Part shown: in pieces, positions 1 through 64,000 of the stretch | How the letters are laid out: each line of letters opens with the position of its first letter | Position numbering within the stretch: position 1 is the stretch's first letter | DNA from: Acidimicrobiales bacterium | Lineage (GTDB): Bacteria > Actinomycetota > Acidimicrobiia > Acidimicrobiales > Bog-793 | Reading direction: 5' to 3' | DNA length: 64,000 nt | Assembly (NCBI GenBank): GCA_050013835.1 | Contig: JBEKEM010000004.1 | Coordinates: forward strand, 101,569-165,568 | Position numbers and translations under genes: made by a program | Notes under the pieces: model-generated | What the model saw: only the letters and a program-made list of their open reading frames with translations | What the model was told of the DNA's origin: nothing | The model's database searches: none

Positions 1-15
1 GAAGGAACAGCCAAC

Positions 16-1044
16 TTGGCCTCGTCGACAGGCTCACTACGCCGCTACGTCCTCACGCGGCTCGTGCTCGTGCTGCCGATGGTGCTGATCCTGCTGACGC
101 TCGTCTTCATGCTGATGCGGGTCGCCCCGGGGAACCCGATCCTCGCCGCGCTCGGCGGGCACCTCTCGCCCTCCCAACTCGCCTCTCGGGAGCGCGCCGC
201 CGGCTACGACAAGTCCCTCCTCGTCCAGTACTGGGAGTACCTGCGGCAGGTCTTCACCGGCAATCTCGGCACGACCATCACCGACCACCGCCCCGTCACT
301 CAGATCATCGCCCAGAACGGGGCCGCGACACTCGAGCTCACCGGCGCGGCGATGTTCGTCGCCATCGTGGTCGGCGTCCCGCTCGGCATGCTCGCCGGAA
401 GGATGCGCGACACCTGGGTCGACGCCTCGGCGCGCATCTTCGGCATCGTGATCTACGCCGCCCCCGTCTTCTTCCTCGGGTTGCTCGCCCAAGAACTGTT
501 CGGGCACATCCTCAACTGGCTGCCGACCTCGAGCGAGGCGAGCATCATCATCCAGGCCAATCTCACGCCACACACGAACATCCCGATCATCGACGCGATG
601 ATCGACGGGCAGTGGGGGGACCTGCCGGATCTCTTCGCCCACCTCGTCCTCCCGGCGATGACGCTCGGACTCGTGATCTCGGGGGTCGTGCTCCGGCTCG
701 TGCGCGTGAACGTCATCCAGACGATGAAGGGTGATTACGTCGAGGCAGCCCGCGCCCGCGGACTGAAAGAACGCGCCGTCGTCGTCCATCACGCCTTCCG
801 CAACGCGCTCGTCCCGATCATCACGGTGACAGGTCTTCAGGCCGCGCTCCTGCTGTCGGGCGCGGTCCTCACCGAGGAGACCTTTAACTGGCCGGGAATC
901 GGCAATCAGCTCATCTACTACCTCGACGCGCGCGACTACATCGCCGTCCAGGGGATCATCACGGTCTTCGCGCTCGCTGTCGTCGCGATCAGCCTGATCA
1001 TCGATCTTCTGAACGCCTGGATCGACCCACGGGTTCGCTACTGA
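16..1044 (+). CDS. ABC transporter permease, peptide/nickel (DppB/OppB) type
   Basis: The 342-aa ORF has an N-terminus (RYVLTRLVLVLPMVLILLTLVFMLMRVAPGNP) and a multi-TM profile typical of binding-protein-dependent permeases. Its stop overlaps the next transporter gene (TGATG at 1042-1046). The start is TTG at 16, so the true start is uncertain. Confidence 0.85.
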   Translation: MASSTGSLRRYVLTRLVLVLPMVLILLTLVFMLMRVAPGNPILAALGGHLSPSQLASRERAAGYDKSLLVQYWEYLRQVFTGNLGTTITDHRPVTQIIAQNGAATLELTGAAMFVAIVVGVPLGMLAGRMRDTWVDASARIFGIVIYAAPVFFLGLLAQELFGHILNWLPTSSEASIIIQANLTPHTNIPIIDAMIDGQWGDLPDLFAHLVLPAMTLGLVISGVVLRLVRVNVIQTMKGDYVEAARARGLKERAVVVHHAFRNALVPIITVTGLQAALLLSGAVLTEETFNWPGIGNQLIYYLDARDYIAVQGIITVFALAVVAISLIIDLLNAWIDPRVRY

Positions 1045-3098
1045 TGGCAACGACCGTCCCCGTCACCGTCGACCGCGAAGTGGAGCCCGACGACGCCCGT
1101 GACGGCCGCTCCGGGCCGATGCGGGGCCTCCACCACGCGATCGCCCCGTTGCTCGCCGCGCGCGGACTGCCGCGCTGGCTCTTCTGGACCGGTGCCGCGA
1201 TCACGGCGTTCTTCGTCGTGCTCGCCGTGTTCGCGCCCCAGATCGCGCCCTACGGCTTTAACCAGTACATGGCGCACGGCGTTCGCTTCCCCCAGCAGGG
1301 TGCGCCGTCCGCGGCCCACTGGATGGGCACGACCGTCGTCTCCGAGGACGTGTTCTCCCGGGTCATCTTCGGCGCGCGCACCTCGATCGAGGTCGTCGTG
1401 CTGGCCCTCGCGTTGAGTGTCGCCATCGGCGTGCCGATGGGTCTCATCTCCGGCTACTTCGGGGGTTGGCTCGACCGGGCACTCGTCCTATTCAACGACT
1501 CGATCTTCGCCTTCCCCTACCTGCTCCTCGCCATCGTCATCGCCTTCCTCCTCCAGAACTCGGTCGGTGGGGGGGTGTTCACCGCGGCGATCGCCATCAC
1601 CGTCGTGTACATCCCCCAGTACTTCCGCGTCGTGCGCAACAGCACGCTGTCGGTGCGCGAGGAGTCGTACGTCGAGGCGGGGCGCGCCCTCGGGGCCAAG
1701 CCGCGCACGGTCATCCGCCGGTACGTGTTCGCCAACGTCATCCAGTCCGTCCCCGTCGTCGCCTCGCTCAACGCCGCCGACGCCATCCTCACGCTCGCCG
1801 GGCTCTCGTTCCTCGGCATCGGCATGGACCCGTCGGTCGCGGCCGAATGGGGCTACGACATCTCACGGGGCATCTCGGACGCCCAGGCCGGCTTCTGGTG
1901 GACGGGGCTGTTCCCGGGGATCGCGATCATCCTCCTCGTCACCGGCCTCACCCTCGTTGGCGAGGGGCTGAACGACAGCTACAACCCGCTGCTGCGCCGG
2001 CCGAACCACCGCTCCTACGCCCTGCCCGGCGGTCAGCGGAAGGCGACCACCACCACCACCACCACCGCCGCCGCGACGCAACCCGTCATCCGGGTACGGG
2101 ACCTGCGCGTCTGGTACGGGACCGACCGCGGCCCCGTACGCGCCGTCGACGGCGTGAGCTTCGAGATCGGCGAGCGTGAGACGCTCGGACTCGTCGGCGA
2201 ATCGGGGTGCGGCAAGTCGACGCTCGGGCGGGGGCTCCTCGGGCTGCTGCCCGTCGGCGCGACCCGCGACGGGGTGGTCGAGTTCGGGGGACGCAACCTC
2301 GTCACGGCGTCGCCGGCTGAGATGCGCAAGCTGCGCGGCCCTGCGATCGGGCTCGTCTTCCAGGAGCCGATGACGCGGCTCGACCCGCTGATGCGGATCT
2401 CGGACCACTTCGCCGAGGCGCTGCGCACCCACGACCCGGACATCTCCGACGCCGAGGTGCGCCGGCGTTCGCTCGAGGCACTCGGCGGGGTTGGCATCCC
2501 GCCGACGCGCTTCCGCAACTACCCCTACGAGTTCTCGGGCGGTATGCGGCAGCGGATCATGATCGCGCTCGCGCTCGTCTTCCGCCCGCGCTTCGTCGTC
2601 GCCGACGAGCCGACGACGGCCCTCGACGTGCTCGTCGAGGCGCAGATCCTGTCGCTCATCGCCGATCTCAAACGGAACTTCGACGCGTCGCTGCTCCTCA
2701 TCACCCACAACCTCGGCATCGTCGCCGAGTCCTGCGACCGCGTCGCCGTGATGTACGCCGGCCGAATCGTTGAGCAGGGCGCCGTCGAGGACATCTTCAG
2801 CCGCCCGGAGCACCCCTACACGCAGGAGCTCATGCGTTCCACGATCTCGCTTTCGACCCGCGAGCTCCACTTCATCCCCGGGGCGCCGCCCGACCTCGTC
2901 GAACCGCCAGCGGGATGCCGCTTCCACCCGCGCTGCCCCGCGGCGATGCGGGTCTGCGCCGCCGCCGCCCCCATCGGCACGGAGGTGCGGCCGGGCCACC
3001 TCGCGGAGTGCTGGCTGCACGGCCCGGCCGACCACCTGACACCCGACGACCGGGTGCCGCTCGAGCGGGAGGAGATCGGCATTGCCGACGAAGCCTGA
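1044..3098 (+). CDS. Fused ABC transporter permease (DppC/OppC type) and ATP-binding subunit (DppD/OppD type)
   Basis: The N-terminal ~330 aa form a membrane permease. A poly-Thr linker (ATTTTTTTAAAT) follows. The C-terminal half is an NBD with Walker A GESGCGKST, signature FSGGMRQR and Walker B FVVADEPTTALD, plus the oligopeptide C-terminal Cys motif (GCRFHPRCP). Confidence 0.85.
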   Translation: MATTVPVTVDREVEPDDARDGRSGPMRGLHHAIAPLLAARGLPRWLFWTGAAITAFFVVLAVFAPQIAPYGFNQYMAHGVRFPQQGAPSAAHWMGTTVVSEDVFSRVIFGARTSIEVVVLALALSVAIGVPMGLISGYFGGWLDRALVLFNDSIFAFPYLLLAIVIAFLLQNSVGGGVFTAAIAITVVYIPQYFRVVRNSTLSVREESYVEAGRALGAKPRTVIRRYVFANVIQSVPVVASLNAADAILTLAGLSFLGIGMDPSVAAEWGYDISRGISDAQAGFWWTGLFPGIAIILLVTGLTLVGEGLNDSYNPLLRRPNHRSYALPGGQRKATTTTTTTAAATQPVIRVRDLRVWYGTDRGPVRAVDGVSFEIGERETLGLVGESGCGKSTLGRGLLGLLPVGATRDGVVEFGGRNLVTASPAEMRKLRGPAIGLVFQEPMTRLDPLMRISDHFAEALRTHDPDISDAEVRRRSLEALGGVGIPPTRFRNYPYEFSGGMRQRIMIALALVFRPRFVVADEPTTALDVLVEAQILSLIADLKRNFDASLLLITHNLGIVAESCDRVAVMYAGRIVEQGAVEDIFSRPEHPYTQELMRSTISLSTRELHFIPGAPPDLVEPPAGCRFHPRCPAAMRVCAAAAPIGTEVRPGHLAECWLHGPADHLTPDDRVPLEREEIGIADEA

Positions 3099-4389
3099 CC
3101 TCTCGACAGCCCCGGTGCTTCTCGACGTGCGCGGCGTGAAGGTCCACTTCGCGCTGCGCGGCAACTTCCTCCAGCGGGTGCTGGGCCACGACACCGGGTC
3201 GGTGAAGGCCGTCGACGGCGTGAGCTTCCAGCTGCACCGCGGCGAGGTGCTCGGGCTCGTCGGTGAGTCCGGCAGCGGCAAGACGACGATCTCGCGGGCG
3301 GTGCTGTCCCTCGTGCACGTCACCGACGGCTCGATCTCGCTCGACGGCGAGAGGATCTCCGGTCTCTCGGAACGGCGCTTCCGGCCGCTGCGCAAGCGGA
3401 TGCAGCTCATCTTCCAGGACCCGCACGCCTCGCTCAACCCGGCGATGACCATCCGCGACGCCGTCGGCCACCCCCTCAAGATCCACGGCATCGCCCGTGA
3501 CGACCGCCAGGTGACGAGGCTCGTCTCGGAGACGCTCGAACGCGTCGGGCTCGTGCCCGTCGACCGCTTCCTGCGCAAGTACCCGAGCGACCTCTCGGGC
3601 GGCCAGAAACAGCGCGCCGTCCTCGCCCGGGCGATCATCCTCGGACCGGAGCTCGTCATCGCCGATGAGCCGGTCTCGATGCTCGACATGAGCGTGCGGG
3701 CCAAGGTCCTCCAGCTCATGGACGACCTGAAGACCGACCTCGGCCTCACGTACCTCTACGTGACCCACGACCTCGCGACGGCGCGCTACTTCTGCGACCG
3801 GATCGCCATCATGTACCTCGGCCGGATCGTCGAGATCGGCTCCGCCGCCGACGTCTACGCCAACCCGCGTCACCCGTACACGAAGGCGCTCCTGGAGGCG
3901 ATCCCGGAACCGGATCCCCGTCACCACGTGCCACGCGACCTTCCCCGCGGCGAGGTGCCCGACGCGGCAGTCCCGCCGCTCGGCTGCTCGTTCCACCCCC
4001 GCTGCCCGCGCGCCTACGCCCCGTGCGGGTGGGAGAGCCGTGACCTGCGGACGCTGCTCGAGGAACGGTGGGCGCAACTCGGCCCGGAGGAGTTCCAGCG
4101 CGAGCGGGCGATCATCGGCGGCCTCGACGGGCTCGATGAGCCGTCTGCCCTCGCCCTGCTCCCCTGCGCCTCCGGCCGCAGCCCCGCCGAGGTCGCGGCC
4201 CTACTCCAAGAACACCGTGCGGCGAGCGCGGAGGACCCGTTCTGGAGAGGCGTGGTCGCGACCGAGGAGCGCGCCGCCGGCGTCGCCGTCCGCTTCCACG
4301 AGGGCGTCGACCCCGTGCTCGGTCCGGTCGGCGACGACACCCCGCCGGTCGAGGTCGCCTGCCATCTCTACCGTCCGGACCTCGGCTAG
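3082..4389 (+). CDS. ABC transporter ATP-binding protein (DppF/OppF type) with ~110-aa C-terminal extension
   Basis: Walker A GESGSGKTT, signature LSGGQKQR, Walker B LVIADEPVSMLD and GCSFHPRCP are present. A non-homologous tail follows. The TTG start at 3082 overlaps the upstream stop. Confidence 0.85.
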   Translation: MPTKPDLSTAPVLLDVRGVKVHFALRGNFLQRVLGHDTGSVKAVDGVSFQLHRGEVLGLVGESGSGKTTISRAVLSLVHVTDGSISLDGERISGLSERRFRPLRKRMQLIFQDPHASLNPAMTIRDAVGHPLKIHGIARDDRQVTRLVSETLERVGLVPVDRFLRKYPSDLSGGQKQRAVLARAIILGPELVIADEPVSMLDMSVRAKVLQLMDDLKTDLGLTYLYVTHDLATARYFCDRIAIMYLGRIVEIGSAADVYANPRHPYTKALLEAIPEPDPRHHVPRDLPRGEVPDAAVPPLGCSFHPRCPRAYAPCGWESRDLRTLLEERWAQLGPEEFQRERAIIGGLDGLDEPSALALLPCASGRSPAEVAALLQEHRAASAEDPFWRGVVATEERAAGVAVRFHEGVDPVLGPVGDDTPPVEVACHLYRPDLG

Positions 4390-4525
4390 GTCGGCGCCCG
4401 CGCCCTCGGGCGATGCCGGGCGCAAATCGTCCCGACGGTCCGCGACTCAGCTCGGGGAGACGGCCCGACCACCGGCCGGCAACTGGGCTCCCTGGCGTGA
4501 CGAGGACCGGTTTACCGAGACACGT

Positions 4526-5524
4526 TCACGAGCCGACTGCGAGGATCTGTGCCGCCACCAGACGGAGGCAGTCCGCCGTCGAGTGGGCCGACGCTTCGGC
4601 GCCGAACAGCTCGGACAGCACGACGACCGGTGCCGGGGAGAGGCCGACGGCGTCGCGCTCGGCCTGGCCGGCGACGACGACGACCGGCACGTGACGGAGC
4701 TCCGCCTCGGCGAGCACGCCACCGACCACCTTGCCCTCGAACGAGGTGCGATCGAGACGGCCCTCGGCGGTGACGACGAGATCCGCCGCGGCGACGCGGC
4801 TGGCGAGCCCGACGTGGCGGGCCACGAACTCGAAGCCGGGCTCGATGCGGGCCCCGGCGGCCCACAGGCCGCCCGCCAGACCTCCGGCCGCCCCGGCTCG
4901 GGGGACGAGTCCGACGTCGACCGAGAAACGCTCCCGCAGCAACTCAGCCTGGGCGGCGAGACGCCGCTCGAGGCGGGCAACGGTGTCGGAGTCGGCCCCC
5001 TTCTGGGGACCGAACACGCGGGCCGCGTCAAGGTAGCCCGTCGTCACGTCCGTCGCGAGCACGACGCGACAGCCGGCCGCGAACGGGACGAGGTCGGCGA
5101 GCGCCTCGAGGGCGCCGGCGCCCCCGTCCGTCGTGACCGACCCGCCCAGTCCCACGCTCACGTGGCTCGCCCCGGCGCGCAGTGCCTCGGCGACCAGCGC
5201 GCCGAGGCCGTAGGTCGTCGCCGCTTCGGCCTGCCCGGGTCCGGGCGCCGCACACCCCCCGTAGCCGATCACGATCGCCGACTCGATGACCGCCCGGCCC
5301 CTGCGCAGCCGCCACGGTGCCACGACGGGCACGCCAAACGCGTTCGGCACCTCGCTCGTGCGGTTCGGACCTCCCAGCGCGTCGAGGAATCCCTCACCGC
5401 CGTCGGACAGGGGTAGGAGTATCGTCTGCGCCCCGGCCGCGTCGAGGCCCTCAGCGAGGGCACGGGCCGCGTCCCGGGCACTGAGCGTGCCGCGCAGCTT
5501 GTCGGGCGCGACGAGAACGTGCAC
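4526..5524 (-). CDS. Glycerate kinase
   Basis: The 332-aa ORF starts MHVLVAPDKLRGTLSARDAARALAEGL and shows the Gly-rich GlxK/GarK-family pattern throughout. Confidence 0.8.
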   Translation of the reverse strand: MHVLVAPDKLRGTLSARDAARALAEGLDAAGAQTILLPLSDGGEGFLDALGGPNRTSEVPNAFGVPVVAPWRLRRGRAVIESAIVIGYGGCAAPGPGQAEAATTYGLGALVAEALRAGASHVSVGLGGSVTTDGGAGALEALADLVPFAAGCRVVLATDVTTGYLDAARVFGPQKGADSDTVARLERRLAAQAELLRERFSVDVGLVPRAGAAGGLAGGLWAAGARIEPGFEFVARHVGLASRVAAADLVVTAEGRLDRTSFEGKVVGGVLAEAELRHVPVVVVAGQAERDAVGLSPAPVVVLSELFGAEASAHSTADCLRLVAAQILAVGS

Positions 5525-5528
5525 CTCC

Positions 5529-6443
5529 TCAGCTCCCGCCGAGTGCCGCCGCCACGCCGTTCGTCGCCATGAGCGCGATGCGTCGCCTCGTCGCGAGCGT
5601 CGCGCTTCCGATGTGCGGGAGGAGCACCGCGTGCGGCGCGTGCAACAGTGCCGCCGGAACCCGCGGCTCTTCCGAGTAGACGTCGATACCGGCCGCGAAG
5701 ATCCGCCCGCCCTCGAGCGCGTCGGCGAGCGCGTCCTCGTCGATGACGGCGCCCCGGGCCGTGTTCACGATGACCGAGTCCGGACGGAGCAGCGCCAGCT
5801 CGCGCGCTCCGATCAGGTGACGGGTCAATTCGGTGAGGGGCACGTGCAGACTCACGATGTCGCTGCGGACGAGCAGGTCGTCGAGATCCACCACGTAGCC
5901 AGGCTCCCCGGTGTCGCGGTGCGACCAGTGCAGGACGGTCATGTCGAACCCGGCGGCTCGTCGCGCCACGGCACGAGCGATCCGCCCGAACCCCACCAGG
6001 CCGAGCGTCGCGCCGCAGACGTCGCGGCCGAGGTGGTCGAGGAGGCTCCAACCGCGCCAGTCGCCTGATCGAAGGTCGCGCTCGGCGTCAGGCGTCCGGC
6101 GACTCGCCGCGAGGATCAGGGCGAAGGCGAGATCCGCGGTCGTCTCGTCGAGGGCACCCGGCGTGTTGAGCACCTGCACGCCCGCCGCATGTGCCGCGGC
6201 CAGGTCGATGTTGTCGAGCCCGACCGCGACGTTGCCGATCACCCGCAGACGTGGGGCCGCTGAGATCACCTCGGCATCGATGCGATCAGTCAGGACGCAG
6301 ACCACTGCATCGACGTCGGCGACGGCGTGGACGAGCTCGGCGTGACTGTAGGGCGCATCAACAGCCCGGACCCTGACTTCGTGAGCGGCGAGCGGATCGA
6401 GTGCTCCATCGGGCAGATGCCGTGTCACCAGCACAGTCGCCAT
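5529..6443 (-). CDS. D-2-hydroxyacid dehydrogenase (glyoxylate/hydroxypyruvate reductase-like)
   Basis: The 304-aa ORF has an NAD-binding GLVGFGRIARAVARR motif and the catalytic-domain pattern of D-isomer-specific 2-hydroxyacid dehydrogenases. It lies 4 nt upstream of the glycerate kinase gene. Confidence 0.85.
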   Translation of the reverse strand: MATVLVTRHLPDGALDPLAAHEVRVRAVDAPYSHAELVHAVADVDAVVCVLTDRIDAEVISAAPRLRVIGNVAVGLDNIDLAAAHAAGVQVLNTPGALDETTADLAFALILAASRRTPDAERDLRSGDWRGWSLLDHLGRDVCGATLGLVGFGRIARAVARRAAGFDMTVLHWSHRDTGEPGYVVDLDDLLVRSDIVSLHVPLTELTRHLIGARELALLRPDSVIVNTARGAVIDEDALADALEGGRIFAAGIDVYSEEPRVPAALLHAPHAVLLPHIGSATLATRRRIALMATNGVAAALGGS

Positions 6444-6729
6444 AACTCCGAGCTCCTTGACGGGTCATCGAGAGCAGGACCCAGCTTCGCACGTTGGAGT
6501 GCCAAGACCGGTGGCGAACCAGTCGCCTGCCGTCGCTGCCGTTCGAGGGGGGCGGTCGTCTTCGGCAACGATCTCTCCGGCCCGATGATTCAAATGAACG
6601 CGTGGAACCGACGCGATTTTGCCAGTTGCACTAGCATGGACCGACGGAATACAGCAGCGACGGGCGGCGGCTCATTGCAGCATGCTGCTTGCTAAAGTCC
6701 TGGTCAAGTCCCCTAATTAGGAGCCTGAA

Positions 6730-7797
6730 ATGACTGTCCGGCGTTTGTTCTACGTTTTCATACTGGCACTGCTCGGTACTGCATGGCTTCCCCTGGCGAG
6801 CGCCCAGGCGACGACGGGTAGCGGTACCTCGACGCCGCCTGTGATCGCCGTGCGTGTTGCCAACAGCGTGCTCGCCAAGGAGGGCAGCCTGAATGCGGCG
6901 TGGGTGACCCCGGAGTTCAGCGGCACTACTTACGCGGCTGCCGTGGCGAGTGACCCCACGAATGGTTTCCTCGGCGCGTATATCGACGGCTCTGGAAACG
7001 TGTGGGCCAAGGAAGGCAGCCTGACGGCTCCGTGGGTGGAGGAATGGAACGCATCGACTTCAGGGGTCGAGGCCGATCAAGTGGCCGTGGCCAGTGATTC
7101 CACGAATGGTCCCCTCATCGCTGTGGTGGACCACAATGGCAACCTGTGGGTCAAGGAAGGCAGCCTGACGGCTCCGTGGGTCGAGGAATGGAACGAATCG
7201 ATTGCAGGGGTCTTGGCCGAAACAGGTTCCAATGAACTGGCCGTCGCGAGCGATCCCACGAATGGTCCCCTCATTGCTTTTGTGGACAACTCTCATGACG
7301 TGTGGGCCAAGGAAGGCAGCTTGACCGCGGCGTGGACCGAGGTATGGAACGAATCGACTACAGGGGTCGACGCCGATCAAGTGGCCGTCGCGAGCGATTC
7401 CACGAATGGTCCCCTGATCGCTGTGGTGGACGAAGATTCCTATCTGTGGGCCAAAGAAGGCAGCCTGACTGCGCCGTGGCACGACGAGTACAACAACGCC
7501 AACTACGTGGCAGTCGCGAGTGACCCCACGAATGGCCCTCTCATCGCCGTGCAGGATGAAAGTAGTTACAACCTGTACGCGAAGGAAGGCAGCGTCACCG
7601 CGGTGTGGTACGACGAATACAACAATGTCTTCAACGGTAACTATCGATTCTCCGTCGCGAGTGACCCCACGAATGGTGCCCTCATCGCAGTGGTGGACTC
7701 GAGTCGCATCGTGTGGGCCAAGGAAGGCCTGCTAGCACCGACGTGGACAGACGAATACAACGGCACCGCCGGTACCACGGTTGCCGTTGCCGGTTAA
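6730..7797 (+). CDS. Secreted repeat protein, predicted 7-bladed beta-propeller, function unknown
   Basis: An AGGAG SD lies 6 nt before the ATG. The signal peptide is MTVRRLFYVFILALLGTAWLPLASAQA. Seven tandem ~42-50 aa repeats follow (VAVASDxTNGPLIAxVD...WAKEGSLTAPW..E.N). A strong terminator hairpin lies downstream. Confidence 0.85.
   Translation: MTVRRLFYVFILALLGTAWLPLASAQATTGSGTSTPPVIAVRVANSVLAKEGSLNAAWVTPEFSGTTYAAAVASDPTNGFLGAYIDGSGNVWAKEGSLTAPWVEEWNASTSGVEADQVAVASDSTNGPLIAVVDHNGNLWVKEGSLTAPWVEEWNESIAGVLAETGSNELAVASDPTNGPLIAFVDNSHDVWAKEGSLTAAWTEVWNESTTGVDADQVAVASDSTNGPLIAVVDEDSYLWAKEGSLTAPWHDEYNNANYVAVASDPTNGPLIAVQDESSYNLYAKEGSVTAVWYDEYNNVFNGNYRFSVASDPTNGALIAVVDSSRIVWAKEGLLAPTWTDEYNGTAGTTVAVAG
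6943..7794 (+). repeat. Intragenic tandem repeats (about 126-150 bp units, with a 300-bp two-unit periodicity)
   Basis: 7081-7131 and 7381-7431 differ at 4 of 51 nt. The VASD.TNG.LIA and AKEGSLTA.W blocks recur seven times. Confidence 0.85.
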
Positions 7798-7839
7798 CCT
7801 AATTTCGCAAACGCGACCAACCTAATTCCACAAGCGCCA

Positions 7840-7883
7840 GCGCCAACCGAGAATCAGGTCTCCTGATTCTCGGTTGGCGCTTT
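7840..7883 (+). terminator. Rho-independent terminator of the repeat-protein gene
   Basis: A perfect 19-bp stem (gcgccaaccgagaatcagg / cctgattctcggttggcgc) with a 3-nt loop is followed by ttt. Confidence 0.8.
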
Positions 7884-8264
7884 ACTCCGACAACGAATTT
7901 GATTCCTCGCACCAAACGCCAGCCACCCGGTCATCGGGCTGGTTGTCGAGACGTGTAGGGAGAACGTCGCTCAAATCCGTGTTCCCGCGGCAAGCAGCCG
8001 CCGCGGAACTTCCGCTTGCTTGGGCACCGACTTACTTGGGTCACGCCTGGGCCACGCCTGAACGACCCAAGGTACTCGGCTGGGGTCGTCGCCCAGCCTG
8101 CGCCATCCTCGATGTGTTACCGGTGATCGTCAAAGGCTCAGACTTCTGTGACGCCTGCCTGCGGCTCCAAATCGACGAGGAACGAAGCATTCGGCCTGTA
8201 GGTGCGCTGTGCTTGCCTTCCGCGCTGCGACCTAGGTGCTCAACCCCACCTCAGAGGCACTTTG

Positions 8265-8337
8265 CTGGCGGGGGAGGACTCGAACCTCCAACCTCCTGAT
8301 CCAAAGTCAGGCGTTCTGCCTCTTGAACTACCCGCCA
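8265..8337 (-). tRNA. tRNA-Gln (anticodon UUG)
   Basis: A manual cloverleaf fits: acceptor TGGCGGG/CCCGCCA with U1-A72 and G73, D stem GTTC/GAAC, anticodon stem CCTGA/TCAGG with loop CTTTGGA, and T arm GGAGG-TTCGAGT-CCTCC. The tRNA is 73 nt and CCA is not encoded. Confidence 0.9.
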
Positions 8338-8616
8338 CCGAGTCAAGACCTCTACGACCTTCTCGTCAGCTCGCGGTACCACGGACTCGCAGGTCGAAAC
8401 GACTCAAGCCTCGCGCAGGTAGGCCCCGACGCGCGCGATCTCGAGATCCTGGCACAACTTCACGTCCCTACAAGACGAGCAACGACCAGTGTCGCTAAGA
8501 CGCGGCCTCACCGAACAATCGAAAACCGCTGATTTGTGCCATCCTCGCGATGGAAATCACCGATATTCTTCAGTGGAGATGGACGTGTTCCGGTTTCTCG
8601 CTGAGAATCGCGAGCG

Positions 8617-10383
8617 ATGAAACGACTTGGGTCTGTAACGATCGCCGTTTGCACGCTGATCGGTGCCTCACTGTACGGTGGAGTCTCGCTGATGAACAGC
8701 GCATTGGCGCGAACCATGCCCGTCGGTACCTTTCGCGTCTTCCCGTTGGGTTTGGTCGTTTCCACGGGACATTCGCCGCCTTTGACCGCAGAGAATCCTG
8801 GACCGGCGAGCGCGGGGCGTCGCATAGTCACCGTCCTACCCGACCTGCGCCCAACTCCTTCAGCCAAGTCCTCGGCGAGTGGCAAGCCGTCTCTGTCATC
8901 CGTCAAGAGTTCCGCCTCGGCCTTGCCCAGCTCGGGTGGAATTGCCCGACCTATGGCGAGGGTAAGCAATGCAACCATCTGCACGTTTTCTTCGTTCAGA
9001 TGGCAAGGAACTCCCTTCAAGAGAACCGTAAACTGCACAGGTACCAACCGGCGGGTCGAGATCTCCGTGTTCGTTCCGGCGAATACGCGAAGCACACCCT
9101 TCACTGCTGAGGTTCGCATCACGGCGAGCAATCGCTTTGGAATCAGCACAGCGATCTGGCATGTCGTCGTGAAGGCACGACACCGTCGGCCCACACCGAC
9201 GACGACAACGCCGCCAGCTACAACCACCACGCCGCCGACCACGACCACGACAACGCCACCGACCACGACAACGCCACCGACCACGACAACGCCGCCGACC
9301 ACGACAACGCCACCGACCACGACAACGCCGCCGACCACGACAACGCCACCGACCACGACCTCGACATCGCCGACCACAACGACGACCACGACGACCACAA
9401 CGACGACCACGACGTCTACGACGACTACGACGCTGGCGCCTGCTGCACCCGTCATTACAGAACAACCAACGAACCAAACAGTTCCTGCGGGCGATTCCGC
9501 GAGCTTCACGGCCTGGGCGTCGGGCACTCCGACCCCCAGTATCCAGTGGAAGTACTCATCCAACGGCGGCACAAGCTGGGCGTATGCCTCCGGCGCCTCC
9601 TCGACCTCGCGGACCTACTCGTTCACGGCGTCGAGCGCGGAGAACAGCTACGAGTACGAAGCGGTGTTCACGAACACCGGCGGATCCGCAACGACCAACC
9701 CCGCGACGCTGACAGTCACGAACCGCAACTCCTACAACTGGTCCGGCTACGTGGACACAGGCCCGACAGGCACCTTTGCCTCGGTCAATGGTGACTGGAC
9801 GGTACCGACTCTGACATGCAATTCAGGCAAGAACGCCTACGCCTCGGCGTGGATCGGGATCGACGGCTACGGGAGCAGCACGGTCGAGCAGGACGGCATC
9901 GAAGCGGACTGCAACACGAACAACGTGGCTTCGTATTACGCCTGGTATGAGATGTACGGGGACAACAACATCAACAGCGGCAACGAGGTCCAACTTCCCG
10001 CCGGGCACCCGGTATCCCCTGGGGATGCGATGTCGGCGTCCATCAGCGTCGTTGCCAACGTATGGACCCTCGAGATCTCAGACTCGACGCAGGGGTGGCA
10101 CTACACGAGGTCTCCGGCAATCACGTTCTCGGCGGCACAGGAATCAGCGGAATGGATCGTCGAAAGACCCGAGGTGAATGGCAACACAGCGGTCCCGCTC
10201 GCCGACTTCGGGTCGGTGGCCTTCACAAATGCGACGGTGAACGGGACCACCGATTCCATCTCTGCGTTCACCGCGTTGTCCATCGAAATGGTCGATAGCG
10301 GTTCGGCGATTTTGGCCGCGCCCGGACCGCTCAGCTCCTCGGGCGAGAACTTCACGGACAATTGGGAAGCTCTCGGTCCTTAG
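8617..10383 (+). CDS. Secreted multidomain protein with C-terminal G1 (eqolisin) glutamic peptidase domain
   Basis: The signal peptide is MKRLGSVTIAVCTLIGASLYGGVSLMNSALA. A Thr/Pro linker and an Ig-like segment (PVITEQPTNQTVPAGDSASFTAWASGTPTPSIQWKY) follow. The C-terminal domain carries the G1 motifs NWSGY, WIGIDG, VEQDG, YYAWYEMY and SAEWIVERP. Confidence 0.8.
   Translation: MKRLGSVTIAVCTLIGASLYGGVSLMNSALARTMPVGTFRVFPLGLVVSTGHSPPLTAENPGPASAGRRIVTVLPDLRPTPSAKSSASGKPSLSSVKSSASALPSSGGIARPMARVSNATICTFSSFRWQGTPFKRTVNCTGTNRRVEISVFVPANTRSTPFTAEVRITASNRFGISTAIWHVVVKARHRRPTPTTTTPPATTTTPPTTTTTTPPTTTTPPTTTTPPTTTTPPTTTTPPTTTTPPTTTSTSPTTTTTTTTTTTTTTSTTTTTLAPAAPVITEQPTNQTVPAGDSASFTAWASGTPTPSIQWKYSSNGGTSWAYASGASSTSRTYSFTASSAENSYEYEAVFTNTGGSATTNPATLTVTNRNSYNWSGYVDTGPTGTFASVNGDWTVPTLTCNSGKNAYASAWIGIDGYGSSTVEQDGIEADCNTNNVASYYAWYEMYGDNNINSGNEVQLPAGHPVSPGDAMSASISVVANVWTLEISDSTQGWHYTRSPAITFSAAQESAEWIVERPEVNGNTAVPLADFGSVAFTNATVNGTTDSISAFTALSIEMVDSGSAILAAPGPLSSSGENFTDNWEALGP
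9256..9363 (+). repeat. Six tandem 18-bp units (cc[ag]ccgaccacgacaacg) encoding PPTTTT
   Basis: The units are read directly at 9256, 9274, 9292, 9310, 9328 and 9346. They sit inside a wider Thr/Pro low-complexity tract at about 9196-9432. Confidence 0.9.
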
Positions 10384-10542
10384 ATCCCGCGTTCGCAGGT
10401 GTGTCGGCTCCAACCTTCGGACGATTCGGTGTCGCGCCACAAACCGCACCCGGGCGGCGCGGACCACCCAGCGCCCCTCGCTCAGGTCCGGCTGCCCGCC
10501 GTGAATTCCGATCGGATTCCATCAGCTATCGTCTGCGAAGCC

Positions 10543-10638
10543 ATGGGATCGCTGATCAAGAAGCGCCGCAAGCGCATGCGCAAGAAGAAGCACAAGAAGA
10601 TGCTGAAGCGCACGCGTTGGCAGCGCCGCTCGAAGTAG
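10543..10638 (+). CDS. 30S ribosomal protein bS22 (actinobacterial mini-protein)
   Basis: The 31-aa product MGSLIKKRRKRMRKKKHKKMLKRTRWQRRSK matches the remembered mycobacterial bS22 pattern (MGSVIKKRRKRM.KKKH.K.LK.TR.QRR.K). It is the internal ATG of track ORF 10399..10638. Confidence 0.85.
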   Translation: MGSLIKKRRKRMRKKKHKKMLKRTRWQRRSK

Positions 10639-10705
10639 GCCTACTCACCCGTTCACGGGGACGAGCGCTCCCGATCCGAGCGATTTGCTAGGGATCGGCA
10701 CGCGC

Positions 10706-11521
10706 TCACGTGACGGCGCGCGTGGCCGCGACGAGAGCTGACAGCTTCGTCGACTCGACCCTCCTTCGGATCTCGCTGGCGACGGCCGGCGCTTCCGGCG
10801 GCTCACACTCGACGAACCAGGTCGACCCGCTCCCGGCCAGAGACGGCTGCAATCCGGACGCCTCCGCGAGGAGCTCCCGGTAGTGCGCGAGCCGCGGCTC
10901 GACGACGATTGCCGCTCTTTCCAGGTCGTTCGTCGCGGATCCCGGCGCCGGGGCGCCGACCTCGTCGAACGCCGCGTAGACCGCAGCAGTCGACACGCCG
11001 AATGAAGGTGTGACGATGACAAAGGCCTGGTCAGCGGGTGCCAGGGCTTCGACGATCTCGCCGACACCGCGCACCTTCGCGCGACCGCCTCGCAGACAGA
11101 AGGGCACGTCAGCGCCGAGACGCGCCGCGAGCGCGAGATCCTTGACTCCCGCCCAGCGGAGCACGGCCGCGGCGTCGGCCGATCCTCCGCCGAGACCTGC
11201 TCCGGGCGGGATCCTCTTCACGAGCCGGATGTGTGCCCGCCGACCAACGAGATCGAGGGCCCGGACGACCAGGTTCTCGCTGACCGGCACGTCCGAGAGC
11301 ACCGGGACTTCGACTCCGGAACCCACCCAGCGGACGGCGTCGACGACCTCGAGACCGTCGCCAGCGCTGAATTCGAGCTCGTCGGCGAGGTCGAGTGCGA
11401 CCATCTCCGCTTCGATGAGGTGGTACCCGTCGTCACGTCGCCCGACGATGCGGAACGTTCGGGTCAGCTTGGCGGGGGCGAGCCTGCGATCGACCTTCGG
11501 CACGCTGCCAGCTTGCCCCAA
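10706..11521 (-). CDS. ispE: 4-diphosphocytidyl-2-C-methyl-D-erythritol kinase
   Basis: The sequence shows APAKLTRTFRIVGRRDDGYH and the GHMP kinase motif PPGAGLGGGSADAAA. The annotated start overlaps the rsmA 3' end by 58 nt, so the true start may be a downstream GTG. Confidence 0.85.
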   Translation of the reverse strand: MGQAGSVPKVDRRLAPAKLTRTFRIVGRRDDGYHLIEAEMVALDLADELEFSAGDGLEVVDAVRWVGSGVEVPVLSDVPVSENLVVRALDLVGRRAHIRLVKRIPPGAGLGGGSADAAAVLRWAGVKDLALAARLGADVPFCLRGGRAKVRGVGEIVEALAPADQAFVIVTPSFGVSTAAVYAAFDEVGAPAPGSATNDLERAAIVVEPRLAHYRELLAEASGLQPSLAGSGSTWFVECEPPEAPAVASEIRRRVESTKLSALVAATRAVT

Positions 11522-12333
11522 GCCGCGACGTCGAGCCGCTCGGCACGCAGTCGGGCGTCGACGTCGGCAGCCTCGAACGCCTCGGGCGTCACCACTGAAC
11601 TGAGCGATCGCCGGAGCATCTTCCTCCTACCGGTGAATCCGGCTCGGACGAGCTCGTCGATCTCCTCGTAGCTCACGAGGCCGGGATCGACTGCGGGCCG
11701 GTCCCGTCGTTCGATGGCGACAAGGACCGAGTCGACTTTCGGGCGCGGATGGAACACCTCGGGCGGCACCCCGCCGACGACTCGCGCCGTCGCGAAGTAG
11801 GCGACCCGGACGCTGACCGCGCCGTAGCTCCGGCTGCCCGGAACGGCGGCGAGGCGGGCACCGACCTCGGCCTGGACCATGACGAGCATTCGGCGGATGG
11901 CCGGCACGTTCTTCAGGATCTCGACGATGAGCGGGGTCGCCACGTTGTAGGGCAGGTTGGCGACGAGCACCCAGCCGGCGCCGGGCTCGTCCGGGGTCGC
12001 GAGGACCTCGTCCCAGTCGAGGCGCAGCGCGTCGGCCTCGACGACGCGAACCGTCCCGGGAACGAGGGAAGGCAGCTCCTCGACGAGGCGGTGGTCGATC
12101 TCGACGGCGGTGACCTGGGCCCCGGTCCGGGCGAGCGCGACGGTCAATGCGCCGAGCCCGGCACCGACCTCGACGACCCGGTCCCCCGCGCCGACCGCGG
12201 CGAGACGCGCGACCCTCTCGACGGTGTTCGGGTCGACGACGAAGTTCTGCCCGAAGGCCTTGCGCGGCGTGATGCCGCGGGCCGCGAGCAGCGTGCGCAG
12301 CTCACCGCGCCCGAGCGGTCGTGGCCCGGTCAC
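11464..12333 (-). CDS. rsmA: 16S rRNA (adenine1518/1519-N6)-dimethyltransferase
   Basis: The N-terminus PRKAFGQNFVVDPNTVERV, the SAM motif VVEVGAGLGALT and the NLPYNVATP motif are all present. Confidence 0.9.
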   Translation of the reverse strand: MTGPRPLGRGELRTLLAARGITPRKAFGQNFVVDPNTVERVARLAAVGAGDRVVEVGAGLGALTVALARTGAQVTAVEIDHRLVEELPSLVPGTVRVVEADALRLDWDEVLATPDEPGAGWVLVANLPYNVATPLIVEILKNVPAIRRMLVMVQAEVGARLAAVPGSRSYGAVSVRVAYFATARVVGGVPPEVFHPRPKVDSVLVAIERRDRPAVDPGLVSYEEIDELVRAGFTGRRKMLRRSLSSVVTPEAFEAADVDARLRAERLDVAAWGKLAACRRSIAGSPPPS

Positions 12334-12338
12334 CGCGA

Positions 12339-13169
12339 TCAGGCGCCGAGGGAGAAGACGGCCGAGACGTTGGCGTTCGTCGCCGCGGCGAGTCGCTCCG
12401 CCGGCTCGCCGCGGATCTCGGCGAGCGCGACGCCGACGAGAGTGACGTAGGCCGGTTCGTTCGGCTTGCCGCGGTGCGGGACCGGCGCGAGGAAGGGCGA
12501 GTCGGTCTCGACGAGCAGGCGGTCCGCCGGGCAGGCGACGGCCGCCTCCCGGACGGATGCCGCGTTCTTGAACGTCACGATCCCGCTGAACGAGAGGTAG
12601 GCGCCGAGGTCGAGGCAGCGCCGGGCCTCGGACTCGCCGCCGGTGAAGCAGTGGATGACGGTCCGCTCCGGCGCGCCACAGGCGCCCAGGATGTCGAACG
12701 TGTCCTCCCAGGCGTCTCGGGTGTGGACGACGAGGGCGAGGTCGTGGCGCTTGGCGAGGTCGATCTGCGCGGTGAACACCTCACGCTGTGCCTCTTTCGG
12801 CGAGTGCTCGTAGTAGTAGTCGAGACCGCACTCGCCGATGGCGACGACCGACCCGGGCGCCTTCGGACCGGGCGGGGGCGCGAGCCCCGCCACGAGGTCC
12901 GCGATCGCTTCGACGCCGCGCGACGCCTCGTGCGGGTGGAGGCCGACCGTCGCCCACACCGCGACGTCGGCGCGTCGCTCGGTGACGCTCTTGGCGAGCT
13001 CGACCGCCTGACGCGACTCGACCTCGGCAGTCCCGATACAGACGAGCCGACCGACACCCCCCTCGGCCGCCCTCGTGATGACGGCGTCGACGCCGCCCGG
13101 GTCCTCGAGATAGGCGTCCTGGATGTGGCAGTGGCTGTCGGTCCAGCGCGGTGCGGTCCCGTCGGTCAT
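12339..13169 (-). CDS. tatD: TatD family metal-dependent hydrolase
   Basis: The homologous part starts at MTDGTAPRWTDSHCHI and includes IGECGLDYYY and the VHTRDA..HCFTG motifs. Its ATG overlaps the metG stop (ATGA at 13166-13169). The upstream 270 codons of the track ORF are a shadow of metG. Confidence 0.85.
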   Translation of the reverse strand: MTDGTAPRWTDSHCHIQDAYLEDPGGVDAVITRAAEGGVGRLVCIGTAEVESRQAVELAKSVTERRADVAVWATVGLHPHEASRGVEAIADLVAGLAPPPGPKAPGSVVAIGECGLDYYYEHSPKEAQREVFTAQIDLAKRHDLALVVHTRDAWEDTFDILGACGAPERTVIHCFTGGESEARRCLDLGAYLSFSGIVTFKNAASVREAAVACPADRLLVETDSPFLAPVPHRGKPNEPAYVTLVGVALAEIRGEPAERLAAATNANVSAVFSLGA

Positions 13170-14728
13170 CGGCCGTCGCCGGCCGATGCCGCGGCCCCCT
13201 GCTCGCGGCGCGGGAAGAGCGGTGCCGCCTTCTCGACGGGGCGTCCCCCCGGGTAGCCACCCCAGCCGAGCGCGCCACCGGCGGCCGCGGCGAGGCCCGG
13301 CGCGGCGACGTCGCCGTCGAGCCCGAGCCGGCGCCAGATCGCCTGGGCGGTCTTCGGGATCGCCGGCGAGGAGAGGACCGCGACGATGCGGAGGACCTCG
13401 AGCGCGTCGCCGAGGATCCCGTCGACCTCTTCGCCCGCCGCGAGCTTCCAGGGTTCGCGCCGTTCGAGCTCGACGTTCGTCTCGTGGATGAGCCGCCACG
13501 TCGCCTCGAGCGCCTCGTGGGGGTTCGTGCGCGCCCAGGCCCCCCGCGCCACCTCGACTGTCTCGGCGGCGAGGGTCGCCAGACGGTTCCCATCGTCTGC
13601 CGGCCGCGGGGCGGGTCCGATCCCGCCGCATTTCGAGGCGACGACGGCGGCCACCCGTTGCAGCAGGTTGCCGAGGTTGTTGGCGAGGTCGGCGTTGTAG
13701 CGGGCGACGAGGCCCTCGTAGGTGATGTCCCCGTCGAGCCCGAGCACGACGTCCCGGAGCAGGTGGTAGCGGAGGGCATCGACGCCGACGTCGGCACCGA
13801 GCGCGACGGGATCGATCTGGTTCGCCCTCGACTTCGCCATCTTTTCGCCGCCGACGAGCAGCCAGCCGTGGGCGATGACCTGGAGCGGCGGGTCGATGCC
13901 CGCCGCCATGCACATCGCCGGCCACCACACGCAGTGGAACCGCACGATCTCCTTCGCCATCAGGTGGTGGACGGCAGGCCACCACGCGGCGAACCGCTCG
14001 TCGTCCTCGCCGTAGCCGATCGCGGTGGCGTAGTTGACGAGGGCGTCGAACCAGACGTAGATGACATGGGCGTCGTCCCAGGGCACCGGGATGCCCCAGT
14101 CAAAGGCCGTCCTCGTGATCGAGATGTCCTCGAGGCCGCCCCGGATGATGCCAAGCGCCTCATTGCGGCGCGACTCGGGGATGACCGCCGCCGGCGCCGA
14201 GGCGTACCAGTCGGTGAGCCGCTCGGCGAACCGGGAGAGCTCGAAGAAGTAGTTCTCCTCCGTGAGCCACTCGACGGGCTTCTCGTGGACCGGGCAGCGT
14301 TCGCCCGGCCCGAGCTCCTCGGCCGAGTAGTACGCCTCGCAGGCGACGCAGTACCACCCGGCGTACGTGCCCTTGTGGATGAACCCGTTGTCGTAGATCG
14401 CCTGGACGAAACGCTGCACCGCCTTCGTGTGGCGGGGTTCGGTCGTGCGGATGTAGTCATCGTTCGAGATGTCGAGCTGCCGCCAGGCCTCCTCGAAATG
14501 GGCGCTCATCGCGTCGACCCAGTCCTGCGGATCCACACCCTGGGCCTCGGCGGCTCGGGCGACCTTCAGGCCGTGCTCGTCGACGCCGGTGAGGAAGAAC
14601 ACGTCGTCGCCGACGAGCCGGTGCCAACGCGCGAGCGCGTCGGCGACGATCGTCGTGTAGGCGGTCCCGAGGTGGGGACGGTCCGTGACGTAGTAGATGG
14701 GCGTCGTGACGAAGAACCGGTCGGGCAC
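13166..14728 (-). CDS. metG: Methionine--tRNA ligase
   Basis: FFVTTPIYYVTDRPHLGTAYTTIVADALARW (HIGH region) and the KMAKSRANQI (KMSKS) motif are present. The proposed GTG start (VPDRFF) lies downstream of the rsmI stop at 14791, but the start is not certain. Confidence 0.85.
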   Translation of the reverse strand: MPDRFFVTTPIYYVTDRPHLGTAYTTIVADALARWHRLVGDDVFFLTGVDEHGLKVARAAEAQGVDPQDWVDAMSAHFEEAWRQLDISNDDYIRTTEPRHTKAVQRFVQAIYDNGFIHKGTYAGWYCVACEAYYSAEELGPGERCPVHEKPVEWLTEENYFFELSRFAERLTDWYASAPAAVIPESRRNEALGIIRGGLEDISITRTAFDWGIPVPWDDAHVIYVWFDALVNYATAIGYGEDDERFAAWWPAVHHLMAKEIVRFHCVWWPAMCMAAGIDPPLQVIAHGWLLVGGEKMAKSRANQIDPVALGADVGVDALRYHLLRDVVLGLDGDITYEGLVARYNADLANNLGNLLQRVAAVVASKCGGIGPAPRPADDGNRLATLAAETVEVARGAWARTNPHEALEATWRLIHETNVELERREPWKLAAGEEVDGILGDALEVLRIVAVLSSPAIPKTAQAIWRRLGLDGDVAAPGLAAAAGGALGWGGYPGGRPVEKAAPLFPRREQGAAASAGDGR

Positions 14729-14790
14729 GCCGCCAGCGTACCGGTCGGGCGCGGGACGGCCCGAGAACAGGGCATTCGGCCCGGGACCGC

Positions 14791-15714
14791 TCAAGGGTCC
14801 CTTCGTGCCGCCTCCGCCCCGCGCAGCTCGAGCGCCGCCGCGTAGGCGACGCGGTGGGCGACGCCGAGCAGCACCTCGACCGCGGCCGTCGCCTCGCGCA
14901 GGCCGACTCCTGCGGCCACCAGCCGGCTGATCGCCTCGCGGGCCTCGGCCCGGGCCGGTTGCCGACGGCCGGGCGCGGCGTCGACGACGATGACGTGCTC
15001 GCCGCGGGGCTCCGTCCCTTCCACCCGGGTGCACGCCTCATCGACGCGGCCGCGCCACACCTCCTCGTGGAGCTTGGTGAGCTCACGGCACACGACCACG
15101 CGGCGATCGGCCCCGCAGCGGTCGGCCAGGTCGGCGAGTGTCCCGGCGACCCGGTTGGGCGCCTCGAAGACGACCGTCGGGCACGGTGCGGCGGCGATCT
15201 CTCCGAGACGGGTGCGACGCTCGGCCCCCTTGCGCGGCAGGAACCCTTCGAAGCGGAAGCGGTTCGCCTCGAGGCCGCTGACGACGAGAGCAGCGAGCAC
15301 CGCCGACGGCCCCGGAACAACCGTGACGTCGAATCCGGCGCCGACAGCGGCGGCGACGAGCCGCCCCCCGGGGTCGGAGATGACCGGCGTCCCCGCGTCC
15401 GAGACGAGCGCGACATCCGCCCCCGCGTCGAGCAGACCGAGGACGGTGCCGATCTGCTCGGCCTCGTTGTGGGCGTGGAAGGCGAGCAATCGTCTCGCGT
15501 GCACACCGGCGTGCTCGAGCAACCGCCCGGTGTGGCGCGTGTCCTCGCAGCAGACGGCGCCGGCCGTGGCGAGGGCCGCGGCGGCCCGGGGCGACAGGTC
15601 CGCCAGGTTGCCGATTGGCGTCGCGACGATGACCAGCGCGCCCGCTCGCGCCGGCCGGGTCGTCGATCGCGTCACTCCCTCACCTCGAGGGCGTCCCCGA
15701 CGGCGAGATGCCAC
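14791..15714 (-). CDS. rsmI: 16S rRNA (cytidine1402-2'-O)-methyltransferase
   Basis: LVIVATPIGNLADLSPRAAAALATAGAVCCEDTRHTGRLL is the tetrapyrrole-methylase-like RsmI signature. The start is uncertain because it overlaps the DUF192 gene by 43 nt as drawn. Confidence 0.85.
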   Translation of the reverse strand: MASRRRGRPRGEGVTRSTTRPARAGALVIVATPIGNLADLSPRAAAALATAGAVCCEDTRHTGRLLEHAGVHARRLLAFHAHNEAEQIGTVLGLLDAGADVALVSDAGTPVISDPGGRLVAAAVGAGFDVTVVPGPSAVLAALVVSGLEANRFRFEGFLPRKGAERRTRLGEIAAAPCPTVVFEAPNRVAGTLADLADRCGADRRVVVCRELTKLHEEVWRGRVDEACTRVEGTEPRGEHVIVVDAAPGRRQPARAEAREAISRLVAAGVGLREATAAVEVLLGVAHRVAYAAALELRGAEAARRDP

Positions 15715-16076
15715 CGCTCGAACGCGCCCGCCTCGGCCTCAAGGACCGATCGGGCGCGCCGGCGCGGCAGCCCGACCCGGAAGGGACGCACCCTCGCCAC
15801 GGCGATGACGACGCGAGAGCGGTCGAGGTAGGCGACGTCGATGGCGAACCGCATACCGAACGTGTGAATCCCCCGGCACGGCTCGATGAGCAGGCCGCCA
15901 CCGATCCCCCTTCGACCGATCAGGCCGATGCCGCGACGCGCCGGGGACCGGACGACCTCGACGCTCGCGAGCACGTCGCCCCCCCGCAGCAACCAGGCCA
16001 ACTGGACCTCCCGCCGATCAACCTTCGACGTGAGGGTAGCCCCGGCCCCGGCCGCCCTCCCGTCGCCCGGCGCCAC
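15672..16076 (-). CDS. DUF192 domain protein
   Basis: The 134-aa ORF carries the core RRGIGLIGRR...GLLIEPCRGIHTFGMRFAIDVAYLD typical of DUF192. Confidence 0.7.
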   Translation of the reverse strand: MAPGDGRAAGAGATLTSKVDRREVQLAWLLRGGDVLASVEVVRSPARRGIGLIGRRGIGGGLLIEPCRGIHTFGMRFAIDVAYLDRSRVVIAVARVRPFRVGLPRRRARSVLEAEAGAFERWHLAVGDALEVRE

Positions 16077-16079
16077 TGG

Positions 16080-17156
16080 TCAGACGTTGAAGCGGATCTC
16101 CAACGTGTCACCGTCCTGGACCACGTAGTCCTTCCCTTCGAGGCGGATCCGGCCGGCCGCCTTCGCCGCCGCCCACGAGCCGATCTCGAGGAGCTCGTCC
16201 CAGCGGATCACCTCGGCGCGGATGAACCCGCGCTGGAGGTCGGAGTGGATGACGCCGGCACATTCCGGTGCCTTGGCGCCCTTGCGGAAGGTCCAGGCGC
16301 GCGACTCCTTGTCCCCGGTCGTGAGGAATGTCCAGCGTCCGATCGTGTCGAACAGCGCCCGCGCGACCCGCGGCAGCGCGCCCTCGCCGAGTCCCAGCCC
16401 GGCGAGGAGGTCGCTCCGCTCGGCCGGCTCGAGAGCGCGGGCCTCGGCCTCCAGCTCGACGCTCACGCCGAGCACCGTCGCGTGCTCGCCAAGCTCGGCG
16501 ACGAGCGGGGCGAGCACGGCGTCCGTTTCACCCACCTCGTCCTCGCCGAGGTTGACGACGCAGAAGAAGGGTTTGTTGGTGAGCAGGAAGAGTGGACCGA
16601 GCGCGGCGCGGTCCTCGGCCGAGAGCACCGAGCGGTACAGGGGGACGCCCGCCGAGAGGACTGCCTGTGCGGCCACCATGGCGCGCGACGCCTCGGCGAG
16701 GGCGGAATTCGTCCGGGCCGCCTTCTGCTGCCTCGTGAGCTGACCCTCCAGCGAGGCGAGGTCGGCGAGCACGAGCTCGAGCTCGAGCACGCCGAGGGCG
16801 GCGAGCGGATCGTGCTCGCCGGGCACCGAGTCGTCGGCGAAGCTGCGCAGCACGAAGCAGAGCGCGTCGACCTCCCGGATCCCGGCGAGGAAGCGGTTCC
16901 CCAGGCCCTCGCCGTGCTCGGATCCGGCGACGAGTCCGGCAATGTCGACGACCTCGACCGTCGCCTCGACGACCTTGCGGCTGGCGCTCATCGCCGCCAG
17001 CGCCGCCAGCCGGTGGTCGGCGACTCTTGCGACGCCGACCGCGGTCTCCGTCGTCGTGAACGGGTGCGAGGCGACTAGCACGTTCGCGCCGGTGAGGGCA
17101 TTGAAGAGCGACGATTTCCCGGAATTCGGCAGGCCGACGAGCCCGATGCGCTCCAC
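16080..17156 (-). CDS. ychF: Redox-regulated ribosome-binding ATPase YchF
   Basis: The GTG start gives MERIGLVGLPNSGKSSLFNALTG (G1 motif) and the C-terminus is ...LEIRFNV. At 358 aa it fits YchF. The upstream 380 codons of the track ORF are a shadow. Confidence 0.85.
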   Translation of the reverse strand: MERIGLVGLPNSGKSSLFNALTGANVLVASHPFTTTETAVGVARVADHRLAALAAMSASRKVVEATVEVVDIAGLVAGSEHGEGLGNRFLAGIREVDALCFVLRSFADDSVPGEHDPLAALGVLELELVLADLASLEGQLTRQQKAARTNSALAEASRAMVAAQAVLSAGVPLYRSVLSAEDRAALGPLFLLTNKPFFCVVNLGEDEVGETDAVLAPLVAELGEHATVLGVSVELEAEARALEPAERSDLLAGLGLGEGALPRVARALFDTIGRWTFLTTGDKESRAWTFRKGAKAPECAGVIHSDLQRGFIRAEVIRWDELLEIGSWAAAKAAGRIRLEGKDYVVQDGDTLEIRFNV

Positions 17157-17200
17157 GGCCGTCGAGGCTACTCGCGGACCTCGGCTACACTGCCGGGGCC

Positions 17201-17284
17201 ATGTCGAAGAAGACGAACAAGCGGAAGCTTCGCAAGCGGAGAAAAGCGAATCACGGCAAGAAGCCGAACTGCGGTCACGGCTAG
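17201..17284 (+). CDS. 50S ribosomal protein bL37 (actinobacterial mini-protein)
   Basis: The 27-aa ORF MSKKTNKRKLRKRRKANHGKKPNCGHG contains the KANHGK.PN core that I recall from mycobacterial bL37. It is absent from the ORF track because of its length. Confidence 0.65.
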   Translation: MSKKTNKRKLRKRRKANHGKKPNCGHG

Positions 17285-17332
17285 TCCCGCTCTGTTCCCT
17301 TCGTCTCACGCCAGGCGGATGCCTGCTCCGTC

Positions 17333-18190
17333 TTAGGGTCGCCAGGCGACGCCGAGGCGGGCGAGCACGCCGACGAGCACGCTCGGGCGGTCGCTCATGA
17401 TCCCGTCGACGCCGAGGTCGCAGAGCCGCTCCATCTCGCCCGGCTCGTCGACCGTCCAGACGTGCACCGCGAGGCCGAGCGCGTGCGCCTTCTCGACGAA
17501 GCGCGCGGTGACGACCTTGACGCCCCGGAAACGCGCCGGCGCCTGGATGGCGGCGTGCCGCGCGAGGGACGGGTCCGGCGCCTTGTGGCGCGCGACCGCC
17601 AAGGTGAAGCGCACAAGGGCGTTCTGGCCGAGCGACGTCGGAATGTGCGGCGCGTGGGCGGAGAACCGCTCGATCGCCTCGTCGACGAACGACGCCACGA
17701 TGACGTCGTCCCGCCTGTCGTGGGCGGCGAGCGTCCGGGCGAGCGCCTCCTCGTAGGGCGCGACAGCGGGCGCCGTCTGCTTGATATCGAGGTTCACGAG
17801 GATGCCGGCCGTCATCTCCAGCACCTCGTCGAGTGTCGCTACGCCGAACCGCCGGTCGGCGGGCGCCATGCCACGGAAGGCGTACTGCTCGGCAGGGCGG
17901 TCGCGCACCGTGGCCTCGCCGGGGACGAACCAGTAGGCGTTGTCGAGGCGCCTGATCTCGGCGAGCGTGGTCGTCGCGATCGCCCCCGAGCCGTTCGTCG
18001 TCCGGTCGAGCGTCAGGTCGTGGCCGACGACGAGCTCGCCGTCCGCGGTGGCGTGGACGTCGAGCTCGATCCCCGTCACCCCCAACGCAAGGGCCCGCTC
18101 GATCGCCCAGAGCGTCGAGGACGGCGCCTCCTTCTCGCCAGCCTGGTGGGCGTAGGCGAGCACGCGCCGCTCGAGCCACGGGTTCGCCAC
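17333..18190 (-). CDS. Glycerophosphodiester phosphodiesterase family protein
   Basis: The GDPD motifs YAHQAGEKEAPSSTLWA, GIELDVHATADGELVVGHD and VHVWTVD are present. Confidence 0.85.
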   Translation of the reverse strand: MANPWLERRVLAYAHQAGEKEAPSSTLWAIERALALGVTGIELDVHATADGELVVGHDLTLDRTTNGSGAIATTTLAEIRRLDNAYWFVPGEATVRDRPAEQYAFRGMAPADRRFGVATLDEVLEMTAGILVNLDIKQTAPAVAPYEEALARTLAAHDRRDDVIVASFVDEAIERFSAHAPHIPTSLGQNALVRFTLAVARHKAPDPSLARHAAIQAPARFRGVKVVTARFVEKAHALGLAVHVWTVDEPGEMERLCDLGVDGIMSDRPSVLVGVLARLGVAWRP

Positions 18191-18598
18191 GCCTGAGTTC
18201 TAGCCGAAGCGCGATCTGGGGTCGCCGCGCCCGCGCCTGCACGCGCGCCTCGAGCGGGAGATACGGTCCCTTCGACGAGGAGGGATTCGCCACCGCCACG
18301 CTCCCGGACGGGTCGGGAGCGTGCGCACCGGTCGGGACGGTCCCCGATTGGGCCGTCCACCTCGACTCTGGCGTCGTCGGTTCGCTTTCCGAAACGCCGT
18401 GGGAGGAGTAGGGCTACCCAGCACTGAGAGCGCCGCGGTCTGCGTGGTCGCCTCGTCCCGGCCGACCTCGTCTCTCGTGCCACCCGCCCGTCCCCGCCGC
18501 CGTGATCGGTGGCGCCACAACTCGTCGCGGCCACCCAAGGAAATCCCGACTCGCGCGATTGGCGAGACGGTAGCGTCGCGCGCCGTGGAAACGGCCCG

Positions 18599-19420
18599 AT
18601 GACGCTCGACCCGTACGACCTCGCCGAATGGGCGGCGGAGGTGCTCACCCGCAGGCTCGGCCGCGAACCGCACGCCGCCGCGGTGGTCCTCGGCTCAGGT
18701 TGGCAGGGCGCCGCCGATCAGCTCGGGACGACGAGGATCGAGATCCCGACCCGGGAACTCCCGGCGTTCTCCCAGCCGACGGTCGCAGGCCATGACGGGC
18801 TGATCCGTTCCGTCGACATCGACGGGCGACTCGCCCTCGTCCTGCTCGGCCGGGTCCACCTCTACGAGGGGCGCTCCGCCGCCGAGGTCGTCCACCCGGT
18901 GCGCGTCGCCGTGCTCGCCGGCTGCCCGGTCGTCGTCCTCACGAACGCGGCCGGCGGGATCGACCCGGCGATGAACCCGGGCCAGACGGTGCTCATCCGT
19001 GACCAGATCAACCTCACCGGCACCTCGCCGCTCGCCGGGCCACCGCCGCCCCGCCAGTACGCCCCGCGTTTCGTCGACTGCACGGGGCTGTACCCGGCGA
19101 GGCTGCGTGACCTCGCCCGCGAGATCGACCCCTCGCTCACCGAAGGCGTCTACGCCGGCCTCGCCGGTCCCCAGTACGAGACGCCCGCCGAAATCGCGAT
19201 GCTCCATCGCGCCGGGGCGCAGCTCGTCGGGATGTCGACGACGCTCGAGGCGGTCGCGGCCAAGCACCTCGGCGCGGGGGTGCTCGGCGTCTCGCTCGTC
19301 ACGAATCACGCCGCCGGCGTCGCCCCCGCGCCGATCGACCACACCGAGGTGCTCAAGGCCGGTGCCGCCGCCGTCCCGGGTCTCGCTCGCCTGATCGCCG
19401 GGTTCGTCCGGCGGCTGTGA
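18599..19420 (+). CDS. punA: Purine nucleoside phosphorylase (trimeric PNP/PunA type)
   Basis: From the internal ATG the sequence reads MTLDPYDLAEWAAEVL. It also shows GSGWQGAADQLG, GHDGLIRSV..GRVHLYEGRS and MSTTLEAVAAKHLG. The start is chosen by homology length. Confidence 0.85.
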   Translation: MTLDPYDLAEWAAEVLTRRLGREPHAAAVVLGSGWQGAADQLGTTRIEIPTRELPAFSQPTVAGHDGLIRSVDIDGRLALVLLGRVHLYEGRSAAEVVHPVRVAVLAGCPVVVLTNAAGGIDPAMNPGQTVLIRDQINLTGTSPLAGPPPPRQYAPRFVDCTGLYPARLRDLAREIDPSLTEGVYAGLAGPQYETPAEIAMLHRAGAQLVGMSTTLEAVAAKHLGAGVLGVSLVTNHAAGVAPAPIDHTEVLKAGAAAVPGLARLIAGFVRRL

Positions 19421-21138
19421 CCGCCCCGGCCGGCCGCGGGACGCCGCCGCCGATCCCTTCCGACTTCGCAGCAGTGGTCCAGGCCTGGATCGCCCGCGAC
19501 CCTGATCGGGCGACGCGGGCCGAGCTCGAGACGCTGCTCGCGGCGGGGGAAGAAGCAGAACTGCACGCCCGCTTCGACCACCCTCTCGGGTTCGGCACCG
19601 CCGGTCTGCGCGGTGAACTTGGGTCGGGACCAGGTCGGATGAACCGTGCCGTCGTGCGGCAGACGACGGCGGGGGTCGCTGCCTGGATCGCGCAACGGGG
19701 TGACGCGGCCCGCGAGGCGGGCCTCGTCGTGGGCTTCGACGCCCGCCACGGATCGGCCACATTCGCCGCCGACACCGCCGCCGTCGCCGCCGGGGCCGGC
19801 GTGCGGGTCCGTCTTCTCGGGCGGCCACTCCCCACCCCGATCACCGCCTTCGCGGTACGCCACCTCCGCGCGGCCGCCGGCGTCATGATCACCGCGAGCC
19901 ACAACCCGTCGGCCGACAACGGCTACAAGGCGTACGCGGCCGACGGCGCACAGGTCATCCCGCCCGACGACGGGCGAATCGCCGTCTTCGCCACCGCGCT
20001 CGGCCCACCGCCCGAGGCGGAACCCTCGCTTGCGGCACACGCTCGGGTCGAGCACCTCGATGACGCGCCGTTGCTTGACGCCTACACCGAGACGGCGACC
20101 CGTGTCCTGGACCCCGCTGGCGCCCGCGAACTGCGCGTCGTGTACACGCCGCTTCACGGCGTCGGGGGTGCCGTCCTGCCGGACCTCTTCATCGCCGCGG
20201 GCTTCGCTCCCCTCGTGCCCGTCGTCAGCCAGGCTGAACCCGATCCGGACTTCCCGACCGCCCCCTTCCCGAATCCCGAGGAGCCGGGCGCCCTCGATCT
20301 CGCCATCGCCACCGCGCGAAGCGTCGCGGCCGACGTCGTGCTAGCGAACGATCCGGACGCCGACCGCCTGGCAGTCGCCTTCGCGGACGGTGCGGGCGGG
20401 TTCCGGATGCTCACCGGGGACGAGCTCGGCGCCCTCCTCGCGGACTACCTGCTCACCCGGACCCGGGGCGCGGACCGCCTCGTCGCGACGACGATCGTCT
20501 CGTCGTCGCTCCTCTCCTCGCTTGCCGCCGAGGCGGGCGTCGACTACGCCGAGACGCTCCCCGGCTTCAAGTGGATCGCCCGCGCGGCTCTTTCCCGGCC
20601 CGGTCGTCGCCTCCTCTTCGGCTACGAAGAGGCCCTCGGCTACGCCGTCGGCGACGCCGTCGCCGACAAGGACGGGCTGTCGGCCGCCCTCGTCGCCGCC
20701 GAGCTCGCCGCGGCCGAGAAGGCGGCCGGCCGCACCCTCGGCGACCGCCTCGACGACCTGGCCCGCCGCTTCGGTGTCCACCTGACTGCGCAGGTCTCGC
20801 TGCGGGGGCGTCACGAGACGGCGATCGCCGAGTTCGCGGCGGTGATGGAGCGCCTGCGCAGCCGCCCGCCGGCCGAGATCGCCGGTCTCGCCGTGACCGA
20901 GGTCGTCGACTACCTCGCAGGCGGAGGTGGGCTCCCGCCGGCGGACGTGCTCACCTGGCGGCTGGGGAAGGCGGCCCGGGTGGTCGTGCGCCCGAGCGGG
21001 ACCGAACCGAAGCTCAAGGCGTACCTCGAGGCCGTGACCGAGCCGCCGGGCCGGTCCGGGCTCGCCGCGGCGCGCAACCGCGCGGGCGCACTGCTCACCG
21101 CGCTGCGCCGGGCCGTCAGCGAGCTGCTGGCGGGATGA
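19417..21138 (+). CDS. Phospho-sugar mutase (PmmB/phosphopentomutase-like, alpha-D-phosphohexomutase family)
   Basis: The active-site loop MITASHNPSADNGYK is present. The start overlaps the PNP stop. The position next to PNP matches the actinobacterial deoD-pmmB arrangement. Confidence 0.85.
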   Translation: MTAPAGRGTPPPIPSDFAAVVQAWIARDPDRATRAELETLLAAGEEAELHARFDHPLGFGTAGLRGELGSGPGRMNRAVVRQTTAGVAAWIAQRGDAAREAGLVVGFDARHGSATFAADTAAVAAGAGVRVRLLGRPLPTPITAFAVRHLRAAAGVMITASHNPSADNGYKAYAADGAQVIPPDDGRIAVFATALGPPPEAEPSLAAHARVEHLDDAPLLDAYTETATRVLDPAGARELRVVYTPLHGVGGAVLPDLFIAAGFAPLVPVVSQAEPDPDFPTAPFPNPEEPGALDLAIATARSVAADVVLANDPDADRLAVAFADGAGGFRMLTGDELGALLADYLLTRTRGADRLVATTIVSSSLLSSLAAEAGVDYAETLPGFKWIARAALSRPGRRLLFGYEEALGYAVGDAVADKDGLSAALVAAELAAAEKAAGRTLGDRLDDLARRFGVHLTAQVSLRGRHETAIAEFAAVMERLRSRPPAEIAGLAVTEVVDYLAGGGGLPPADVLTWRLGKAARVVVRPSGTEPKLKAYLEAVTEPPGRSGLAAARNRAGALLTALRRAVSELLAG

Positions 21139-21150
21139 GGAGCGCCTCTT

Positions 21151-22269
21151 TCAGCTCCGGTCCTCGGATTCCGAGGACCGGCCGAGCACCTTCGCGAAGC
21201 CGGGTTTGATCATCGTTTCGATGATGACGAGCCGGTCGTCGAAGGGATAGAAGGCACTCTTCATCGCGTTGATCGCCAGCCAGCTGAGCGTGTCCCAGCC
21301 CCACCCGAAGGCGGCGGCGCACGCCGCCAGCTCCGAGGAGAGCGTCAACCCGCTCATCAGTCGGTTGTCGGTGTTGACCGTCACCCGGAAGTGGAGGTCG
21401 CGCAGCAGGCCAATCGGGTGGTCGGCGAGCTCGGCGACGACGCCGGTGTGCACGTTCGAGGTCGGGCAGAGCTCCAGGGGAACGCGGGTGTCGCGGATGT
21501 AGCTCGCGAGACGGCCGAGCGTCACCTCGCCGTCGGGGCCGACCGTGATGTCGTCAACAATCCGCACCCCGTGGCCGAGACGCTCGGCGTTGCACCACTG
21601 GAGCGCCTGCCAGATCGACGGAAGGCCGAAGGCCTCCCCGGCGTGCAGGGTCGCGTGGAAGTTCTCCCGCTGCACGAGCTGGAAAGCGTCGAGGTGCTGG
21701 GTCGGTGGATACCCGGCTTCGGCCCCCGCGACGTCGAACCCGGCGACGCCGGCGCCGCGGTAGCGCACGGCGAGCTCGGCGATCTCCAGTGAACGCGCCG
21801 CGGTCCGCATCGCGGTGAGCAGCGCCCGGACGACGATCGGCCGGCGCGCCTTCGCCGCGACGGCCATGCCGGCCCGGAAGCCCGCGAGGACCGACTCCAC
21901 GACCTCGACGAGCTGGAGCCCTCTCTCCGTGTGGAGCTCGGGCGCGAACCGCACCTCGGCGTAGACGACGCCGTCGGCGGCGAGGTCCTCGACACATTCG
22001 AAGGCAACCCGCTCGAGCGCGTCCTTGTGCTGCATGACGCCCACGGTGTGCGCGAAACCCTCGAGGAAACGCACGAGATCCCGCCGGGGCTCGGCGACGG
22101 CGAAGAAGCGGGCGAGCTCGACGGGATCGGTCGTCGGCAGACCGTGGTAGCCGTACTCCGCGGCGAGCTCGACGAGCGTCGCCGGACGGAGCCCGCCGTC
22201 GAGGTGGTCGTGCAACAGGACCTTCGGGGACCGGGCTATCCCATCGAGCGTGGGAACCGTGTCCGACAT
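21151..22269 (-). CDS. add: Adenosine deaminase
   Basis: PKVLLHDHLDGGLRPATLVELA, HAGE and the TVNTDN motifs are present in a 372-aa ORF. Confidence 0.9.
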   Translation of the reverse strand: MSDTVPTLDGIARSPKVLLHDHLDGGLRPATLVELAAEYGYHGLPTTDPVELARFFAVAEPRRDLVRFLEGFAHTVGVMQHKDALERVAFECVEDLAADGVVYAEVRFAPELHTERGLQLVEVVESVLAGFRAGMAVAAKARRPIVVRALLTAMRTAARSLEIAELAVRYRGAGVAGFDVAGAEAGYPPTQHLDAFQLVQRENFHATLHAGEAFGLPSIWQALQWCNAERLGHGVRIVDDITVGPDGEVTLGRLASYIRDTRVPLELCPTSNVHTGVVAELADHPIGLLRDLHFRVTVNTDNRLMSGLTLSSELAACAAAFGWGWDTLSWLAINAMKSAFYPFDDRLVIIETMIKPGFAKVLGRSSESEDRS

Positions 22270-23023
22270 TGGCAGTCAGGGGCGCGGTGCTCGCGTGGCG
22301 AGCCCGGTTCCCCATCCCCCTTTCCATCCGCACGCGGGGTTTTTCCGCCTGCGGAGTGTCGACGGTGTCGTTGGCACGGCAAGGTCATCTCCCGCGTACC
22401 GCCGCATCACCGCCACCCGCCAGCAGTCGCCCCGGCTGGCTGCGTACACGGCGACACGACGGCGCCAGGGCGACCTGTTCCGTGCCCATAGCCGGCTCTC
22501 GGGGTGTGTGGCACGTGAACTGCGGGCATGCGCCCGTCAGGGAGGTTGGACCAGGCGGTCCTGGTCATGTGCTTGCACCTGCCTGCCCGGCCAGCGTGAC
22601 CGGAGTCGGGGCCCGTCCCTCCGGATGCGTTGTGGTGCACCTCCATCCACGCCACGACGACCCCGTCGGACTCCCGCTTGCCTCCGCTCGATTTCACCAC
22701 CGGCTCATACGAGCGATCCTTGCTGGCGAGGCTGGGGAGACGGGTCCTTCCGGTCCCGTGACCAGGCCATGCGTGCGCACCACCCTCGCGATCCCGGAAG
22801 GACCCAAACGGGAGCGTCTCCTGATCCTGCCAGTCGGTCGGAGAAGGGCCCTCGACGTGACGCGTGCGGCTCTGCTCTCGGTTTGTCCCAGTGACGAGAC
22901 TGCAGGGTGCGCTTGATGCTGCGGCTCGCACGCTTGCTCCGCCCCGGAGAAGGCGATTGACGCCCCGCCAAGCCCGCCGGACCTCGCCGACGGACCGGAG
23001 CCTGCTACCGGGCTCTCGGGCGA

Positions 23024-23473
23024 TCACCCAGGCGGGAATGGCACCCGCAGGTCTGGTCCAGCTTGCAGGACGCACCATGGCCAGACGCTAGTGGCCGACC
23101 GGGTCGTCATCGCCGCCAAACCTCCGGACTGGCGGCGCAGCTCGGTGAGCCGGCACAGCACCAAGGGCACGGGGTCGGGCGGCAACTCGGCGATGGCGAC
23201 ACCGCCGGTGAGCGCCTCGCGGGCCCTGCCGATCCGCTCGGCACCGTCGCCGTGCAACTCGAGGATCACCTGCCCCGTTTTGTCCGCCTCGCCTGGCCTG
23301 ATACGGCGGCCAGCCTCCGCCGAAGCACTCGCCGGGTCTTTCTTACGGGTCCGGCCGGCGCCGAGCCGGGCGCTCGGCCAGCGGATCTCGGCATCGGTGA
23401 GCGACTGCCCGTCTCGCTTCGCGCGAACGAGGTCGACGACATCGATGCCGGAGGCGTCACCCCTAGCCGTCAC
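23024..23473 (-). pseudogene. deoA: Thymidine phosphorylase remnant (in-frame internal deletion of ~320 codons)
   Basis: The N-terminus GIDVVDLVRAKRDGQSLTDAEIRW is joined directly (about 23370-23380) to the C-terminal segment ARLGAGRTRK...GQVILELHGDGAERIGRAREALTGGVAIAELPPDPVPLVLCRLTE. The whole catalytic core (HSTGGVGDK, SGRGLGHTGGT, SIMSKK) is missing. About 38 non-homologous codons precede the stop. Confidence 0.75.
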
Positions 23474-23906
23474 GCGCCGCGTGGGTCGACGGGACGTCCT
23501 CGGGACGGCGCCACGCGGCGGGCAGTAGGTCCCGCAGCAGGACCGGCGCCGCCCCTTCGCCCTGGTCGAGCAGGAGCCCGACGCTGCCGTGCTCAACGAG
23601 GAGCTGGCGGCAGCGCCCGCAAGGCATGAGCGGCCGGCCGTCGTGGGAGACGACGCTGACGGCGACAAGATCCACCGACCCCCCCGCGACGAAGCTCGAG
23701 ATGAGGCCGCACTCGGCGCAGAGCGTGAGGCCGTAGGAGGCGTTCTCGACGTTGCAGCCGACGAAGACCCGGCCATCCGGCGCGAGACCCGCCGCACCGA
23801 CGTGCAACCCCGAATAGGGCGCGTACGCGTTGTGCGCCGCGTGCGCCGCCCGCGCGCGTAGCTCGTTCCAGTCGATCTCCATCTTTGCGATTCGCTGACT
23901 CCGCAT
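23463..23906 (-). CDS. cdd: Cytidine deaminase
   Basis: The zinc motifs CAECGLIS and PCGRCRQLL are present. The ATG at 23906 is preceded by gagggggaa (SD). An alternative ATG at 23882 or the track start at 23999 is possible. Confidence 0.85.
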   Translation of the reverse strand: MRSQRIAKMEIDWNELRARAAHAAHNAYAPYSGLHVGAAGLAPDGRVFVGCNVENASYGLTLCAECGLISSFVAGGSVDLVAVSVVSHDGRPLMPCGRCRQLLVEHGSVGLLLDQGEGAAPVLLRDLLPAAWRRPEDVPSTHAARDG

Positions 23907-24041
23907 CCCCGATTCCCCCTCGCGGGCGGACACTACACTTCCCGGCGCGAAGAAGTTGCCACCGATCGCCAATTCTGCCTCGGGGATCGCTTCCGCCAAG
24001 CCCGCGCCGCGGACGTGACGTCGTCACGCCCGAGACCACTC

Positions 24042-24818
24042 TCATCTCCCACGGGCTGCCGAGCCCGGAAAACCTCGAAGTCGCGCGCCTCTCGAACAGA
24101 ACCTGCGGGACCAGGGCGCCAAAGTGACGGCCGTCGTCGTCGCCGGGGTCGTCGTTCCGATCACGGCGCCGAGCCACTTGGCGGTAATCCGGTCGGCGAC
24201 CGCGAGAACCTCCTTCAGCTTGTGGGTGATAAAGAGGACGGAGCGCCCGGACGCCCCGAGCGACTGCATGATCCGGGACAGCGCCTCGGTCTTCCGCGGG
24301 GTGAGCACCGAGGTCGGCTCGTCGAAGATGAGGAGTTGGGCGTTCCGCGAGAGGGCCTTCAGGAGCTCGACGCGGCGCTGGACCCCGACGGGGAGGTCCT
24401 CCACGAGCGCGTCCGGGTCAACCTCGAGGCCGAACTCCTGTCGGATCTGGCGGATCTCGGTTCTCGCCCGCTTCCGGTCGAACAGGCCGAGATGGTGCGT
24501 CGGCTCGAATCCCAGCACGACGTTCTCCGTCACGGTGAACTCCGGCACGAGCATGAAGTGCTGGCGCACCGTGCCGATGCCGTGTCGGACTGCGGCGCCC
24601 GGATCGGGGAAGCGCATGACCACCCCGTCGAGCGCGATCCCGCCCAAGTCCGGGTACATGAGCCCGAACAAGAGGTTCATCAGCGTGGTCTTGCCGGCGC
24701 CGTTCTCGGCGAGGAGCGCGTGGATCTCACCGGGTTCGGCCGCGAGGTCGACATGGTCGTCGGCCACGAGGGGACCGAATGTCTTCGTGATCGCCGACAA
24801 CTCAATCTTCACGGCCAC
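24042..24818 (-). pseudogene. Truncated nucleoside/sugar (BMP-associated) ABC transporter ATP-binding protein; first NBD only
   Basis: Walker A ENGAGKTT, signature-like LPVGVQRRVELLKAL, Walker B LLIFDEPTSVL and the H-loop FITHKL are intact. Homology ends near ...GAVIGTTTPATTTAVTLA (about 24125). Family members normally continue into a second NBD, to ~500 aa total. Confidence 0.6.
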
Positions 24819-24942
24819 CTCGAGCTTGCGGTAGGAGACCGGGCACGCTCGCCGGGCCGCCTGCCCGAGATGTCGTCAATTGCGTCGGTCCGTAACGGCC
24901 CGGGTCCGGCAACCGTACCCGGGCTGTGACCCGGGGAGCTGG

Positions 24943-26085
24943 CTAGCTCGCCGGGTAGGAGTTCGGGTCGATCGAGATCGTCCCGGCCTCGATCAGCGAC
25001 TTGATCGTGTTGAGCCCGTTCCGCAGGGCCTTCGGGATCACCTTGGCGAAGAGGTGGTACGGCGACAGCGCGACGCCACCGTTCGCCAGCGTCCCGAAGT
25101 AGTTGCCGCCACTGAACTTGCCGTGGTCCGCTGAAAGGGCCACGTCCTCCACCGACTTGACGATCCCCTTCGTCACACTGGTGACGAAGATGCCGCAGTC
25201 GCTCGGAACGGAGATGCAGCCGTCCGTGTCGACCCACTCCATCGTGACGCCGTGGCCGTAGTCCTTCACGGCAGCTGCCGCGCCCAGACCGACCGAGCCC
25301 GCGACCGGGAAGATGACGTCCGCGCCTTGTTGGATGAGTGTTGTCGCGTCAGCCCTTCCAGCCGCCTGGTTGGTGAACGAGTTGGTGAACGTTCCGGTCC
25401 CGTCGAAGCTGCCCTTCGGGCGCTTCGGCTTCGGGGTCCAGCCAAGGGCGACCACGTGCTTGTGGTCGACCTTGTCGAAGTAGCGGACGCCCGCGACCCA
25501 ACCGTCCATGTAGATGGTGACCGTCGGAAGGTCCTCACCCCCGAAGACGCCGACCTTGCCCGTCTTGCTCATCACGGCGGCGAGGAACCCTCCGAGGAAG
25601 GCGTCCTGGTTCGTCTCGTAGAGCAGCGAGTCGATGTTCTTGATCGGCGGCGAGTAGCTGTAGTCGACGATCGCGAAGTCCTGGTCCGGGTGCGCCTTCG
25701 CCGCGGCTGCCGTGGCGTCGCCCATCGGGAAGCCGACGGTGATGACGATGCCGCAGTGCTCCCCCACGAAGGTGGCGATGCTGGGCACGTAGTCGCTCGA
25801 CGAGGTCGACGACAGGTAGCGGATCCTCATCGACGGGTCCGCCCTCTTGGCGGCCTGGAGACCCGCCCACGCCGAGGCGTTGGACGAACGGTCGTTGATT
25901 CCGCCGGTGTCGGTCACCTCACAAGCGAGGAACCCGCCCTTGTGGCTCTCCACCGCGGCAGCGCGGTGGCGCGCCGTCGTGGTCCCCGAGGCGGCGCCGG
26001 TCGAGACGACGCCCGCGACGAGTGCGAGCGCCGATACGGCGGCGAGCGCCGTAATCCCGGGCATCCGTGGGCCATGAGAAATCAC
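24943..26085 (-). CDS. BMP family ABC transporter substrate-binding protein (nucleoside-binding PnrA/Med-like)
   Basis: The GTG start 4 nt after AAGGAGG gives MISHGPRMPGITALAAVSALALVAGVV, a signal peptide. The body is BMP-like (ACEVTDTGGINDRSSNASAW, VFGGEDLPTV). An ATG at 26064 is an alternative start. Confidence 0.8.
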   Translation of the reverse strand: MISHGPRMPGITALAAVSALALVAGVVSTGAASGTTTARHRAAAVESHKGGFLACEVTDTGGINDRSSNASAWAGLQAAKRADPSMRIRYLSSTSSSDYVPSIATFVGEHCGIVITVGFPMGDATAAAAKAHPDQDFAIVDYSYSPPIKNIDSLLYETNQDAFLGGFLAAVMSKTGKVGVFGGEDLPTVTIYMDGWVAGVRYFDKVDHKHVVALGWTPKPKRPKGSFDGTGTFTNSFTNQAAGRADATTLIQQGADVIFPVAGSVGLGAAAAVKDYGHGVTMEWVDTDGCISVPSDCGIFVTSVTKGIVKSVEDVALSADHGKFSGGNYFGTLANGGVALSPYHLFAKVIPKALRNGLNTIKSLIEAGTISIDPNSYPAS

Positions 26086-26332
26086 TAGCCCTCCTTGAAC
26101 TGAGTTCACGGTTGCTTCGGCCGGCCGGGACTGATGGGCGCTCACCCGCCCGGCTGGCCCTTGGCACCCGGACCGCAGCTGGCCGCCCCATCGTTGATAC
26201 CGAACCGCTCTGACAATCGACGTCGATGACGCTACCGCCGCCCTGGCGCCGCGGCCGCGGGCATTCGCGCCCGATTCGACCACCCGCGGGACCGGCCGCG
26301 GCGACCCTGCCAGCACAGATAGCCTCTGCTCG

Positions 26333-26941
26333 GTGATCGACCACATCCTCCTCGACGTCATCGGGGCGATCCGCGACGCCCTCGAGGGGGCGCTCCTGGA
26401 GCAGCAGGCCGTCGAGGAGCGGTTCCAGGTCGACGTCTTCCTCGGCGACGTCGCCTTCGAGACCTCGTTCTCGCTCCCGGGCGAGCAGAACCCCCCGCGG
26501 GTCCGCGCCGATCTCGGGCTCGAGTGGCCGACCTGGAGCCAGAGCGCCTACCGGTCGTGGTCGATCGGGGAACCGACCTTGGAACACCCCGAAGTCGCGG
26601 TCGAGGTCACCCTGCGGCTCCAGCGCCTCGCCGCCGTCCCCGATGTGGCGGCCGTGCTCGCGGCCATCGGCGAGGGGCGGCCGGAACTCGCGGGAGAACC
26701 GCTCGAGCGCAGCGGGATCACCGTCGAGCAGGCTTTCGATGCCGAGCCGGGCACGGCGACCTCGGCGATCGAGATCGCCTACCAGGGCACCTACCGGCTG
26801 AGTGAGACGGTCCTCGAGGAGCCGGAACGGCTCGACGGCCAGGTGGCGCCGCTCGCTCGCTGGATCGCCTCGGCCCTCGTCCGCCTCGCCGACCTCGAGC
26901 TCCCGTCCCTGCCGGTCGACGACCCCGAGGCGAGCACCTAG
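26333..26941 (+). CDS. Hypothetical acidic protein
   Basis: The 202-aa ORF has balanced, non-shadow amino-acid content (W, Y, F, I and Q present). The competing antisense ORF 25919..26944 is R/G/D/E-rich junk. No family was recognised. Confidence 0.6.
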   Translation: MIDHILLDVIGAIRDALEGALLEQQAVEERFQVDVFLGDVAFETSFSLPGEQNPPRVRADLGLEWPTWSQSAYRSWSIGEPTLEHPEVAVEVTLRLQRLAAVPDVAAVLAAIGEGRPELAGEPLERSGITVEQAFDAEPGTATSAIEIAYQGTYRLSETVLEEPERLDGQVAPLARWIASALVRLADLELPSLPVDDPEAST

Positions 26942-27054
26942 CACACCGGCCCCAGGAGATTGTTGACTTAGCCCCTTTTTGCACCCATGCCGGATGCATA
27001 CACGCAGGCGACAGCCTTGCCATTAGGGGCCAAATCGACTAAATGAACACCCTC

Positions 27055-28104
27055 CTAGGCGAGCCCCCGCGCCCGCGCGAGCTCGGCGAGCGACGATTCC
27101 GGCCGGGCGCCGAGGTGGCCGATCGCCTCGCTCGCCGCCAGACAGCCGAGACGTGCCGCCCCCTCGGGTCCGTGGCCGTGAGTGATCCCGAAGCAGAACC
27201 CGGCGGCGAACAGGTCGCCCGCACCGGTCAGATCGACGATCCCGTCGACCGGGCAGGCGGGTACGGCGACGATCCCGTCCGCCGTCCCGACCAGAGCACC
27301 TTCCTCACCGAGGGTCACCGCCACCGTGAGGCCGGGGAGCGCGAGGGCACCGAGCGCGCGACGTGCGGACGCGGCGCGGGTGAAGGCGAGGAGCTCGGCT
27401 TCGTTGGCAAACACGATGTCGACCGACCCGCCAGCGAGGCGTTCCAGGACCACGCGATGCCGTTCAACCAGCAGCGCGTCCGACAACCCGAGGGCGACGG
27501 CCGTGCCCCGGGCGCGCGCCGCCGAAAGAAGGCGTTCGACGAGCGCCGGCGCGTCGGGCAGGTCGAGGACGTAACCGTCGAAGTAGACGAGCCGGCCGTC
27601 CCCGATGACCGCGGGATCGATCCCCGCCGAGTCGAGCCTGCCGCCGGCGCCGAGGAAGGTCGCCATCGTCCGCTCGGCCTCCGGGGTGATGATCGCGCAG
27701 CACCGCCCCGTCGCCGTCCCGAGCCCGGGAGGGCCGGCGGCGAAGCGCTGCAGGACCGCGTGCACCCCGGACGCCTCGAGGTCCGCCGCGTAGCGCTCGC
27801 CGAGCTCGTCAGTCGCCACCGCGCCGACGAAGGCGGGGTGGCCACCCAGCGAGGCGACGCCGACGGCGGTGTTCGTGACCGTCCCGCCCGAGACCTGCCG
27901 GACCTCGCTGACGACGGACCGGATCCTCTCGCTCGTCGCGAGGTCGACCAGCGTCATCGCGCCGAGCGGCAGCCCGAGCGACTCGACGACGTCGTGGCCG
28001 GCGAAGGCGAGGTGGTCCATCAGGGCGTTGCCGACGCAGACGACGTCGAAACGTCGCGCGGCTCCTCGCGGGGTCGTCTCGCGCGAGCCGTCCTCCCCCG
28101 TCAC
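27055..28104 (-). CDS. PfkB family carbohydrate/nucleoside kinase (adenosine kinase-like)
   Basis: FDVVCVGNALMDH at the N-terminus and the C-terminal TGAGDLFAAGF motif are characteristic of PfkB ribokinase-family enzymes. Confidence 0.8.
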   Translation of the reverse strand: MTGEDGSRETTPRGAARRFDVVCVGNALMDHLAFAGHDVVESLGLPLGAMTLVDLATSERIRSVVSEVRQVSGGTVTNTAVGVASLGGHPAFVGAVATDELGERYAADLEASGVHAVLQRFAAGPPGLGTATGRCCAIITPEAERTMATFLGAGGRLDSAGIDPAVIGDGRLVYFDGYVLDLPDAPALVERLLSAARARGTAVALGLSDALLVERHRVVLERLAGGSVDIVFANEAELLAFTRAASARRALGALALPGLTVAVTLGEEGALVGTADGIVAVPACPVDGIVDLTGAGDLFAAGFCFGITHGHGPEGAARLGCLAASEAIGHLGARPESSLAELARARGLA

Positions 28105-28177
28105 GCCGACACCCTAGTGCCGCAAGGTTCTCCGAAGGACGAGCCAACAAGCCCCGGTTGACTAGCCTCAACGTGTT

Positions 28178-30790
28178 GTGGACGCGACCGAGAAACCTGC
28201 CGACTGCCGCCTCTCCCGCAACGCCGTCCCGCGGCGCTACGACCTCGAGCTCACACCGGACTTCGCGGCGGGCCGCTTCGCGGGCACCGAACGCCTCGAG
28301 GTCGAGGTCGTCAACGAAGTGGCGGAGCTCGACTGCAACGCCGACGACCTGGAGATCACCGACGCGACCATCGCACCCGGCTGGGCGTCGACCGGCATGG
28401 CCGGGGAGCCGGAGGCGCTCGCCGTCTCGCTCGACTCCGGCGCCAAGCGCGTCCTGTTCGCTCCCCGGGCGCCGCTGACACCGGGCCGCTACACCCTCGC
28501 CTGCCGGTTCACAGGCGCCTTCAGCGACCGGCTGTGCGGCTTCTACCTCAGTCGGTTCGTCGACGACGAGGGCCGCGAGCACATGATCGCCACGACGCAA
28601 TTCGAGGAGACCGACGCCCGCAGGGCATTCCCGTGCTTCGACGAGCCGGACCTGAAGGCCGTCTTCGGCGTGACGCTCGTCGCCCCGCCGGGGATGCTCG
28701 CCTTCTCGAACGGCCCCGAGGTCGCCGTCGAGGAGCTTGCCTCCGGCGCCCGCCGGGTCCGTTTCGCCGACACGATCCCGATGTCGACCTACCTCGTCGC
28801 CTTCGTCGTCGGCCCCCTCGAGGCGACCACCCCCGTCCAAGTCGACGGGATCGCCCTGCGGGTCGTGACGGTCCCGGGCCGGGGCCACCTCACCTCGACC
28901 GCTATCGAGGTCGCCTCCCACGCCCTGCGCTACTACCGCGAGTACTTCGCGCTCCCGTACCCCGGGGAGAAGCTCGACCTCGTCGCGATCCCGGACTTCG
29001 CGAGCGGCGCGATGGAAAATCTCGGCTGCGTCACCTTCCGCGAGGCCGAGCTCCTCGCCGACCCCGCCGACACCTCCAAGCCCGAGCTGCGCCGGATCGC
29101 CGAGGTCATCGAGCACGAGCTGGCCCACATGTGGTTCGGGGACCTCGTCACGCTGCGCTGGTGGAACGGCGTCTGGCTGAACGAGGCCTTCGCGACCTTC
29201 ATGGCGCTGCGCTGCCAGGACGACTTCCACCCCGACTGGGAGTGCTTCGTCGCCTTCGCCCGTCTGCGGGAGTCTGCCCGCTTCACCGACGGACTCCCCT
29301 CGACCCGCGCCATCGAGTTCCCGGTCACCACCCCCGAGGAGGCCGCGGCGATGTTCGAGGTGCCGATCACCTACATCAAGGGCCCAGCCGTCCTCTGGAT
29401 GATCGAGCAGTACATCGGCCACGACCAGTTCCGGGCCGGCGTGCGCCGCTATCTCGAGACGAACGCATTCGGCAACGCCGAGACGACAGACCTCTGGGAC
29501 GCGCTCGAGGCGGAGAACCCCAACGTGCAGCTGCGCGCCGCGATGGACTCCTGGGTCTTCCAGGCCGGCTACCCGATCGTCTCGGCGACCGTCGCGGACG
29601 ACGGCTCCGCCGTCGAGCTTCGCCAGGAGCCGTTCTCCTACCTCCCGGCCGAGCAGGGGTCTCGGGGGACGGCCGCGGCACACTGGCTCGTCCCGATCGT
29701 CGCCGCGCCCGCCGGCGACCGCGCCAAAGTCACCCGCCTACTCCTCGACGACATGCCGCTGCGGGTCGCGGCCGACCCGCCGCCGGTCCTCGTCAACGCC
29801 GGCGGCACCGGCTTCTACCGCGTCCGGTACGAAAAAGCGCTGCGCGACGCGCTGCTCGCGCACCTCGACCTGCTCGACCCGATCGAGCGCCTCGGGCTCG
29901 TCGGCGACCTCTGGGCCGCCGTGCTCGTCGGCACAACCGGTCTCGACGAGTTCCTCGCGACCCTCGCCCATTTCGCCGACGAAGACGACCCCTACATCTG
30001 GGCGGTCCTCACCACGGCGCTGCAAACGATCGATCTCGTCGCGCTCGAGAACGACCGCGTGCCCCTCGCCCGCCGCACGCAATCGGCACTCGGCCCCGAG
30101 CTCGCCCGCCTCGGTTGGGAGGCGGCTCCCGGCGAGGGCGAGCAGGCGCCGGTCCTGCGGGCGATCCTCATCTCGGCGCTCGGCACGTTCGGCCGGGACG
30201 CGGACGTCGTCCGCCGGGCGCGGGAGCTCTTCGAGGCCGACCAGGCGGGCGGGGGGGAGCTCGACGCCGACATCGCCGGCGGTGTCCTCGCCACCGTCGC
30301 CTGGAACGCCCGGCGGACGGATTTCGACGCCATCGTGGCCCGCATGCGCGAATCCCGGTCGCCCCTCGACGAGCGCCGTTACCGCGCCGCCCTCGGCTCG
30401 CTCACCGACCCGGGGTACGCGTCCGAGGTCCACGAGCTGTGCCGCGGGGAGATCCGCAGCCAGGACGCGCCCTACCTGCTCGGCGTCATGCTCGGCCAGC
30501 GGGCGATCGGGCCGGCAACCTGGGGGTTCATCACCACCCACTTCGAGGAGCTCGTCGCGCAGTACCCCGGCAACTCCATCCACCGGATGATGGAGGGAAT
30601 CGCCGATCTCGCCGCTCTCGACGACGAGGGCCGTCCCGTCTACGCCGGAGCCGTGCGCGCCTTCGTCGACGCCAAGTTCTCGGGTGGCTGGAAGCGGCCG
30701 GTCGAGCAGTCCGTCGAGCGCCTCGAGGTGAACCTCCGTCTCGCGGCCAGGGTCCGCACGTCGCTTGGCGCGCTCGTGGCGCGCGGCTGA
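28178..30790 (+). CDS. pepN: Aminopeptidase N (M1 family)
   Basis: GAMEN, HELAHMWFGDLVT and WLNEAFATF (HEXXH-18-E) are present in an 870-aa ORF with a GTG start. Confidence 0.9.
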   Translation: MDATEKPADCRLSRNAVPRRYDLELTPDFAAGRFAGTERLEVEVVNEVAELDCNADDLEITDATIAPGWASTGMAGEPEALAVSLDSGAKRVLFAPRAPLTPGRYTLACRFTGAFSDRLCGFYLSRFVDDEGREHMIATTQFEETDARRAFPCFDEPDLKAVFGVTLVAPPGMLAFSNGPEVAVEELASGARRVRFADTIPMSTYLVAFVVGPLEATTPVQVDGIALRVVTVPGRGHLTSTAIEVASHALRYYREYFALPYPGEKLDLVAIPDFASGAMENLGCVTFREAELLADPADTSKPELRRIAEVIEHELAHMWFGDLVTLRWWNGVWLNEAFATFMALRCQDDFHPDWECFVAFARLRESARFTDGLPSTRAIEFPVTTPEEAAAMFEVPITYIKGPAVLWMIEQYIGHDQFRAGVRRYLETNAFGNAETTDLWDALEAENPNVQLRAAMDSWVFQAGYPIVSATVADDGSAVELRQEPFSYLPAEQGSRGTAAAHWLVPIVAAPAGDRAKVTRLLLDDMPLRVAADPPPVLVNAGGTGFYRVRYEKALRDALLAHLDLLDPIERLGLVGDLWAAVLVGTTGLDEFLATLAHFADEDDPYIWAVLTTALQTIDLVALENDRVPLARRTQSALGPELARLGWEAAPGEGEQAPVLRAILISALGTFGRDADVVRRARELFEADQAGGGELDADIAGGVLATVAWNARRTDFDAIVARMRESRSPLDERRYRAALGSLTDPGYASEVHELCRGEIRSQDAPYLLGVMLGQRAIGPATWGFITTHFEELVAQYPGNSIHRMMEGIADLAALDDEGRPVYAGAVRAFVDAKFSGGWKRPVEQSVERLEVNLRLAARVRTSLGALVARG

Positions 30791-30797
30791 TGCCTCG

Positions 30798-31442
30798 GTG
30801 AACCTCGGACTCGCGGCGGCGACCTTCGCCGTCGTGATCCCGGCGGAGTTGCCGGACAAGACGTTCATCTCCACCGTCGTACTCTCCTCGCGGCACCGGC
30901 CGCTCCCGGTGTGGGCAGGCGCGGCGACGGGCCTCATCGTCCAAGCGGGCGTCGCCGTCGTCGCCGGTCGCCTCCTCGGACTGGCGCCGCACCGCGTCGT
31001 CACCGGGATCGTCGCCGGTTTGTTCGTCGCCGGGGCGGCCTATCTCCTCCTCGCCAAACGCGCCGCCGTCGAGGACCGCGGAGAGGAGATCGCGGACAAC
31101 GAGGAGCGCCTCCTCGCCAGGGAAGGCACCCAGGGGGAGCCACCGCTGCGGCAACACCGCCTGGGCAGCGTACGGATCGCCGTCGTCACCTTCGCCGTGA
31201 TCGCCCTGGCGGAGTTCGGCGACCTCACCCAGGTGGTGATCGCCAACCTCTCGGCCAAGACGCGCGACCCGCTCAGCGTGTTTTGGGGCGCGGCGCTCGC
31301 CTTCGTCGTCATCAGCGGCATCGGCATCGCCGCGGGGAGGACGATCACGCGCGTCGTCCCGCTCGACCGCGTCCGTAAGCTTTCCGGCCTCTTGCTGCTC
31401 GGCCTCGGTGTCTGGAGCGCCGTCGCGGCGGGCACGGGATGA
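30798..31442 (+). CDS. GDT1/TMEM165 (UPF0016) family cation transporter
   Basis: Two E-x-G/P-D-x-T motifs (ELPDKTF, EFGDLTQ) sit in a 6-TM-like profile. A GTG start at 30798 avoids overlap with pepN. The track start at 30765 is possible. Confidence 0.75.
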   Translation: MNLGLAAATFAVVIPAELPDKTFISTVVLSSRHRPLPVWAGAATGLIVQAGVAVVAGRLLGLAPHRVVTGIVAGLFVAGAAYLLLAKRAAVEDRGEEIADNEERLLAREGTQGEPPLRQHRLGSVRIAVVTFAVIALAEFGDLTQVVIANLSAKTRDPLSVFWGAALAFVVISGIGIAAGRTITRVVPLDRVRKLSGLLLLGLGVWSAVAAGTG

Positions 31443-32179
31443 CCGCCGCCGGGCGGATCCCGCGTCGGCGTGGGCCGGAGGCGAACGCGCCGCGGGCGGT
31501 GGCGTTGTTGCACCGCGCGCGGGCGACGGCCGGGTTCCTCGCCGACGACGAGGCGGCGGCACTCCACGCCGTCGCCGTCCGGGCCCTCGGGACCCGGCCG
31601 GGCCCCCTCGTCGAGATCGGCGCCTACCTCGGGCGTTCGACGCTCTACCTGGCGGCGGCGGTCGCCGCCGTCGACGAGACGCGTCCCGTCGTCTTCAGTG
31701 TCGACCACCACCGGGGGTCCGAGGAGATGCAGCCCGGCTGGCCCGACCACGACCCCTCGCTCGTCGACCCCGCGACCGGCCGGATGGACTCGCTGGGGCG
31801 CTTCCGGCAGGCGCTCGAGCGGGCCGGTGCCGAAGACCTCGTCGTGGCGGTCGTCGGCGACTCGGCACGCGTCGCCGCCAACTGGTCGACACCGCTCTTC
31901 TTCGTCTTCATCGACGGCGGGCACGGATCGGTCCCCTGCTGGGCCGACTACCGGGGCTGGGGGCGGCACATCGCGCCCGGGGGCTTCCTCGTCCTCCACG
32001 ACGTCTTCGAGGATCCCCGCGAGGGAGGGCGCCCTCCCCACGAGTGCTACCTCGACGCCCTCGAGTCAGGCCGCTTCCTCGAGGACGCGTCCGCTCGCCG
32101 GGGCAGCCTGCGCGTGCTCGTCCGAACGACACTGCCGTGGAGCGGCGGGTCGACGTGGTCCCTCACTCGAGGCGGCTGA
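31439..32179 (+). CDS. Class I SAM-dependent methyltransferase (Methyltransf_24-like)
   Basis: VEIGAYLGRSTLYLAAA and the FVFIDGGH motifs are present. The ATG overlaps the upstream stop (ATGA at 31439-31442). Confidence 0.75.
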   Translation: MTAAGRIPRRRGPEANAPRAVALLHRARATAGFLADDEAAALHAVAVRALGTRPGPLVEIGAYLGRSTLYLAAAVAAVDETRPVVFSVDHHRGSEEMQPGWPDHDPSLVDPATGRMDSLGRFRQALERAGAEDLVVAVVGDSARVAANWSTPLFFVFIDGGHGSVPCWADYRGWGRHIAPGGFLVLHDVFEDPREGGRPPHECYLDALESGRFLEDASARRGSLRVLVRTTLPWSGGSTWSLTRGG

Positions 32180-33176
32180 AGACGGCCGAGCCGACACCCC
32201 CGGTGAGCACGTCGGCGGCGAGCACGACCGCCGCCGCCGAGTACGTCGTGCGCTCGCCGACAGGGAACTCGCTGCGCTCCGGGTAGACGAGCCCCGTCCG
32301 GTACGAGCCGTCGGGACAACGCAGGTCGCCCGTCGTGGCAAGTAGCGCCCAAGCCTCGTCGGTCCAGCCAGCCCGGAAGAGCGCGACGGCGCACTCCGCG
32401 GTCTCGGCCGTCGTCACCCAGCGCCGGTCGGCGCGGCACAGCACCCCGCGGTCGGGGGCGACGAACTCGTCGAGCCGGGCGGCCAGGCGCGCCCTTGCCG
32501 GCCCCTGGCCGAGCACGCCGGCGAGGGCGGGGTAGTACCAGTCCATCGCGAACTGCGACTTGTCGGCGAAGGTCGACTCCCGGGTGGCGACGAGAAGGCC
32601 GAGACGGGCCGCCGCCGCCGCCCAGTCCGGGCGTTGCAGCCCGAGCGCCGCCGCCAGCCGCACCCCCGACACGAGACTCTGGTGGACAGAGGAACTCGCC
32701 GCGAGGAGCGAGAACGCGGCCGGGCGGCCCCCCGGATCCAGCGACCACGGGACCCGGCCGTCCGGCCCCCGGGCCGCGAGGACGTAGTCGAGGGCGCTCT
32801 CGACCACCGCGAACATCCGGGCGGCGAAACCGGGATCGCCGCCCGCCCAGAGATGGCAGAGGACGCCCGTCGCCACGTAGGCGACTCCGTTCGTGTCGAC
32901 GCGCGCGTCCTCGACGCCACCGTCCGCCGAGTAGTAGGCGTGCCAGCTCCCGTCGGCGCGCTGGGTGCGTGCCAGCCACCCGAGGGCCGCCGCCGCGGCG
33001 GCGAGCTCGCCCGCCGCGGCGAGCGCCATCGCCGCCTCGACGTGGTTCCACGGATCGGCGTGGCCGCCCGGGTACCACGGGATCATCCCGTCGTCGCGTT
33101 GGGCCCCGAGGATGGTGGCGACGGTCGTGCCGGTGTCGACGAGGTCCGCGGCCGTCTCGGCGGGGGCCGCCGCCAT
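32163..33176 (-). CDS. Prenyltransferase/squalene-oxidase-repeat (terpenoid cyclase fold) protein
   Basis: From MAAAPAETAADL the sequence shows repeated QRxDGxW-type motifs (AQRDDGMIPWY, TQRADGSWHAY, ARGPDGRVPW, RCPDGSYR). The ATG overlaps the upstream stop by 1 nt (33176). Confidence 0.7.
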   Translation of the reverse strand: MAAAPAETAADLVDTGTTVATILGAQRDDGMIPWYPGGHADPWNHVEAAMALAAAGELAAAAAALGWLARTQRADGSWHAYYSADGGVEDARVDTNGVAYVATGVLCHLWAGGDPGFAARMFAVVESALDYVLAARGPDGRVPWSLDPGGRPAAFSLLAASSSVHQSLVSGVRLAAALGLQRPDWAAAAARLGLLVATRESTFADKSQFAMDWYYPALAGVLGQGPARARLAARLDEFVAPDRGVLCRADRRWVTTAETAECAVALFRAGWTDEAWALLATTGDLRCPDGSYRTGLVYPERSEFPVGERTTYSAAAVVLAADVLTGGVGSAVFSRLE

Positions 33177-33889
33177 CAGACGGCCTTCTCGGCGTAGACG
33201 ACGAGGCTCTTGCCGATGAGGGGGTTGAGCACCCGCTCGGCGGCACGCAGGACGAGCGGGCGGCGCTCGATGTCCCAGACGAGCAGACGGTGGTAGGCGG
33301 CGACGAGCGGGTGGTCCTCGCGCTCGATGCCGACGGCGCAGCGCAGCAGCCAGTAGGGCGAATGCAGGGCGTGGGCGTGGTGCGAGCCGACCACGACCAG
33401 CCCGGCGGCGGCGCACCGCGCGACGAGTTCGCGCTTGCGGTAGATGCGGACGTGGCCGCCTTCGACCTCGTGGTATGCGGCCGACACCGCCCAGTTCAGG
33501 CGTTCGGGGCCGGTGGCGGGGGCGCTCAGCGCCGCCAGCCCGCCGGGCCGGAGCACGCGCGCGAGCTCGGCGAGCGCCGCCCCGTCATCGACGACGTGCT
33601 CGAGCACCTCCGAGGCGATCACCCGGTCGAAGCTCGAGTTGGCGAAGGGGAGCTGCGTCACGTCGGCGGCGACGCCGTCGTGGCGCGTGCCGGGCGGCAA
33701 CTCGCCAGCTGCCCGCATCGCCCGGACCATCGCCGCGACGCCGTCGATCTCGGACCGCTTGGCGTCGAGGGAGACGACGTGGGCTCCAGCCTTCAGACAG
33801 GCGAAGGTGTGGCGCCCACCCCCGCACCCCACGTCGAGGACCGTCGTCCCCGGGACGATCGCGGCGCGCGCGAGGTCGACGGTCAGCAC
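33176..33889 (-). CDS. Class I SAM-dependent methyltransferase (type 11)
   Basis: VLDVGCGGGRHTF, FDRVIASEVLEHV and LRPGGL are present. The GTG start overlaps the GT4 stop (GTGCTGA at 33883-33889). Confidence 0.8.
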   Translation of the reverse strand: MLTVDLARAAIVPGTTVLDVGCGGGRHTFACLKAGAHVVSLDAKRSEIDGVAAMVRAMRAAGELPPGTRHDGVAADVTQLPFANSSFDRVIASEVLEHVVDDGAALAELARVLRPGGLAALSAPATGPERLNWAVSAAYHEVEGGHVRIYRKRELVARCAAAGLVVVGSHHAHALHSPYWLLRCAVGIEREDHPLVAAYHRLLVWDIERRPLVLRAAERVLNPLIGKSLVVYAEKAV

Positions 33890-35241
33890 GGGCGCCCCGC
33901 CAGGGCCGCCCGGTACTCCTCGGCCGTCGCCGCCGCGACCCGGTCCCAGCTGAAGCGGGTGAGCACCCGGCGGCGGCCGGCGGCACCGAGACGGCGGGCG
34001 AGGGCGGGCTCGGCGAGGATCCGGGCGACGGCCGCGGCCAGCGCGCCTGGGTCCCCCGGCGGCACGGCGAGGGCGGCGGCGCCATCGCTCCCGACGACTT
34101 CGGGCAGGGCGCCGCCTGTCGTCGCCACGAGCGGGACGCCGCACGCCATCGCCTCGATCGCCGGAAGCGAGAATCCTTCGTAGAGCGAGGGAACGACGGC
34201 GACCGAAGCCTCCGCATAGCGCTCGGCGAGACGGCAGTCGGACTCGCCGCCCACGAAGCGCACCGCACCTTCCAGTCCAAAGCGCGCGATGGCCACCATC
34301 ACCGGGCTCGCGCCACGGGGTTGCCCGACGACGACGAGGTGGGCGTCGTCGCGCTCGGTGCGCAGCTTCGCCAGCGCCTCCAGCAGGAAGACCAGCCCCT
34401 TCAACGGCACGTCAGCGCTCGACGTCGTCATGATCCGCCCCGGGACCCGGGCGAGCCCGGGGTGAGGTCGCCAGCTGTCGGTGTCGACGCCGAGCGGGAT
34501 GACGGCGATCCGGTCCGGGGCGACGCCCATCTCGGCGACGATGTCGCGTCGCGACGTCTCCGACACGGTGACCACGCGAGCAAGGCCGCGGGCCACGCGG
34601 TTCTGCATCGCGGCGAACCCGTACCAGCGTCGCAGCGATAGCGCGCGCGCCGTCCCCCGCGCCTCGGCGAGGTCGAGCCTCCGGTCGATCGTCACCGGGT
34701 GGTGGATGGAGGCAACGACCGGCCAACCGTCGGCCTGCATGCGGGCGAGCCCCGTGCCGAGCCCCTGGTTGTCGTGGACGACGTCGAACTCAGCCCGGCG
34801 GGGAGCGAGGGCCGTGCGCGCCCGCCACGAGAAGGTGCGCGGCTCCGCGAACCCCCCGGTCCACATCGTCGCCAGCTCCACGGCGTCGGTCGGCGAAGCG
34901 ATCTCGCGCCATCGCGGCCGGCGGAAGGGGTCGGGCTCGCGATAAAGGTCGAGGCTCGGCAGCGGCGTGAAGTCAACGCCCGGGTCGAGCTCCGGGTACG
35001 GCTGGCCGGCGAAGACCGTCACGCGGTGACCCGCCGCGACGAGGGCCCGGGAGAGATGGCGCGTGTACACCCCCTGCCCGCCGCAGCGCGGGTTGCCTCG
35101 GTAAGCGAGGAGGGCGATGCGCAGAGAGCCCCCGATCCGCGCCGGTGCGTCCGGCACCGGCGCGTGGATGGGCCTCACCGGACAAGCCTCGCCCGCAGGC
35201 GTCGTCCGGGCAACCGGCACGCCGTCAGTGCTGGCCGACAC
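33883..35241 (-). CDS. Glycosyltransferase family 4 protein
   Basis: The N-terminus RIALLAYRGNPRCGGQGVYTRHLSRALVAAGHRV and the C-terminal GT-B motif SLYEGFSLPAIEAMACGVPLVAT are present. Confidence 0.85.
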   Translation of the reverse strand: MSASTDGVPVARTTPAGEACPVRPIHAPVPDAPARIGGSLRIALLAYRGNPRCGGQGVYTRHLSRALVAAGHRVTVFAGQPYPELDPGVDFTPLPSLDLYREPDPFRRPRWREIASPTDAVELATMWTGGFAEPRTFSWRARTALAPRRAEFDVVHDNQGLGTGLARMQADGWPVVASIHHPVTIDRRLDLAEARGTARALSLRRWYGFAAMQNRVARGLARVVTVSETSRRDIVAEMGVAPDRIAVIPLGVDTDSWRPHPGLARVPGRIMTTSSADVPLKGLVFLLEALAKLRTERDDAHLVVVGQPRGASPVMVAIARFGLEGAVRFVGGESDCRLAERYAEASVAVVPSLYEGFSLPAIEAMACGVPLVATTGGALPEVVGSDGAAALAVPPGDPGALAAAVARILAEPALARRLGAAGRRRVLTRFSWDRVAAATAEEYRAALAGRPC

Positions 35242-36868
35242 CGAGCTCGACGGCCTTCACCGCCAGGAGCCCAACGGCGACGGCCAGGTAGGCCCACATT
35301 GCCACCATCGTCAGCCGTCGTCCCCGAGAAAGCACCGGCCGCGCGAGAAGGGTGAGCGGAGGCATCCGCCAGTTCTCGCGCTGGGTGCGCGTCGGGCGGG
35401 GTTCGTCTGGGGCCGGCTTCCGGGCCCGGACGCGCCAGCCGAGAACGGCTGCGGCCGCCCCGCCCCCGGCGAGCACAGCACCGAGGAGCGAGACGACGAG
35501 CTTCACGTCGATGTGGGGGAAGACCGTCGTCGCCATCAAGATGAGCGAGAGCGCGACGAGGACCGAGACGATCAGCCCGGCGACGACGTTCTGCCAGAAG
35601 CGGTTGAGCCAGGGCCCGAGGACCTCGCGGTCGTTGCAGAGCAGTACGAGGAAGACCGTCGCGCTCGGCAGCAACACGCCAGCCAGGGCCTGGACCGCCA
35701 CGGTGATGAGACCGAGCGGAGCGCGCGGGATGAGCACGACTCCCGCGGCGAGAATCACGAGCGCGGAGAACGTCCCGTAGAAGGCCTTGGCGTCGCCTGC
35801 GCGGCGGTGGAGCGAGTGCTTCATCGAGAACATGTCGCCGAAGGCGTACGACGTCGCCAGCGTCACGGCTGCCGCCCCGATGATCGAGGCATTGAGCAGG
35901 ACGATCGAGAAGAGCGTCCCGGCGCCGTTGCCAAGGAAGTGCTCGAGGCCGTGGGCGACCCCGGCGGCGTTCGAGAAACGGCCGGCGAGAGGCGTATTGC
36001 GGAATGCGGAGGCGGCGGTGACGACGATCAGCGTGGCGGCCAACACGGTGACGAGCGAGCCGAGCAGGGTGTCAACGCGCTCATAGTTGATCCAACGCGG
36101 GGTGATCCGCTTGTCGACGATGTTCGACTGCTGGAAGAACAGCTGCCAGGGGGCGACCGTCGTCCCGACAATGGCGATGATGAGCATGATCGCCGTCGAG
36201 CTCACGCCGCCCTGGACGCCGGGGACGACCAGCCCGTGGACGACCGGGCCGATGCGGGGGTGGGAGAAGACGGCGAGCGGGACGACAAGGAAGTTCGCCA
36301 CGACGAAGACGAGCATGAAGCGTTCCCAGCGCCGGAAGCTCCCGGAGACCGTCATCGCGACGAGGCCGACGGCGGCGACAGGCACCGAGATGTACGGGCT
36401 CACACCGAAGTAGCCGAGCGCCAGGCTGACGCCGATGAACTCGGTCACGATCGTGAGAAAGTTGAGGACGAACAGGTCCCCCACCGAGAAGGCGCCCCAG
36501 AACCGGCCGAAACGCTCGAGGATGAGCCGGGCGTGGCCGACGCCCGTCACCGCGCCGAGCCGGACGACCATCTCCTGGTTGACGACGAGCACTGGGATGA
36601 GCAGCGGCAGGGTCCAAAGCAGCGTGAGACCGAAGTTCTGCCCCGCCTGGGCGTAGGTCGCCACACCACCGGCGTCGTTGTCCCCGACCATGACGATGAG
36701 GCCCGGTCCGACGATCGCCGCCAGGGTGAGCAGGCGCGCGAGGAACGACCGGCGCGCGCCGGTGTCGCCGACACTGATCGTGCCGAGGGCGCCCCGGATG
36801 TCTCCGATGTGCGCCTCGTCGAGGACGGCGGGCCTGCCGTCTTCGAAGGCATGGTCGCGACTGGCCAT
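35225..36868 (-). CDS. NRAMP family divalent metal cation transporter with C-terminal extension
   Basis: IVGPGLIVMVGDNDAGGVATYAQAGQNFGLTLLW fits the NRAMP signature region, and the protein has ~11 TM segments. The ATG at 36868 has GGGAGG 10 nt upstream. A GTG at 36925 is possible. Confidence 0.85.
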   Translation of the reverse strand: MASRDHAFEDGRPAVLDEAHIGDIRGALGTISVGDTGARRSFLARLLTLAAIVGPGLIVMVGDNDAGGVATYAQAGQNFGLTLLWTLPLLIPVLVVNQEMVVRLGAVTGVGHARLILERFGRFWGAFSVGDLFVLNFLTIVTEFIGVSLALGYFGVSPYISVPVAAVGLVAMTVSGSFRRWERFMLVFVVANFLVVPLAVFSHPRIGPVVHGLVVPGVQGGVSSTAIMLIIAIVGTTVAPWQLFFQQSNIVDKRITPRWINYERVDTLLGSLVTVLAATLIVVTAASAFRNTPLAGRFSNAAGVAHGLEHFLGNGAGTLFSIVLLNASIIGAAAVTLATSYAFGDMFSMKHSLHRRAGDAKAFYGTFSALVILAAGVVLIPRAPLGLITVAVQALAGVLLPSATVFLVLLCNDREVLGPWLNRFWQNVVAGLIVSVLVALSLILMATTVFPHIDVKLVVSLLGAVLAGGGAAAAVLGWRVRARKPAPDEPRPTRTQRENWRMPPLTLLARPVLSRGRRLTMVAMWAYLAVAVGLLAVKAVELGVGQH

Positions 36869-37359
36869 GCTCGGTTGACCTCCCGCAGATTCGGGCTTCG
36901 CGGACGTTGCTGTTCGGTCGCGCACGCCCGCGGGAGGCCGGTCCGGATCAGCGGACCCTCAAGTCACCTCGCCACGGACGTGCGCCGTCGTCGTTCGGAC
37001 GAACGTTGATCGGCGCTCAGGGGTTCTCCCTTGTCGTGCCCAAGCTCCAGTCGGCGTGGGTGGAGTCCGATGGGCACGGACCGCCGCGGCGAACGCCTCG
37101 GCGCACCCCTCTCGTCAGAGCTTTGGCGCCCGCCGCCGTAGGCCGTTGGGCCAGCCACTTCGGACGATCCCTTGTGCCGGGAAAGTCTGTCCTGACCCGG
37201 AGTGTCTTTGGACAGGTGGGGTCAGTGGCCTCTGTGCGACGAGCCGCCTCACCGAACGAGGTGCGACTGCTTGCACGGGGATGTTACCCGCGGTGCGCGG
37301 GGCGCTCCAGGGGGTCTCGCGGCGCCTCCGCCGCGTCGCCGCCCGGCCGGCGGGAGGGC

Positions 37360-38877
37360 TCAGTCGCTCGGGCAGACCGTGCCCTTCGGCGGGAGCTTGC
37401 CGGTCGCGAGGTACGAGTTGACGTAGTTGCGCACGCACGAGCTGAAGAAGTATCCGGTGTGGCCCGAGCCCGTCCGCGTCAGCAGCTCGGCGTTGTCGAG
37501 CTGCGCCGCGACCGCCTTGGCCCAGCCGTACGGCGTGGCGGGGTCGTCGGTCGAGCCGACGACGAGGATCGTCGGCGTTCCCGGAGCGTGGATCTCGTGC
37601 GGGCGTGCCTCGGCCGGGACCGGCCAGTAGGCGCAGGTGAGCGAGCCCCACGCCTCGGCGGCCCCGAAGTCCGGGGCGATGGCACCGAGCTGGGTCGCCA
37701 GGTGCTCGTAGAAGGCGAGGCCGCGCGGCGAGGGCGCATCCACACAGTTGATCGCGACGTTCGCCTCCTCCTCGTTCGAGAACGTCCCGTTCTGCTGCAG
37801 GCCCTCGTACTCGTAGGCGAGGGCGGCGAGAAGGTCGCCGTTGTGATGCAGGCCCCGGTCGATCGCCAGGCCGAGATACGGCCAGGCCGCCTTGGCGTAA
37901 AGCGAGGAGATGACGCCGAGCTCGGCAACCCCGAGCGTCACCGGCTGGGACCCGCCGTAGATCGGCTTGAAGTCGGCCGTGATCGAGTTGCCGGCGGCAA
38001 GGTAGGCCATCAGCGCGTCGTACGACACCTTGGCCCCGTCGGGCAGGCGGTTGTGGCACGTCGCGTCCTTGTTGCACCAGCTGAAGAAGGCGTGCAGGTC
38101 GCCCTCGAAGCCGAGCGCCTGCTCGCGGTCCCCGGCCGCCAGCGAGAGCGCCGGGTCGACCGCCCCGTCGAGCACCATCTCGCCGATGTGGGTGGGGTAC
38201 TTCGCGGCATACATCTCGCCGATGTACGTCCCGTACGAGAAGCCGAGGTAGAAGAGCTTGGGCTGCCCGAGGTCGGCGCGCAGCCGGTCGAGGTCCTCGA
38301 TCGTCGTCGCCGTGCCGACGTGCTCGAGCAACAGGCGCGACGTGTGGGCGAAGCAGTCGTCGACGAACTGCTTCGCCAGCTGCACGACCCGCGCGATTTC
38401 GACCGGCGTCGACGGCGCCGGGTCCTCCTGGATGAGCGTTCGGGTCTCGTCAGCATTCACGCAGTTGACCGGGTCGCTCCGCTCCACGCCGCGGGGGTCC
38501 CAGCTCACGATGTCGAACTTGGCGCGCAATGACGGCGGGAAGGCGGAGGCGTTCTGCTCGAGAAAGTCGACCCCCGACGCGCCGGGGCCCCCGGGGTTCG
38601 TGAACAGGTCGCCGAGGGGCTTGGCGCTCGAGGAGGGGAGCATCGCGACGGCGAGCTTGAGCGTGCCAAGCGAGGGCGCGGCATAGTCGATCGGCACCGG
38701 GATGGAGGCGCAACGGAGGTTGCTGTAGCCGGGGCAGGTCGTCCACTTGACGCTCCCGGCGTCCGCCGAGGATGCAACCCGGGCGGATGGGGGCACCCCG
38801 ACCGCGCCGGCACCCACCAGCGACGCCGGACCGGCCAGGACGAGCAGCAGGGGGACGAGGGATCTCAATGCACGCAT
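37360..38877 (-). CDS. Secreted alpha/beta hydrolase, S33 tripeptidyl aminopeptidase-like
   Basis: The signal peptide is MRALRSLVPLLLVLAGPASLVGAGA. NPGGPGASGVDF, the nucleophile elbow GFSYGTYIG and a TAP-like C-terminal domain (GSGHTGY) are present. Confidence 0.8.
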   Translation of the reverse strand: MRALRSLVPLLLVLAGPASLVGAGAVGVPPSARVASSADAGSVKWTTCPGYSNLRCASIPVPIDYAAPSLGTLKLAVAMLPSSSAKPLGDLFTNPGGPGASGVDFLEQNASAFPPSLRAKFDIVSWDPRGVERSDPVNCVNADETRTLIQEDPAPSTPVEIARVVQLAKQFVDDCFAHTSRLLLEHVGTATTIEDLDRLRADLGQPKLFYLGFSYGTYIGEMYAAKYPTHIGEMVLDGAVDPALSLAAGDREQALGFEGDLHAFFSWCNKDATCHNRLPDGAKVSYDALMAYLAAGNSITADFKPIYGGSQPVTLGVAELGVISSLYAKAAWPYLGLAIDRGLHHNGDLLAALAYEYEGLQQNGTFSNEEEANVAINCVDAPSPRGLAFYEHLATQLGAIAPDFGAAEAWGSLTCAYWPVPAEARPHEIHAPGTPTILVVGSTDDPATPYGWAKAVAAQLDNAELLTRTGSGHTGYFFSSCVRNYVNSYLATGKLPPKGTVCPSD

Positions 38878-38956
38878 GGGCCGCCTTGCCTGTTTCCGGG
38901 ACACGGGCCGCGTCCCTCCGGCAATCGTAACGGCGCGTCCCGCCAAGGACGTGGCG

Positions 38957-40216
38957 CTACTCCTCGGCCGACGTCATCCCGAAGTCGCGCCTCCACCCCG
39001 TCGGCAGCAGCAGCTCGAGCAGGTCGTCGACCGTGATCACGCCGAGCATGCGGTGGTCCTCGTCGACCACGGGGGCCAGGGAGAGGTTGAAGTCGGACAT
39101 CTTGCGCAGGATCGAATGGACGTCGGCGTCGACGCGCACGGTCACGGGATCGCGCTCGGCGATCGAGGAGAGCTTCGCCTGAGGGGAGGCCTTGAGGAGG
39201 CGCACCACGGAGACGGTCCCGGCGATCCGGCCGTCGGCGTCGGCCGTGTACACCGTGGCGAGCGCCTCGGGGGCGATGTCGCTCCGGCGGACGGCCTCCA
39301 GCGCCTCGCCCGCCGTCGTCGTCGTGGCGAGCGAGAGGAAGTCCGGGTTCATCAGCCCGCCGCCGGTCTCCGGGTTGTAGCTCAGCAACCGTCGCACCTT
39401 GGCCTGCTGGCGCGCCGGCAGTGCCTCGAGGACGGCGAGGCGGCGGTCCTGGTCGAGATCGTTGATGAGGTCCGCCGCGTCGTCGGGCGCCATCGTCGCC
39501 AGCACGCGGGCAGCTTCCGCATCCGAGCGGGACTCGAGGAACTCCCGCTGGTGATCGAGGTCGAGCTCCTCGAACACGTCGGCCTCGAGCTCCCGGTCGA
39601 GGCTCACCGCCTCGATGATCTCCTCCCCCTCCTCGTGGGAGGCCGCCTCGACGAGGTCGGCGATCTGGGCCGGGCGCAGGCGCGACAGCTTGCGCAGCGG
39701 TATCCGCATCCTCGCCGTCGGCACGTGGGAGACGAACGGCTCGATGCTCTCCCAGTCGACGAGCGACTTCGTGCGGATGCGGCGGGCGAGCGGGCGCGGC
39801 ATGAGGCGCCGCAGCACGCCGCGGCCAGAGGGATCGACCCCGACCACCTGCCACACGCCGTCGATCTCGGCGAGCTCGATCTCGTTGGCGCGGATGAGGT
39901 GTGCGCCGGGCACGTGGATGAGGTGGCGCGACTGGAGGTCGCGGTCGAGCAGCAGCTCGCCCGGCCGCCGTTCGAACCGGCCAAGCTCGAGCGTCGCCCC
40001 GATCAGCTGCACGAGCCGCGGTCGCATCGCCTCGATCCGGTCGACCGGGATGAACAGCTCCCGCCCGGCGACGCGCGCGACGAGCCCCGTGATCGGCGGG
40101 TGCGATTGGCCCCCGAGGCGGACGATCAGGTCGTCGACCCGCCCGATCCGGTCGCCCGCCGGGTCGACAAGCGGGCTGCGCAGCAGGGAGGAGAGGTGGA
40201 GGAACTCAGGGGACAT
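38957..40216 (-). CDS. Soluble PRC-barrel / MgtE N-terminal / CBS-pair protein (no membrane domain)
   Basis: A PRC-like N-terminus (LLRSPLVDPAGDRIGRVDDLIVRL) is followed by an MgtE_N-like acidic helical region (AQIADLVEAASHEEGEEIIEAV..DAADLINDLDQD). The C-terminus holds CBS pairs. Confidence 0.7.
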   Translation of the reverse strand: MSPEFLHLSSLLRSPLVDPAGDRIGRVDDLIVRLGGQSHPPITGLVARVAGRELFIPVDRIEAMRPRLVQLIGATLELGRFERRPGELLLDRDLQSRHLIHVPGAHLIRANEIELAEIDGVWQVVGVDPSGRGVLRRLMPRPLARRIRTKSLVDWESIEPFVSHVPTARMRIPLRKLSRLRPAQIADLVEAASHEEGEEIIEAVSLDRELEADVFEELDLDHQREFLESRSDAEAARVLATMAPDDAADLINDLDQDRRLAVLEALPARQQAKVRRLLSYNPETGGGLMNPDFLSLATTTTAGEALEAVRRSDIAPEALATVYTADADGRIAGTVSVVRLLKASPQAKLSSIAERDPVTVRVDADVHSILRKMSDFNLSLAPVVDEDHRMLGVITVDDLLELLLPTGWRRDFGMTSAEE

Positions 40217-40325
40217 CGGGGGTCGAGGCGGAAGACCAACGTCGCGGCTTCGCCACGGGCCACATAGTACCGAGCGCGCAACGGCCCCGGAGGGGCGCCC
40301 GGGCCGGCCCGCCGGGGCGTCGCAT

Positions 40326-40712
40326 TCAGAAGTCGGTGATGGCGAGGACCTGCTTCTGGAACTCGGCGAACTCCGCCGACATCGTGATCGGCAGCAGCGC
40401 CATCAACTTGGCGATGTCGCCGGTCACCTTGACCTTGCCCTGCATGAAGGCGGCGTTGGCGTCGAGCTCACCCTGCTGCATCCGCTTGGCGTCTTCGTAG
40501 CTCTCGGTGAGCGTCACCTCGGCGTCGGCGAGCTCGCCCAGCCGATTCTCGGCCAACTGGCCGTCGACGATGACCCAGTAGTACTGCACGTCGCCGTCCG
40601 GTCCGCCGGTGACGACGTACTGGAGCCGCGCCGAAACGCCCGGGCGGATCGGCTGGGTCGCGGCGAGACGGGTGCTCTCGTCGAGCCACTCCTGCGTGAG
40701 CCACTTCGGCAC
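40326..40712 (-). CDS. SCP2 sterol-binding domain protein
   Basis: The 128-aa ORF has the C-terminal MQGKVKVTGDIAKLMALLP motif typical of SCP2. Confidence 0.75.
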   Translation of the reverse strand: MPKWLTQEWLDESTRLAATQPIRPGVSARLQYVVTGGPDGDVQYYWVIVDGQLAENRLGELADAEVTLTESYEDAKRMQQGELDANAAFMQGKVKVTGDIAKLMALLPITMSAEFAEFQKQVLAITDF

Positions 40713-40766
40713 GTCCGGACCTCCTCGCTGAAAGGACTGGGGCGGCGTTGCCCGCCGTCCCCCTTT

Positions 40767-41654
40767 CTACCCCCCGGAGGCCCCGACCTTCTCCCTTATT
40801 CCGGCGAAGAGGTCGTCCTCCGCCGCCACCGGCCCCAGGAGATTGCGGGCGCACCGGTAGTCCTCGGTCGAGTACAACCCCCGGTCGACCTCCTCGGGCA
40901 GCCCGAACCAGAACGGCGACGAGGGGTCGATCTGCGTCGCGTGGGCGAGCAGGCCACCCCGGCGGGCGTCGTAGTACTCCGAGACGTCGATCCTCGCCGT
41001 GGGCGCCGTCTCGTTCGCCGGGCCGGGCCAACCGTCCTCGAACCACTCGGCGTAGGGCGAACTGATGCCGAGCTCGAGGAACTTCTCGTGCCGGGCGCGG
41101 GTCTGCGCCAGCGACCAGACCGTGTAGTACAGCTTCTGCGGCTGATGGGCCGGCCCGGCCTCCGGGTACGCCGACGGATCGCCAGCAGCCGCGAAGGCGG
41201 CGACGGAGATCTCGTGGACCCGCAGGTGATCCGGGTGCCGGTAGTGGCCCTGTTCGTCGGGGTACGTCACGACGACCTGCGGGCGTGCCCGGCGGATCTC
41301 GGCGACGAGCCGGCCGACCGCCTCGTCGAGCGGCACCCGGGCGAAGCAGCGCGGATCGGCATTCGCCGGCGAACCGGCCATCCCCGAGTCCCGGTAGCCG
41401 AGCAGCACGACGTCGTCGTAGCCGATCAGCGCCGCCGCGGTCTCGAGCTCCCGTCGGCGCACGGCGCCGATGTCGGCGCGGACCGCGGGGGTGTTGAGGG
41501 AGGGATTGAGGATCTCGCCCTCCTCCCCCCCGGTCGCCGTGACAAGGACCGTGCGGACGCCCTCGGCGTGGTAGCGGGCGATCGTGCCGGCGCCCTTCGA
41601 GGCCTCGTCGTCCGGGTGGGCGTGCACCGTAAGAAGGCAGAGGGAATCGGACAT
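40767..41654 (-). CDS. mca: Mycothiol S-conjugate amidase (PIG-L/LmbE family)
   Basis: From MSDSLCLLTVHAHPDDEASKGAGTIARY to LFAGIREK the sequence is co-linear with the Mca sequence I recall (AHPDDE, HPDH, FARVPL). The product is 295 aa. The upstream part of the track ORF is a shadow. Confidence 0.8.
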   Translation of the reverse strand: MSDSLCLLTVHAHPDDEASKGAGTIARYHAEGVRTVLVTATGGEEGEILNPSLNTPAVRADIGAVRRRELETAAALIGYDDVVLLGYRDSGMAGSPANADPRCFARVPLDEAVGRLVAEIRRARPQVVVTYPDEQGHYRHPDHLRVHEISVAAFAAAGDPSAYPEAGPAHQPQKLYYTVWSLAQTRARHEKFLELGISSPYAEWFEDGWPGPANETAPTARIDVSEYYDARRGGLLAHATQIDPSSPFWFGLPEEVDRGLYSTEDYRCARNLLGPVAAEDDLFAGIREKVGASGG

Positions 41655-41864
41655 CGCTACGACGTTACCGTCGGCGGCCCGCCCTCCATCCGGCGTGTCG
41701 CCAGCGGCACGACCCGGCCGACGGCTAGCGGCCCCGAGCGTCACCAGCCAGGACTGTCGGCGTATGCTCGAATCCTCGAAGGCCGCGGCCATGGTGTCGC
41801 GGGCGCGGGAAGTCTGGCTGACGGCCGACCATTCGGGGCATGGAGCGCCCGGGAGGAGCGAGCG

Positions 41865-42722
41865 ATGAGCGTGATGAAACGCCTGAGCGGCGTCGTGCAG
41901 GCGAAGGCGAACAAGGTCCTCGACCGGGTCGAGGACCCCCGCGAGACGCTCGACCTGTCTTACGAAAAGCAGCTCGAGCAGCTCCAGCAGGTCCGCCGGG
42001 GCGTCGCCGACGTCGCGACGGCCCGCAAGAGGATCGAGCTCCAGGCCGAACAGCTCCAGGCGAGCGCCACGAAGCTGCAGGACCAGGCGCGCACCGCCCT
42101 CGCCCAGAACCGGGAGGACCTCGCCCGCGAGGCACTCACCCGGCGCGCCGCGATCGCGACCCAGCTCGAAGGGCTGAAGACCCAACACGACCAGCTCGTC
42201 GCCCAGGAGGACAAGCTCGTCCTCACGACCCAGCAGCTGCAGTCGCGCGTCGAGGCGTTCCGGACCCAGAAAGAGACCCTGAAGGCCAGCTACACCGCCG
42301 CCCAGGCCCAGACCAAGATCGGCGAGGCCGTCTCGGGCATCTCCGAGTCGATGAGCGACACGGGCATGGCGATGCAGCGGGCCCAGGACAAGATCGCCCA
42401 GATGCAGGCCCGCGCCGGCGCCGTCGACGAGCTGCTCGCCTCGGGCGCCCTTACCGACCTCTCCGGCTCGACCGACCCGATCCAGGCCGAGCTCGACAAG
42501 GCGTCGAAGTCCGGCCAGGTCGACGCCGAACTCGCCCAGCTGAAGGGTCAGCTCGCGGCCGCCGGCCCCGCCGGAGCCCTCGGGGCGCCCGACAAGCCCG
42601 CCGAGGCCGCACCCGAGGACGACAAGGTCGTCGACGCCGAGCCGGAGCGAGACGAGCCGGCCGCCGACGCCCCGAAGAGCCCGGACCCGTTCACCCTCGA
42701 GGACAAGAAAGGCGAGTCATGA
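41865..42722 (+). CDS. pspA: PspA/IM30 family protein
   Basis: A GGGAGGAG SD precedes the ATG. The coiled-coil sequence MSVMKRLSGVVQAKANKVLDRVEDPRETLDLSYEKQLEQLQQV is present, with an acidic Pro-rich tail. Only the last 286 codons of track ORF 39615..42722 are real. Confidence 0.9.
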   Translation: MSVMKRLSGVVQAKANKVLDRVEDPRETLDLSYEKQLEQLQQVRRGVADVATARKRIELQAEQLQASATKLQDQARTALAQNREDLAREALTRRAAIATQLEGLKTQHDQLVAQEDKLVLTTQQLQSRVEAFRTQKETLKASYTAAQAQTKIGEAVSGISESMSDTGMAMQRAQDKIAQMQARAGAVDELLASGALTDLSGSTDPIQAELDKASKSGQVDAELAQLKGQLAAAGPAGALGAPDKPAEAAPEDDKVVDAEPERDEPAADAPKSPDPFTLEDKKGES

Positions 42723-43009
42723 TCGTCCGCATCCTCGAAGACGGCCAGTACAAGGTCGACAAGTCGACGGCCAAGAAGCTCGACGAGCTCGACGCCAAGC
42801 TCGCCAAGGCGCTCGACAAGGGCGACGACAGTGCCTTCGCCAAGCACCTCGCCGGCCTCGTGAAGACCGTGCACTCCTCGGGCAAGCGGCTCGACCCGAG
42901 CGTCATCACGCCCTCTGACCTGGCGATACCTGCCCCCACCTCGACGCTCGCCGAGGTGCGCGAGCTGCTCTCGTCGGAGACGATGAAGGTGAAGAAGAAG
43001 AAGGGCTGA
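42719..43009 (+). CDS. Small PspA-associated protein (PspAA-like)
   Basis: The 96-aa product begins MIVRILEDGQYKVDKSTAKKLDELDAKLAKALDKGDD. Its ATG overlaps the pspA stop (ATGA at 42719-42722). The family name is from memory of comparative Psp surveys. Confidence 0.65.
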   Translation: MIVRILEDGQYKVDKSTAKKLDELDAKLAKALDKGDDSAFAKHLAGLVKTVHSSGKRLDPSVITPSDLAIPAPTSTLAEVRELLSSETMKVKKKKG

Positions 43010-43017
43010 CCCGGAAC

Positions 43018-43959
43018 ATGGCAACAACTCGTACCCGTTACCCCGCCGACCGCGGCCTCCAGGCCCACATGCTGCTCACGATGTTCCTCCTCGGGCTGCT
43101 CTACGCCGTCGTCATCGCGGGGCTGGTGCTCGCCAAGATCAACCTCGCCTTCATCCTCGTCATCGGTTGCGGGATCCTCTTCGTCCAGTACTACTTCTCG
43201 GACAAGATCGCCCTGTACTCGATGGGCGGCAGGATCGTCACGCCCGAGCAACAGCCCCAGCTCCACGCCATCATCGACCGGCTCGTGGCGATGGCCAACA
43301 TCCCGAAGCCCCGCGTCGCCATCGCCCAGACCGACATCCCGAACGCCTTCGCCACGGGACGCGACCAGAAGCACGCCGTCGTCTGCGTGACGACGGGGCT
43401 GTTGCGGCGGCTGAACGAGCCCGAGGTCGAGGCGGTGCTCTCCCACGAGCTTTCCCACGTCGCCCACCGCGACGTCGCGGTGATGACGATCGCGAGCTTC
43501 CTCGGCATCATCGCCGGCCTCATGACCCGCGTGTTCATGCTCATGGGCCTCTTCGGCGGCTACGGCAACAGCCGGGGCAGGGGAGGTGGCAGCGCCGGCG
43601 GCCAGATGGCGCTGATCGAGATGGGCGGGCTCCTCGTCTCGGCGATCCTCTACGCCATCAGCTTCATCCTCATCCGGGCGCTCTCGCGCTACCGCGAGCT
43701 GGCGGCCGACCGGTCCGGCGCGATCCTGATCGGCCAGCCCGCCCTGCTCGCCGAGGCGCTCGTCAAGGTGAGCGGGGAGATGTCCCGCATCCCGTCGCGG
43801 GACCTGCGAGCGGCCGAGCACTTCAACGCCTTCTACTTCGCCCCCGCCCTCGCCCCCGGCATGAGCCTCTCCTCGCTCTTCTCGACCCACCCGCCGCTGC
43901 AGAAGCGCCTCGACCAGCTCGCCAAGCTCGACGCCCAGATGCGTCACAGCGCCGCCTGA
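43018..43959 (+). CDS. htpX: Zinc metalloprotease HtpX homolog (M48)
   Basis: HELSHVAHRD is the HEXXH motif. There are four TM segments, and the C-terminus reads FSTHPPLQKRL. Confidence 0.9.
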   Translation: MATTRTRYPADRGLQAHMLLTMFLLGLLYAVVIAGLVLAKINLAFILVIGCGILFVQYYFSDKIALYSMGGRIVTPEQQPQLHAIIDRLVAMANIPKPRVAIAQTDIPNAFATGRDQKHAVVCVTTGLLRRLNEPEVEAVLSHELSHVAHRDVAVMTIASFLGIIAGLMTRVFMLMGLFGGYGNSRGRGGGSAGGQMALIEMGGLLVSAILYAISFILIRALSRYRELAADRSGAILIGQPALLAEALVKVSGEMSRIPSRDLRAAEHFNAFYFAPALAPGMSLSSLFSTHPPLQKRLDQLAKLDAQMRHSAA

Positions 43960-43972
43960 CCAGCCGGCGGCG

Positions 43973-44563
43973 ATGGGCTTCCTCGACGCGCTGCTCGGCC
44001 GGACCAAGCCCGCCCAGGCCAACCTCGACAAGCTCTTCGGGCTGCCCGGAGCGCAGATCACGCTCGAGGCCTCCGAGGGTCTCCAGCCGACCGGGCAGGC
44101 CGGGGTCTGCTTCAAGCCGACCGAGGGCCAGGCCTTCTCGGCGACCGAGAGCGAGTTCACGGCGCTCCTCAACCTCGGCGACGACGCCGGGGGGCACGTC
44201 GCCGAGAGCTCGGACCAGTACGGCTACCGCTGGGTCGTGCTCGAGGCGGACGATTTCGGAACGCTCGTCACCCGCGTCCACGTGACGAACTCGACCCTCC
44301 AGGACAACGGCTACGGGCCGCAGCTGCTCTGCTCGGTCTTCGGCTTCGCGCCCGCTCCCCAGGCGGGGGCGGCGAGAGCGGCGGCGACCGTCTACCTCGT
44401 CTACCTGTACAAGCGCGGGACCTTCTACCCCTTCGTGCCCGCCGGCGGCGAACGGCGCGACAACGAGGCCGAGCTGCGACTGAAGAACGAGCTCGGCGAC
44501 GACCTCTCGATCGAGTCGGACCTCACGCGCTGGTTCCCGATCTGGGGGTTGCCGGTCCACTGA
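43973..44563 (+). CDS. Hypothetical protein, PspA-module partner (PspAB-like)
   Basis: The 196-aa ORF begins MGFLDALLGRTKPAQANLDKLFGLPGAQITLE. It lies 13 nt after htpX on the same strand. The family assignment is tentative. Confidence 0.55.
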   Translation: MGFLDALLGRTKPAQANLDKLFGLPGAQITLEASEGLQPTGQAGVCFKPTEGQAFSATESEFTALLNLGDDAGGHVAESSDQYGYRWVVLEADDFGTLVTRVHVTNSTLQDNGYGPQLLCSVFGFAPAPQAGAARAAATVYLVYLYKRGTFYPFVPAGGERRDNEAELRLKNELGDDLSIESDLTRWFPIWGLPVH

Positions 44564-44597
44564 GCCCCGGGCTGCCCGCCCGGCGCCGACCACCCCC

Positions 44598-45389
44598 TTA
44601 CGGCGCCAGGTCGACGACGACCGGGGCGTGGTCCGAGGGCTGCTGGTCGCTCCCCTGGCCCTTGCGCGCCTCGCGGTCGACGAAGGCCGCGCCCACCCGG
44701 GCGACGACGGGCGCCGAGGCGAGCAACAGGTCGATCCGCATGCCCTCGCCCTTGTGGAAGGCGCCGCCCCGGTAGTCCCACCACGAGAAGGGCCCCACCT
44801 CGTCGGGGTGGAGACGCCGGACGACGTCCACGAGGCCGAAGTCCATGACCCGGCGCAGGGCGTCGCGCTCCGGCGCCGTCACGTGGGTCGCGCCCTCGAA
44901 CGCGCCGATGTCCCAGACGTCGCGGTCCTCGGGGGCGACGTTGAAGTCGCCGCCGACGGCGACTGCGCCGGCGGGGTCACAGGTCGCGTCGAGCTCGCGG
45001 CGGAGTTGCGCCAGCCACTCCAGCTTGGCGACGTAATGCTCCGAGTCGACGGCGCGCCCGTTCGGGACGTAGACCGAGAAGACGCGGACGCCGCCGCACT
45101 CGGCCGAGAGGATCCGGCACTCGCCCGGTTCCCCGGCGAGCTCCTCGCCGAAGCCGGCCCGGACGCCAGCCAGCCCCACGCGCGAGACGATCGCGACGCC
45201 GTTCCACCGGCCGTCACCGTGGTGGGCGGACTCGTAGCCGAGCTGCGTAAACGCCGCAGCGGGAAAGTCGGCGTCGGCGCACTTGGTCTCCTGGAGGAGC
45301 AGCACGTCCGGGTCGTGCTGCCCGATCCAGCCCTCCAGGCGGCCAAGGCGCGCCCGCAGCGAGTTCACGTTCCAGGTGACGAGGCGCAC
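44598..45389 (-). CDS. xthA: Exodeoxyribonuclease III
   Basis: MRLVTWNVNSLRARL, LLQETK and a C-terminal SDHAPV are present. Confidence 0.9.
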   Translation of the reverse strand: MRLVTWNVNSLRARLGRLEGWIGQHDPDVLLLQETKCADADFPAAAFTQLGYESAHHGDGRWNGVAIVSRVGLAGVRAGFGEELAGEPGECRILSAECGGVRVFSVYVPNGRAVDSEHYVAKLEWLAQLRRELDATCDPAGAVAVGGDFNVAPEDRDVWDIGAFEGATHVTAPERDALRRVMDFGLVDVVRRLHPDEVGPFSWWDYRGGAFHKGEGMRIDLLLASAPVVARVGAAFVDREARKGQGSDQQPSDHAPVVVDLAP

Positions 45390-45396
45390 GGTCTCT

Positions 45397-45855
45397 TTAG
45401 GCCCCGGCGAAGACGAAGAACAGGCCGGTCGCGCAGGCGAGCTGGCCGCCCACGGACGCCGTGCCCTGCCCGGTGCCGGCCCGGGCCGACAGCCGCCCCA
45501 GCGTCACCTCGAGCTCGAGCGTGTCGCCCGGCACGACCTGCCGGCGGAACCGCGCCTTGTCGATCCCGCCGAACAGGGGGAGCCTGCCGGCGAAACGCCG
45601 GTCGGCGAGGACTGCCGCCGCGCCGAGCTGGGCGAGGGACTCGACGAGCAGCACCCCGGGGACGGTCGGCCGTCCCGGGAAGTGACCGGCGAAGAACGGC
45701 TCGTTGCCGGAGAGCACCCAGCGCCCCCGCGCCCGCTCCCCCGGGACGAGCTCATCGATCGCCGAGACGAGGAGGAACGGCGGTCGGTGCGGGATCAGGT
45801 CCTCGATCCGCCAGGTCACCCGCGGCCCGCCTTCCAGACGATCGGCCGGGCTCAC
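45397..45855 (-). CDS. fabZ: 3-hydroxyacyl-ACP dehydratase FabZ
   Basis: IPHRPPFLLV and the hotdog active site FFAGHFPGRPTVPGVLLVESLAQ are present. The GTG start overlaps the upstream stop (GTGA at 45852-45855), giving 152 aa. Confidence 0.85.
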   Translation of the reverse strand: MSPADRLEGGPRVTWRIEDLIPHRPPFLLVSAIDELVPGERARGRWVLSGNEPFFAGHFPGRPTVPGVLLVESLAQLGAAAVLADRRFAGRLPLFGGIDKARFRRQVVPGDTLELEVTLGRLSARAGTGQGTASVGGQLACATGLFFVFAGA

Positions 45856-47078
45856 CGCGTCCTCTTGCGTGGCGGCGACGCCGGGCGGGCGGCGCCCTTG
45901 TTTTTCGCGGCGGCGCGCCCGGCGGGCGGGGGCGCCTCGACGAGCCGGATCGCCCGCGGAGAGCGCCGCGGCCCCGGTGCCGCCGCGGCGGGCGGGGGCG
46001 CCGCCAGCTTCGCCGCCGCCTGCGGGGCGCGCGCCCTCGTCTTGGCGGGCCGTGCCGTCCGGCCGGCCCCGCCGCCGGCGGGGGGCGGCGCGGCGAGCAC
46101 GGGCGCGGCCTTGGCCGCCGGGGTCTTGGCGCGCCGGCCCCGCGCCTGGCGGGCCGGCGCGGCCGGTCTGGCCGGGCCGGTCCTGGCCATCTTCACGACG
46201 GCGGCGACCGTCTCCTCGCTCGGGTGGCCCGAGACGACGCCGACGCCGGGCAGCGCGAGCTCGACTCCGCGCCGGTAGGGGTCGAGAGCGGTGACGACGA
46301 AGCGCCGCTGCTCGCCCTTTTTCAGGACGGCGCGCGCGCTGCGCGGCGCCGGGACGCCCAGCCCCGAGAGGGGCACGTAGGCGCGCAGCTCTCCGGCACG
46401 CACCACGGCTCCGTGCGACGAGAAGGAATCCACCTCGGCCCCGATCTCGTCGCCGAGCGGGTGATCGGCGATGAACGAGATGAACGTCATCGGGTCGTTG
46501 ACGGCCTGGGGCGGCGCCGCCTGCTTCGCGGGAGCCGCCTTCGCCCCGGCGCGAGGAGGCCGCGCCGGCTTCTCGACCTCCTTCGTCGCGACGGCGATCG
46601 CCTTGGCGACCTGCTTGCGCGCGCGGGCCGTCTCGCGCACGGCGACCTGGCTGCGCGGGCCCCGCACCGGGTTGCGGGCCACGAAGATCCAGCCGACGCC
46701 GGGGACCTTCGTCGCGCCGACCAGACGGCCGTGCTCGAACAGCCACGGGTGCTCGCCGTGGAACTCCTGGAACGAGTCGTTCGAGAGCACGACGCCGTTC
46801 ACCTTCTCGGCGATCCGCAGCAGGAAGGCGTCACCCCGCCCGACGGCGCCCGCCGGCGGCGATACCACCTCGCCCGCCAAGGCGAGCTCGTCGAAATGGG
46901 CGCGTTCGGCTTCCTCGATGCGGTGGGCGAAGGAGGCATCGACGACCACGGTGACCTCCGCCTCGCCGAGCTCTCGGCGCATCTCGGCCACCGCCTCCTC
47001 GAGCTGGGCGAGGCTCGGCACCGTCCGCCCCTCGGTCGCGATGTTCGAGCCGTCGACGACCACGTGGCGTGAACTCAC
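45852..47078 (-). CDS. NYN (Zc3h12a-like) RNase domain protein with S1-like domain and basic Ala/Pro/Lys/Arg tail
   Basis: The NYN-type acidic pattern is HVVVDGSNIA, VVVDASF and GDAFLLRIAEKVNGVVLSNDSFQEF. The S1/OB-like block is GDEIGAEVDSFSSHGAVVRAGELRAYVPLSGL...RFVVTALDPYRRGVELAL. The start is GTG at 47078 or TTG at 47090. The rest of track ORF 45852..49115 is a shadow of kgd. Confidence 0.7.
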   Translation of the reverse strand: MSSRHVVVDGSNIATEGRTVPSLAQLEEAVAEMRRELGEAEVTVVVDASFAHRIEEAERAHFDELALAGEVVSPPAGAVGRGDAFLLRIAEKVNGVVLSNDSFQEFHGEHPWLFEHGRLVGATKVPGVGWIFVARNPVRGPRSQVAVRETARARKQVAKAIAVATKEVEKPARPPRAGAKAAPAKQAAPPQAVNDPMTFISFIADHPLGDEIGAEVDSFSSHGAVVRAGELRAYVPLSGLGVPAPRSARAVLKKGEQRRFVVTALDPYRRGVELALPGVGVVSGHPSEETVAAVVKMARTGPARPAAPARQARGRRAKTPAAKAAPVLAAPPPAGGGAGRTARPAKTRARAPQAAAKLAAPPPAAAAPGPRRSPRAIRLVEAPPPAGRAAAKNKGAARPASPPRKRTR

Positions 47079-47155
47079 GCCGCCAGTCAACCACGCCGCG
47101 TCGGAGGCGGCGCGCCAAGCTGCCGGTGCCGTGCCGCCGGCTGCGGGACCGTCCG

Positions 47156-50100
47156 TCAGGAGCCGGCCGGCAGCCGGCCCAGGGCCTCCGTGAGCAACGC
47201 CTCCACCTCGAGGTCGTGGATGGCGTGCGACCCCGTCGCCGGGCTCCCCGACGGCGCCCGGCTGACGTGGCGCAGGCGGTAGCGGTCCCGGAACAGCCGG
47301 TGGACCCGCTCGTGGACGAGCCCCCACGCCCCCATGTTCTCGGGCTCGTCCTGCAACCAGACGAGCTCCGTCGCTGCCGGGTAGCGGTCGAGCACGTCGA
47401 CGAGCTGCGCCTCCGGCCAGGGATAGAGCTGCTCCACGCGGACGATGGCGGCGGGCGGAACCGCCCCACGGGCCGCGACGAGGGCATCGCGCCTGGCGAT
47501 GGCGGCGCGGGCGATCTCGCCCGAGCAGCAGACGATCCGGCCGACCATGTGCGGCTCCAGGGGGTCGGGGAACGCCGGGTCGTCGAGCACCTCGGCGAAC
47601 CCTCCCGAGGCGAGCGCCGCGGCGGGCGAGCGCGCGAAGGGCGCCCGCAGCAACGCCTTCGGCGTCATCACGACGAGCGGGCGGCGAACGGGCCGCTTCG
47701 CCTGGGCCCGCAGCAGGTGGAAGTACTGCGCGGCCGCGGTCGGCTGGGCGACGGTGATGTTCTGGCCGGCGGCGAGGGTGAGGAATCGCTCGAGGCGCGC
47801 CGAGGAGTGCTCGGGGCCCTGGCCCTCGAAACCGTGGGGCAGCAGCAGCACGAGGCCCGAGGCCTGGCCCCACTTCTCCTCCGCGGCGACGAGGAAGTTG
47901 TCGATGATGATCTGGGCCCCGTTGGCGAAGTCGCCGAACTGCGCCTCCCAGACGACGAGGGCGTCGGCGGCCTCGACCGAGTAGCCGTACTCGAAGCCGA
48001 GCACCGCGTACTCCGAGAGCAGCGAGTCCCGGATGTAGAAGCTCCCCATCGCCGCGCTTCCCGCCACCGGCGGGTCGCCGCCGACGGTACTGCCGAGTGA
48101 GTCGAGCGGCGTGAACTCGGCCCCCGTCTCGTAGTCGACGAGGACGGCATGGCGCTGGGAGAACGTGCCGCGCCGCGTGTCCTGCCCGGTGATACGGACC
48201 TCGGTCCCCTCGAGGAGCAACGTGGCGAAGGCGAGCGTCTCGGCGAGCGACCAGTCGACGAGTCCCTTGTCCCAGAGGGCGCCGCGCTGGTCGAGCTGCC
48301 GGGCGAGCTTGGGGTGGATCGTGAAGCCCGGCGGCATCACGGCGAGACGCCGCACGATGGCGCCGAGCCGGGCGGCGTCGACACCGGTCGCCCGCGGGAG
48401 GCGGCCACCTGTCTCCCTCCCCCGCCGGGAGGGGAGCCGGACGACCTTGGGCGGGGCGGCCGAACGCGTCTCGTCGAGCGCGGATTGCAGCCGGCCGTGG
48501 AAGTCGGCGCGCACCTGCTCGGCCTCGGCCTCGGTGATGTCGCCGCGGGCGACGAGCGCCTCGGTGTACAGCATCCGCACCGAACGATGCTCGTCGATCA
48601 GCTTGTACATGAGCGGCTGGGTGTAGCTGGGGTCGTCGCCCTCGTTGTGGCCGCGCCGCCGGTAGCAGACGAGGTCGACGACGACGTCCTTGGAGAAGGT
48701 CCGGCGGTACTCGAAAGCGAGGCGGGCGACGCGCACGCAGGCCTCGGGGTCGTCGCCGTTCACGTGGAAGATCGGCGACTGGATCATCTTGGCGACGTCG
48801 GTCGGGTACACCGACGAGCGCGCCTCGGCGGGCGGCGTCGTGAACCCGAGCTTGTTGTCGATGACGAGATGGACCGTCCCGCCGGTGCGGTAGCCGGAGA
48901 GCTGGGAAAGGTTGAGCGTCTCGGCGACGACCCCCTGGCCCGCGAAGGCGGCGTCGCCGTGGATGAGCAGCGCGAGCACGGAGAAGCCTCTCGGGTTCGG
49001 CTCCCGGTCCTGCTTGGCGCGCACGATCCCCTCGACGACGGGATCGACCGCCTCGAGGTGCGACGGGTTCGACGCGAGCGAGACGCGTAGCGACGTGCCG
49101 TCGCGCCCGCGCCACCTGCCAGCGGCGCCCTTGTGGTACTTCACGTCGCCCGAGCCCTGCACGGTCTCGGGGTCGAGGTTCCCCTCGAACTCGCCGAAGA
49201 TCTCGCTGTAGGACTTGCCGACGATGTTGGCCAGCACGTTGAGGCGCCCGCGGTGCGCCATGCCGAGGACAACCTCGGAGATCCCGGCGTGGGCGGCGGC
49301 GTCGAGCACGGCGTCGACGAACGGGATCGTCGACTCGGCTCCCTCGAGGCCGAAGCGCTTCTGGCCGACGTAGCGCAGGTGGAGGAACGCCTCGAAGGCC
49401 TCGGCGGCGTTCAGCTGGCCGAGGACGTGCCGCTTCTCCTCGGGCGCCAACACCTTCGGGGCCCCCTCGACGTGGTGCTGGATCCAGAGCTTCTCCTCGG
49501 GACTCTGGATGTGCATGTACTCCACGCCGACCGAACCGCAGTAGGCGTCGCGCAGGATCTCGAGGATCTCCGAGAGCGAAAGGATCTCGCCCCCCGGCAG
49601 GCCGAAGGTGTGGAAGCCCCGCTCAAAGTCGTCGGGGCCGAGCCCGTAGCTCCCGGGGTCGAGGTCCGAGCGGAGCTCCGCGGGACGCTCCTCGAGGGGA
49701 TCGAGCCGCGCGATCAGGTGGCCGCGCACCCGGTACATGTTGATGAGCGACCGGACCATCAGCTCCTTTCTCAGCTGATCCCCGTCGCCGGCGGTCGCCA
49801 CGCGTCCCTCGGGCCAGCGGATCGGTTCACCGCCGAGACCCAGCGAGGCGAAGACCTCGTCGTAGAAGCCGTGCCCGCCCACGAGGAGCTCGTGGACGCG
49901 CCGCAGAAACAGCCCCGACTCGGCTCCCTGGATGATCCGGTGGTCGTAGGTCGACGTCAGCGTGACGACGGTGCCGATGCCGAGGGCGCGCAGCGTCTCG
50001 GCCGGCGCCGTCTGGAACTCGACCGGATAGTCGAGCACGCCGATCCCGACGATCGCGCCCTGGCCGCGCATCAGCCGCGGCAGCGACTGGGTCGTCCCGA

Positions 50101-50959
50101 GCGTCCCCGGGTTCGTGATCGTGACGGTGCCGCCGCTCAGATCGTCGACGACGAGCTTGCCGGCCCGCGCCCGGTCGACGAGATCCTCGTAGGCGGCGCG
50201 GAACCCGGCGAAGTCGAGCGTGTCGGCACCCTTGATCACCGGGACGACGAGCGTGCGCGAACCGTCGGCTCGCGCAAGGTCGATGGCGAGTCCCAGCCCG
50301 ACGTGGGCGTGGCGGACGACCCCGGGCGTCCCCGTCCCGTCGGCGTCGTCGACGTAGCTCGCGTTCAGCGCCGGGACCTCGCCGATGGCCCGGACGACGG
50401 CCCACCCGATGAGGTGGGTGAAGCTGACCTTGAGTTCGTTCCGCTCGCGCAGCTTCTCGTTGATGAGGGCCCGGTTGGCCTCCAGCACCCTCGCCGGGAC
50501 CGCGTGCACGCTCGTCGCCGTCGGCACGGCCAGGCTCGCGATCATGTTCTCGGCGATCCGGCCGCGCGCGCCCCTGAGGAGCGTGACGGACCCCTCGGCG
50601 ACGGGGCCCCTCACGGACGGGGCACCCGGTGCCGGCGGGGCGGCCCCGCCCGGCGGAGCCACCCGCTCCTCGGCGCGCCCGGCGGGTGCTCCCGACCCCG
50701 CCAGCCTCGTCTCGATCGTGACGCGGCCGATGCCGCCGGGTACCGGGCGCGCGGCAGCGGCCGGACCTTCTCGCGGGACGGGTCCCCGGTACTCGGCGAA
50801 GAAGTCGCGCCAGGTGTCACCGACGGAGAGCGGGTTCGACCGGTACGCCTGGTACATCTCCTCGACGAACCAGGCGTTCATCCCGAGCGAGTCGGAATGC
50901 GCCCGGTCCGGGGGCAGGTCGACTCGGTCGCGCCCGTCCTCCCTCGTCACCGGGCTCAT
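47156..50959 (-). CDS. kgd: Multifunctional 2-oxoglutarate metabolism enzyme (E1o fused to E2o-like acyltransferase domain, Kgd/OdhA type)
   Basis: The N-terminus NAWFVEEMYQAYRSNP, the E2 catalytic motif DHRIIQGAESG and a ThDP-dependent E1o body are present. The start is set at ATG 50959 (alternative 50881). The track start at 51118 is unlikely. Confidence 0.85.
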   Translation of the reverse strand: MSPVTREDGRDRVDLPPDRAHSDSLGMNAWFVEEMYQAYRSNPLSVGDTWRDFFAEYRGPVPREGPAAAARPVPGGIGRVTIETRLAGSGAPAGRAEERVAPPGGAAPPAPGAPSVRGPVAEGSVTLLRGARGRIAENMIASLAVPTATSVHAVPARVLEANRALINEKLRERNELKVSFTHLIGWAVVRAIGEVPALNASYVDDADGTGTPGVVRHAHVGLGLAIDLARADGSRTLVVPVIKGADTLDFAGFRAAYEDLVDRARAGKLVVDDLSGGTVTITNPGTLGTTQSLPRLMRGQGAIVGIGVLDYPVEFQTAPAETLRALGIGTVVTLTSTYDHRIIQGAESGLFLRRVHELLVGGHGFYDEVFASLGLGGEPIRWPEGRVATAGDGDQLRKELMVRSLINMYRVRGHLIARLDPLEERPAELRSDLDPGSYGLGPDDFERGFHTFGLPGGEILSLSEILEILRDAYCGSVGVEYMHIQSPEEKLWIQHHVEGAPKVLAPEEKRHVLGQLNAAEAFEAFLHLRYVGQKRFGLEGAESTIPFVDAVLDAAAHAGISEVVLGMAHRGRLNVLANIVGKSYSEIFGEFEGNLDPETVQGSGDVKYHKGAAGRWRGRDGTSLRVSLASNPSHLEAVDPVVEGIVRAKQDREPNPRGFSVLALLIHGDAAFAGQGVVAETLNLSQLSGYRTGGTVHLVIDNKLGFTTPPAEARSSVYPTDVAKMIQSPIFHVNGDDPEACVRVARLAFEYRRTFSKDVVVDLVCYRRRGHNEGDDPSYTQPLMYKLIDEHRSVRMLYTEALVARGDITEAEAEQVRADFHGRLQSALDETRSAAPPKVVRLPSRRGRETGGRLPRATGVDAARLGAIVRRLAVMPPGFTIHPKLARQLDQRGALWDKGLVDWSLAETLAFATLLLEGTEVRITGQDTRRGTFSQRHAVLVDYETGAEFTPLDSLGSTVGGDPPVAGSAAMGSFYIRDSLLSEYAVLGFEYGYSVEAADALVVWEAQFGDFANGAQIIIDNFLVAAEEKWGQASGLVLLLPHGFEGQGPEHSSARLERFLTLAAGQNITVAQPTAAAQYFHLLRAQAKRPVRRPLVVMTPKALLRAPFARSPAAALASGGFAEVLDDPAFPDPLEPHMVGRIVCCSGEIARAAIARRDALVAARGAVPPAAIVRVEQLYPWPEAQLVDVLDRYPAATELVWLQDEPENMGAWGLVHERVHRLFRDRYRLRHVSRAPSGSPATGSHAIHDLEVEALLTEALGRLPAGS

Positions 50960-51110
50960 GTTACCGGTGGGGGTCTCGCCGCCCCGTGTCCCGCGCAATT
51001 CGGCCCCGCGCACCGAGTTCCCCCCGGGAAAACGACGGTGATGCTCCTTGGGCCACCAAGGCGAGCGCGTGGCCCCAGTAGGCTCGCCTGCGGCGGAGGA
51101 GCGGTTTCTG

Positions 51111-52061
51111 ATGCGCATGCTCGTCAGCGGGTCGCACGGACTGATCGGGAGTGCCCTCGTCGCCCGCCTCGAGGCCGACGGTCACTCGGTCCACCGCGTC
51201 GTCCGCGACGAAGCGGCCGAGGGCGAGGCGGCGATCGATCTCGTCGGGCGCCGGCTCGACCTCTGCGGCCTTCCGGGAGGGAACCTCGACCGGATCGACG
51301 CCGTCTTCCAGTTCTCCGGCGAGCGGCTCGCGCCGGTGCGCTGGAGCCCGGCGAGGCGCGAACGGGTCCGCGCCAGCCGCGTCGTCACGACCGACCTCCT
51401 CGCCCGTGCCATCGCCGCCGCGGACACGCCTCCCGCGGTCTTCGTCTCCGCCTCTGCCGTCGGCTACTACGGCAGTCGCGCCGACGAAGTGCTCGACGAG
51501 TCGAGCCAGCCGGGCTCCGGGTTCCTCGCCGAGCTCTGCGGTGCCTGGGAGGCCGCGACCGCGCCCGCCCGGGACGCGGGCGTGCGCGTCGTTACGATCC
51601 GCACCGGGATCGTGCTCGCGGCCGCCAGCCCGCTGATCGGGATGCAGCTCCCGCTCTATCGGGCCGGACTCGGCGCCCACCTGGGATCTGGTCGCCAATG
51701 GATGAGCTGGATCGCGCTCGACGACGAGGTCGCGGCGATCCTCCACACCGCGCTCACCCCCTCGATCGAAGGTCCCTGCAACCTCACCGCTCCGAACCCG
51801 GTGCGCAACAGGGAATTCACCGAGGCGTTCGCCCGCGCCGTCCACCGCCGTTCCGTCCTCGGCATCCCCCGCGTCGCGCTCGAGCTCGCGATGGGCCACG
51901 AGGTCGTCAACGACGTCACGCTGGCGAGCCAGCGAGTGCTGCCGCGCAAGCTCACCGAGTCGGGGTTCTCGTTCGCCCATCCCCTCCTCGACGACGCCCT
52001 CGCCTCCGCCCTCGCCGGGCGCGGTCCCGGGCCGGGCGAGGGCGGCGACAGCACGCCGTGA
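51111..52061 (+). CDS. TIGR01777-type NAD-dependent epimerase/dehydratase family protein (YfcH-like, with DUF1731)
   Basis: MRMLVSGSHGLIGSALVARLEADGHSV is a Rossmann GxxGxxG motif. The C-terminal tail is DUF1731-like. Confidence 0.75.
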   Translation: MRMLVSGSHGLIGSALVARLEADGHSVHRVVRDEAAEGEAAIDLVGRRLDLCGLPGGNLDRIDAVFQFSGERLAPVRWSPARRERVRASRVVTTDLLARAIAAADTPPAVFVSASAVGYYGSRADEVLDESSQPGSGFLAELCGAWEAATAPARDAGVRVVTIRTGIVLAAASPLIGMQLPLYRAGLGAHLGSGRQWMSWIALDDEVAAILHTALTPSIEGPCNLTAPNPVRNREFTEAFARAVHRRSVLGIPRVALELAMGHEVVNDVTLASQRVLPRKLTESGFSFAHPLLDDALASALAGRGPGPGEGGDSTP

Positions 52062-53293
52062 GCCGGCGCGTCGACGTCGCCGTTATCGGCGCCGGTCCCG
52101 CCGGCTGCGCGGCGGCGATCACCCTCGCCGCCGCGGGCAGGCGCGTCCTTCTCGCCGACCGGGCGCGGTTCCCCCGCGACAAGTGCTGCGGCGACGGGCT
52201 CACGACGGCGGCGGTGCGGCGGCTCGAATCCCTCGGCCTCGACCCCGCCGAGGTGCCGTCGTTCCGCCCGGCGACCGAGCTCGTCGTCCGCTCCCCCTCG
52301 GGTCGCGACATCCGCCTGCCGCTCGGAGAGGGACCCGGCGTCTTCGCCGCCGTGGCCCGGCGCCAGGACCTCGACGCGGCACTCGTCGCCCTAGCCGGGC
52401 GGGCCGGGGCGGACTTCGTCGAAGGGGCGCGCTGCGTCGGTGCGATCAACGAGGGCGCCGGCGTCCGCCTCAGCTTCGAGGGCGCCGAGGAGGCACGCGC
52501 CCGTTACGTCGTCGCCGCCGACGGCGCCTGGTCGCCGGTCCGCCGGATGCTGGCGGGCCCGCGTGAGACGACGCGCCCCCCCACCGCCCGGCGGCCGGAC
52601 TGGATCGCCTTCCGCACCTACGCCGAAGGGGTGCGCTCCGCGGCGGCCGGGCAGCTCTGGGTCTGGTTCGACGCCGCCCTCCTACCGGGCTACGCCTGGT
52701 CGTTCCCGCTCGGCGACGGCACGGTCAACCTCGGGATCTGCCTGCGGCACCGGGCCGGACCGGCCGCGGCGGACCTCTGGGAATCGACGCTCGCGCGCCC
52801 CTTCGCCGCCTCGCTCCTCGGTCCGGCGGCGTCGCTCGTCGCCCCGGCGCGGGCCTGGCCGATCCCCGTCGGCATCGACCGCGCCGAGCTCGCCGCGGCG
52901 GGCGGCCGGGTCCTCTTCGTCGGCGACGCGGCGTGCGCCGCCGACCCGTTCACCGGCGAGGGAGTCGAGCAGGCCCTCACGACCGGCGTCCTCGCGGCCC
53001 GGGCGATCGCCGCCGGCACCTCGCCCGCCGACGCCGCCGCCCGCTACAGCGAGGACGTCGCGGCTTCAATCGCCCGCGACCACCGGGTCTCACGGGCGTG
53101 CCAGCGGCTCTTCTCGACGCAGCTCGGCTGCCAAGGCGCCCTGCGGATCGTCGGCGCGAGCGGCTTCGTCCGCCGCAACGTCGCGAGGTGGCTTTTCGGG
53201 GACTACCCGCGCGCCGTGCTCATGAACCCGGCCGAATGGCCCTCGCTCGTGCGGCGCTCGCCGGGGGCGTTCGCCGCCCGGGACCGCGCCTAG
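52058..53293 (+). CDS. FAD-dependent oxidoreductase, geranylgeranyl reductase family
   Basis: The GTG start overlaps the upstream stop (GTGA at 52058-52061). VDVAVIGAGPAGCAAAITLAAAGRRVLLADR, KCCGDGLT and the GDAA motif are present. Only the last 411 codons of track ORF 49133..53293 are real. Confidence 0.8.
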   Translation: MSRRVDVAVIGAGPAGCAAAITLAAAGRRVLLADRARFPRDKCCGDGLTTAAVRRLESLGLDPAEVPSFRPATELVVRSPSGRDIRLPLGEGPGVFAAVARRQDLDAALVALAGRAGADFVEGARCVGAINEGAGVRLSFEGAEEARARYVVAADGAWSPVRRMLAGPRETTRPPTARRPDWIAFRTYAEGVRSAAAGQLWVWFDAALLPGYAWSFPLGDGTVNLGICLRHRAGPAAADLWESTLARPFAASLLGPAASLVAPARAWPIPVGIDRAELAAAGGRVLFVGDAACAADPFTGEGVEQALTTGVLAARAIAAGTSPADAAARYSEDVAASIARDHRVSRACQRLFSTQLGCQGALRIVGASGFVRRNVARWLFGDYPRAVLMNPAEWPSLVRRSPGAFAARDRA

Positions 53294-53310
53294 CCGGGCG
53301 GGAGCCCACC

Positions 53311-54054
53311 TCAGCCGAGGTTCGCCCCGTTGTGCCGGACCTCGTCGACGACGTTGTAGTACGCGTCGATCGACTCCCCGGCGTCACCCCAGAAGCCGTC
53401 GCAGACGTCGTAGGACATCTCGCCCGCCGCGACGTAGTGGTTGTTCACGTCCGTGATCTCGAGTTCGCCCCGCGACGACGGCACGAGGGTCGGGATGACG
53501 GCGAAGACCGAGGGCTCGTAGCAGTAGACGCCGGTGACGCAGAACTGGCTCGGCGGGACCTCCGGCTTCTCGACGATCCGCACGACGCGCCCGGCATCGT
53601 CGAGCTCCGGCACGCCGAGGTGCCGGAGGTGATCCGGTTCGGCGACCCGGGCGAGCACGATGCGCGCTCCACGTCGCTGCTGGGCGTAGCGCTCGACCGT
53701 CGGCCGGATCGTCCGCCCGAAGACGTTGTCGGCCAGCATGACGAGCACGCGCTCGTCGCCGACGAAGCGCTCGGCGAGCCCGAGGGCCTCAGCGATCCCC
53801 CCCGGGCGGTCCTGGTAGGCGTAGGTGAGCCGCCGCACGCCGTGCGCCTCACCGTTCGAGAGCAGCCGGAGGAACTCGCCGGCGTGGGTGCCCCCGGTCA
53901 CAACCATGATCTCCTCGATGCCGGCCTTGACGAGCGCCTCCACGGCGTAGGAGATCATCGGCCGGTCGTAGACGGGGAGGAGGTGCTTGTTCGTGATCCG
54001 GGTCAGCGGATCGAGCCGGCTCCCAGTTCCGCCGGCGAGCAGGACGCCCTTCAT
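53311..54054 (-). CDS. Sugar-phosphate nucleotidyltransferase (short RmlA/glucose-1-phosphate thymidylyltransferase-like)
   Basis: MKGVLLAGGTGSRLDPLTRITNKHLLPVYDRPMI is the canonical N-terminal signature. The product is 247 aa. Confidence 0.8.
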   Translation of the reverse strand: MKGVLLAGGTGSRLDPLTRITNKHLLPVYDRPMISYAVEALVKAGIEEIMVVTGGTHAGEFLRLLSNGEAHGVRRLTYAYQDRPGGIAEALGLAERFVGDERVLVMLADNVFGRTIRPTVERYAQQRRGARIVLARVAEPDHLRHLGVPELDDAGRVVRIVEKPEVPPSQFCVTGVYCYEPSVFAVIPTLVPSSRGELEITDVNNHYVAAGEMSYDVCDGFWGDAGESIDAYYNVVDEVRHNGANLG

Positions 54055-54109
54055 CGTGCGCCGCCTGTGTTGGTCACCGCCCGAAGCGTAGTGGGACGGA
54101 CGGGAGGAC

Positions 54110-54925
54110 TCAGGGCCCGTAGGCGGAGAGCACGGCGTCGGCGAACTCGGGCCACGCCGTCGTCGCCCAGGGCCCGAACGGCCGGTCGGAGAGGACGACG
54201 CAGGCGATGCCGGCGACAGGGTCGACCCAGACGAACGGCCCGCTCTGCCCGAAGTGCCCGAAGGTGGAGGGCGAGTTCCGCCCTCCGGTCCAGTGCGGCG
54301 ACTTCCCGTCGCGCAGCTCGAACCCGAGGCCCCAGTCACAGGGGTCGTGACGCCCGAAACCCGGCAGCACCCCGGCGAGTCCGGGGAAGGCGACCCGGGT
54401 CGCCCGCTCCAGTGTCTCGGCGGTGACGAGCTTCGGGCGCAGCAACTCGCCGGCGAAGGCGACGCAGTCGGCGAGTGTTGCCGTCGCCCCCGCCGCCGCC
54501 GAGCCGCGGAGCTCCGCCTGGCCCATCCCGAGGGGCGCGAGGACCGCCTCGGCGAGGTAGTCGGCGAAGGAAATCCCGGTGGCCACCTCGAGATGGCTGG
54601 CGAGCACCTCGAAACCGGCGCTCGAGTAGATGCGCCGCGTCCCCGGTGCGACCAGCACACGCGCCGGGTCGTTCGGCGCGAGGCCCGAGGCGTGCGCCAG
54701 CAGGTGGGCGACCGTCGAGCCCGCCGGTCCCGCCGGGTCGTCGAGCGCCACCGTGTGCTCCTCACAACCGACGAGGACGGCATAGCTCGTGAGCAGCTTC
54801 GTCACCGACGAGAGGGCGAAGCGGTCCTCCAACTCGCCGAACCGGTCGACCGTTCCGCCGAGGTCGACGACTGCGGCGGCGACGTGGGCGGCGCCCCAGG
54901 TCGCGACCGTCTCGAGCGCCGACAT
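54110..54925 (-). CDS. Serine hydrolase, beta-lactamase/transpeptidase-like
   Basis: The SxxK motif (SSVTKLLTS) sits in a 271-aa class C/esterase-like sequence. Confidence 0.7.
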   Translation of the reverse strand: MSALETVATWGAAHVAAAVVDLGGTVDRFGELEDRFALSSVTKLLTSYAVLVGCEEHTVALDDPAGPAGSTVAHLLAHASGLAPNDPARVLVAPGTRRIYSSAGFEVLASHLEVATGISFADYLAEAVLAPLGMGQAELRGSAAAGATATLADCVAFAGELLRPKLVTAETLERATRVAFPGLAGVLPGFGRHDPCDWGLGFELRDGKSPHWTGGRNSPSTFGHFGQSGPFVWVDPVAGIACVVLSDRPFGPWATTAWPEFADAVLSAYGP

Positions 54926-54961
54926 CTTGTCGAAGCTAACTGAAGTGGCCCCGGGAATGGT

Positions 54962-55849
54962 TCAAACGTCGAGGAATCGCCGGATGGCGACGAACGACCC
55001 CACGATGCCGATGAAGGCCCCGAACAGCACGACGATGAGGTCGGTGTAGACGAGGTTGCTGGGCGACAGCACGGCGTTGGCGAACAGCTGCACGCCGTAG
55101 TGACTGTGCAGGTAGCCGAGCCCGAAGTTGGCGAGCAGGACGACGAGGACGGCGACGGCGGCGCCGAGCAGGCCCTGGACGAGGCCTTCGAGCATGAACG
55201 GCACCCGGATGAACCAGTTGGTGGCGCCGACGAGCTTCATCACCCCCACCTCGCGCCGCCGGGCGTAGATCGCCATGCGGATGGCGTTGAGGATCAGGAC
55301 GAGCGAGGAGACGAGGAGCACGAGCGCGATCACGACGAGAATGACCTGCGCCGCTCCCTCGAGTTTCTGCATCACACGGATCGCCTTCTCGGCGTAGACG
55401 GCTCGGTAGACGCCGGGCACGCCGGTGAAGGTGCTCCCGACGGCCTTGGCGTCGCCCGGGTTCTGCAGCGCGCAGCGGTAGACCGTCGGCGTGATCGCCG
55501 GCGTGAGCGCCGCGATCGCCGTCGGCGCGGCGGCGAGGAGCACCTTCGCCTGGGCATAGGACTGCTGGTGGTTGAGGTAGGTGAACCGCGTGACCTGCGG
55601 GTTCCGCTCGATGAGCAGCTTCACCGACGCCAGCTGGCTGGGGGTGGCGTTGGCGTCCATGAAGACCTCGAGGCTGACGTTGTTCGACCACTGGACGAAC
55701 TGGCTCTTCACGGCCTGGCGCAGCAGCAGCGCCGTTCCCACGAGCGACAGCGAGACGGCGACGGTGAGGACAGCGGCGATCGCCATGACGCGGTTGCGCC
55801 ACAGGTTCGTCGCCGTCTCCTTGACGACGTAGTCGAGGGATACCGCCAT
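54962..55849 (-). CDS. ftsX: Cell division ABC transporter permease FtsX
   Basis: The N-terminus YVVKETATNLWRNRVMAIAAVLTV, four TM segments and the position downstream of ftsE all fit FtsX. Confidence 0.9.
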   Translation of the reverse strand: MAVSLDYVVKETATNLWRNRVMAIAAVLTVAVSLSLVGTALLLRQAVKSQFVQWSNNVSLEVFMDANATPSQLASVKLLIERNPQVTRFTYLNHQQSYAQAKVLLAAAPTAIAALTPAITPTVYRCALQNPGDAKAVGSTFTGVPGVYRAVYAEKAIRVMQKLEGAAQVILVVIALVLLVSSLVLILNAIRMAIYARRREVGVMKLVGATNWFIRVPFMLEGLVQGLLGAAVAVLVVLLANFGLGYLHSHYGVQLFANAVLSPSNLVYTDLIVVLFGAFIGIVGSFVAIRRFLDV

Positions 55850-55856
55850 CTCGTCC

Positions 55857-56675
55857 CTACCGGTTGCCGCGACGGGCGCGCACCGCCGCCGACCGCGAGG
55901 TGACCGACCCGACGTCGCCGGGATGGTCGGGGTTGCCCTCGTCGATGAGCGACACGGCGGGCACGCCGTGCAAAGAGGTGTTGGTCAGCTCGCCCGCGAA
56001 GCCGTAGACGCCGCGGGCCTGGTCACGCACGATACGGCCGTGGTCGAGCTCAACCACGCGTCGGCGCATCGAGTTGACGATCGAGACGTCGTGCGTCGCC
56101 ATGACGACCGTCGTTCCGGTCCGGTTGATCCGGTCGAGCAGCCTCATGATCCCCTGGCTCGTCGCCGGGTCGAGGTTCCCCGTCGGCTCGTCCGCCATGA
56201 GGACGAGCGGGCGGTTGACGAAGGCCCGGGCGATGGCGACCCGCTGCTGCTCACCGCCGGAGAGCTCGTCGGGCATGCGGTCCGCCTTCTCACCGAGCCC
56301 GACGAGGTCGAGCACGATGCCCACCTGGGAGCGGACGACCGACCGGTTGCGCCCGATCACCTCGAGGGCGAAGGCGACGTTCTCAAAGACCGTCTTGTTC
56401 GGCAGCAGGCGGAAGTCCTGGAACACGCACCCGAGGTTGCGCCGCAGGTACGGGACCTGGAACGGCGACAACTCGCCGATCTCGCGCCCCGCGACCCAGA
56501 TCTTGCCGACATCCGGCGTCTCCTCGCGCAGCAGCAACCTGAGGAAGGTCGTCTTGCCCGACCCCGAGGACCCGACGAGGAAGACGAACTCGCCCTTGTC
56601 GATGTCCAGGGTGATATCGCGAAGGGCGACGACCTCCCCCTTGTAGGTCTTCGTGACGTCTTCGAAGCGGATCAT
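55857..56675 (-). CDS. ftsE: Cell division ATP-binding protein FtsE (with ~45-aa C-terminal tail)
   Basis: [13 protein letters not shown], Walker [24 protein letters not shown] and [11 protein letters not shown] are present. A GAGGAAGAGG SD lies upstream. Confidence 0.9.
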
Positions 56676-56889
56676 CAGCCTCTTCCTCGTGGTCGCAGCC
56701 GATGCCGGGCCGGGCGACTCCTATCGGCGGGACTCCGGTGCTGTGCGCCCGCCGGCCACCGAACACGCGCCCCATCCACCTGTCGGGCGCGCCGGGAACA
56801 TCTCCGGTTCCACTGAGAGCCGCGCCTCGGGCTCGCGTCACCCTACCAGCCGACCCGTTTCGGAGCTGTGACACGAGACGACGAAGCCG

Positions 56890-58053
56890 TTACGCGGCAC
56901 CTCCGCGACGCCACCGCAGGAAGGCAACCATGAAACCATCGAGGTCCCCGTCGAGCACAGCCTCCACGTTCCCCGTCTCGTGCTCGGTCCGAAGGTCCTT
57001 CACGAGCTGGTAGGGCGCCAGCACGTAGGAGCGGATCTGGCTCCCCCATTCGATCTCGGTCTGCGGCCCGGTGAGCTCGGCGAGCTCGCGCTGGCGTTCG
57101 GCGCGCTGGTGGGCGGCGAGCTTGGCGGCGAGGATCTGCATCGCCTTCGCCTTGTTCTGGTACTGGCTCCGCTCGTTCTGCACGGCGACGACGATGCCCG
57201 TCGGTAGGTGGGTGAGGCGGACCGCCGAGTCGGTCACGTTGACGTGCTGGCCGCCGGCCCCCGAGGAGCGGTAGGTGTCGACGCGCAGCTCCTTCTCGTC
57301 GATCTCCACCTCGCCCGAGACGTCGTCGAGGAACGGTGTCAGCTCGAGCGAGGCGAAGCTCGTGTGCCGGCGGTGCTGGGAGTCGAACGGCGACATCCTG
57401 ACCAGGCGGTGCACGCCTCGTTCCGCGCAGAGCAGCCCGTAGGCGTGGCGGCCGCGGACGATGAACGTCGCCGAGAGGATCCCCGCCTCCTGGCCGGCGG
57501 TCACCTCCTCCAGCTCGACGGCGAAACCCCGGCGCTCGGCCCAGCGCAGGTACATCCGCAGCAGCATCTCCGCCCAGTCCTGGGCCTCGGTGCCGCCGGC
57601 GCCGGCGTGCACCTCGCAGACGGCGTCACGCTCGTCGTGCTCGCCGGAGAACAGGCTCCGCAGCTCGAGGTCGTCGAGGGCCCGCCGCAGCTCGGCGACC
57701 GAGCCGGCGAGGTCGCCCTCGACCGAGGCCAGCGCCTCGGGGCCCTCGGCGACGGCGATCTCGAGCAGAGCGGCGGCGTCCTCGAGCCGGCCGGCGAGGC
57801 CCTGGTAGAGCTCCACGTCGGACCGGATCCGGCCGTAGGCGGTCGTCACGGCCCGGGCGTGGTCGGCATCCGACCAGAGGTCCGGCGCCTCAACCTCGGA
57901 CTCCAACCGCCCCATCTCGGCCGAGAGCTCGTCGATGCGCAGGTAGGCCCGCGCCGCCTCGAGACGGACCCGCAGGGAGGCGAGGTCCTCGGCGAAATGG
58001 GCGTGCTCGGTCCCCGCTTTCGCGCGGGGCCCGCCGTCGGTCGCGGGCGCCAT
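56890..58053 (-). CDS. prfB: Peptide chain release factor 2 (single uninterrupted ORF)
   Basis: The GGQ motif (SGAGGQHVN) and SPF-region homology are present. The ATG lies 6 nt after the secA stop. Confidence 0.9.
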   Translation of the reverse strand: MAPATDGGPRAKAGTEHAHFAEDLASLRVRLEAARAYLRIDELSAEMGRLESEVEAPDLWSDADHARAVTTAYGRIRSDVELYQGLAGRLEDAAALLEIAVAEGPEALASVEGDLAGSVAELRRALDDLELRSLFSGEHDERDAVCEVHAGAGGTEAQDWAEMLLRMYLRWAERRGFAVELEEVTAGQEAGILSATFIVRGRHAYGLLCAERGVHRLVRMSPFDSQHRRHTSFASLELTPFLDDVSGEVEIDEKELRVDTYRSSGAGGQHVNVTDSAVRLTHLPTGIVVAVQNERSQYQNKAKAMQILAAKLAAHQRAERQRELAELTGPQTEIEWGSQIRSYVLAPYQLVKDLRTEHETGNVEAVLDGDLDGFMVAFLRWRRGGAA

Positions 58054-58059
58054 CGGGCC

Positions 58060-60792
<2,733 letters not shown>

Positions 60793-61555
60793 GAGAACGC
60801 AGTCTAGGTCCGAGACTGCTTGGAGCCCGTGGCGAGCACCTCCCTGATCGCCGGACGAGACGTGCGAACCGGTACTGCGAAGTGCCTTGCAACCAGGGCG
60901 AAGCGGCGGCCGTAGCTGTACCGCGACACATGGCGAACGACGCGGCCCCGCTCCCGTTCCCGACCCTGGTCCAGCAGTCGAGGCGACGATTTCCGGAGGC
61001 AGTCGTGCCGTGTTTGACGACCGGATTCACCTCCTCATCGCCAATCGCCACCACTCGAACGATCCCGATCGTCCGGAGATCGCCGGTCCGGGAGCGCGCG
61101 AAGCGGACACTGATGAGGGCGTGAATTGCGCGGCAGCACCAGGTGGTCTGGTCACGGCGACGCGAATTTCGTGGATCGCACGCGCGCTGCGTGCTCCTCA
61201 CCGGCGGATCCGGCCAGCGCTCACCGTGGAGACCGGACCCGTGAGCTCGTTCGGGGCAAACTTTCGACTGCTCAACTGCACCGATGCCTGGAAGCCGACT
61301 GGAAGCTCAACGTCGGCGTCCAGTCCTCCGGGCGACGACAGCATTCCGTCGCGTCGGCCACACCGGAGGTGCCGTTGGCCAATACGTCCCCGCAGGCCAG
61401 AGGTCTCGCGTTCGGGCTCATGGAAGTCTCACCCTGCCCGCAGTCCTGCCTTCATCCTCCACCTCTTCCTGCCCTGTCATTGGCGAACCGCGCCTCACGG
61501 GCCCAAGTGGCGGCGACAACCTGTGATGGGCCCGAGCGGCTTCGACCTGAGCCGC

Positions 61556-63001
61556 CTACACGGAACGAGTCGCGGCACTTCGGGACACCAAGTCGCCCGC
61601 GAGGTGATGCGGACCCGCCGAGGTGATGAGGACGGATCCATACGTGCCCGGCTGCATCGGGACCTGTCCAGCGTCAAAGTGGACGAGCTTCCCTTGACGC
61701 GTCCTTCCCGAGAGGATCCCGGGATCTTTTCGCGAAGTTCCTTCGATGACGACTTCTTCGAGCCGTCCGACACGCGCGAGGTTGCGCTGCAGCGCGGACC
61801 GGTCGACGACCGCCTTCAGTCTGGCGAACCGCTCGACGATGACATCTTCAGCCACGAAGGCATGAACCATCTCGGCGGCGCGTGTGCCCATCCGGGGCGA
61901 AAAGACAAATGTGAAGGCGCTGTCGTAGCCCGCTTCGGCGACGACCTCGAGGGTCCGGTCGAAATCGTCATCGCTCTCACCCGGGAAACCGACGATCACG
62001 TCGGTCGTCACCGCGAGATCGGGGATCGCCGCGCGCGCGCCCGCGAGTCGCTCCAGGTAGCGCTGGGCGGTGTAGCCCCTGCGCATCGCGGCGAGCACGC
62101 GGTCGCTTCCCGACTGGAGGGGCAAGTGGAGTTGCTCACAGACCGCCGGGGTCTCCGCGATGGCGGCGATGGTCTCGGGTCGGAGGTCCTTGGGATGCGG
62201 GCTCGTGAAGCGGACGCGCCGGATCCCGTCGATCTCGCCAACCGCCCGCAACAGGTCGGCGAAGAGTGGCTCCAGCCGCCGGCCGCCGCCGGCGGCCCAC
62301 CGGTCGCCGGTGAGTCGCGCCTCGATTTGACGCTCTTCGGGAGCGCGCCGCAGCTGGAAGGTGAGGTCCCGCCCGTACGAGTTCACGTTCTGGCCGAGGA
62401 GCGTCACCTCGGTCGTGCCATGGGCGGCGAGGACCCGTACCTCGTCGACGAGTTCTCCGAAGGGACGGCTGCGCTCGGGCCCGCGTACCGAGGGGACGAC
62501 GCAGAAGGCGCAGGAGTTGTCGCAGCCCACCTGGATCGTCACCCAGGCCGCGTACGGCAGTTCCGGACGGACGAGCTGGGCTGACGGGAACGCCTCGGCC
62601 TCGTCGGCCGGCGCCTCGAGGATCTCGATCACCGGGTGGTCGACACGCCGGGCCTCGTCGAGGAGCTGGCCAACCCGCCCGGCATTGTGCGTGCCGAAAA
62701 CCGCCGCGACGTGCGGAGCGCGGGCGAGGATCGCCTCCCGCTCCTTTTGCGCGAGACAGCCGCCGACGGCGATCTGGATCCCGGGCTTGCGTTCGGCGAG
62801 TGTCTTCAGCTGGCCGAGGTGACCGTAGAACTTGGTGTCGGCGTTCTCGCGGATGCAGCAGGTGTTGAGGATGACGACATCCGCCTCTTCGAGGTCGGCG
62901 GTCCGCTCGAGACCCTCGATGGCGAGCTCGGCGGCGATCCGTTCCGAGTCGTGCTCGTTCATCTGGCAACCGAACGTGCGCACGAAGAACTTGCGGGCCA
63001 C
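61556..63001 (-). CDS. miaB: tRNA-2-methylthio-N6-dimethylallyladenosine synthase
   Basis: FFVRTFGCQMNEHDSE is the UPF0004 domain. The radical SAM CxxxCxxC motif is GCDNSCAFCVVP. A C-terminal TRAM-like domain is present. Confidence 0.9.
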   Translation of the reverse strand: MARKFFVRTFGCQMNEHDSERIAAELAIEGLERTADLEEADVVILNTCCIRENADTKFYGHLGQLKTLAERKPGIQIAVGGCLAQKEREAILARAPHVAAVFGTHNAGRVGQLLDEARRVDHPVIEILEAPADEAEAFPSAQLVRPELPYAAWVTIQVGCDNSCAFCVVPSVRGPERSRPFGELVDEVRVLAAHGTTEVTLLGQNVNSYGRDLTFQLRRAPEERQIEARLTGDRWAAGGGRRLEPLFADLLRAVGEIDGIRRVRFTSPHPKDLRPETIAAIAETPAVCEQLHLPLQSGSDRVLAAMRRGYTAQRYLERLAGARAAIPDLAVTTDVIVGFPGESDDDFDRTLEVVAEAGYDSAFTFVFSPRMGTRAAEMVHAFVAEDVIVERFARLKAVVDRSALQRNLARVGRLEEVVIEGTSRKDPGILSGRTRQGKLVHFDAGQVPMQPGTYGSVLITSAGPHHLAGDLVSRSAATRSV

Positions 63002-63042
63002 CCCCAGAGGCTACGCGCGCCGCGAGCCGATACCGTCTTCGC

Positions 63043-63936
63043 GTGCTCATCGGCGCGCACGTCAAGTCGTCGGGTGGTCTCGACAAGGCACTCGGTCGCG
63101 GCCGGGAGCTCGGCGCCGAAGTCATCCAGATCTTCACACAGAGCCCCCGCATGTGGCGTGCTCCCACGCACTCCCCCGACGAGCTGGCCGCCTACCGGGC
63201 CGCGCAGGATGCAGAGACGCTGGTCCGAAAGACCTTCTGCCACGCGACCTACCTCATCAACCTCGCGTCGCCCGACGCCGACCTCGCCGAGCGCTCCCGC
63301 GATTGCCTCGTCGAGAACCTCGTCGCCGCTTCGGCGATTGCCGCCTCCGGGGTGATCGTCCACGTCGGGAGCCACCGGGGCGAGGGTTTCGAGCACGTAA
63401 TTGGGCCTGTCGCGGCTCGACTGCGCTCGGCGCTCGACGAGGCGGGTGACGTCCTCGGTTCCGTGACGTGTCCGCTCCTCCTCGAGAACGCCGCTGGCGC
63501 GGGCGGCACGGTCGGACGGACGTTTGACGAGCTCGCACGACTCATCGCAGCCGCGGGGGACGACCACCGGCTCGGCGTGTGCCTTGACACCCAGCACCTG
63601 TTCGCCTCGGGTGTCCCCTACCGCGACTTGGGGGAGGCCGACGCCGTCGTCTCCTCGATTCGCGCGTCGGTCGGGTTGGATCGGCTCGGCTGCATCCACC
63701 TCAACGATTCGAAGGTCACCCTCGGCGCCAACCGGGACCGACACGAAAACCTCGGCGCGGGCGAGATCGGGATGAAGGCCCTCGGCCTCCTCATCAGTCA
63801 TCCCGGCCTTTCCCGGGTTCCGTCGATCCTCGAAGTCCCCGGTTCGGGTGAGGGGCCGCGCGCACAAGACGTCGCCACCGCCCGATCGATCCTCGCCCGG
63901 GGCGTCGCGCGACGGAAACGGCCGGACAGGCCCTGA
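63043..63936 (+). CDS. nfo: Deoxyribonuclease IV (endonuclease IV)
   Basis: MLIGAHVKSSGGLDKALGRGRELGAEVIQIFTQSPRMW, the CLDTQH motif and the IHLNDS motif are present. Confidence 0.9.
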   Translation: MLIGAHVKSSGGLDKALGRGRELGAEVIQIFTQSPRMWRAPTHSPDELAAYRAAQDAETLVRKTFCHATYLINLASPDADLAERSRDCLVENLVAASAIAASGVIVHVGSHRGEGFEHVIGPVAARLRSALDEAGDVLGSVTCPLLLENAAGAGGTVGRTFDELARLIAAAGDDHRLGVCLDTQHLFASGVPYRDLGEADAVVSSIRASVGLDRLGCIHLNDSKVTLGANRDRHENLGAGEIGMKALGLLISHPGLSRVPSILEVPGSGEGPRAQDVATARSILARGVARRKRPDRP

Positions 63937-64000
63937 ACGCGATGATGTTGCGCCTCGGGCCCGCACGGTGCACGATCACCAGGTGACCGCGCCCCTCGGA

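Follow-up and report, generated by a model that had tools for sequence, protein, structure and literature searches.

The gene at positions 6730..7797 (+) of the window, which is the whole 64,000-nt stretch of DNA analyzed here, encodes a 355-aa protein (plus stop; ATG start, open reading frame list) that was predicted to fold into a closed seven-blade beta-propeller. It belongs to a sizeable, mostly actinobacterial repeat family without an entry in Pfam, NCBIfam, or PDB, and in its relatives the propeller mostly lies C-terminal to CHAP, M23, NlpC/P60, amidase, secreted protease, and ricin lectin domains. On balance, we favor the view that the window protein works on its own as a multivalent module for binding the cell wall or glycans.

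Six full repeats and one split repeat form a predicted closed propeller

The repeats of the 355-aa protein are ~42-52 aa long, and their strands read VAVASD (A), GPLIAVVD (B), NLWAKEG (C), and (A)PWxxE (D). The KEG motif occurs seven times (aa 50, 94, 142, 194, 242, 285, and 331) and the VASD motif only six times (ASD at aa 72, 120, 172, 220, 262, and 309), indicating six full repeats and one split repeat. The N-terminal piece VIAVRV..VLAKEGSLNAAW aligned with strands B-C-D of the repeat and the C-terminal TTVAVAG with strand A. The first-pass annotation had counted seven full repeats preceded by an N-terminal half; its total of seven blades stands, and its number of full repeats is corrected to six. 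In the KEG...W motif, K, G, and W hardly vary across all family blades, and each blade of the 355-aa protein contains 2-3 aromatic residues. A blade HMM gave seven matches, all confined to the 6730..7797 frame.

AF2 prediction gave a pLDDT of 77 and a pTM of 0.75 from the single sequence, and a pLDDT of 84.5 (blades mostly >90) and a pTM of 0.84 from a 15-sequence alignment. The alignment-based model is a closed seven-blade propeller of 6 x 4 strands plus the split blade, in agreement with the fold and blade number proposed from the sequence earlier. In this model, the closing blade seems to be made up of three N-terminal strands and the C-terminal strand VAVAG (velcro, 1+3). Its N-terminal strands B, C, and D (aa 38-60, covering blade-HMM positions 8-34) are encoded at 6841..6909 (+; DSSP 38-43 and 46-51, bridge at 59) and its C-terminal strand A (..TVAVAG) at 7777..7794 (+; DSSP strand 350-354). 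The velcro layout, also suggested earlier, fits both the arrangement of the repeats and the near-universal ..VAG C-terminus of the relatives, most complete members of which terminate in ..[VS][AS]G right after strand A.

The six full blades, all on the + strand and delimited by DSSP strands, are encoded at 6928..7047 (aa 67-106; strands 67-75, 79-86, 91-96, and 103-106), 7072..7191 (aa 115-154; blade-HMM match at 119-156), 7234..7347 (aa 169-206), 7372..7494 (aa 215-255), 7498..7620 (aa 257-297), and 7648..7758 (aa 307-343), with the blade HMM also marking the first and the last three of them. The most divergent A-B hairpin (NGFLGAYID) is that of the aa 67-106 blade. The linker before the aa 169-206 blade (aa 156-168) is the longest and least confident, with pLDDT <50 at aa 160-165. 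A Foldseek search of the PDB with the model gave the top TM-scores to the seven-blade lectins PLL, PHL, and PLL2-5 (0.61-0.70), followed by the lectin BP39L (0.60), and WD40 and RCC1 structures scored ~0.5.

Two-blade units are homogenized at the DNA level

The first-pass annotation had pointed out that 7081-7131 and 7381-7431 differ at 4 of 51 nt, which was confirmed. The similarity extends past these 51 nt to a 255-nt repeat with a two-blade period (repeat family D3), the first copy of which lies at 6940..7194 (+) and the second, 300 nt downstream and 80% identical, at 7240..7494 (+). TRF detected periods of 144, 156, and 129 nt in the gene. Between 7000-7131 and its counterpart at +300 the nucleotide identity is 88.6%, and 28 of 35 identical residues, not counting Met and Trp, use the same codon in both copies, against 14.3 expected from the gene's own codon usage. 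The two-blade units thus match at synonymous sites about twice as often as expected, and this excess supports the earlier proposal of a recent duplication or gene conversion of the two-blade (300-nt) unit.

The mean blade-to-blade identity of the six full blades is 0.65 (maximum, 0.76), computed over 41 core columns only; on this mean over core columns, the protein lies above the published threshold, which takes at least two consecutive blades with a blade-to-blade identity >60%, using the median (PMC9218822). In relatives, blade identity reaches 0.90 and identical blades are present, and the orthologues carry analogous DNA repeats that are positioned differently. No positional orthology of internal blades was found between the window protein and its orthologue P0002, so the duplication is undatable by blade-by-blade comparison. 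In our reading, the internal blades stay alike because units of one or two blades are repeatedly duplicated or gene-converted. As a point against the binding model given below, the conserved K-E-G...W residues may serve structure alone or just reflect a recent one-blade amplification.

The family is large and lacks a database entry

Close homologues of the 355-aa protein numbered 54, and family representatives at 50% identity numbered 914, 615, and 278 at E <= 1e-3, 1e-10, and 1e-30, respectively. The named members are Actinomycetota. By the blade HMM, blade number appears to vary among relatives, with some loci encoding 2-6 blades (for example P0001 compared with P0002, and P0043 and P0053), a variation that may be real or due to assembly collapse. 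A stand-alone homologue is encoded on a megaplasmid of the cultured Streptomyces clavuligerus (L012:2824-3801). A search of genome contigs with the single protein retrieved one weak Nitriliruptorales locus only.

Pfam hmmscan of the protein at E <= 10 returned only Reg_prop (E = 0.22; 12.3 bits, below the 20.4-bit cut-off) and Inhibitor_I69 (E = 1.2), neither significant, and an NCBIfam scan returned no match. Kelch, YWTD/LDL-B, RCC1, FG-GAP/VCBS, PQQ, tectonin/tachylectin, and NHL gave no Pfam match at E <= 10. Pfam WD40 (PF00400; gathering score, 27 bits) likewise gave none even at E <= 10, with a genuine WD40 protein scoring E = 2.7e-80 in the same hmmscan as the control. The PDB sequence search with the family profile gave no match at E <= 10, and what the protein and the profile retrieved from PDB sequences was at chance level only, to esterases and Arl5. 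These Pfam and PDB searches, also proposed in the first pass, gave no confident match to a described propeller family, and the initial reading that the repeat is not WD40, Kelch, YWTD, RCC1, FG-GAP, PQQ, or tectonin holds for want of a qualifying Pfam match.

Similar results were obtained for the relatives. Among 78 of them, no Kelch, YWTD, RCC1, FG-GAP, PQQ, tectonin, NHL, or Reg_prop match lay over the propeller region, with one Kelch match unplaced, and no significant Pfam or NCBIfam domain was located on the propeller region of the relatives examined. The B_lectin and LRR matches in the relative P0077 were below the cut-off and inside the repeat region and were therefore rejected as real domains. 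VPS13_C matches also turned up in some relatives, with their position in the protein not placed. A tblastn search against phages gave no match and a BFVD search gave generic propellers only, indicating that, as far as these collections go, the family is no phage endolysin module. A literature search on propellers joined to CHAP or cell-wall-binding domains in actinobacteria turned up no description of the present family.

In relatives, the propeller is appended to secreted hydrolases and probably serves binding

Thirteen of the 54 close homologues carry a CHAP domain, and GH3, cutinase, CAP, and PASTA domains were also found. Wall-hydrolase partners among the 78 representatives were CHAP (8), M23 (7), NlpC/P60 (2), Amidase_2 (1), and Rv2525c-like (1); protease partners were astacin (2), reprolysin-like (3), trypsin (2), S8 (1), and Peptidase_A4 (1); and other partners were ricin-B (3 + 2) and PLA2 (2). 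One relative joins CHAP, the propeller, and PASTA, and P0110 joins Peptidase_A4 to the propeller, a Peptidase_A4 gene also being the protein-coding neighbor that follows in the window. The recurrent fusion to peptidoglycan-hydrolase catalytic domains is the feature expected of the wall-binding-module class. Many partner regions are proteases or are without a Pfam match, so the target is not necessarily the cell wall; an N-terminal domain labelled "serine protease" by JGI in relatives had no PDB or Pfam identity.

Being placed on the end of secreted wall- and protein-cutting enzymes, the module is most likely a binding (targeting) module. In the predicted fold, four strands (A-D) come from each repeat, and the C-terminal A apparently pairs with the N-terminal B-D to close the ring; family members normally carry the propeller as a C-terminal, non-catalytic domain of secreted hydrolases (CHAP, M23, NlpC/P60, amidase, GH3, cutinase, and several protease families, among them Peptidase_A4). 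From this we infer a binding function, the ligand class, and multivalency. With seven near-equivalent blades, the propeller would attach by avidity, at many sites at once, to an extracellular polymer of repetitive structure, for which a cell-wall glycopolymer or peptidoglycan is most probable. The window protein would be this module on its own, secreted and lectin-like or wall-binding. This model of inter-blade multivalent binding is taken over from the PLL-family lectins, in which sugars are held in Trp-lined pockets between adjacent blades (PMC6943638). The carbohydrate-binding role offered in the first pass is still a guess, one better founded by analogy with the PLL/PHL fold and by the fusions to hydrolase and ricin domains.

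A WD40-like protein-binding scaffold and a catalytic propeller are less probable

The label "unclassified" given in the first pass stands as far as Pfam, NCBIfam, and PDB entries are concerned and is qualified by a suggested remote likeness to WD40 in blade register (hhalign probability, 70-90%). The family profile aligned in blade register with an Acaryochloris WD40 array (89.5%, E = 2e-6, 236 columns) and, at a probability of 70%, with an idealised self-built WD40 consensus x7; these templates are single sequences, and repeats inflate the scores. A tblastn search also matched the Acaryochloris WD-repeat protein, with 29% identity over 82% of the query. Judged from these alignments, the family probably has a remote kinship with the WD40 supercluster, below membership level, and did not arise as an isolated invention.

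The module may therefore be a WD40-like scaffold that binds a protein or peptide (a stem peptide, or a surface or substrate protein) and not a glycan, with the stand-alone form serving as an extracellular adaptor or decoy. We hold this to be a possible, clearly less probable reading. It draws on the hhalign and tblastn results and on the many protease partners; WD40 members mostly bind proteins or peptides. However, besides the missing Pfam match, the GH...WD signature is absent, with no GH dipeptide in the whole protein; strand C ends instead in W-[AV]-K-E-G, and an invariant Trp lies in strand D. Moreover, a KEGSL that the cyanobacterial protein has by coincidence contributes to the hhalign score, the top TM-scores belong to lectins, and the commonest identifiable partners act on peptidoglycan.

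A catalytic propeller, that is, a glycosidase, lyase, or esterase of BNR/sialidase or other type acting from a site on the central axis, is very improbable. The structure 3b7f, a "putative glycosyl hydrolase with BNR repeats", was among the best Foldseek matches (TM 0.62), a resemblance at the fold level only, but the protein has no Asp-box (SxDxGxTW) and no Pfam BNR match. Its blades, at a mean core identity of 0.65, are highly symmetric and lack blade-specific residues for an asymmetric site, and the relatives append the propeller to domains that are already catalytic.

The gene is intact, carries a putative export signal, and lies in a variable segment

A Shine-Dalgarno-like AGGAG, read from the sequence, is located at 6719..6723 (+), 6 nt before the ATG, and is also kept in the orthologous contigs L010 and L011. 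In the N-terminus MTVRRLFYVFILALLGTAWLPLASA/QA, a positively charged n-region is followed by a hydrophobic core of 17 residues and an A-S-A site, and the whole is read as a signal peptide of aa 1-25 (MTVRR, hydrophobic core, ASA/Q; 6730..6804, +). Its twin Arg is kept in the orthologues P0001 and P0002, sequence reading revealed no lipobox in it, and its pLDDT in the alignment-based model is <50. The mature protein would comprise 330 aa and is acidic (pI ~4), with 15 Trp and zero Cys, and the stand-alone protein has no recognizable wall anchor. A perfect 20-bp hairpin with a 3-nt loop (7839..7881, +; inverted repeat I1; MFE -43.3 kcal/mol, z = -9) begins 42 nt past the stop and is kept with compensatory changes in L010 and L011. 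It is likely a terminator, with a weak T tract (TTTACT); a consensus terminator scan did not call it, and a sigma-70 promoter scan found no site.

The next protein-coding gene in the window encodes a secreted Peptidase_A4, and a tRNA-Gln(UUG) gene lies in between at 8264..8337 (-; ARAGORN). Similarity to the closest relative ends at the 3' end of this tRNA (alignment with the relative L008), indicating that the tRNA bounds a variable segment holding the propeller gene. In L008, the cassette is absent directly beside the tRNA, up to the contig end. No att-like duplicate of the tRNA-Gln 3' end, sought as an island border, was found, and the gene contexts of P0007 and P0023 showed no operon common to the window or to each other.

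This setting bears on the idea that the protein is an inhibitor or immunity-type protein blocking a hydrolase, for example the neighboring Peptidase_A4 or a competitor's lytic enzyme. A stand-alone secreted form adjoining a secreted peptidase gene would suit such a role, as would a strain-variable segment beside a tRNA, which is common for conflict genes. We nevertheless give it very little credence: relatives have the module covalently joined to hydrolases of many kinds, unlike an inhibitor, the A4 gene is present without the propeller in the relative L006, and the two genes are not co-transcribed, the terminator and the opposite-strand tRNA lying between them. That the gene is a chance ORF or a decaying repeat array, as its atypical GC (0.60) and GC3 (0.71; flanking genes, 0.81-0.93) and the absence of the exact protein from a 15-billion-sequence collection might suggest, is effectively refuted by the intact 355-codon frame, the Shine-Dalgarno sequence, the signal peptide, the conserved terminator, the orthologues with 48-50% identity and conserved flanks (homologous in P0001 and P0002), the confident fold prediction, and the hundreds of relatives.

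Implications

The family has several hundred members or more at 50% identity, is yet uncurated in Pfam, NCBIfam, and PDB, and fills the "targeting domain" slot in numerous lytic enzymes and secreted proteases of actinobacteria. If it binds wall or glycan, it would account for substrate finding by the fused enzymes, supply a new scaffold for multivalent recognition that engineered lysins or probes could use, and add a further natural case of propellers built and homogenized from single blades; the cultured S. clavuligerus homologue renders the binding idea testable. If it is merely a protein-binding offshoot of WD40, the gain is a useful annotation only.

A more far-reaching idea, which we consider unlikely, is that of an undescribed family of propeller lectins or wall-binding proteins with a naturally plastic blade number (2-7 in complete proteins, each with ..VAG as its last strand), in which short members homo-oligomerize into rings and gene conversion keeps the blades interchangeable. 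If true, short-blade homo-oligomers would dimerize or trimerize the attached peptidoglycan hydrolase, and the family would be nature's equivalent of the oligomeric propellers made by engineering and would add, from uncultured Actinomycetota, a new scaffold for multivalent ligand recognition.

Comparison with known systems

The closest structural parallel is provided by the PLL/PHL lectins of Photorhabdus (8q82, 6fhx, and 6rfz), single-domain proteins of ~340 aa with seven four-stranded blades, marked internal symmetry, and several Trp in each blade. Fucose or O-methylated sugars are the ligands that characterize these lectins. The AF2 model shows the same seven blades over ~340 aa, a likeness that, as far as the model goes, is at the generic seven-blade level. 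The repeat signature differs, the identity in structural alignments is only 12-15% at an rmsd of 4-5 A, and phmmer and family-profile searches against all PDB chains gave no PLL/PHL match at E <= 10. The window protein further differs in its putative signal peptide and its Actinomycetota origin, and the present module sits mostly at the C-terminal end of hydrolases.

With WD40 propellers, the family shares seven blades and the strand patterns (hydrophobic)-S-x-D-G in A, ..LA...D.G in B, and ..h.hW in C. It differs in the conserved Trp of strand D and in a KEG turn in place of WD. WD40 propellers are usually closed by the terminal strand D, whereas the closure here would be 1+3, with a C-terminal A and N-terminal B-D. 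The present protein is also a predicted secreted one, and its family is fused to extracellular hydrolases. SH3b, LysM, PG_binding_1, LGFP, CW_binding repeats, and PASTA occupy the same slot C-terminal to CHAP, M23, NlpC/P60, and amidase domains; their fold and sequence are unrelated, and the present module would share their wall binding by inference only.

The propellers described in PMC6805158 define a phenomenon and not a family, and their seeds are ECOD families that the present repeat matches only remotely. The resemblance to them lies in a blade identity >60%, repeats at the DNA level, a blade number that varies among relatives, and Actinobacteria as a main host group.

The propeller gene encodes a secreted protein with a predicted seven-blade fold

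The ORF list and the sequence showed that 6730..7797 (+) is the sole long frame at the locus with a plausible start, and a Shine-Dalgarno-like AGGAG (6719-6723, +) is located 6 nt 5' of its ATG. The product has 355 aa, and its N-terminus, MTVRR-LFYVFILALLGTAWLPL-ASA↓QA, can be read as a signal peptide. The mature part contains 15 Trp and has a pI of ~4.05; it contains no Cys, indicating that the protein is not a lipoprotein. The propeller gene is a real, secreted gene, and a spurious ORF is unlikely.

The first-pass annotation had described seven repeat copies plus a half. There are seven KEG motifs and six VASD motifs, and a repeat-derived blade HMM detected six full units and an N-terminal partial unit over HMM positions 8-34. 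The repeats are thus present, and their number is corrected to six full copies and one split copy. AlphaFold2 gave a mean pLDDT of 77 and pTM of 0.75 from the single sequence, and 84.5 and 0.84 with an alignment of 15 seven-blade relatives in blade register. In the alignment-based model, the blades were mostly above 90 pLDDT, and the signal peptide and a linker (aa 160-165) were below 50. DSSP assigned six four-strand sets. At the N-terminus it added strands 38-43 and 46-51 and a bridge at 59, and at the C-terminus strand 350-354, giving a total of 28 strands and hence seven blades. The C-terminal strand A together with the N-terminal strands B-D would make up the closing blade. In most complete relatives, the chain stops directly after ..[VS][AS]G, which fits a conserved closure strand. 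The closed seven-blade propeller proposed earlier is therefore borne out as the predicted fold; overall, the finding is real and its first description mostly right.

Internal blades are homogenised at the DNA level

As noted in the first-pass annotation, 7081-7131 and 7381-7431 differ at 4 positions of the 51-nt pair. The similarity extends to 255 nt (6940-7194 vs 7240-7494, 300 nt apart, 80% identity), and TRF detected periods of 144, 156, and 129 nt in the gene. Nucleotide identity between 7000-7131 and the segment at +300 is 88.6%. The same codon is used at 28 of the 35 identical-residue positions (Met and Trp excluded), as compared with 14.3 expected from the gene's own codon usage, an expectation that is inflated since the repeats feed that usage. 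The DNA similarity between the two-blade units is higher than the level demanded by the amino-acid sequence. Compared pairwise, the blades of the protein are 51-74% identical in amino acids and 58-79% in nucleotides.

The orthologous genes encoding P0001 and P0002, on contigs L010 and L011, contain DNA repeats too, in registers that differ from that of the window gene (one-blade unit of 174 nt at 83%; two-blade unit of 321 nt at 82%). No positional orthology of internal blades was found between the window protein and P0002, all pairs being at ~0.6-0.8, and both proteins have distinct terminal blades. In many relatives, blades are more alike within one protein than between proteins, up to identical. 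Recurrent duplication, gene conversion or unequal crossing-over between internal repeats would be expected to leave this pattern. The blades are homogenised at the DNA level with the clear signature of an ongoing process, and the same-codon excess supports the earlier proposal of duplication or gene conversion.

Complete-looking relatives most often have 7 blades, and 6, 5, 4, 3, and 2 were also observed; in the orthologue pair, derived from one metagenome, P0002 has 7 and P0001 has 6. Short-read assemblies collapse near-identical tandem repeats, so that this variation is putative. Were it genuine, members with few blades would need to assemble into oligomeric rings, as engineered propellers are reported to do (PMC6805158).

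The propeller cassette lies in a putative strain-variable segment adjoining a tRNA gene

Judged by its signals, the propeller gene is probably monocistronic. A perfect 20-bp hairpin (7839-7881; -43 kcal/mol, z = -9) is kept in L010 and L011 with compensatory changes. It is followed by tRNA-Gln on the opposite strand (8264-8337), the Peptidase_A4 gene (8617-10383, +), and the conserved housekeeping cluster ispE-rsmA(ksgA)-tatD (10706-13982, -). The A4 gene product (588 aa, secreted) combines a Peptidase_A4 domain, of the eqolisin type of glutamic peptidase, with an Ig-like domain and an extended linker rich in Pro and Thr, and the gene is kept beside ispE-rsmA-tatD in the related Acidimicrobiia-like contigs L006 and L008. 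The L006 copy has more Ig repeats, and long spurious ORFs are present on the strand opposite the PT-linker region. Beyond the housekeeping cluster, relatives carry metG-like and other genes. The window is itself Acidimicrobiia-like, its RsmA sharing 60-68% identity with proteins of named Acidimicrobiales and Acidimicrobiaceae MAGs and 96% with a further one. In the 547-aa ORF 12339-13982, the TatD domain is confined to aa 281-544; the start is therefore probably placed too far upstream, or this ORF overlaps a second gene.

Similarity to L008, the closest relative (RsmA 92% identical), stops exactly at the tRNA-Gln 3' end (8264). The blade HMM had no match across the 20 kb of L006, and a transposase fragment lies at the position in L006 that corresponds to this break. 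The ~4-kb block 6444-10400, including the propeller gene, tRNA-Gln, and the A4 gene, has a GC of ~0.60 and GC3 of 0.71-0.74, compared with a GC of 0.70-0.75 in the surroundings and GC3 of 0.81-0.93 in flanking genes. The end of the L008 similarity, the propeller-free L006, and the atypical GC block place the cassette, from its sequence context, in a strain-variable segment adjoining the tRNA gene. No att-like repeat was found at the segment.

CCTAATT occurs four times in the 64-kb window (0.32 expected), and all four occurrences flank the propeller gene (6712-6721, 7798-7804, and 7821-7827). The palindrome CCTAATTAGG is directly 5' of the SD sequence, and the direct repeat AACCTAATTyCrCAArCGC is present twice directly 3' of the stop codon. 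The motif, which is not conserved in L010 and L011, may be a binding site for a regulator or the scar of an insertion.

The family is uncurated, mostly actinobacterial, and fused to secreted hydrolases

A word-indexed search identified 54 homologues (best, 48% identity), and the exact protein was not found in a collection of 15 billion sequences. An exhaustive profile search yielded 278 representatives at 50% identity with E<=1e-30 and 914 with E<=1e-3, the weak end of which may include WD40 cross-matches. All named members are Actinomycetota (a Trebonia MAG, Streptomyces sp. NPDC001584, and a Streptomyces clavuligerus megaplasmid protein). The first-pass annotation had recognised no known propeller family in the repeat, and the HMM searches agree: Pfam gave nothing significant (best relevant, Reg_prop, E 0.22), NCBIfam no significant match, and PDB chains no match at E<=10 with the family profile and none significant by phmmer. 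The family, mostly actinobacterial, is uncurated. The wider consensus is G-x-R-I-G-V-L-x3-G-x3-V-K-E-G-x-L-x-A-x-W-V-x-E, with K, G, and W near-invariant across every blade; the ASDPTNGP hairpin marks a subfamily.

Judged by length, about one tenth of listed members are stand-alone propellers like the window protein, including that of S. clavuligerus (325 aa). This homologue, from strain ATCC 27064 (L012:2824-3801 = NZ_CP027859.1 1663852-1664829, megaplasmid), is a secreted, stand-alone seven-blade protein of the 'SGNRIG' subtype with a DNA period of 111 nt and highly similar blades; the incomplete PLSDB gene table has no feature entered there. Since the organism is cultured, this homologue is a convenient experimental handle.

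In fusion proteins, the propeller is mostly C-terminal. CHAP is fused in 13/54 close homologues, one of which combines CHAP and PASTA with the propeller; GH3, cutinase, and CAP are other partners. Among 78 representatives, Pfam identified peptidoglycan hydrolases (CHAP 8, M23 7, NlpC/P60 2, Amidase_2 1, Rv2525c-like 1), proteases (reprolysin-like 3, astacin 2, trypsin 2, S8 1, Peptidase_A4 1), and lectin and other domains (ricin-B 3+2, PLA2 2, fn3 and TIG), and many N-terminal domains had no Pfam match. The commonest partner among close homologues is a conserved ~230-aa domain (HGGPVQTAPKVYVDFWHW...HELAE.ITDP; JGI label 'serine protease') in the N-terminal ~290 aa of P0003, P0006, P0012, P0013, and P0016-P0028. 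It had no match in Pfam, NCBIfam or PDB and is a second uncurated domain. The propeller is recurrently fused to secreted hydrolases, peptidoglycan hydrolases especially. The Peptidase_A4 fusion, P0110, weakly suggests a link between the propeller gene and the neighbouring A4 gene.

On L004, the genes directly 5' of the fusion gene P0023 (3797-5278 and 5313-5888) encode a 493-aa protein with a weak CHAP match, in which the blade HMM found no propeller, and a 191-aa protein without a Pfam match; a BTAD/TPR regulator is encoded farther upstream.

The propeller may serve as a wall-binding module

We infer that the propeller does no catalysis of its own and serves in binding or targeting. Avidity from its seven near-equivalent blades would hold it to an extracellular polymer with repeating units, for which a wall glycopolymer or peptidoglycan is the likeliest candidate. 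The window protein would be a free lectin-like or wall-binding version of it.

The main rival is WD40-style recognition of a protein or peptide. Both families share a strand pattern (A, h-h-S-x-D-G; B, LA...D.G; C, h-h-W). The family profile aligned blade by blade with an Acaryochloris WD40 array by hhalign (probability 89.5%, E 2e-6, 236 columns), and with an idealised WD40 consensus constructed for this analysis at a probability of 70%. A tblastn search of the plasmid collection also matched the Acaryochloris protein. This giant WD-repeat protein (L013; A. marina plasmid pREB2, NC_009927.1 137732-143224) has near-identical 42-aa blades whose LWSKEGSL coincides by chance with the family's KEGSL turn, and this coincidence contributes part of the hhalign score. 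Unlike WD40 proteins, the family lacks a PF00400 match and the GH...WD signature, and its inferred ring closure differs. The hhalign probabilities and corresponding strand patterns suggest that the family is probably a distant branch of the WD40 supercluster. For a module fused to hydrolases, a catalytic propeller is unlikely, as is an inhibitor function.

The top fold matches of the model were the Photorhabdus PLL/PHL seven-blade lectins (TM-score 0.61-0.70); the BNR-repeat protein 3b7f scored 0.62 and the BP39L lectin 0.60, with WD40 and RCC1 propellers at ~0.5. Sugar sites of PLL lectins are Trp-lined pockets between blades (PMC6943638). At 12-15% identity and 4-5 A rmsd, these matches indicate likeness in geometry, which is no evidence of family membership. 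The propeller represents a new sequence family within a familiar fold, and the architectural role that it occupies is likewise well known.

Follow-up and report, generated by a model that had tools for sequence, protein, structure and literature searches.

A predicted Sec-secreted, modular G1 glutamic peptidase with a recombinant 3' half, encoded at a conserved locus of an Acidimicrobiales bacterium

The question raised by this locus is whether a long reading frame of an Acidimicrobiales bacterium encodes a bacterial G1 (eqolisin) glutamic peptidase at the end of a long secreted multidomain protein, as had been proposed in a preliminary description, and what the role of such a protein would be. 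The window is the whole stretch of DNA that was analysed (64,000 nucleotides), and all positions are given within it. Sequence, profile and predicted fold agree with the core of the proposal, i.e. a G1/eqolisin domain with its dyad, located C-terminally in a long secreted protein. The full explanation that we favour, and regard as probable, is that the product is a modular acid endopeptidase of MEROPS family G1, exported by the Sec route, and that the gene has a recombinant 3' half and is a resident of its locus. The gene, its catalytic domain and the key residues are the following:

8617..10383, + strand: G1 glutamic peptidase gene, complete CDS (588 aa plus stop, ATG start)
9721..10380, + strand: G1 (eqolisin, Peptidase_A4) catalytic domain, aa 369-588 (Pfam PF01828, E=7.7e-34)
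9862..9864, + strand: Asp416, corresponding to SGP Asp43 and AGP Asp123 (heavy-chain D14)
9889..9891, + strand: predicted catalytic Gln425, corresponding to SGP Gln53 and AGP Gln133 (heavy-chain Gln24)
10162..10164, + strand: predicted catalytic Glu516, the second E of AEWIVE, corresponding to SGP Glu136 and AGP Glu219 (heavy-chain Glu110)

Concerning the catalytic domain, the match to the Peptidase_A4/G1 profile, a check which the preliminary description had named, is far beyond chance: aa 374-562 align with positions 2-188 of the 206 of PF01828, at 117.4 bits against a cut-off of 22.3. The motifs described previously are all found in the translation (NWSGY 374-378, WIGIDG 412-417, VEQDG 423-427, YYAWYEMY 440-447 and SAEWIVERP 510-518). 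The Gln/Glu dyad, also named for checking, is present in the alignments to both SGP and AGP. Based on a phmmer search of the PDB, the AGP heavy chain is matched at E=4.5e-12, and its Q24 and E110 are aligned with Q425 and E516 of the window protein; the profile of 15 family members matches only AGP (3e-24) and SGP (8e-21) in the PDB, and its alignment places D416, Q425 and E516 on D43, Q53 and E136 of SGP. Gln425 is invariant in two family alignments (A1, 37 sequences; A2, 15 sequences), and Glu516 and Asp416 are invariant in A2. The AF2 model of the domain is a two-sheet antiparallel beta-sandwich (pLDDT about 76-98), and its top Foldseek matches in the PDB are SGP entries (2ifw_A, 2ifr_A and 1s2b; E 4.6e-11 to 1.9e-9). 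The predicted fold is that of SGP (PDB 1S2B/2IFW; TM 0.78-0.82), although the Foldseek identity is only 21-24%. The domain also resembles SGP and AGP (PDB 1Y43) in its dyad, its structural Asp and its acidic character (24 D+E vs 4 K+R), and has the motifs NW.G, W.GIDG,.Q.G, AWYE and AEWIVE in common with them; it differs from both in a cysteine pair of its own (C401 and C432). Alignments and model together firmly identify the C-terminal domain as a predicted G1 glutamic peptidase with intact catalytic residues. By homology with SGP and AGP, Glu516 would act as the general acid/base that activates the water, Gln425 would polarise the scissile carbonyl and stabilise the tetrahedral intermediate, and Asp416 would have a structural role; D43 of SGP is important for function (PMC6154417).

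The remainder of the protein follows the layout previously described (signal peptide, unknown region, Thr/Pro linker, Ig-like module and C-terminal domain), which is accurate by Pfam, composition and hydropathy. The modules ahead of the catalytic domain are the following:

8617..8709, + strand: predicted Sec signal peptide, aa 1-31 (MKR n-region, hydrophobic core aa 4-25, motif ALA/RT)
8710..8952, + strand: basic Ser/Pro/Ala-rich segment, predicted to be disordered, aa 32-112 (pLDDT 25-35, composition)
8953..9186, + strand: small two-Cys (C122, C140) beta domain, aa 113-190 (without a Pfam family; modelled as four strands at pLDDT 53-62)
9187..9432, + strand: Thr/Pro linker, aa 191-272 (82 aa; 18-nt tandem repeats; pLDDT <50)
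9433..9720, + strand: immunoglobulin I-set domain, aa 273-368 (Pfam I-set E=1e-7 and Ig_3 E=8.6e-8, aa 278-367)

The signal peptide was called by a hydropathy scan and inspection of the sequence, in which neither a twin-arginine motif nor a canonical lipobox is found (the N-terminal 'IAVC' is non-canonical); its ASA/ALA cleavage motif is kept in the orthologues of loci L001 and L002. The 159 residues that follow (aa 32-190) have no Pfam match and a pI of about 12, vs 4.05 for the G1 domain. Their first part, aa 32-112, consists of 19% S and 15% P with nine K+R vs two D+E, and is 85-88% identical in the orthologues. The two-Cys domain was compared with 1.8e9 representative sequences by phmmer: it matches P0057 (E=4.6e-4), a compact protein of 354 aa in which the homologous domain lies directly ahead of a Peptidase_A4 domain, and it also matches P0055, which contains tandem copies of a related domain without any peptidase. 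Both cysteines are also aligned in a weak match to the P0001 N-terminus. The linker is composed of 71% Thr and 23% Pro, with TRF tandem-repeat arrays at 9199-9432, and its length differs by 12-18 aa among otherwise identical assemblies and by 16-21 aa among orthologues. The Ig domain is modelled at pLDDT 90-97, and its PDB matches, both by sequence and by fold, are Ig domains, phage tail Ig proteins among them; aa 271-588, with the Ig and G1 domains, are in general modelled at pLDDT >90. Throughout this clade, the catalytic domain occurs together with an I-set domain. In NCBIfam the protein has sub-threshold matches only (noise such as GltJ), and no model there covers it.

The most likely function of such a protein would be the scavenging of extracellular proteins and peptides at acid pH, since its closest relatives are found in metagenome bins labelled SPRUCE and palsa, which we take to be peat samples. 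The very acidic catalytic domain (pI about 4) resembles the known acid-active G1 enzymes, from which we infer pH optimum, substrates and processing by analogy. The Thr/Pro linker, the basic N-terminal region and the two-Cys domain would form a lineage-variable spacer and binding 'stalk', with the probable task of placing the enzyme at, or keeping it on, a polyanionic surface or substrate. This stalk differs between orthologous loci: the protein at L003 has 1509 aa, ten identical repeats of roughly 87 aa replace the N-terminal region of the window protein, and extra Ig domains are also present.

The long hydrophobic core, of about 22 residues, could also represent an uncleaved anchor instead of a signal peptide. 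The enzyme would then be displayed on the cell envelope, held by this signal-anchor or by its basic N-terminus on anionic wall polymers, with the linker and the Ig domain as an outward stalk, in the manner of a fibrillar surface protein that bears an enzyme at its tip; we consider this arrangement possible, though somewhat unlikely. The strongly basic 159 aa at the N-terminal side and the acidic catalytic end are consistent with it, and a variable stalk length, seen both at L003 and in the linker repeat polymorphism, is typical of surface stalk proteins. However, a regular-expression search of the protein for LPxTG, LAxTG and the lipobox gave 0 matches, and there is no C-terminal anchor, as the C-terminus is the G1 domain itself (ending ...NWEALGP). 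Also, the hydrophobic core is followed by a good and conserved AXA cleavage motif, and PT-type linkers are equally common in freely secreted actinobacterial hydrolases. The favoured reading is still that of a secreted enzyme.

Looking at the genomic context, the G1 gene belongs to a conserved locus of the chromosome, with the order tRNA-Gln, G1, bS22, ispE, rsmA. The tRNA-Gln is found upstream of the gene in L001-L003, and bS22, ispE and rsmA are found downstream in L002-L004. The pairing with a propeller gene across the tRNA, which had been suggested previously, is not supported: a propeller homologue is present in 0 of 80 related loci (tblastn), and on that side of the tRNA-Gln the orthologous loci contain an integrase (L002) or transposase-like ORFs (L001). 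No propeller homologues fused to PF01828 were found, and no att-like direct copy of the tRNA-Gln 3' end that would mark the border of an island was seen around the propeller gene, only the propeller's own internal repeats. The gene lies in a low-GC stretch (6400-10600; 58-65% vs 70-76%). A horizontally acquired island that includes the G1 gene was considered and rejected for this gene, because its low GC is mostly that of codon position 1 (0.46, with a GC3 of 0.74), owing to the Thr/Ser/Asn-rich composition, and because four related genomes carry the gene at this very locus.

Within the gene, the two halves of the peptidase domain show differing relationships. The segment concerned is the following:

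9959..10383, + strand: divergent recombinant 3' segment, aa about 449-588, including the short loop without Cys after Glu516 (maximum chi-square, dS)

Against L001, the maximum chi-square breakpoint is located at 9959, where mismatches rise from 8% to 30%, and dS is 0.83 in the 3' segment vs 0.09-0.16 upstream. In its C-terminal half the peptidase domain is a mosaic, produced by homologous recombination between diverged alleles. The loop after the catalytic Glu is short and AGP-like in the window protein, whereas in the nearest orthologues it is SGP-like and bracketed by Cys. Two other origins of the divergent half, positive selection and a diversity-generating retroelement, were rejected: dN/dS is 0.29-0.35, dS itself is up about eight-fold, and the mismatches affect all four bases and are accompanied by indels. 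It is tempting, but rather unlikely, that these features belong to one diversifying 'stalk-plus-protease' system, in which a rapidly changing stalk (by growth of the TP repeats, replacement of whole modules and up to ten identical repeats in L003) displays the Ig-G1 unit and is combined with a recombined, substrate-facing half (short and Cys loop classes) and with a basic two-Cys region that acts as an anchor or as a pH-released inhibitor. If true, the diversification could reflect selection for substrate specificity or inhibitor escape in acidic soils; to our knowledge, such behaviour is without description for G1 peptidases.

Both the fungal G1 enzymes and pepG1 are made as zymogens, in which a short N-terminal propeptide immediately precedes the NWxG start. 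SGP and AGP have a short basic propeptide, without Ig, linker or stalk modules. In the window protein the Ig domain stands directly ahead of NWSGY, where a propeptide would be expected, and its activation may differ from that of the fungal G1 enzymes and pepG1. Bacterial members had been called essentially uncharacterised in the preliminary description, a statement which is corrected by pepG1 of Alicyclobacillus sp. DSM 15716, the first G1 peptidase from a bacterium to be characterised (Jensen et al. 2010, PMC3009609). It is secreted, has its optimum at pH 3-4 and is insensitive to pepstatin, and the mature enzyme starts just ahead of NWxGY, about 27 residues past the predicted cleavage site of the signal peptide (PMC3009609). 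Based on that description, the window protein resembles pepG1 in its bacterial origin, signal peptide, Peptidase_A4/G1 domain, Gln/Glu dyad and a domain start just before NWxGY, and acid-active, pepstatin-insensitive behaviour is expected for it by analogy. There is also a difference in architecture and host: as described, pepG1, the enzyme of a thermoacidophilic Firmicute, consists only of a signal peptide, a short N-terminal segment that is removed and the catalytic domain (PMC3009609), whereas the window protein, from an Acidimicrobiales bacterium, has 588 aa and four additional modules at its N-terminal side.

The basic N-terminal region might instead be a tethered pro-segment or inhibitor, which masks the acidic active-site cleft at neutral pH and is released or autocatalytically cut at acid pH to leave a mature enzyme of ~23 kDa (33 kDa with the Ig domain). 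The charges of the two ends are complementary (pI about 12 vs about 4), the region would parallel the basic propeptides of acid-protease zymogens, and in P0057 the two-Cys domain directly precedes the G1 domain. Also, AGP and SGP precursors undergo autocatalytic conversion under acidic conditions, and an N-terminal segment of pepG1 is removed (PMC3009609). However, the 82-aa linker and the Ig domain stand between the N-terminal region and the catalytic domain, the N-terminal region is swapped for unrelated modules at L003 and is missing in most family members, and the tandem related domains without peptidase in P0055 fit a generic extracellular module better; the pro-segment is doubtful on these grounds, and a stalk remains our preferred reading of the region.

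The C-terminal domain could further be read as a lectin-like binding module which retains the G1 fold without catalytic activity, as the fold is a concanavalin-like beta sandwich and the family includes non-peptidase homologues according to MEROPS (PMC3009609). This is highly improbable: Gln425, Glu516 and Asp416 are invariant across the family, the domain is under purifying selection (dN/dS 0.22-0.35), and the best structural matches are the enzymes themselves, with SGP at the top and not a lectin, which the preliminary description had offered as an alternative. The active peptidase is preferred.

The public gene models differ from the one presented here. In NCBI the annotated protein of this gene is P0112, with 239 aa and a start at GTG 9664, and the same model is found in five assemblies; several close relatives are likewise annotated as a bare catalytic domain. 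Upstream of the GTG lies the following feature:

8508-9572, - strand: antisense ORF (poly-Val/Gly product, no family match)

The antisense ORF overlies the Thr/Pro linker and has codon position 3 in common with the sense frame, which makes it a shadow ORF, and the public gene calls shorten the G1 gene to 239 aa because of it. A codon-phase substitution test cannot tell the two ORFs apart, as both frames share position 3, and the decision for the sense ORF therefore rests on homology. The full ORF is intact in 5 independent assemblies, the L001 and L002 orthologues are also full length and start at MKRL, and an in-frame TGA at 8602-8604 excludes a longer N-terminus. We give almost no credence to the short model, in which the gene is a 239-aa G1 domain and the upstream 1 kb is a minus-strand gene: gene callers did give exactly this in five assemblies and the antisense frame is likewise open at L001 and L002, but the short start splits the Ig domain (I-set aa 278-367, pLDDT >90) and leaves a secreted-type enzyme without a signal peptide, Ig and G1 lie in one polypeptide in most of the homologues listed, and the match of the N-terminal domain to a G1-linked domain is significant at the scale of the whole library. 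The 588-aa gene is retained. Concerning signals in the flanks, a consensus scan of 7700-10800 gave 0 promoters and only one sub-random terminator-like site, and an Rfam E-value search of the same interval gave only the tRNA-Gln, with no RNA family match in the conserved 280-nt region upstream.

Relatives were searched with aa 273-588 as the query; the full-length query was swamped by Thr/Pro words and missed the closest relatives, including the identical protein. The view that bacterial members are sparse is outdated: 1417 database proteins were found at E<=1e-10, most with the Ig+G1 layout, and 406 related loci are present among GTDB species representatives. The relatives come from Acidimicrobiales and Solirubrobacterales MAGs, many of them labelled SPRUCE or palsa, and the Ig-G1 clade is concentrated in MAGs of Acidimicrobiales, Solirubrobacterales and Ktedonobacterales. 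The L001 and L002 orthologues have the whole architecture and the tRNA-Gln locus in common with the window protein, and the I-set + Peptidase_A4 proteins P0015, P0115, P0150, P0194 and P0202 have the Ig-G1 C-terminal unit in common with it, at 45-82% identity. In other Ig-G1 relatives the number of Ig domains ranges from one to six or more, other repeats are present and some have a TP linker, whereas the window protein combines a single Ig domain with the basic two-Cys domain. The name 'G1 family glutamic endopeptidase' is already in use at NCBI for some relatives. The protein is an ordinary additional member of a known family, with hundreds of similar proteins in soil and peat Actinomycetota. 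A literature search found nothing specific on G1 peptidases in Acidimicrobiia or peat, or on Ig-fused G1 enzymes.

The general understanding of G1 peptidases is unchanged by these results, which document in detail one more member of a large bacterial clade of Ig-fused G1 acid proteases. Automated annotation hides the true architecture of this gene and of several close relatives in the databases, and the mosaic catalytic domain matters for any phylogeny or specificity inferred from these sequences. If active, these proteins would be a possible source of acid-stable, pepstatin-insensitive proteases, and could contribute to the turnover of extracellular proteins and to nitrogen mobilisation at low pH.

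The G1 gene occupies window positions 8617-10383 of the + strand as one long frame of 588 aa in the ORF list, with an ATG start and an in-frame TGA (8602-8604) closing it upstream; orthologous proteins from two related genomes also start with MKRL. The coordinates in the preliminary description are right, all of its quoted motifs are found in the translation, and its layout of signal peptide, unknown region, Thr/Pro linker, Ig and G1 domains is accurate.

Features of the 588-aa G1 protein
aa 1-31, Sec-type signal peptide by inspection (positively charged MKR, hydrophobic core, ALA-RT)
aa 32-112, basic Ser/Pro/Ala-rich segment, predicted disordered
aa 113-190, two-Cys domain (C122, C140), four predicted strands (modest confidence)
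aa 191-272, Thr/Pro linker, 71% Thr and 23% Pro, 18-nt tandem repeats in the DNA
aa 278-367, I-set/Ig_3 (Pfam)
aa 374-562, Peptidase_A4 (Pfam PF01828), 117.4 bits against a cut-off of 22.3, E=7.7e-34
aa 374-378, NWSGY
aa 412-417, WIGIDG
aa 423-427, VEQDG
aa 440-447, YYAWYEMY
aa 510-518, SAEWIVERP

Based on phmmer, the top PDB match of the protein is the heavy chain of aspergilloglutamic peptidase (AGP; E=4.5e-12), with Gln425 aligned to Gln24 and Glu516, the second E in AEWIVE, aligned to Glu110. A trimmed alignment was built from 15 catalytic domains of the G1 family; Asp416, Gln425, Glu512 and Glu516 are invariant in it. Only three PDB sequences were matched by its profile: the AGP heavy chain (3e-24), scytalidoglutamic peptidase (SGP; 8.1e-21) and the AGP light chain (1.1e-6). 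Counted along the profile alignment, Asp43, Gln53 and Glu136 of SGP correspond to Asp416, Gln425 and Glu516; Gln53 and Glu136 form the catalytic dyad of SGP, and Asp43 is functionally important (PMC3009609, PMC6154417). The catalytic domain is predicted to adopt the G1 fold: pLDDT is >90 over most of aa 271-588 of the AlphaFold2 model, and the three best PDB matches of the model are SGP structures (E 4.6e-11 to 1.9e-9, TM 0.78-0.82), followed by Ig-domain proteins only. Pfam, the PDB profile alignments and the predicted fold agree on a bacterial G1 (eqolisin) peptidase with a conserved dyad, as first proposed from the motifs; a lectin as the better match is not borne out, SGP being the best structural match.

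Concerning the N-terminal region, the signal-peptide motif ALA-RT is ASA-RT in the orthologues, and aa 1-31 contain neither a twin-arginine motif nor a canonical lipobox. The 588-aa protein lacks an LPXTG motif, a lipobox and a C-terminal anchor. The N-terminal 159 residues have a pI of about 12 and the catalytic domain a pI of about 4. A full HMMER scan of aa 113-190 against 1.8 billion representatives gave nine matches, P0057 and P0055 among them. The same two-Cys domain immediately precedes the Peptidase_A4 domain of the database protein P0057 (354 aa), a related one occurs as four tandem copies in P0055, and the N-terminus of the homologue P0001 aligns weakly, both Cys being in register. 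Given these matches and the predicted disorder and strands, the 'unknown region' is a disordered basic spacer followed by a small extracellular beta module which recurs with G1 peptidases. The linker is coded by an 18-nt tandem array (window 9199-9432) of TTTTPP units. Its copy number varies between orthologues and also between otherwise identical assemblies (proteins of 570, 576 and 588 aa), which may be a genuine slippage polymorphism or short-read assembly collapse.

The deposited gene models differ from this reading. Five ENA assemblies (L081-L085) call the G1 gene from the GTG of Val350, inside the Ig domain, and place a minus-strand gene of 321-336 aa over its 5' half. The database protein P0112 (239 aa, 'G1 family glutamic endopeptidase [Acidimicrobiales bacterium]') has a catalytic end identical to that of the window.

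Public gene calls in window positions
8508-9572, - strand, antisense gene
9664-10383, + strand, 239-aa G1 protein

The antisense frame shows the more 'typical' GC1>GC2 pattern. Its third codon positions coincide with those of the true frame, which makes it a shadow ORF, and its poly-Val/Gly product has no Pfam or family match. All five assemblies carry the full plus-strand ORF unbroken and at 100% identity, save for 12 or 18 fewer linker residues, and the 588-aa reading is therefore the better one. The close relatives P0120, P0122, P0123 and P0185 appear to be shortened likewise.

Features around the G1 gene in window positions
6730-7797, + strand, propeller gene (355 aa, secreted, with repeats; seven DNA repeats of 129-156 nt)
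about 7846-7882, perfect GC-rich hairpin ccaaccgagaatcagg tctc ctgattctcggttgg, ~50 nt past the propeller stop codon
8264-8337, tRNA-Gln(UUG), upstream of the G1 gene and on the opposite strand
10543-10638, + strand, 31-aa Lys/Arg-rich ORF MGSLIKKRRKRMRKKKHKKMLKRTRWQRRSK, between the G1 gene and ispE

The tRNA-Gln is also found upstream of the G1 gene in L001 and L002, the loci with full-length orthologues, and in L003. The 31-aa ORF, ispE and rsmA follow the gene in L002, L003 and L004, and IspE of L002 is 94% identical to that of the window. With these neighbours in common, the G1 gene belongs to a conserved chromosomal neighbourhood. Codon position 1 (0.46) accounts for most of its lower G+C, because of the Thr/Ser/Asn-rich composition; GC3 is 0.74, versus 0.81-0.88 in neighbouring genes. 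The 31-aa ORF resembles bS22, a small ribosomal protein of actinobacteria, and its conservation is 97% in L002-L004, where it also separates the G1 gene from ispE. Gene callers place a 69-aa ORF at this site instead.

At the orthologous position of L003 (tRNA-Gln ... bS22-ispE; an Acidimicrobiaceae MAG), a 1509-aa G1 protein (2440-6969, + strand) consists of two I-set domains, ten identical tandem repeats of roughly 87 aa, another Ig domain (a third I-set) and G1. The Ig-G1 unit is the sole constant part, the N-terminal 'stalk' being wholly replaced. Amino-acid identity of L001 and L002 to the window is 85-88% in the N-terminal region, 79-87% in the Ig domain and 64-72% in the G1 domain. At the nucleotide level, L001 is 90-98% identical up to about 9950 and 54-70% beyond, and a maximum chi-square scan places the breakpoint at 9959 (mismatches 8% before, 30% after). 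Positive selection does not account for the divergent 3' half, since dS against L001 itself jumps, from 0.09-0.16 upstream of aa 449 to 0.83 downstream, where purifying selection is retained (dN/dS 0.35). This pattern indicates recombination of the C-terminal half of the peptidase domain (window 9959-10383) with a diverged allele. Against L002, dS is about 1 across the catalytic domain and 0.16-0.19 for the N-terminus, ispE and rsmA. Incongruence is confirmed by P0185 (the L001 protein), the nearest relative of the window in aa 369-448 (94%) but one of the remotest in aa 449-588 (59%), where the window falls with P0117, P0120 and P0123 (75-79%). After the catalytic Glu, the window has a short loop, EVNGNTAVPLADFG, whereas most family members carry a Cys-bracketed loop, EVCSPSCLLTSLADFG; AGP has the short loop and SGP the Cys loop. 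As judged from these sequences, at least two allele classes (short and Cys-bracketed loop) make up a mosaic in the C-terminal half among closely related populations. The mosaic is seen among P0115, P0117, P0120, P0123 and P0185, whose relationships differ between the domain halves; P0115 itself looks chimeric.

What lies on the far side of the tRNA-Gln differs between the loci. In the window it is the propeller gene; in L002 a 399-aa ORF (3582-4781, - strand), which looks like a tyrosine recombinase, adjoins the tRNA-Gln (4894-4967), and the L001 ORFs at 48-2494 read as transposase-like. Integration seems to recur on this 3' side of the tRNA, an apparent hotspot, though a search of the window for an att-like repeat gave none. 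The suggested functional pairing of the propeller and G1 proteins is unsupported: none of the 80 related loci has a propeller homologue, and such homologues often carry a fused CHAP, cutinase, CAP or GH3 domain and in no case PF01828. These frequent fusions suggest a module that binds glycans or the cell wall. Pfam has no model for the repeat; a beta-propeller is confidently predicted (pLDDT 87.5, pTM 0.85), with best TM matches (0.60-0.67) to the seven-bladed sugar-binding lectins PHL/PLL of Photorhabdus. The propeller gene is low-GC. The hairpin is probably its terminator. The only Rfam match there is a meaningless sub-threshold miRNA.

By analogy with SGP and AGP, Glu516 would act as general acid/base and Gln425 would give electrophilic assistance. 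The enzyme would act on proteins and peptides outside the cell under acidic conditions, and may be spaced or retained on surface or substrate by its Ig domain, its linker and the basic module at its N-terminus. It may be released, held on the envelope, or self-processed in the manner of the fungal zymogens and pepG1 of Alicyclobacillus; mature pepG1 begins about eight residues before NWxGY (PMC3009609).

A first homologue search with the full protein was skewed by linker words; repeated with aa 273-588, it gave 1417 proteins at E<=1e-10. Most of the 120 matches listed among these combine I-set/Ig with PF01828, and several are named 'G1 family glutamic endopeptidase' by NCBI (Acidimicrobiales, Solirubrobacteraceae). 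When one genome per GTDB species was scanned for the pattern, 406 loci were confirmed, the best in Acidimicrobiales/Acidimicrobiaceae and Solirubrobacterales MAGs and more distant ones in Ktedonobacterales, Streptosporangiaceae, Nocardioidaceae, Gaiellaceae, Dormibacterota, Micrarchaeota and Thermoplasmata. SPRUCE or palsa appears in many of the isolate names among the GTDB loci, presumably as labels of acidic peatland studies. The bacterial enzyme pepG1 was characterised in 2010 (pH 3-4 optimum, pepstatin-insensitive), and actinobacterial homologues were already listed in that paper (PMC3009609). The description of bacterial members as sparse and essentially uncharacterised is thus out of date, although literature searches yielded no biochemical study of the Ig-fused clade. 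The window protein adds one more member to a kind already known and, in metagenomic data, abundant; its truncated public annotation, variable stalk and recombinant catalytic domain are useful details without making it surprising.

Follow-up and report, generated by a model that had tools for sequence, protein, structure and literature searches.

A probable group II intron relic at the start codon of the adenosine deaminase gene add in an Acidimicrobiales nucleoside-salvage cluster

An unassigned spacer of about 0.8 kb separates the deoA remnant from add in the nucleoside-salvage cluster of an Acidimicrobiales bacterium. Analysis of the window, the whole 64,000-nt stretch of DNA examined here, indicates that the spacer is very probably an old, decayed group II intron, carried on the minus strand and inserted exactly at the start codon of an add gene of the leaderless type. 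The intron has both of its ends, the beginning of its IEP (RT/maturase) gene, a large internal deletion and altered domains V and VI (D5 and D6). A decayed group II intron without RT is a known kind of object, and the copy in the window is an ordinary example, low in novelty. The behaviour of the lineage to which it belongs is the more interesting part.

Results

On the minus strand, positions 21151-23870 of the window, whose G+C content is about 70%, carry cdd, the deoA stub and add (Table 1). The stub, proposed in the original prediction from the sequence alone, is real, and a tblastn search with the 430-aa DeoA of a relative (L014) showed that its two DeoA segments are brought together by an in-frame deletion of about 330 codons. 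Pfam recognizes Glycos_trans_3N and PYNP_C (24 bits) in the remnant; the native stop is absent and the frame runs to 23024, inside the intron. The add product is 78% identical to that of the nearest genome among the GTDB representatives, an uncultured Actinomycetota MAG. The nucleoside ABC-transporter ATPase (24042-24818), when its translation was read by eye, ended after the first nucleotide-binding domain, and Pfam found one ABC_tran domain in its 258 aa. No permease gene adjoins cdd in the window, while a relative (L009) has a membrane-protein ORF resembling an ABC permease at that place. The nucleoside-salvage cluster shows erosion, with deoA gutted, the transporter truncated and the intron apparently dead, and add survives.

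At least 20 metagenome contigs encode exactly this Add protein, and the six that were examined all share the arrangement of the window. The succession of cdd, deoA remnant, intron and add is 100% identical over 2.8 kb in at least four independent metagenome contigs (L003, L004, L006 and L007) and is therefore not an assembly artefact. The contigs that carry the locus are identical except for indels in L005, which are possible assembly errors, and a polymorphism signal is absent.

Table 1. Features of the cdd-add region, in window coordinates
Feature	Position	Strand	Evidence and remarks
cdd (cytidine deaminase)	23463..23870	-	Pfam dCMP_cyt_deam_1, E 4e-13; upstream neighbour
deoA remnant	23177..23443	-	residues 5-26 (23443-23378) fused in frame to 356-419 (23368-23177)
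-10-like hexamer TAGCGT, putative ancestral leaderless add promoter	23085..23090	-	6 nt upstream of ATG 23078
ancestral add start codon ATG	23076..23078	-	abuts intron 5' end; opens 223-codon ORF
223-codon ORF	22407..23078	-	old add ATG, frame across D1-D3 and IEP remnant; no Pfam family
group II intron relic, 809 nt	22267..23075	-	RF02003 and blastn collinearity with L001, L091, L094, L128 and L117
ribozyme domains I-III (D1-D3)	22701..23075	-	72-75% identity to full-length introns; codon periodicity absent
domain I segment	22914..23050	-	Rfam RF02003 group-II-D1D4-4, 57.3 bits (gathering score 49), E 1.5e-11, model 1-138 of 138
IEP (RT/maturase) remnant, codons 1-56	22530..22700	-	starts GTG 22700; tblastn with L128 IEP 63%, E 1e-17
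hairpin GACCAGG-ACCG-CCTGGTC	22549..22566	-	inside IEP remnant; conserved in intron family with compensatory changes
further IEP remnant, about codons 57-112 (RT-0 region), shifted frame	22384..22530	-	weak tblastn, 34%, E 0.27
domain V remnant	22325..22357	-	stem kept; AGC triad reads CUC; 2-nt AC bulge replaced by G.G mismatch
domain VI remnant	22271..22320	-	G at 22273 at predicted bulged branch A; CUGCCA vs family CUACCA
add (adenosine deaminase)	21151..22269	-	intact, 372 aa; Pfam A_deaminase, E 4e-102; GC3 0.91

Six-frame Pfam scans of the gap returned nothing but a sub-threshold chance match to Sha_B_N, and the reading of the spacer as a protein gene was rejected on these empty scans. 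The Rfam scan that the original prediction had suggested identified one family in the region, RF02003, and no other family or riboswitch; full-length relatives of the element score 85-95 bits against the same model. By blastn, 23080-22484 are 72-76% identical to the 5' part of full-length introns and 22348-22259 are 74-82% identical to their 3' end. Among plasmid records, Embleya sp. NBC_00896 (L001; NZ_CP108777, intron at about 1251835-1253805) matched at 72% over 23080-22535. The group II intron at this locus is full length, about 1.98 kb; TIGR04416 (RT/maturase) recognizes its ORF with E 3e-124, and its 3' end matches 22348-22259. Further full-length relatives are a Streptomyces copy (L089) and the metagenome loci L091 (76% identical over 23077-22484), L117 and L128, and the RT/maturases of the full-length relatives have 490-526 aa. 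Positions 2-592 of the window intron align with 2-592 of L128 at 74.8% identity and positions 710-809 with 1864-1963 at 82%. The 5' end, GTGCG (23075-23071), agrees with the boundary consensus GUGYG and is aligned with the 5' ends of the full-length relatives. The 3' end is CTGCCAATG, with a terminus that reads CUGCCAAUG and stops at 22267, and its conserved terminal ATG (22269-22267) is the present add start codon.

An RT-less copy in another contig (L094) is collinear with the window across all 841 alignment columns, and the deletion junctions of the two copies nearly coincide. Descent of both from one mobile ORF-less element was considered and rejected, since L094 is 85% identical to the full-length L128 and about 72% identical to the window. 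Because L094 is so much closer to L128 than to the window, the two deletions are independent. In the 64-kb window there was no second intron, IEP or RT.

The beginning of the RT/maturase gene is still recognizable. The stretch 22700-22530 is 56% identical to the Embleya IEP and has G or C at the third position of 47 of its 55 codons. The shifted continuation of the remnant (22384-22530) is collinear with L094, in which the deletion joins IEP residue 104 to the last 6 residues; in the window it ends at the deletion junction, about 30 nt before domain V. The deletion has removed about 380 IEP codons, comprising the RT fingers/palm and thumb/X. No RVT or GIIM Pfam match was obtained in any frame of the window intron, which has no intact RT/maturase ORF.

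The remnant also accounts for the faint codon periodicity on which the original prediction had been built. G/C at positions 22407+3k was recounted as 16, 16, 19 and 15 of 20 in the four blocks of 22501-22740 (originally 16, 16, 19 and 16), and as 8-15 of 20 in the other two phases (originally 8-14). Over these blocks the three phases gave 66/80 vs 46/80 and 52/80; the first has a binomial P of 0.006 as a single test against the element's G+C content of 69.5%. Outside, the signal fades as described: it is lacking in 22741-23078 (77/112, 78/113 and 79/113) and likewise in 22407-22500. The periodicity covers exactly the IEP-homologous part, 22700-22530, which is its source. It is real but faint beside a real gene, as a comparison with the GC3 of add shows.

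The minus-strand ORF of 223 codons and its peptide SYEPVVKSSGGKRESDGVVVAWMEVHHNASGG were reported correctly, as were the stops at 22597 and 22759 in the plus frame. The peptide aligns with IEP residues 1-56 (63% identity, E 1e-17), and a protein search with the whole ORF matched 'hypothetical' translations of other intron copies only. Between the ATG and the start of the IEP the window has 378 nt (0 mod 3), vs 371, 374, 377 or 380 nt in intact copies (2 mod 3). Because of this distance the window frame runs into the RT remnant, giving the 223-codon ORF. The ORF is fortuitous: it joins a frame across D1-D3 that looks untranslated to the RT remnant, and the shifted D1-D3 frame is consistent with decay.

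Two hairpins had been noted in the spacer. That at 22328-22354 is exact and is the domain V of the window copy, with 9 of 10 positions paired, compensatory changes and a 7-nt loop. The other exists, one base away from the place first given (22550-22567). Its family variants are GACCGGG/CCCGGTC, GGCGGGG/CCCCGTC and GGCTCGG/CCGAGCC, and it may be a binding site for the IEP. Of the readings that the original prediction had left for the spacer, a GC-rich structured RNA and a frameshifted gene relic have each turned out to be half of the answer: the former is a group II intron ribozyme with an RT relic in it, the latter a truncated intron RT/maturase in a ribozyme. The homology to a known element, interrupted by frameshifts, is clear, and it is what the original prediction had named as grounds for its own refutation. 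There is no support for a novel small gene, as the ORF lacks a Pfam match and its sole homologues are translations of other intron copies. Neutral spacer DNA does not describe the element either, which lies exactly between an old add promoter and start codon and the present add ATG.

A family consensus for domains V and VI was calculated with RNAalifold from 46 distinct 3' ends. The D5 consensus was AAGCCGURUGCGG-GAAAA-CCGCACGYACGGAUU with an AC bulge; the family D5 used for alignment was AAGCCGUAUGCGGGAAAACCGCACGUACGGAUU. The (A)AGCCG strand is present in at least 104 of 111 scorable family copies and is altered in the window. The D5/D6 model RF00029 matches L117 (37.6 bits) and L001 (34.8 bits), aligning the same D5, and recognized nothing in the window, even when 161 nt were searched at E<=10. 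Domain V is expected to be a hairpin of about 34 nt with an AGC or CGC triad, a 2-nt bulge and a small loop; the window copy has a hairpin with CUC at the triad, a G.G mismatch in place of the bulge and a 7-nt loop. In D6 the RNAalifold outer helix bulges the bracketed A of GACU[A]CCAAUG, and CTACCA occurs in 116 of 119 distinct copies. Given this assignment, the window lacks a bulged branch A at 7-8 nt from the 3' splice site; by the Rfam alignment the branch A would lie three bases farther upstream, in UGAC, where the window has kept its A. Judged from these changes, the window ribozyme is probably dead and very probably unable to splice. The 5' GUGCG, the above-threshold domain I and the preserved D5 stem speak against a dead relic, and a crippled reaction, trans-assisted or hydrolytic, is possible.

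The layout at the two ends of the intron is TAGCGT-CTGGCC-ATG followed by GTGCG, and CTGCCAATG followed by the TCG of add. The 5' flank GGCCATG is identical to the add start of a relative (L012). The segment is absent from relatives: in the nearest genome and at least eight others, cdd and add are accompanied by a full-length deoA (420-430 aa) and no intron is present. The junction was read in eight relatives, and in six of them a -10-like box (GAGAAT, GACAAT or CAGAAT) precedes the add ATG by 6-7 nt, which is the signature of a leaderless gene. Excision of the intron in silico gives TAGCGT-CTGGCC-ATG-TCG-GAC..., a normal leaderless add, which places the insertion at the add start codon. Neither a Shine-Dalgarno sequence nor a promoter was found before the present add ATG, which counts against translation of add without splicing. 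A scan for sigma-70 promoters and intrinsic terminators over 22150-23950 gave no matches and no outward promoter in the intron; since the scan requires a -35 box, it is uninformative for actinobacterial promoters that have only a -10 box.

The junctions RTG/UUGCG...CCAAUG/ and RT/GUUGCG...CCAAU/G, where the slash marks the boundary, both appear compatible with the sequence. Insertion before the host ATG is disfavoured: the 5' codon varies between ATG and GTG (35:14) among close intron relatives, the 3' codon is ATG in 105 of 110 distinct ends, and the bulged A would be only 4 nt from the end. The motif CAUGG at about 22770 was considered as an EBS1 that pairs with the start codon and was rejected, the homologous positions in L094, L093 and L001 being mismatched to their own flanks.

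A pattern derived from the D5/D6 junction was used to search for other members of the family and retrieved 120 metagenome loci. The 110 distinct 3' ends are conserved up to CCAATG (105) or CCAGTG (5) and diverge immediately after. The frame of the terminal ATG is open for at least 100 codons in 66 of 99 cases, vs 9 and 32 in the other two frames, and its G+C content by codon position (0.69/0.56/0.80) is that of coding sequence. Five downstream ORFs that were tested are full-length TrpS, ThyX, MenB, prephenate dehydratase and XerC, and align with their models from positions 1-3. At the other end, an ATG (35) or GTG (14) stands directly before the intron in all 49 distinct 5' flanks, and in 44 of these a TANNNT hexamer lies 6-7 nt upstream of the start codon, the flanks being otherwise unrelated. 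The window copy likewise has a -10 box, a 6-7 nt interval and an RTG before the intron, and its CCAATG 3' end is in the frame of the host gene. The first base of the intron is U in 38 of 49 copies, and the element ends in UG, not AY. Three near-identical introns (L106, L165 and L180) have 17 nt of 5' flank in common and different surroundings.

Among 40 full-length copies, the frame of the host start codon is free of stops up to the IEP start in 35, whereas the other two frames across D1-D3 are stop-free in none (means of 2.9 and 4.5 stops). This frame is about 125 codons long (125-128 in intact copies). In 31 copies its stop is the TGA of RTGGTGA, which overlaps the IEP start codon, and in two it is a TAA 4 nt before the IEP start; in another sublineage it is a TAG 3 nt before an ATG. 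In the window copy the D1-D3 frame is not stopped within 7 nt of the IEP start codon. GC3 bias is absent from the D1-D3 frame (0.64/0.67/0.66) and present in the IEP (0.71/0.49/0.78), and it seems that the openness of the frame, rather than the peptide, is kept.

Internal deletions were found in 10 of the 50 copies recovered with both ends, every junction being different. In all ten, several of which lack most of D1-D3, the terminal ATG opens an intact ORF of 63-481 codons. Host genes therefore persist behind dead relics. The retention of D5-D6 in these deletion derivatives is an ascertainment effect of the D5/D6 search pattern.

Discussion

The history of the locus very probably begins with an intron that landed on the start codon of a leaderless-type add, downstream of the TAGCGT box and the ATG. 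Since then an internal deletion has removed most of the RT/maturase gene, leaving the first 56 or so codons recognizable and about 50 more frameshifted, and the catalytic hallmarks of D5 (AGC triad and AC bulge) and the predicted branch adenosine of D6 have also been lost. Translation of add now probably begins at the AUG derived from the intron, on RNA that has not been spliced; this RNA may come from the old promoter, if TAGCGT is active as one, or from read-through of cdd. The 223-codon ORF, which is meaningless, is probably translated from the old leaderless AUG.

It is conceivable that the relic has acquired a use as a long, structured 5' leader, either regulating add or providing the signals for its translation. 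For instance, the D6 hairpin could bring the stretch GAAAGGGGG beside the terminal AUG as a split ribosome-binding site. We regard such exaptation as unlikely, although it is compatible with a dead relic and does not exclude one. The intact add gene behind so old-looking a relic, about 75% identical or less to any relative, would fit a leader with a function, as would the near-invariant CCAATG of the 3' ends. The deletion derivatives that have a D5-D6 end all carry the terminal ATG and then an intact ORF; however, the ends were retained by the design of the copy search. A purine-rich run that resembles a Shine-Dalgarno sequence lies just 5' of the D6 stem, but it is base-paired in the predicted D6.

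A second alternative, which we consider distinctly improbable, is that the element is a functional ORF-less group II intron, spliced from the add transcript with the help of the maturase of a full-length copy elsewhere in the genome, on the model of the ORF-less Thermosynechococcus introns. The deletion is 'clean', almost as in L094: it spares D1-D3, the first 105 or so IEP codons with the conserved hairpin, and D5-D6. The 5' GUGCG is intact, RF02003 scores above threshold and compensatory changes maintain the D5 stem. Against this, the D5 triad reads CUC, the AC bulge is lost and the predicted branch A is a G, all at positions strongly conserved in the family, and RF00029 does not match. Moreover, the D1-D3 frame that intact copies keep is shifted here, and the 64-kb window holds no second intron or RT. 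The integrity and strong codon bias of add are also in keeping with a spliced intron; however, clearly dead copies without D1-D3 precede intact genes as well, so an intact add does not require splicing. That the 223-codon ORF is a genuine new gene is hardly credible: it is the sole long open frame, its ATG follows a leaderless-type -10 box, so that it is probably translated, and similar 'hypothetical proteins' of 184-314 aa have been called on other contigs, but its codon periodicity is limited to 170 nt derived from the RT gene, it belongs to no Pfam family, its homologues are all translations of intron RNA, GC3 bias is absent across the family frame, and this frame stops after 125-128 codons in intact copies, the ORF of the window being a frameshift fusion.

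The decayed intron can be compared with known group II introns. Its lineage is placed only as the Rfam D1D4-4 subfamily, and the comparison with classes C-F, whose IEPs lack an endonuclease (e.g. RmInt1 and the IIC intron B.h.I1), rests on features. Common to both are the GUGCG end, the six-domain ribozyme with a D5/D6 that RF00029 recognizes in full-length relatives, and a domain IV RT/maturase that ends in ...RYPKAA with no En domain (TIGR04416). The lineage differs in its first nucleotide, usually U, and in a 3' end of AUG instead of AY. Introns of class IIC insert after terminators (Zimmerly & Semper 2015, PMC4424553). As in these introns, what the 5' flanks of the lineage have in common is a motif and a spacing, and not a long specific sequence (PMC4424553); the context, unlike theirs, is a -10 box with a start codon in place of a terminator or attC hairpin.

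Loss of the IEP gene from within, both intron ends being retained, is also seen in the ORF-less introns of Thermosynechococcus elongatus (Mohr et al. 2010, PMC2882425) and in the RmInt1 remnants of Sinorhizobium (PMC4181065), and here too related full-length copies occur in the same gene pool. In contrast to such derivatives and remnants, the window copy has also lost catalytic features of D5. ORF-less or remnant copies have been described as rare in bacteria (PMC4424553, PMC3245105, PMC2882425, PMC4181065), whereas a fifth of the both-ended copies of this lineage are internally deleted, each with a junction of its own.

Specialised insertion niches are known; class C introns, for example, use terminators and attC sites, and a IIB1 lineage uses the groEL stop codon (PMC4424553, PMC12584367). 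EcKTE56.groEL is a IIB1 intron in the groEL stop codon (Gomes et al. 2025, PMC12584367). It resembles the present lineage as a specialised group that occupies the edge of housekeeping genes with codon precision and is expressed from the promoter of the host gene. However, it uses the stop codon of one gene by sequence-specific homing, whereas the lineage described here is found at the start codons of many unrelated genes. According to Leon & Roy, as cited in PMC4424553, group IIC-attC introns carry outward-facing expression signals. On that account the 3' end of the intron influences expression of the downstream gene in both cases, but in the present lineage the start codon is itself part of the intron end and is read in frame with codon 2 of the host gene.

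It is tentatively proposed, with slightly more doubt than confidence, that these elements form an undescribed Actinomycetota lineage of group II introns specialised on leaderless start codons (among them those of housekeeping genes such as trpS, thyX, menB, pheA, xerC and add), which borrows the promoter and start of the host, couples RT synthesis to them, restores the host AUG and finds its targets by initiation context. The -10 box and start codon of the host would transcribe the intron and translate the D1-D3 frame. As this frame terminates on the RT start codon (RTGGTGA), ribosomes could re-initiate there, coupling RT synthesis to the captured start. The terminal AUG would restore the start codon in frame with codon 2, and the host gene would survive even dead copies. 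Targets would be recognized by the context of the promoter or initiation site, possibly an open transcription bubble, and not by long EBS-IBS pairing. Capture of the host promoter, re-initiation and return of the AUG appear to be the most economical reading of the sequence patterns. No published account of group II introns at start codons or leaderless genes, or of IEP translation coupled to a uORF, was found in full-text searches of the literature, and an earlier description is possible.

For the window, the finding makes a defined element of an unassigned 0.8 kb and accounts for the odd ORF, the periodicity and the two hairpins. The general view of bacterial group II introns is that they avoid housekeeping genes, lack expression signals of their own and find their targets through sequence pairing or, for class C, through terminator hairpins. 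A lineage that lives on the first codon of leaderless genes would, if confirmed, represent a new strategy of retroelement survival and targeting, in which the promoter and start codon of the host are borrowed for the RT and a start codon is handed back to the host. Such introns would lend themselves to the study of leaderless initiation and might serve as a basis for promoter-proximal gene-targeting tools in Actinobacteria. Members of the lineage are carried by cultured strains, Embleya sp. NBC_00896 and Streptomyces sp. NBC_01590, which makes the idea directly testable.

Insertion site and reading frame

The insertion sites of the intron lineage were compared across loci L096-L215, L001, L089 and L094 (an RT-less copy), drawn from metagenomes, Embleya and Streptomyces, together with window 23090-22267. 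Directly 5' of the intron, 44 of the 49 distinct flanks carry TANNNT followed, after 6-7 nt, by ATG or GTG. The 110 distinct 3' ends read CCAATG (105) or CCAGTG (5) and share the frame of a genuine host ORF. Of these ORFs, trpS, thyX, menB, pheA and xerC were the five tested, and add, beta-CASP and LysR-like genes also lie behind intron copies. The related introns thus occupy a single type of site, and the comparison suggests that the lineage is targeted to the start codons of leaderless genes.

The reading frames of the first ~380 nt of the element were analyzed in 40 copies of full length, drawn from L096-L213 and L001. In 35 of the 40, no stop codon interrupts the frame set by the host start codon over ribozyme domains I-III, and each of the other two frames is stop-free in none. 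In 33 copies the host-start frame terminates no more than 7 nt from the RT start codon, at RTGGTGA or TAAGCCGATG. From the host start codon to the RT start codon the distance is 371, 374, 377 or 380 nt. No GC3 bias was found in this frame across domains I-III of the full-length copies. The pattern suggests that the RT is translationally coupled to the captured leaderless start.

Three near-identical full-length introns (L106, L165 and L180) share a 17-nt 5' flank, CTTAGCCTGAATCCGTG, laid out as a -10 box, a spacer and GTG. Their surroundings diverge upstream of this flank and downstream of the intron, and the downstream frame of L180 reaches a stop after 3 codons. The common flank could be co-mobilised or the product of rearrangement.

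The hairpin within the sequence encoding the intron-encoded protein (IEP) is kept at homologous sites in the family with compensatory base changes, and for this reason it may be an RNA element embedded in coding sequence, putatively an IEP binding site.

The nucleoside-salvage cluster

The deoA remnant has lost its stop codon, and its frame therefore continues into the intron, ending at 23024. The ABC-transporter ATPase, its translation read by eye, apparently ends after the first nucleotide-binding domain, and no permease gene adjoins cdd in the window. At that place the relative L009 carries an ORF for a membrane protein that looks like an ABC permease. The salvage cluster has probably undergone a second large deletion here. 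The Rfam scan of the whole window also returned two RNA features that have no relation to the intron.

Features of the window
Feature	Position	Strand	Remarks
tRNA gene	8265-8337	minus	Rfam, 68 bits
Hairpin GACCAGG-ACCG-CCTGGTC	22549-22566	minus	IEP codons ~44-50
deoA remnant	23177-23443	minus	internal deletion, clean and in frame, that fuses residues 5-26 to residues 356-419
ABC-transporter ATPase	24000-24818		upstream of cdd; 258 aa only
M-box (Mg2+) riboswitch	37100-37267	minus	Rfam, 118 bits

Deleted copies

Nothing but fragments of this intron type is present in two other Streptomyces records: a 3' end of ~110 nt (L090, about 2975-3084) before the same gene as in the Streptomyces locus L089, and a 5' end of ~190 nt (L002, 4001-4187) adjoining a lanM cluster. 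Intron copies commonly decay.

Ten copies are internally deleted (L094, L111, L137, L138, L162, L185, L192, L194, L212 and the window). They measure 179-961 nt, their ten junctions are all different, and in some of them all that is left is domains V-VI and ~50 nt at the 5' end. An intact ORF begins at the terminal ATG behind each of the ten, and host genes therefore persist behind dead relics.
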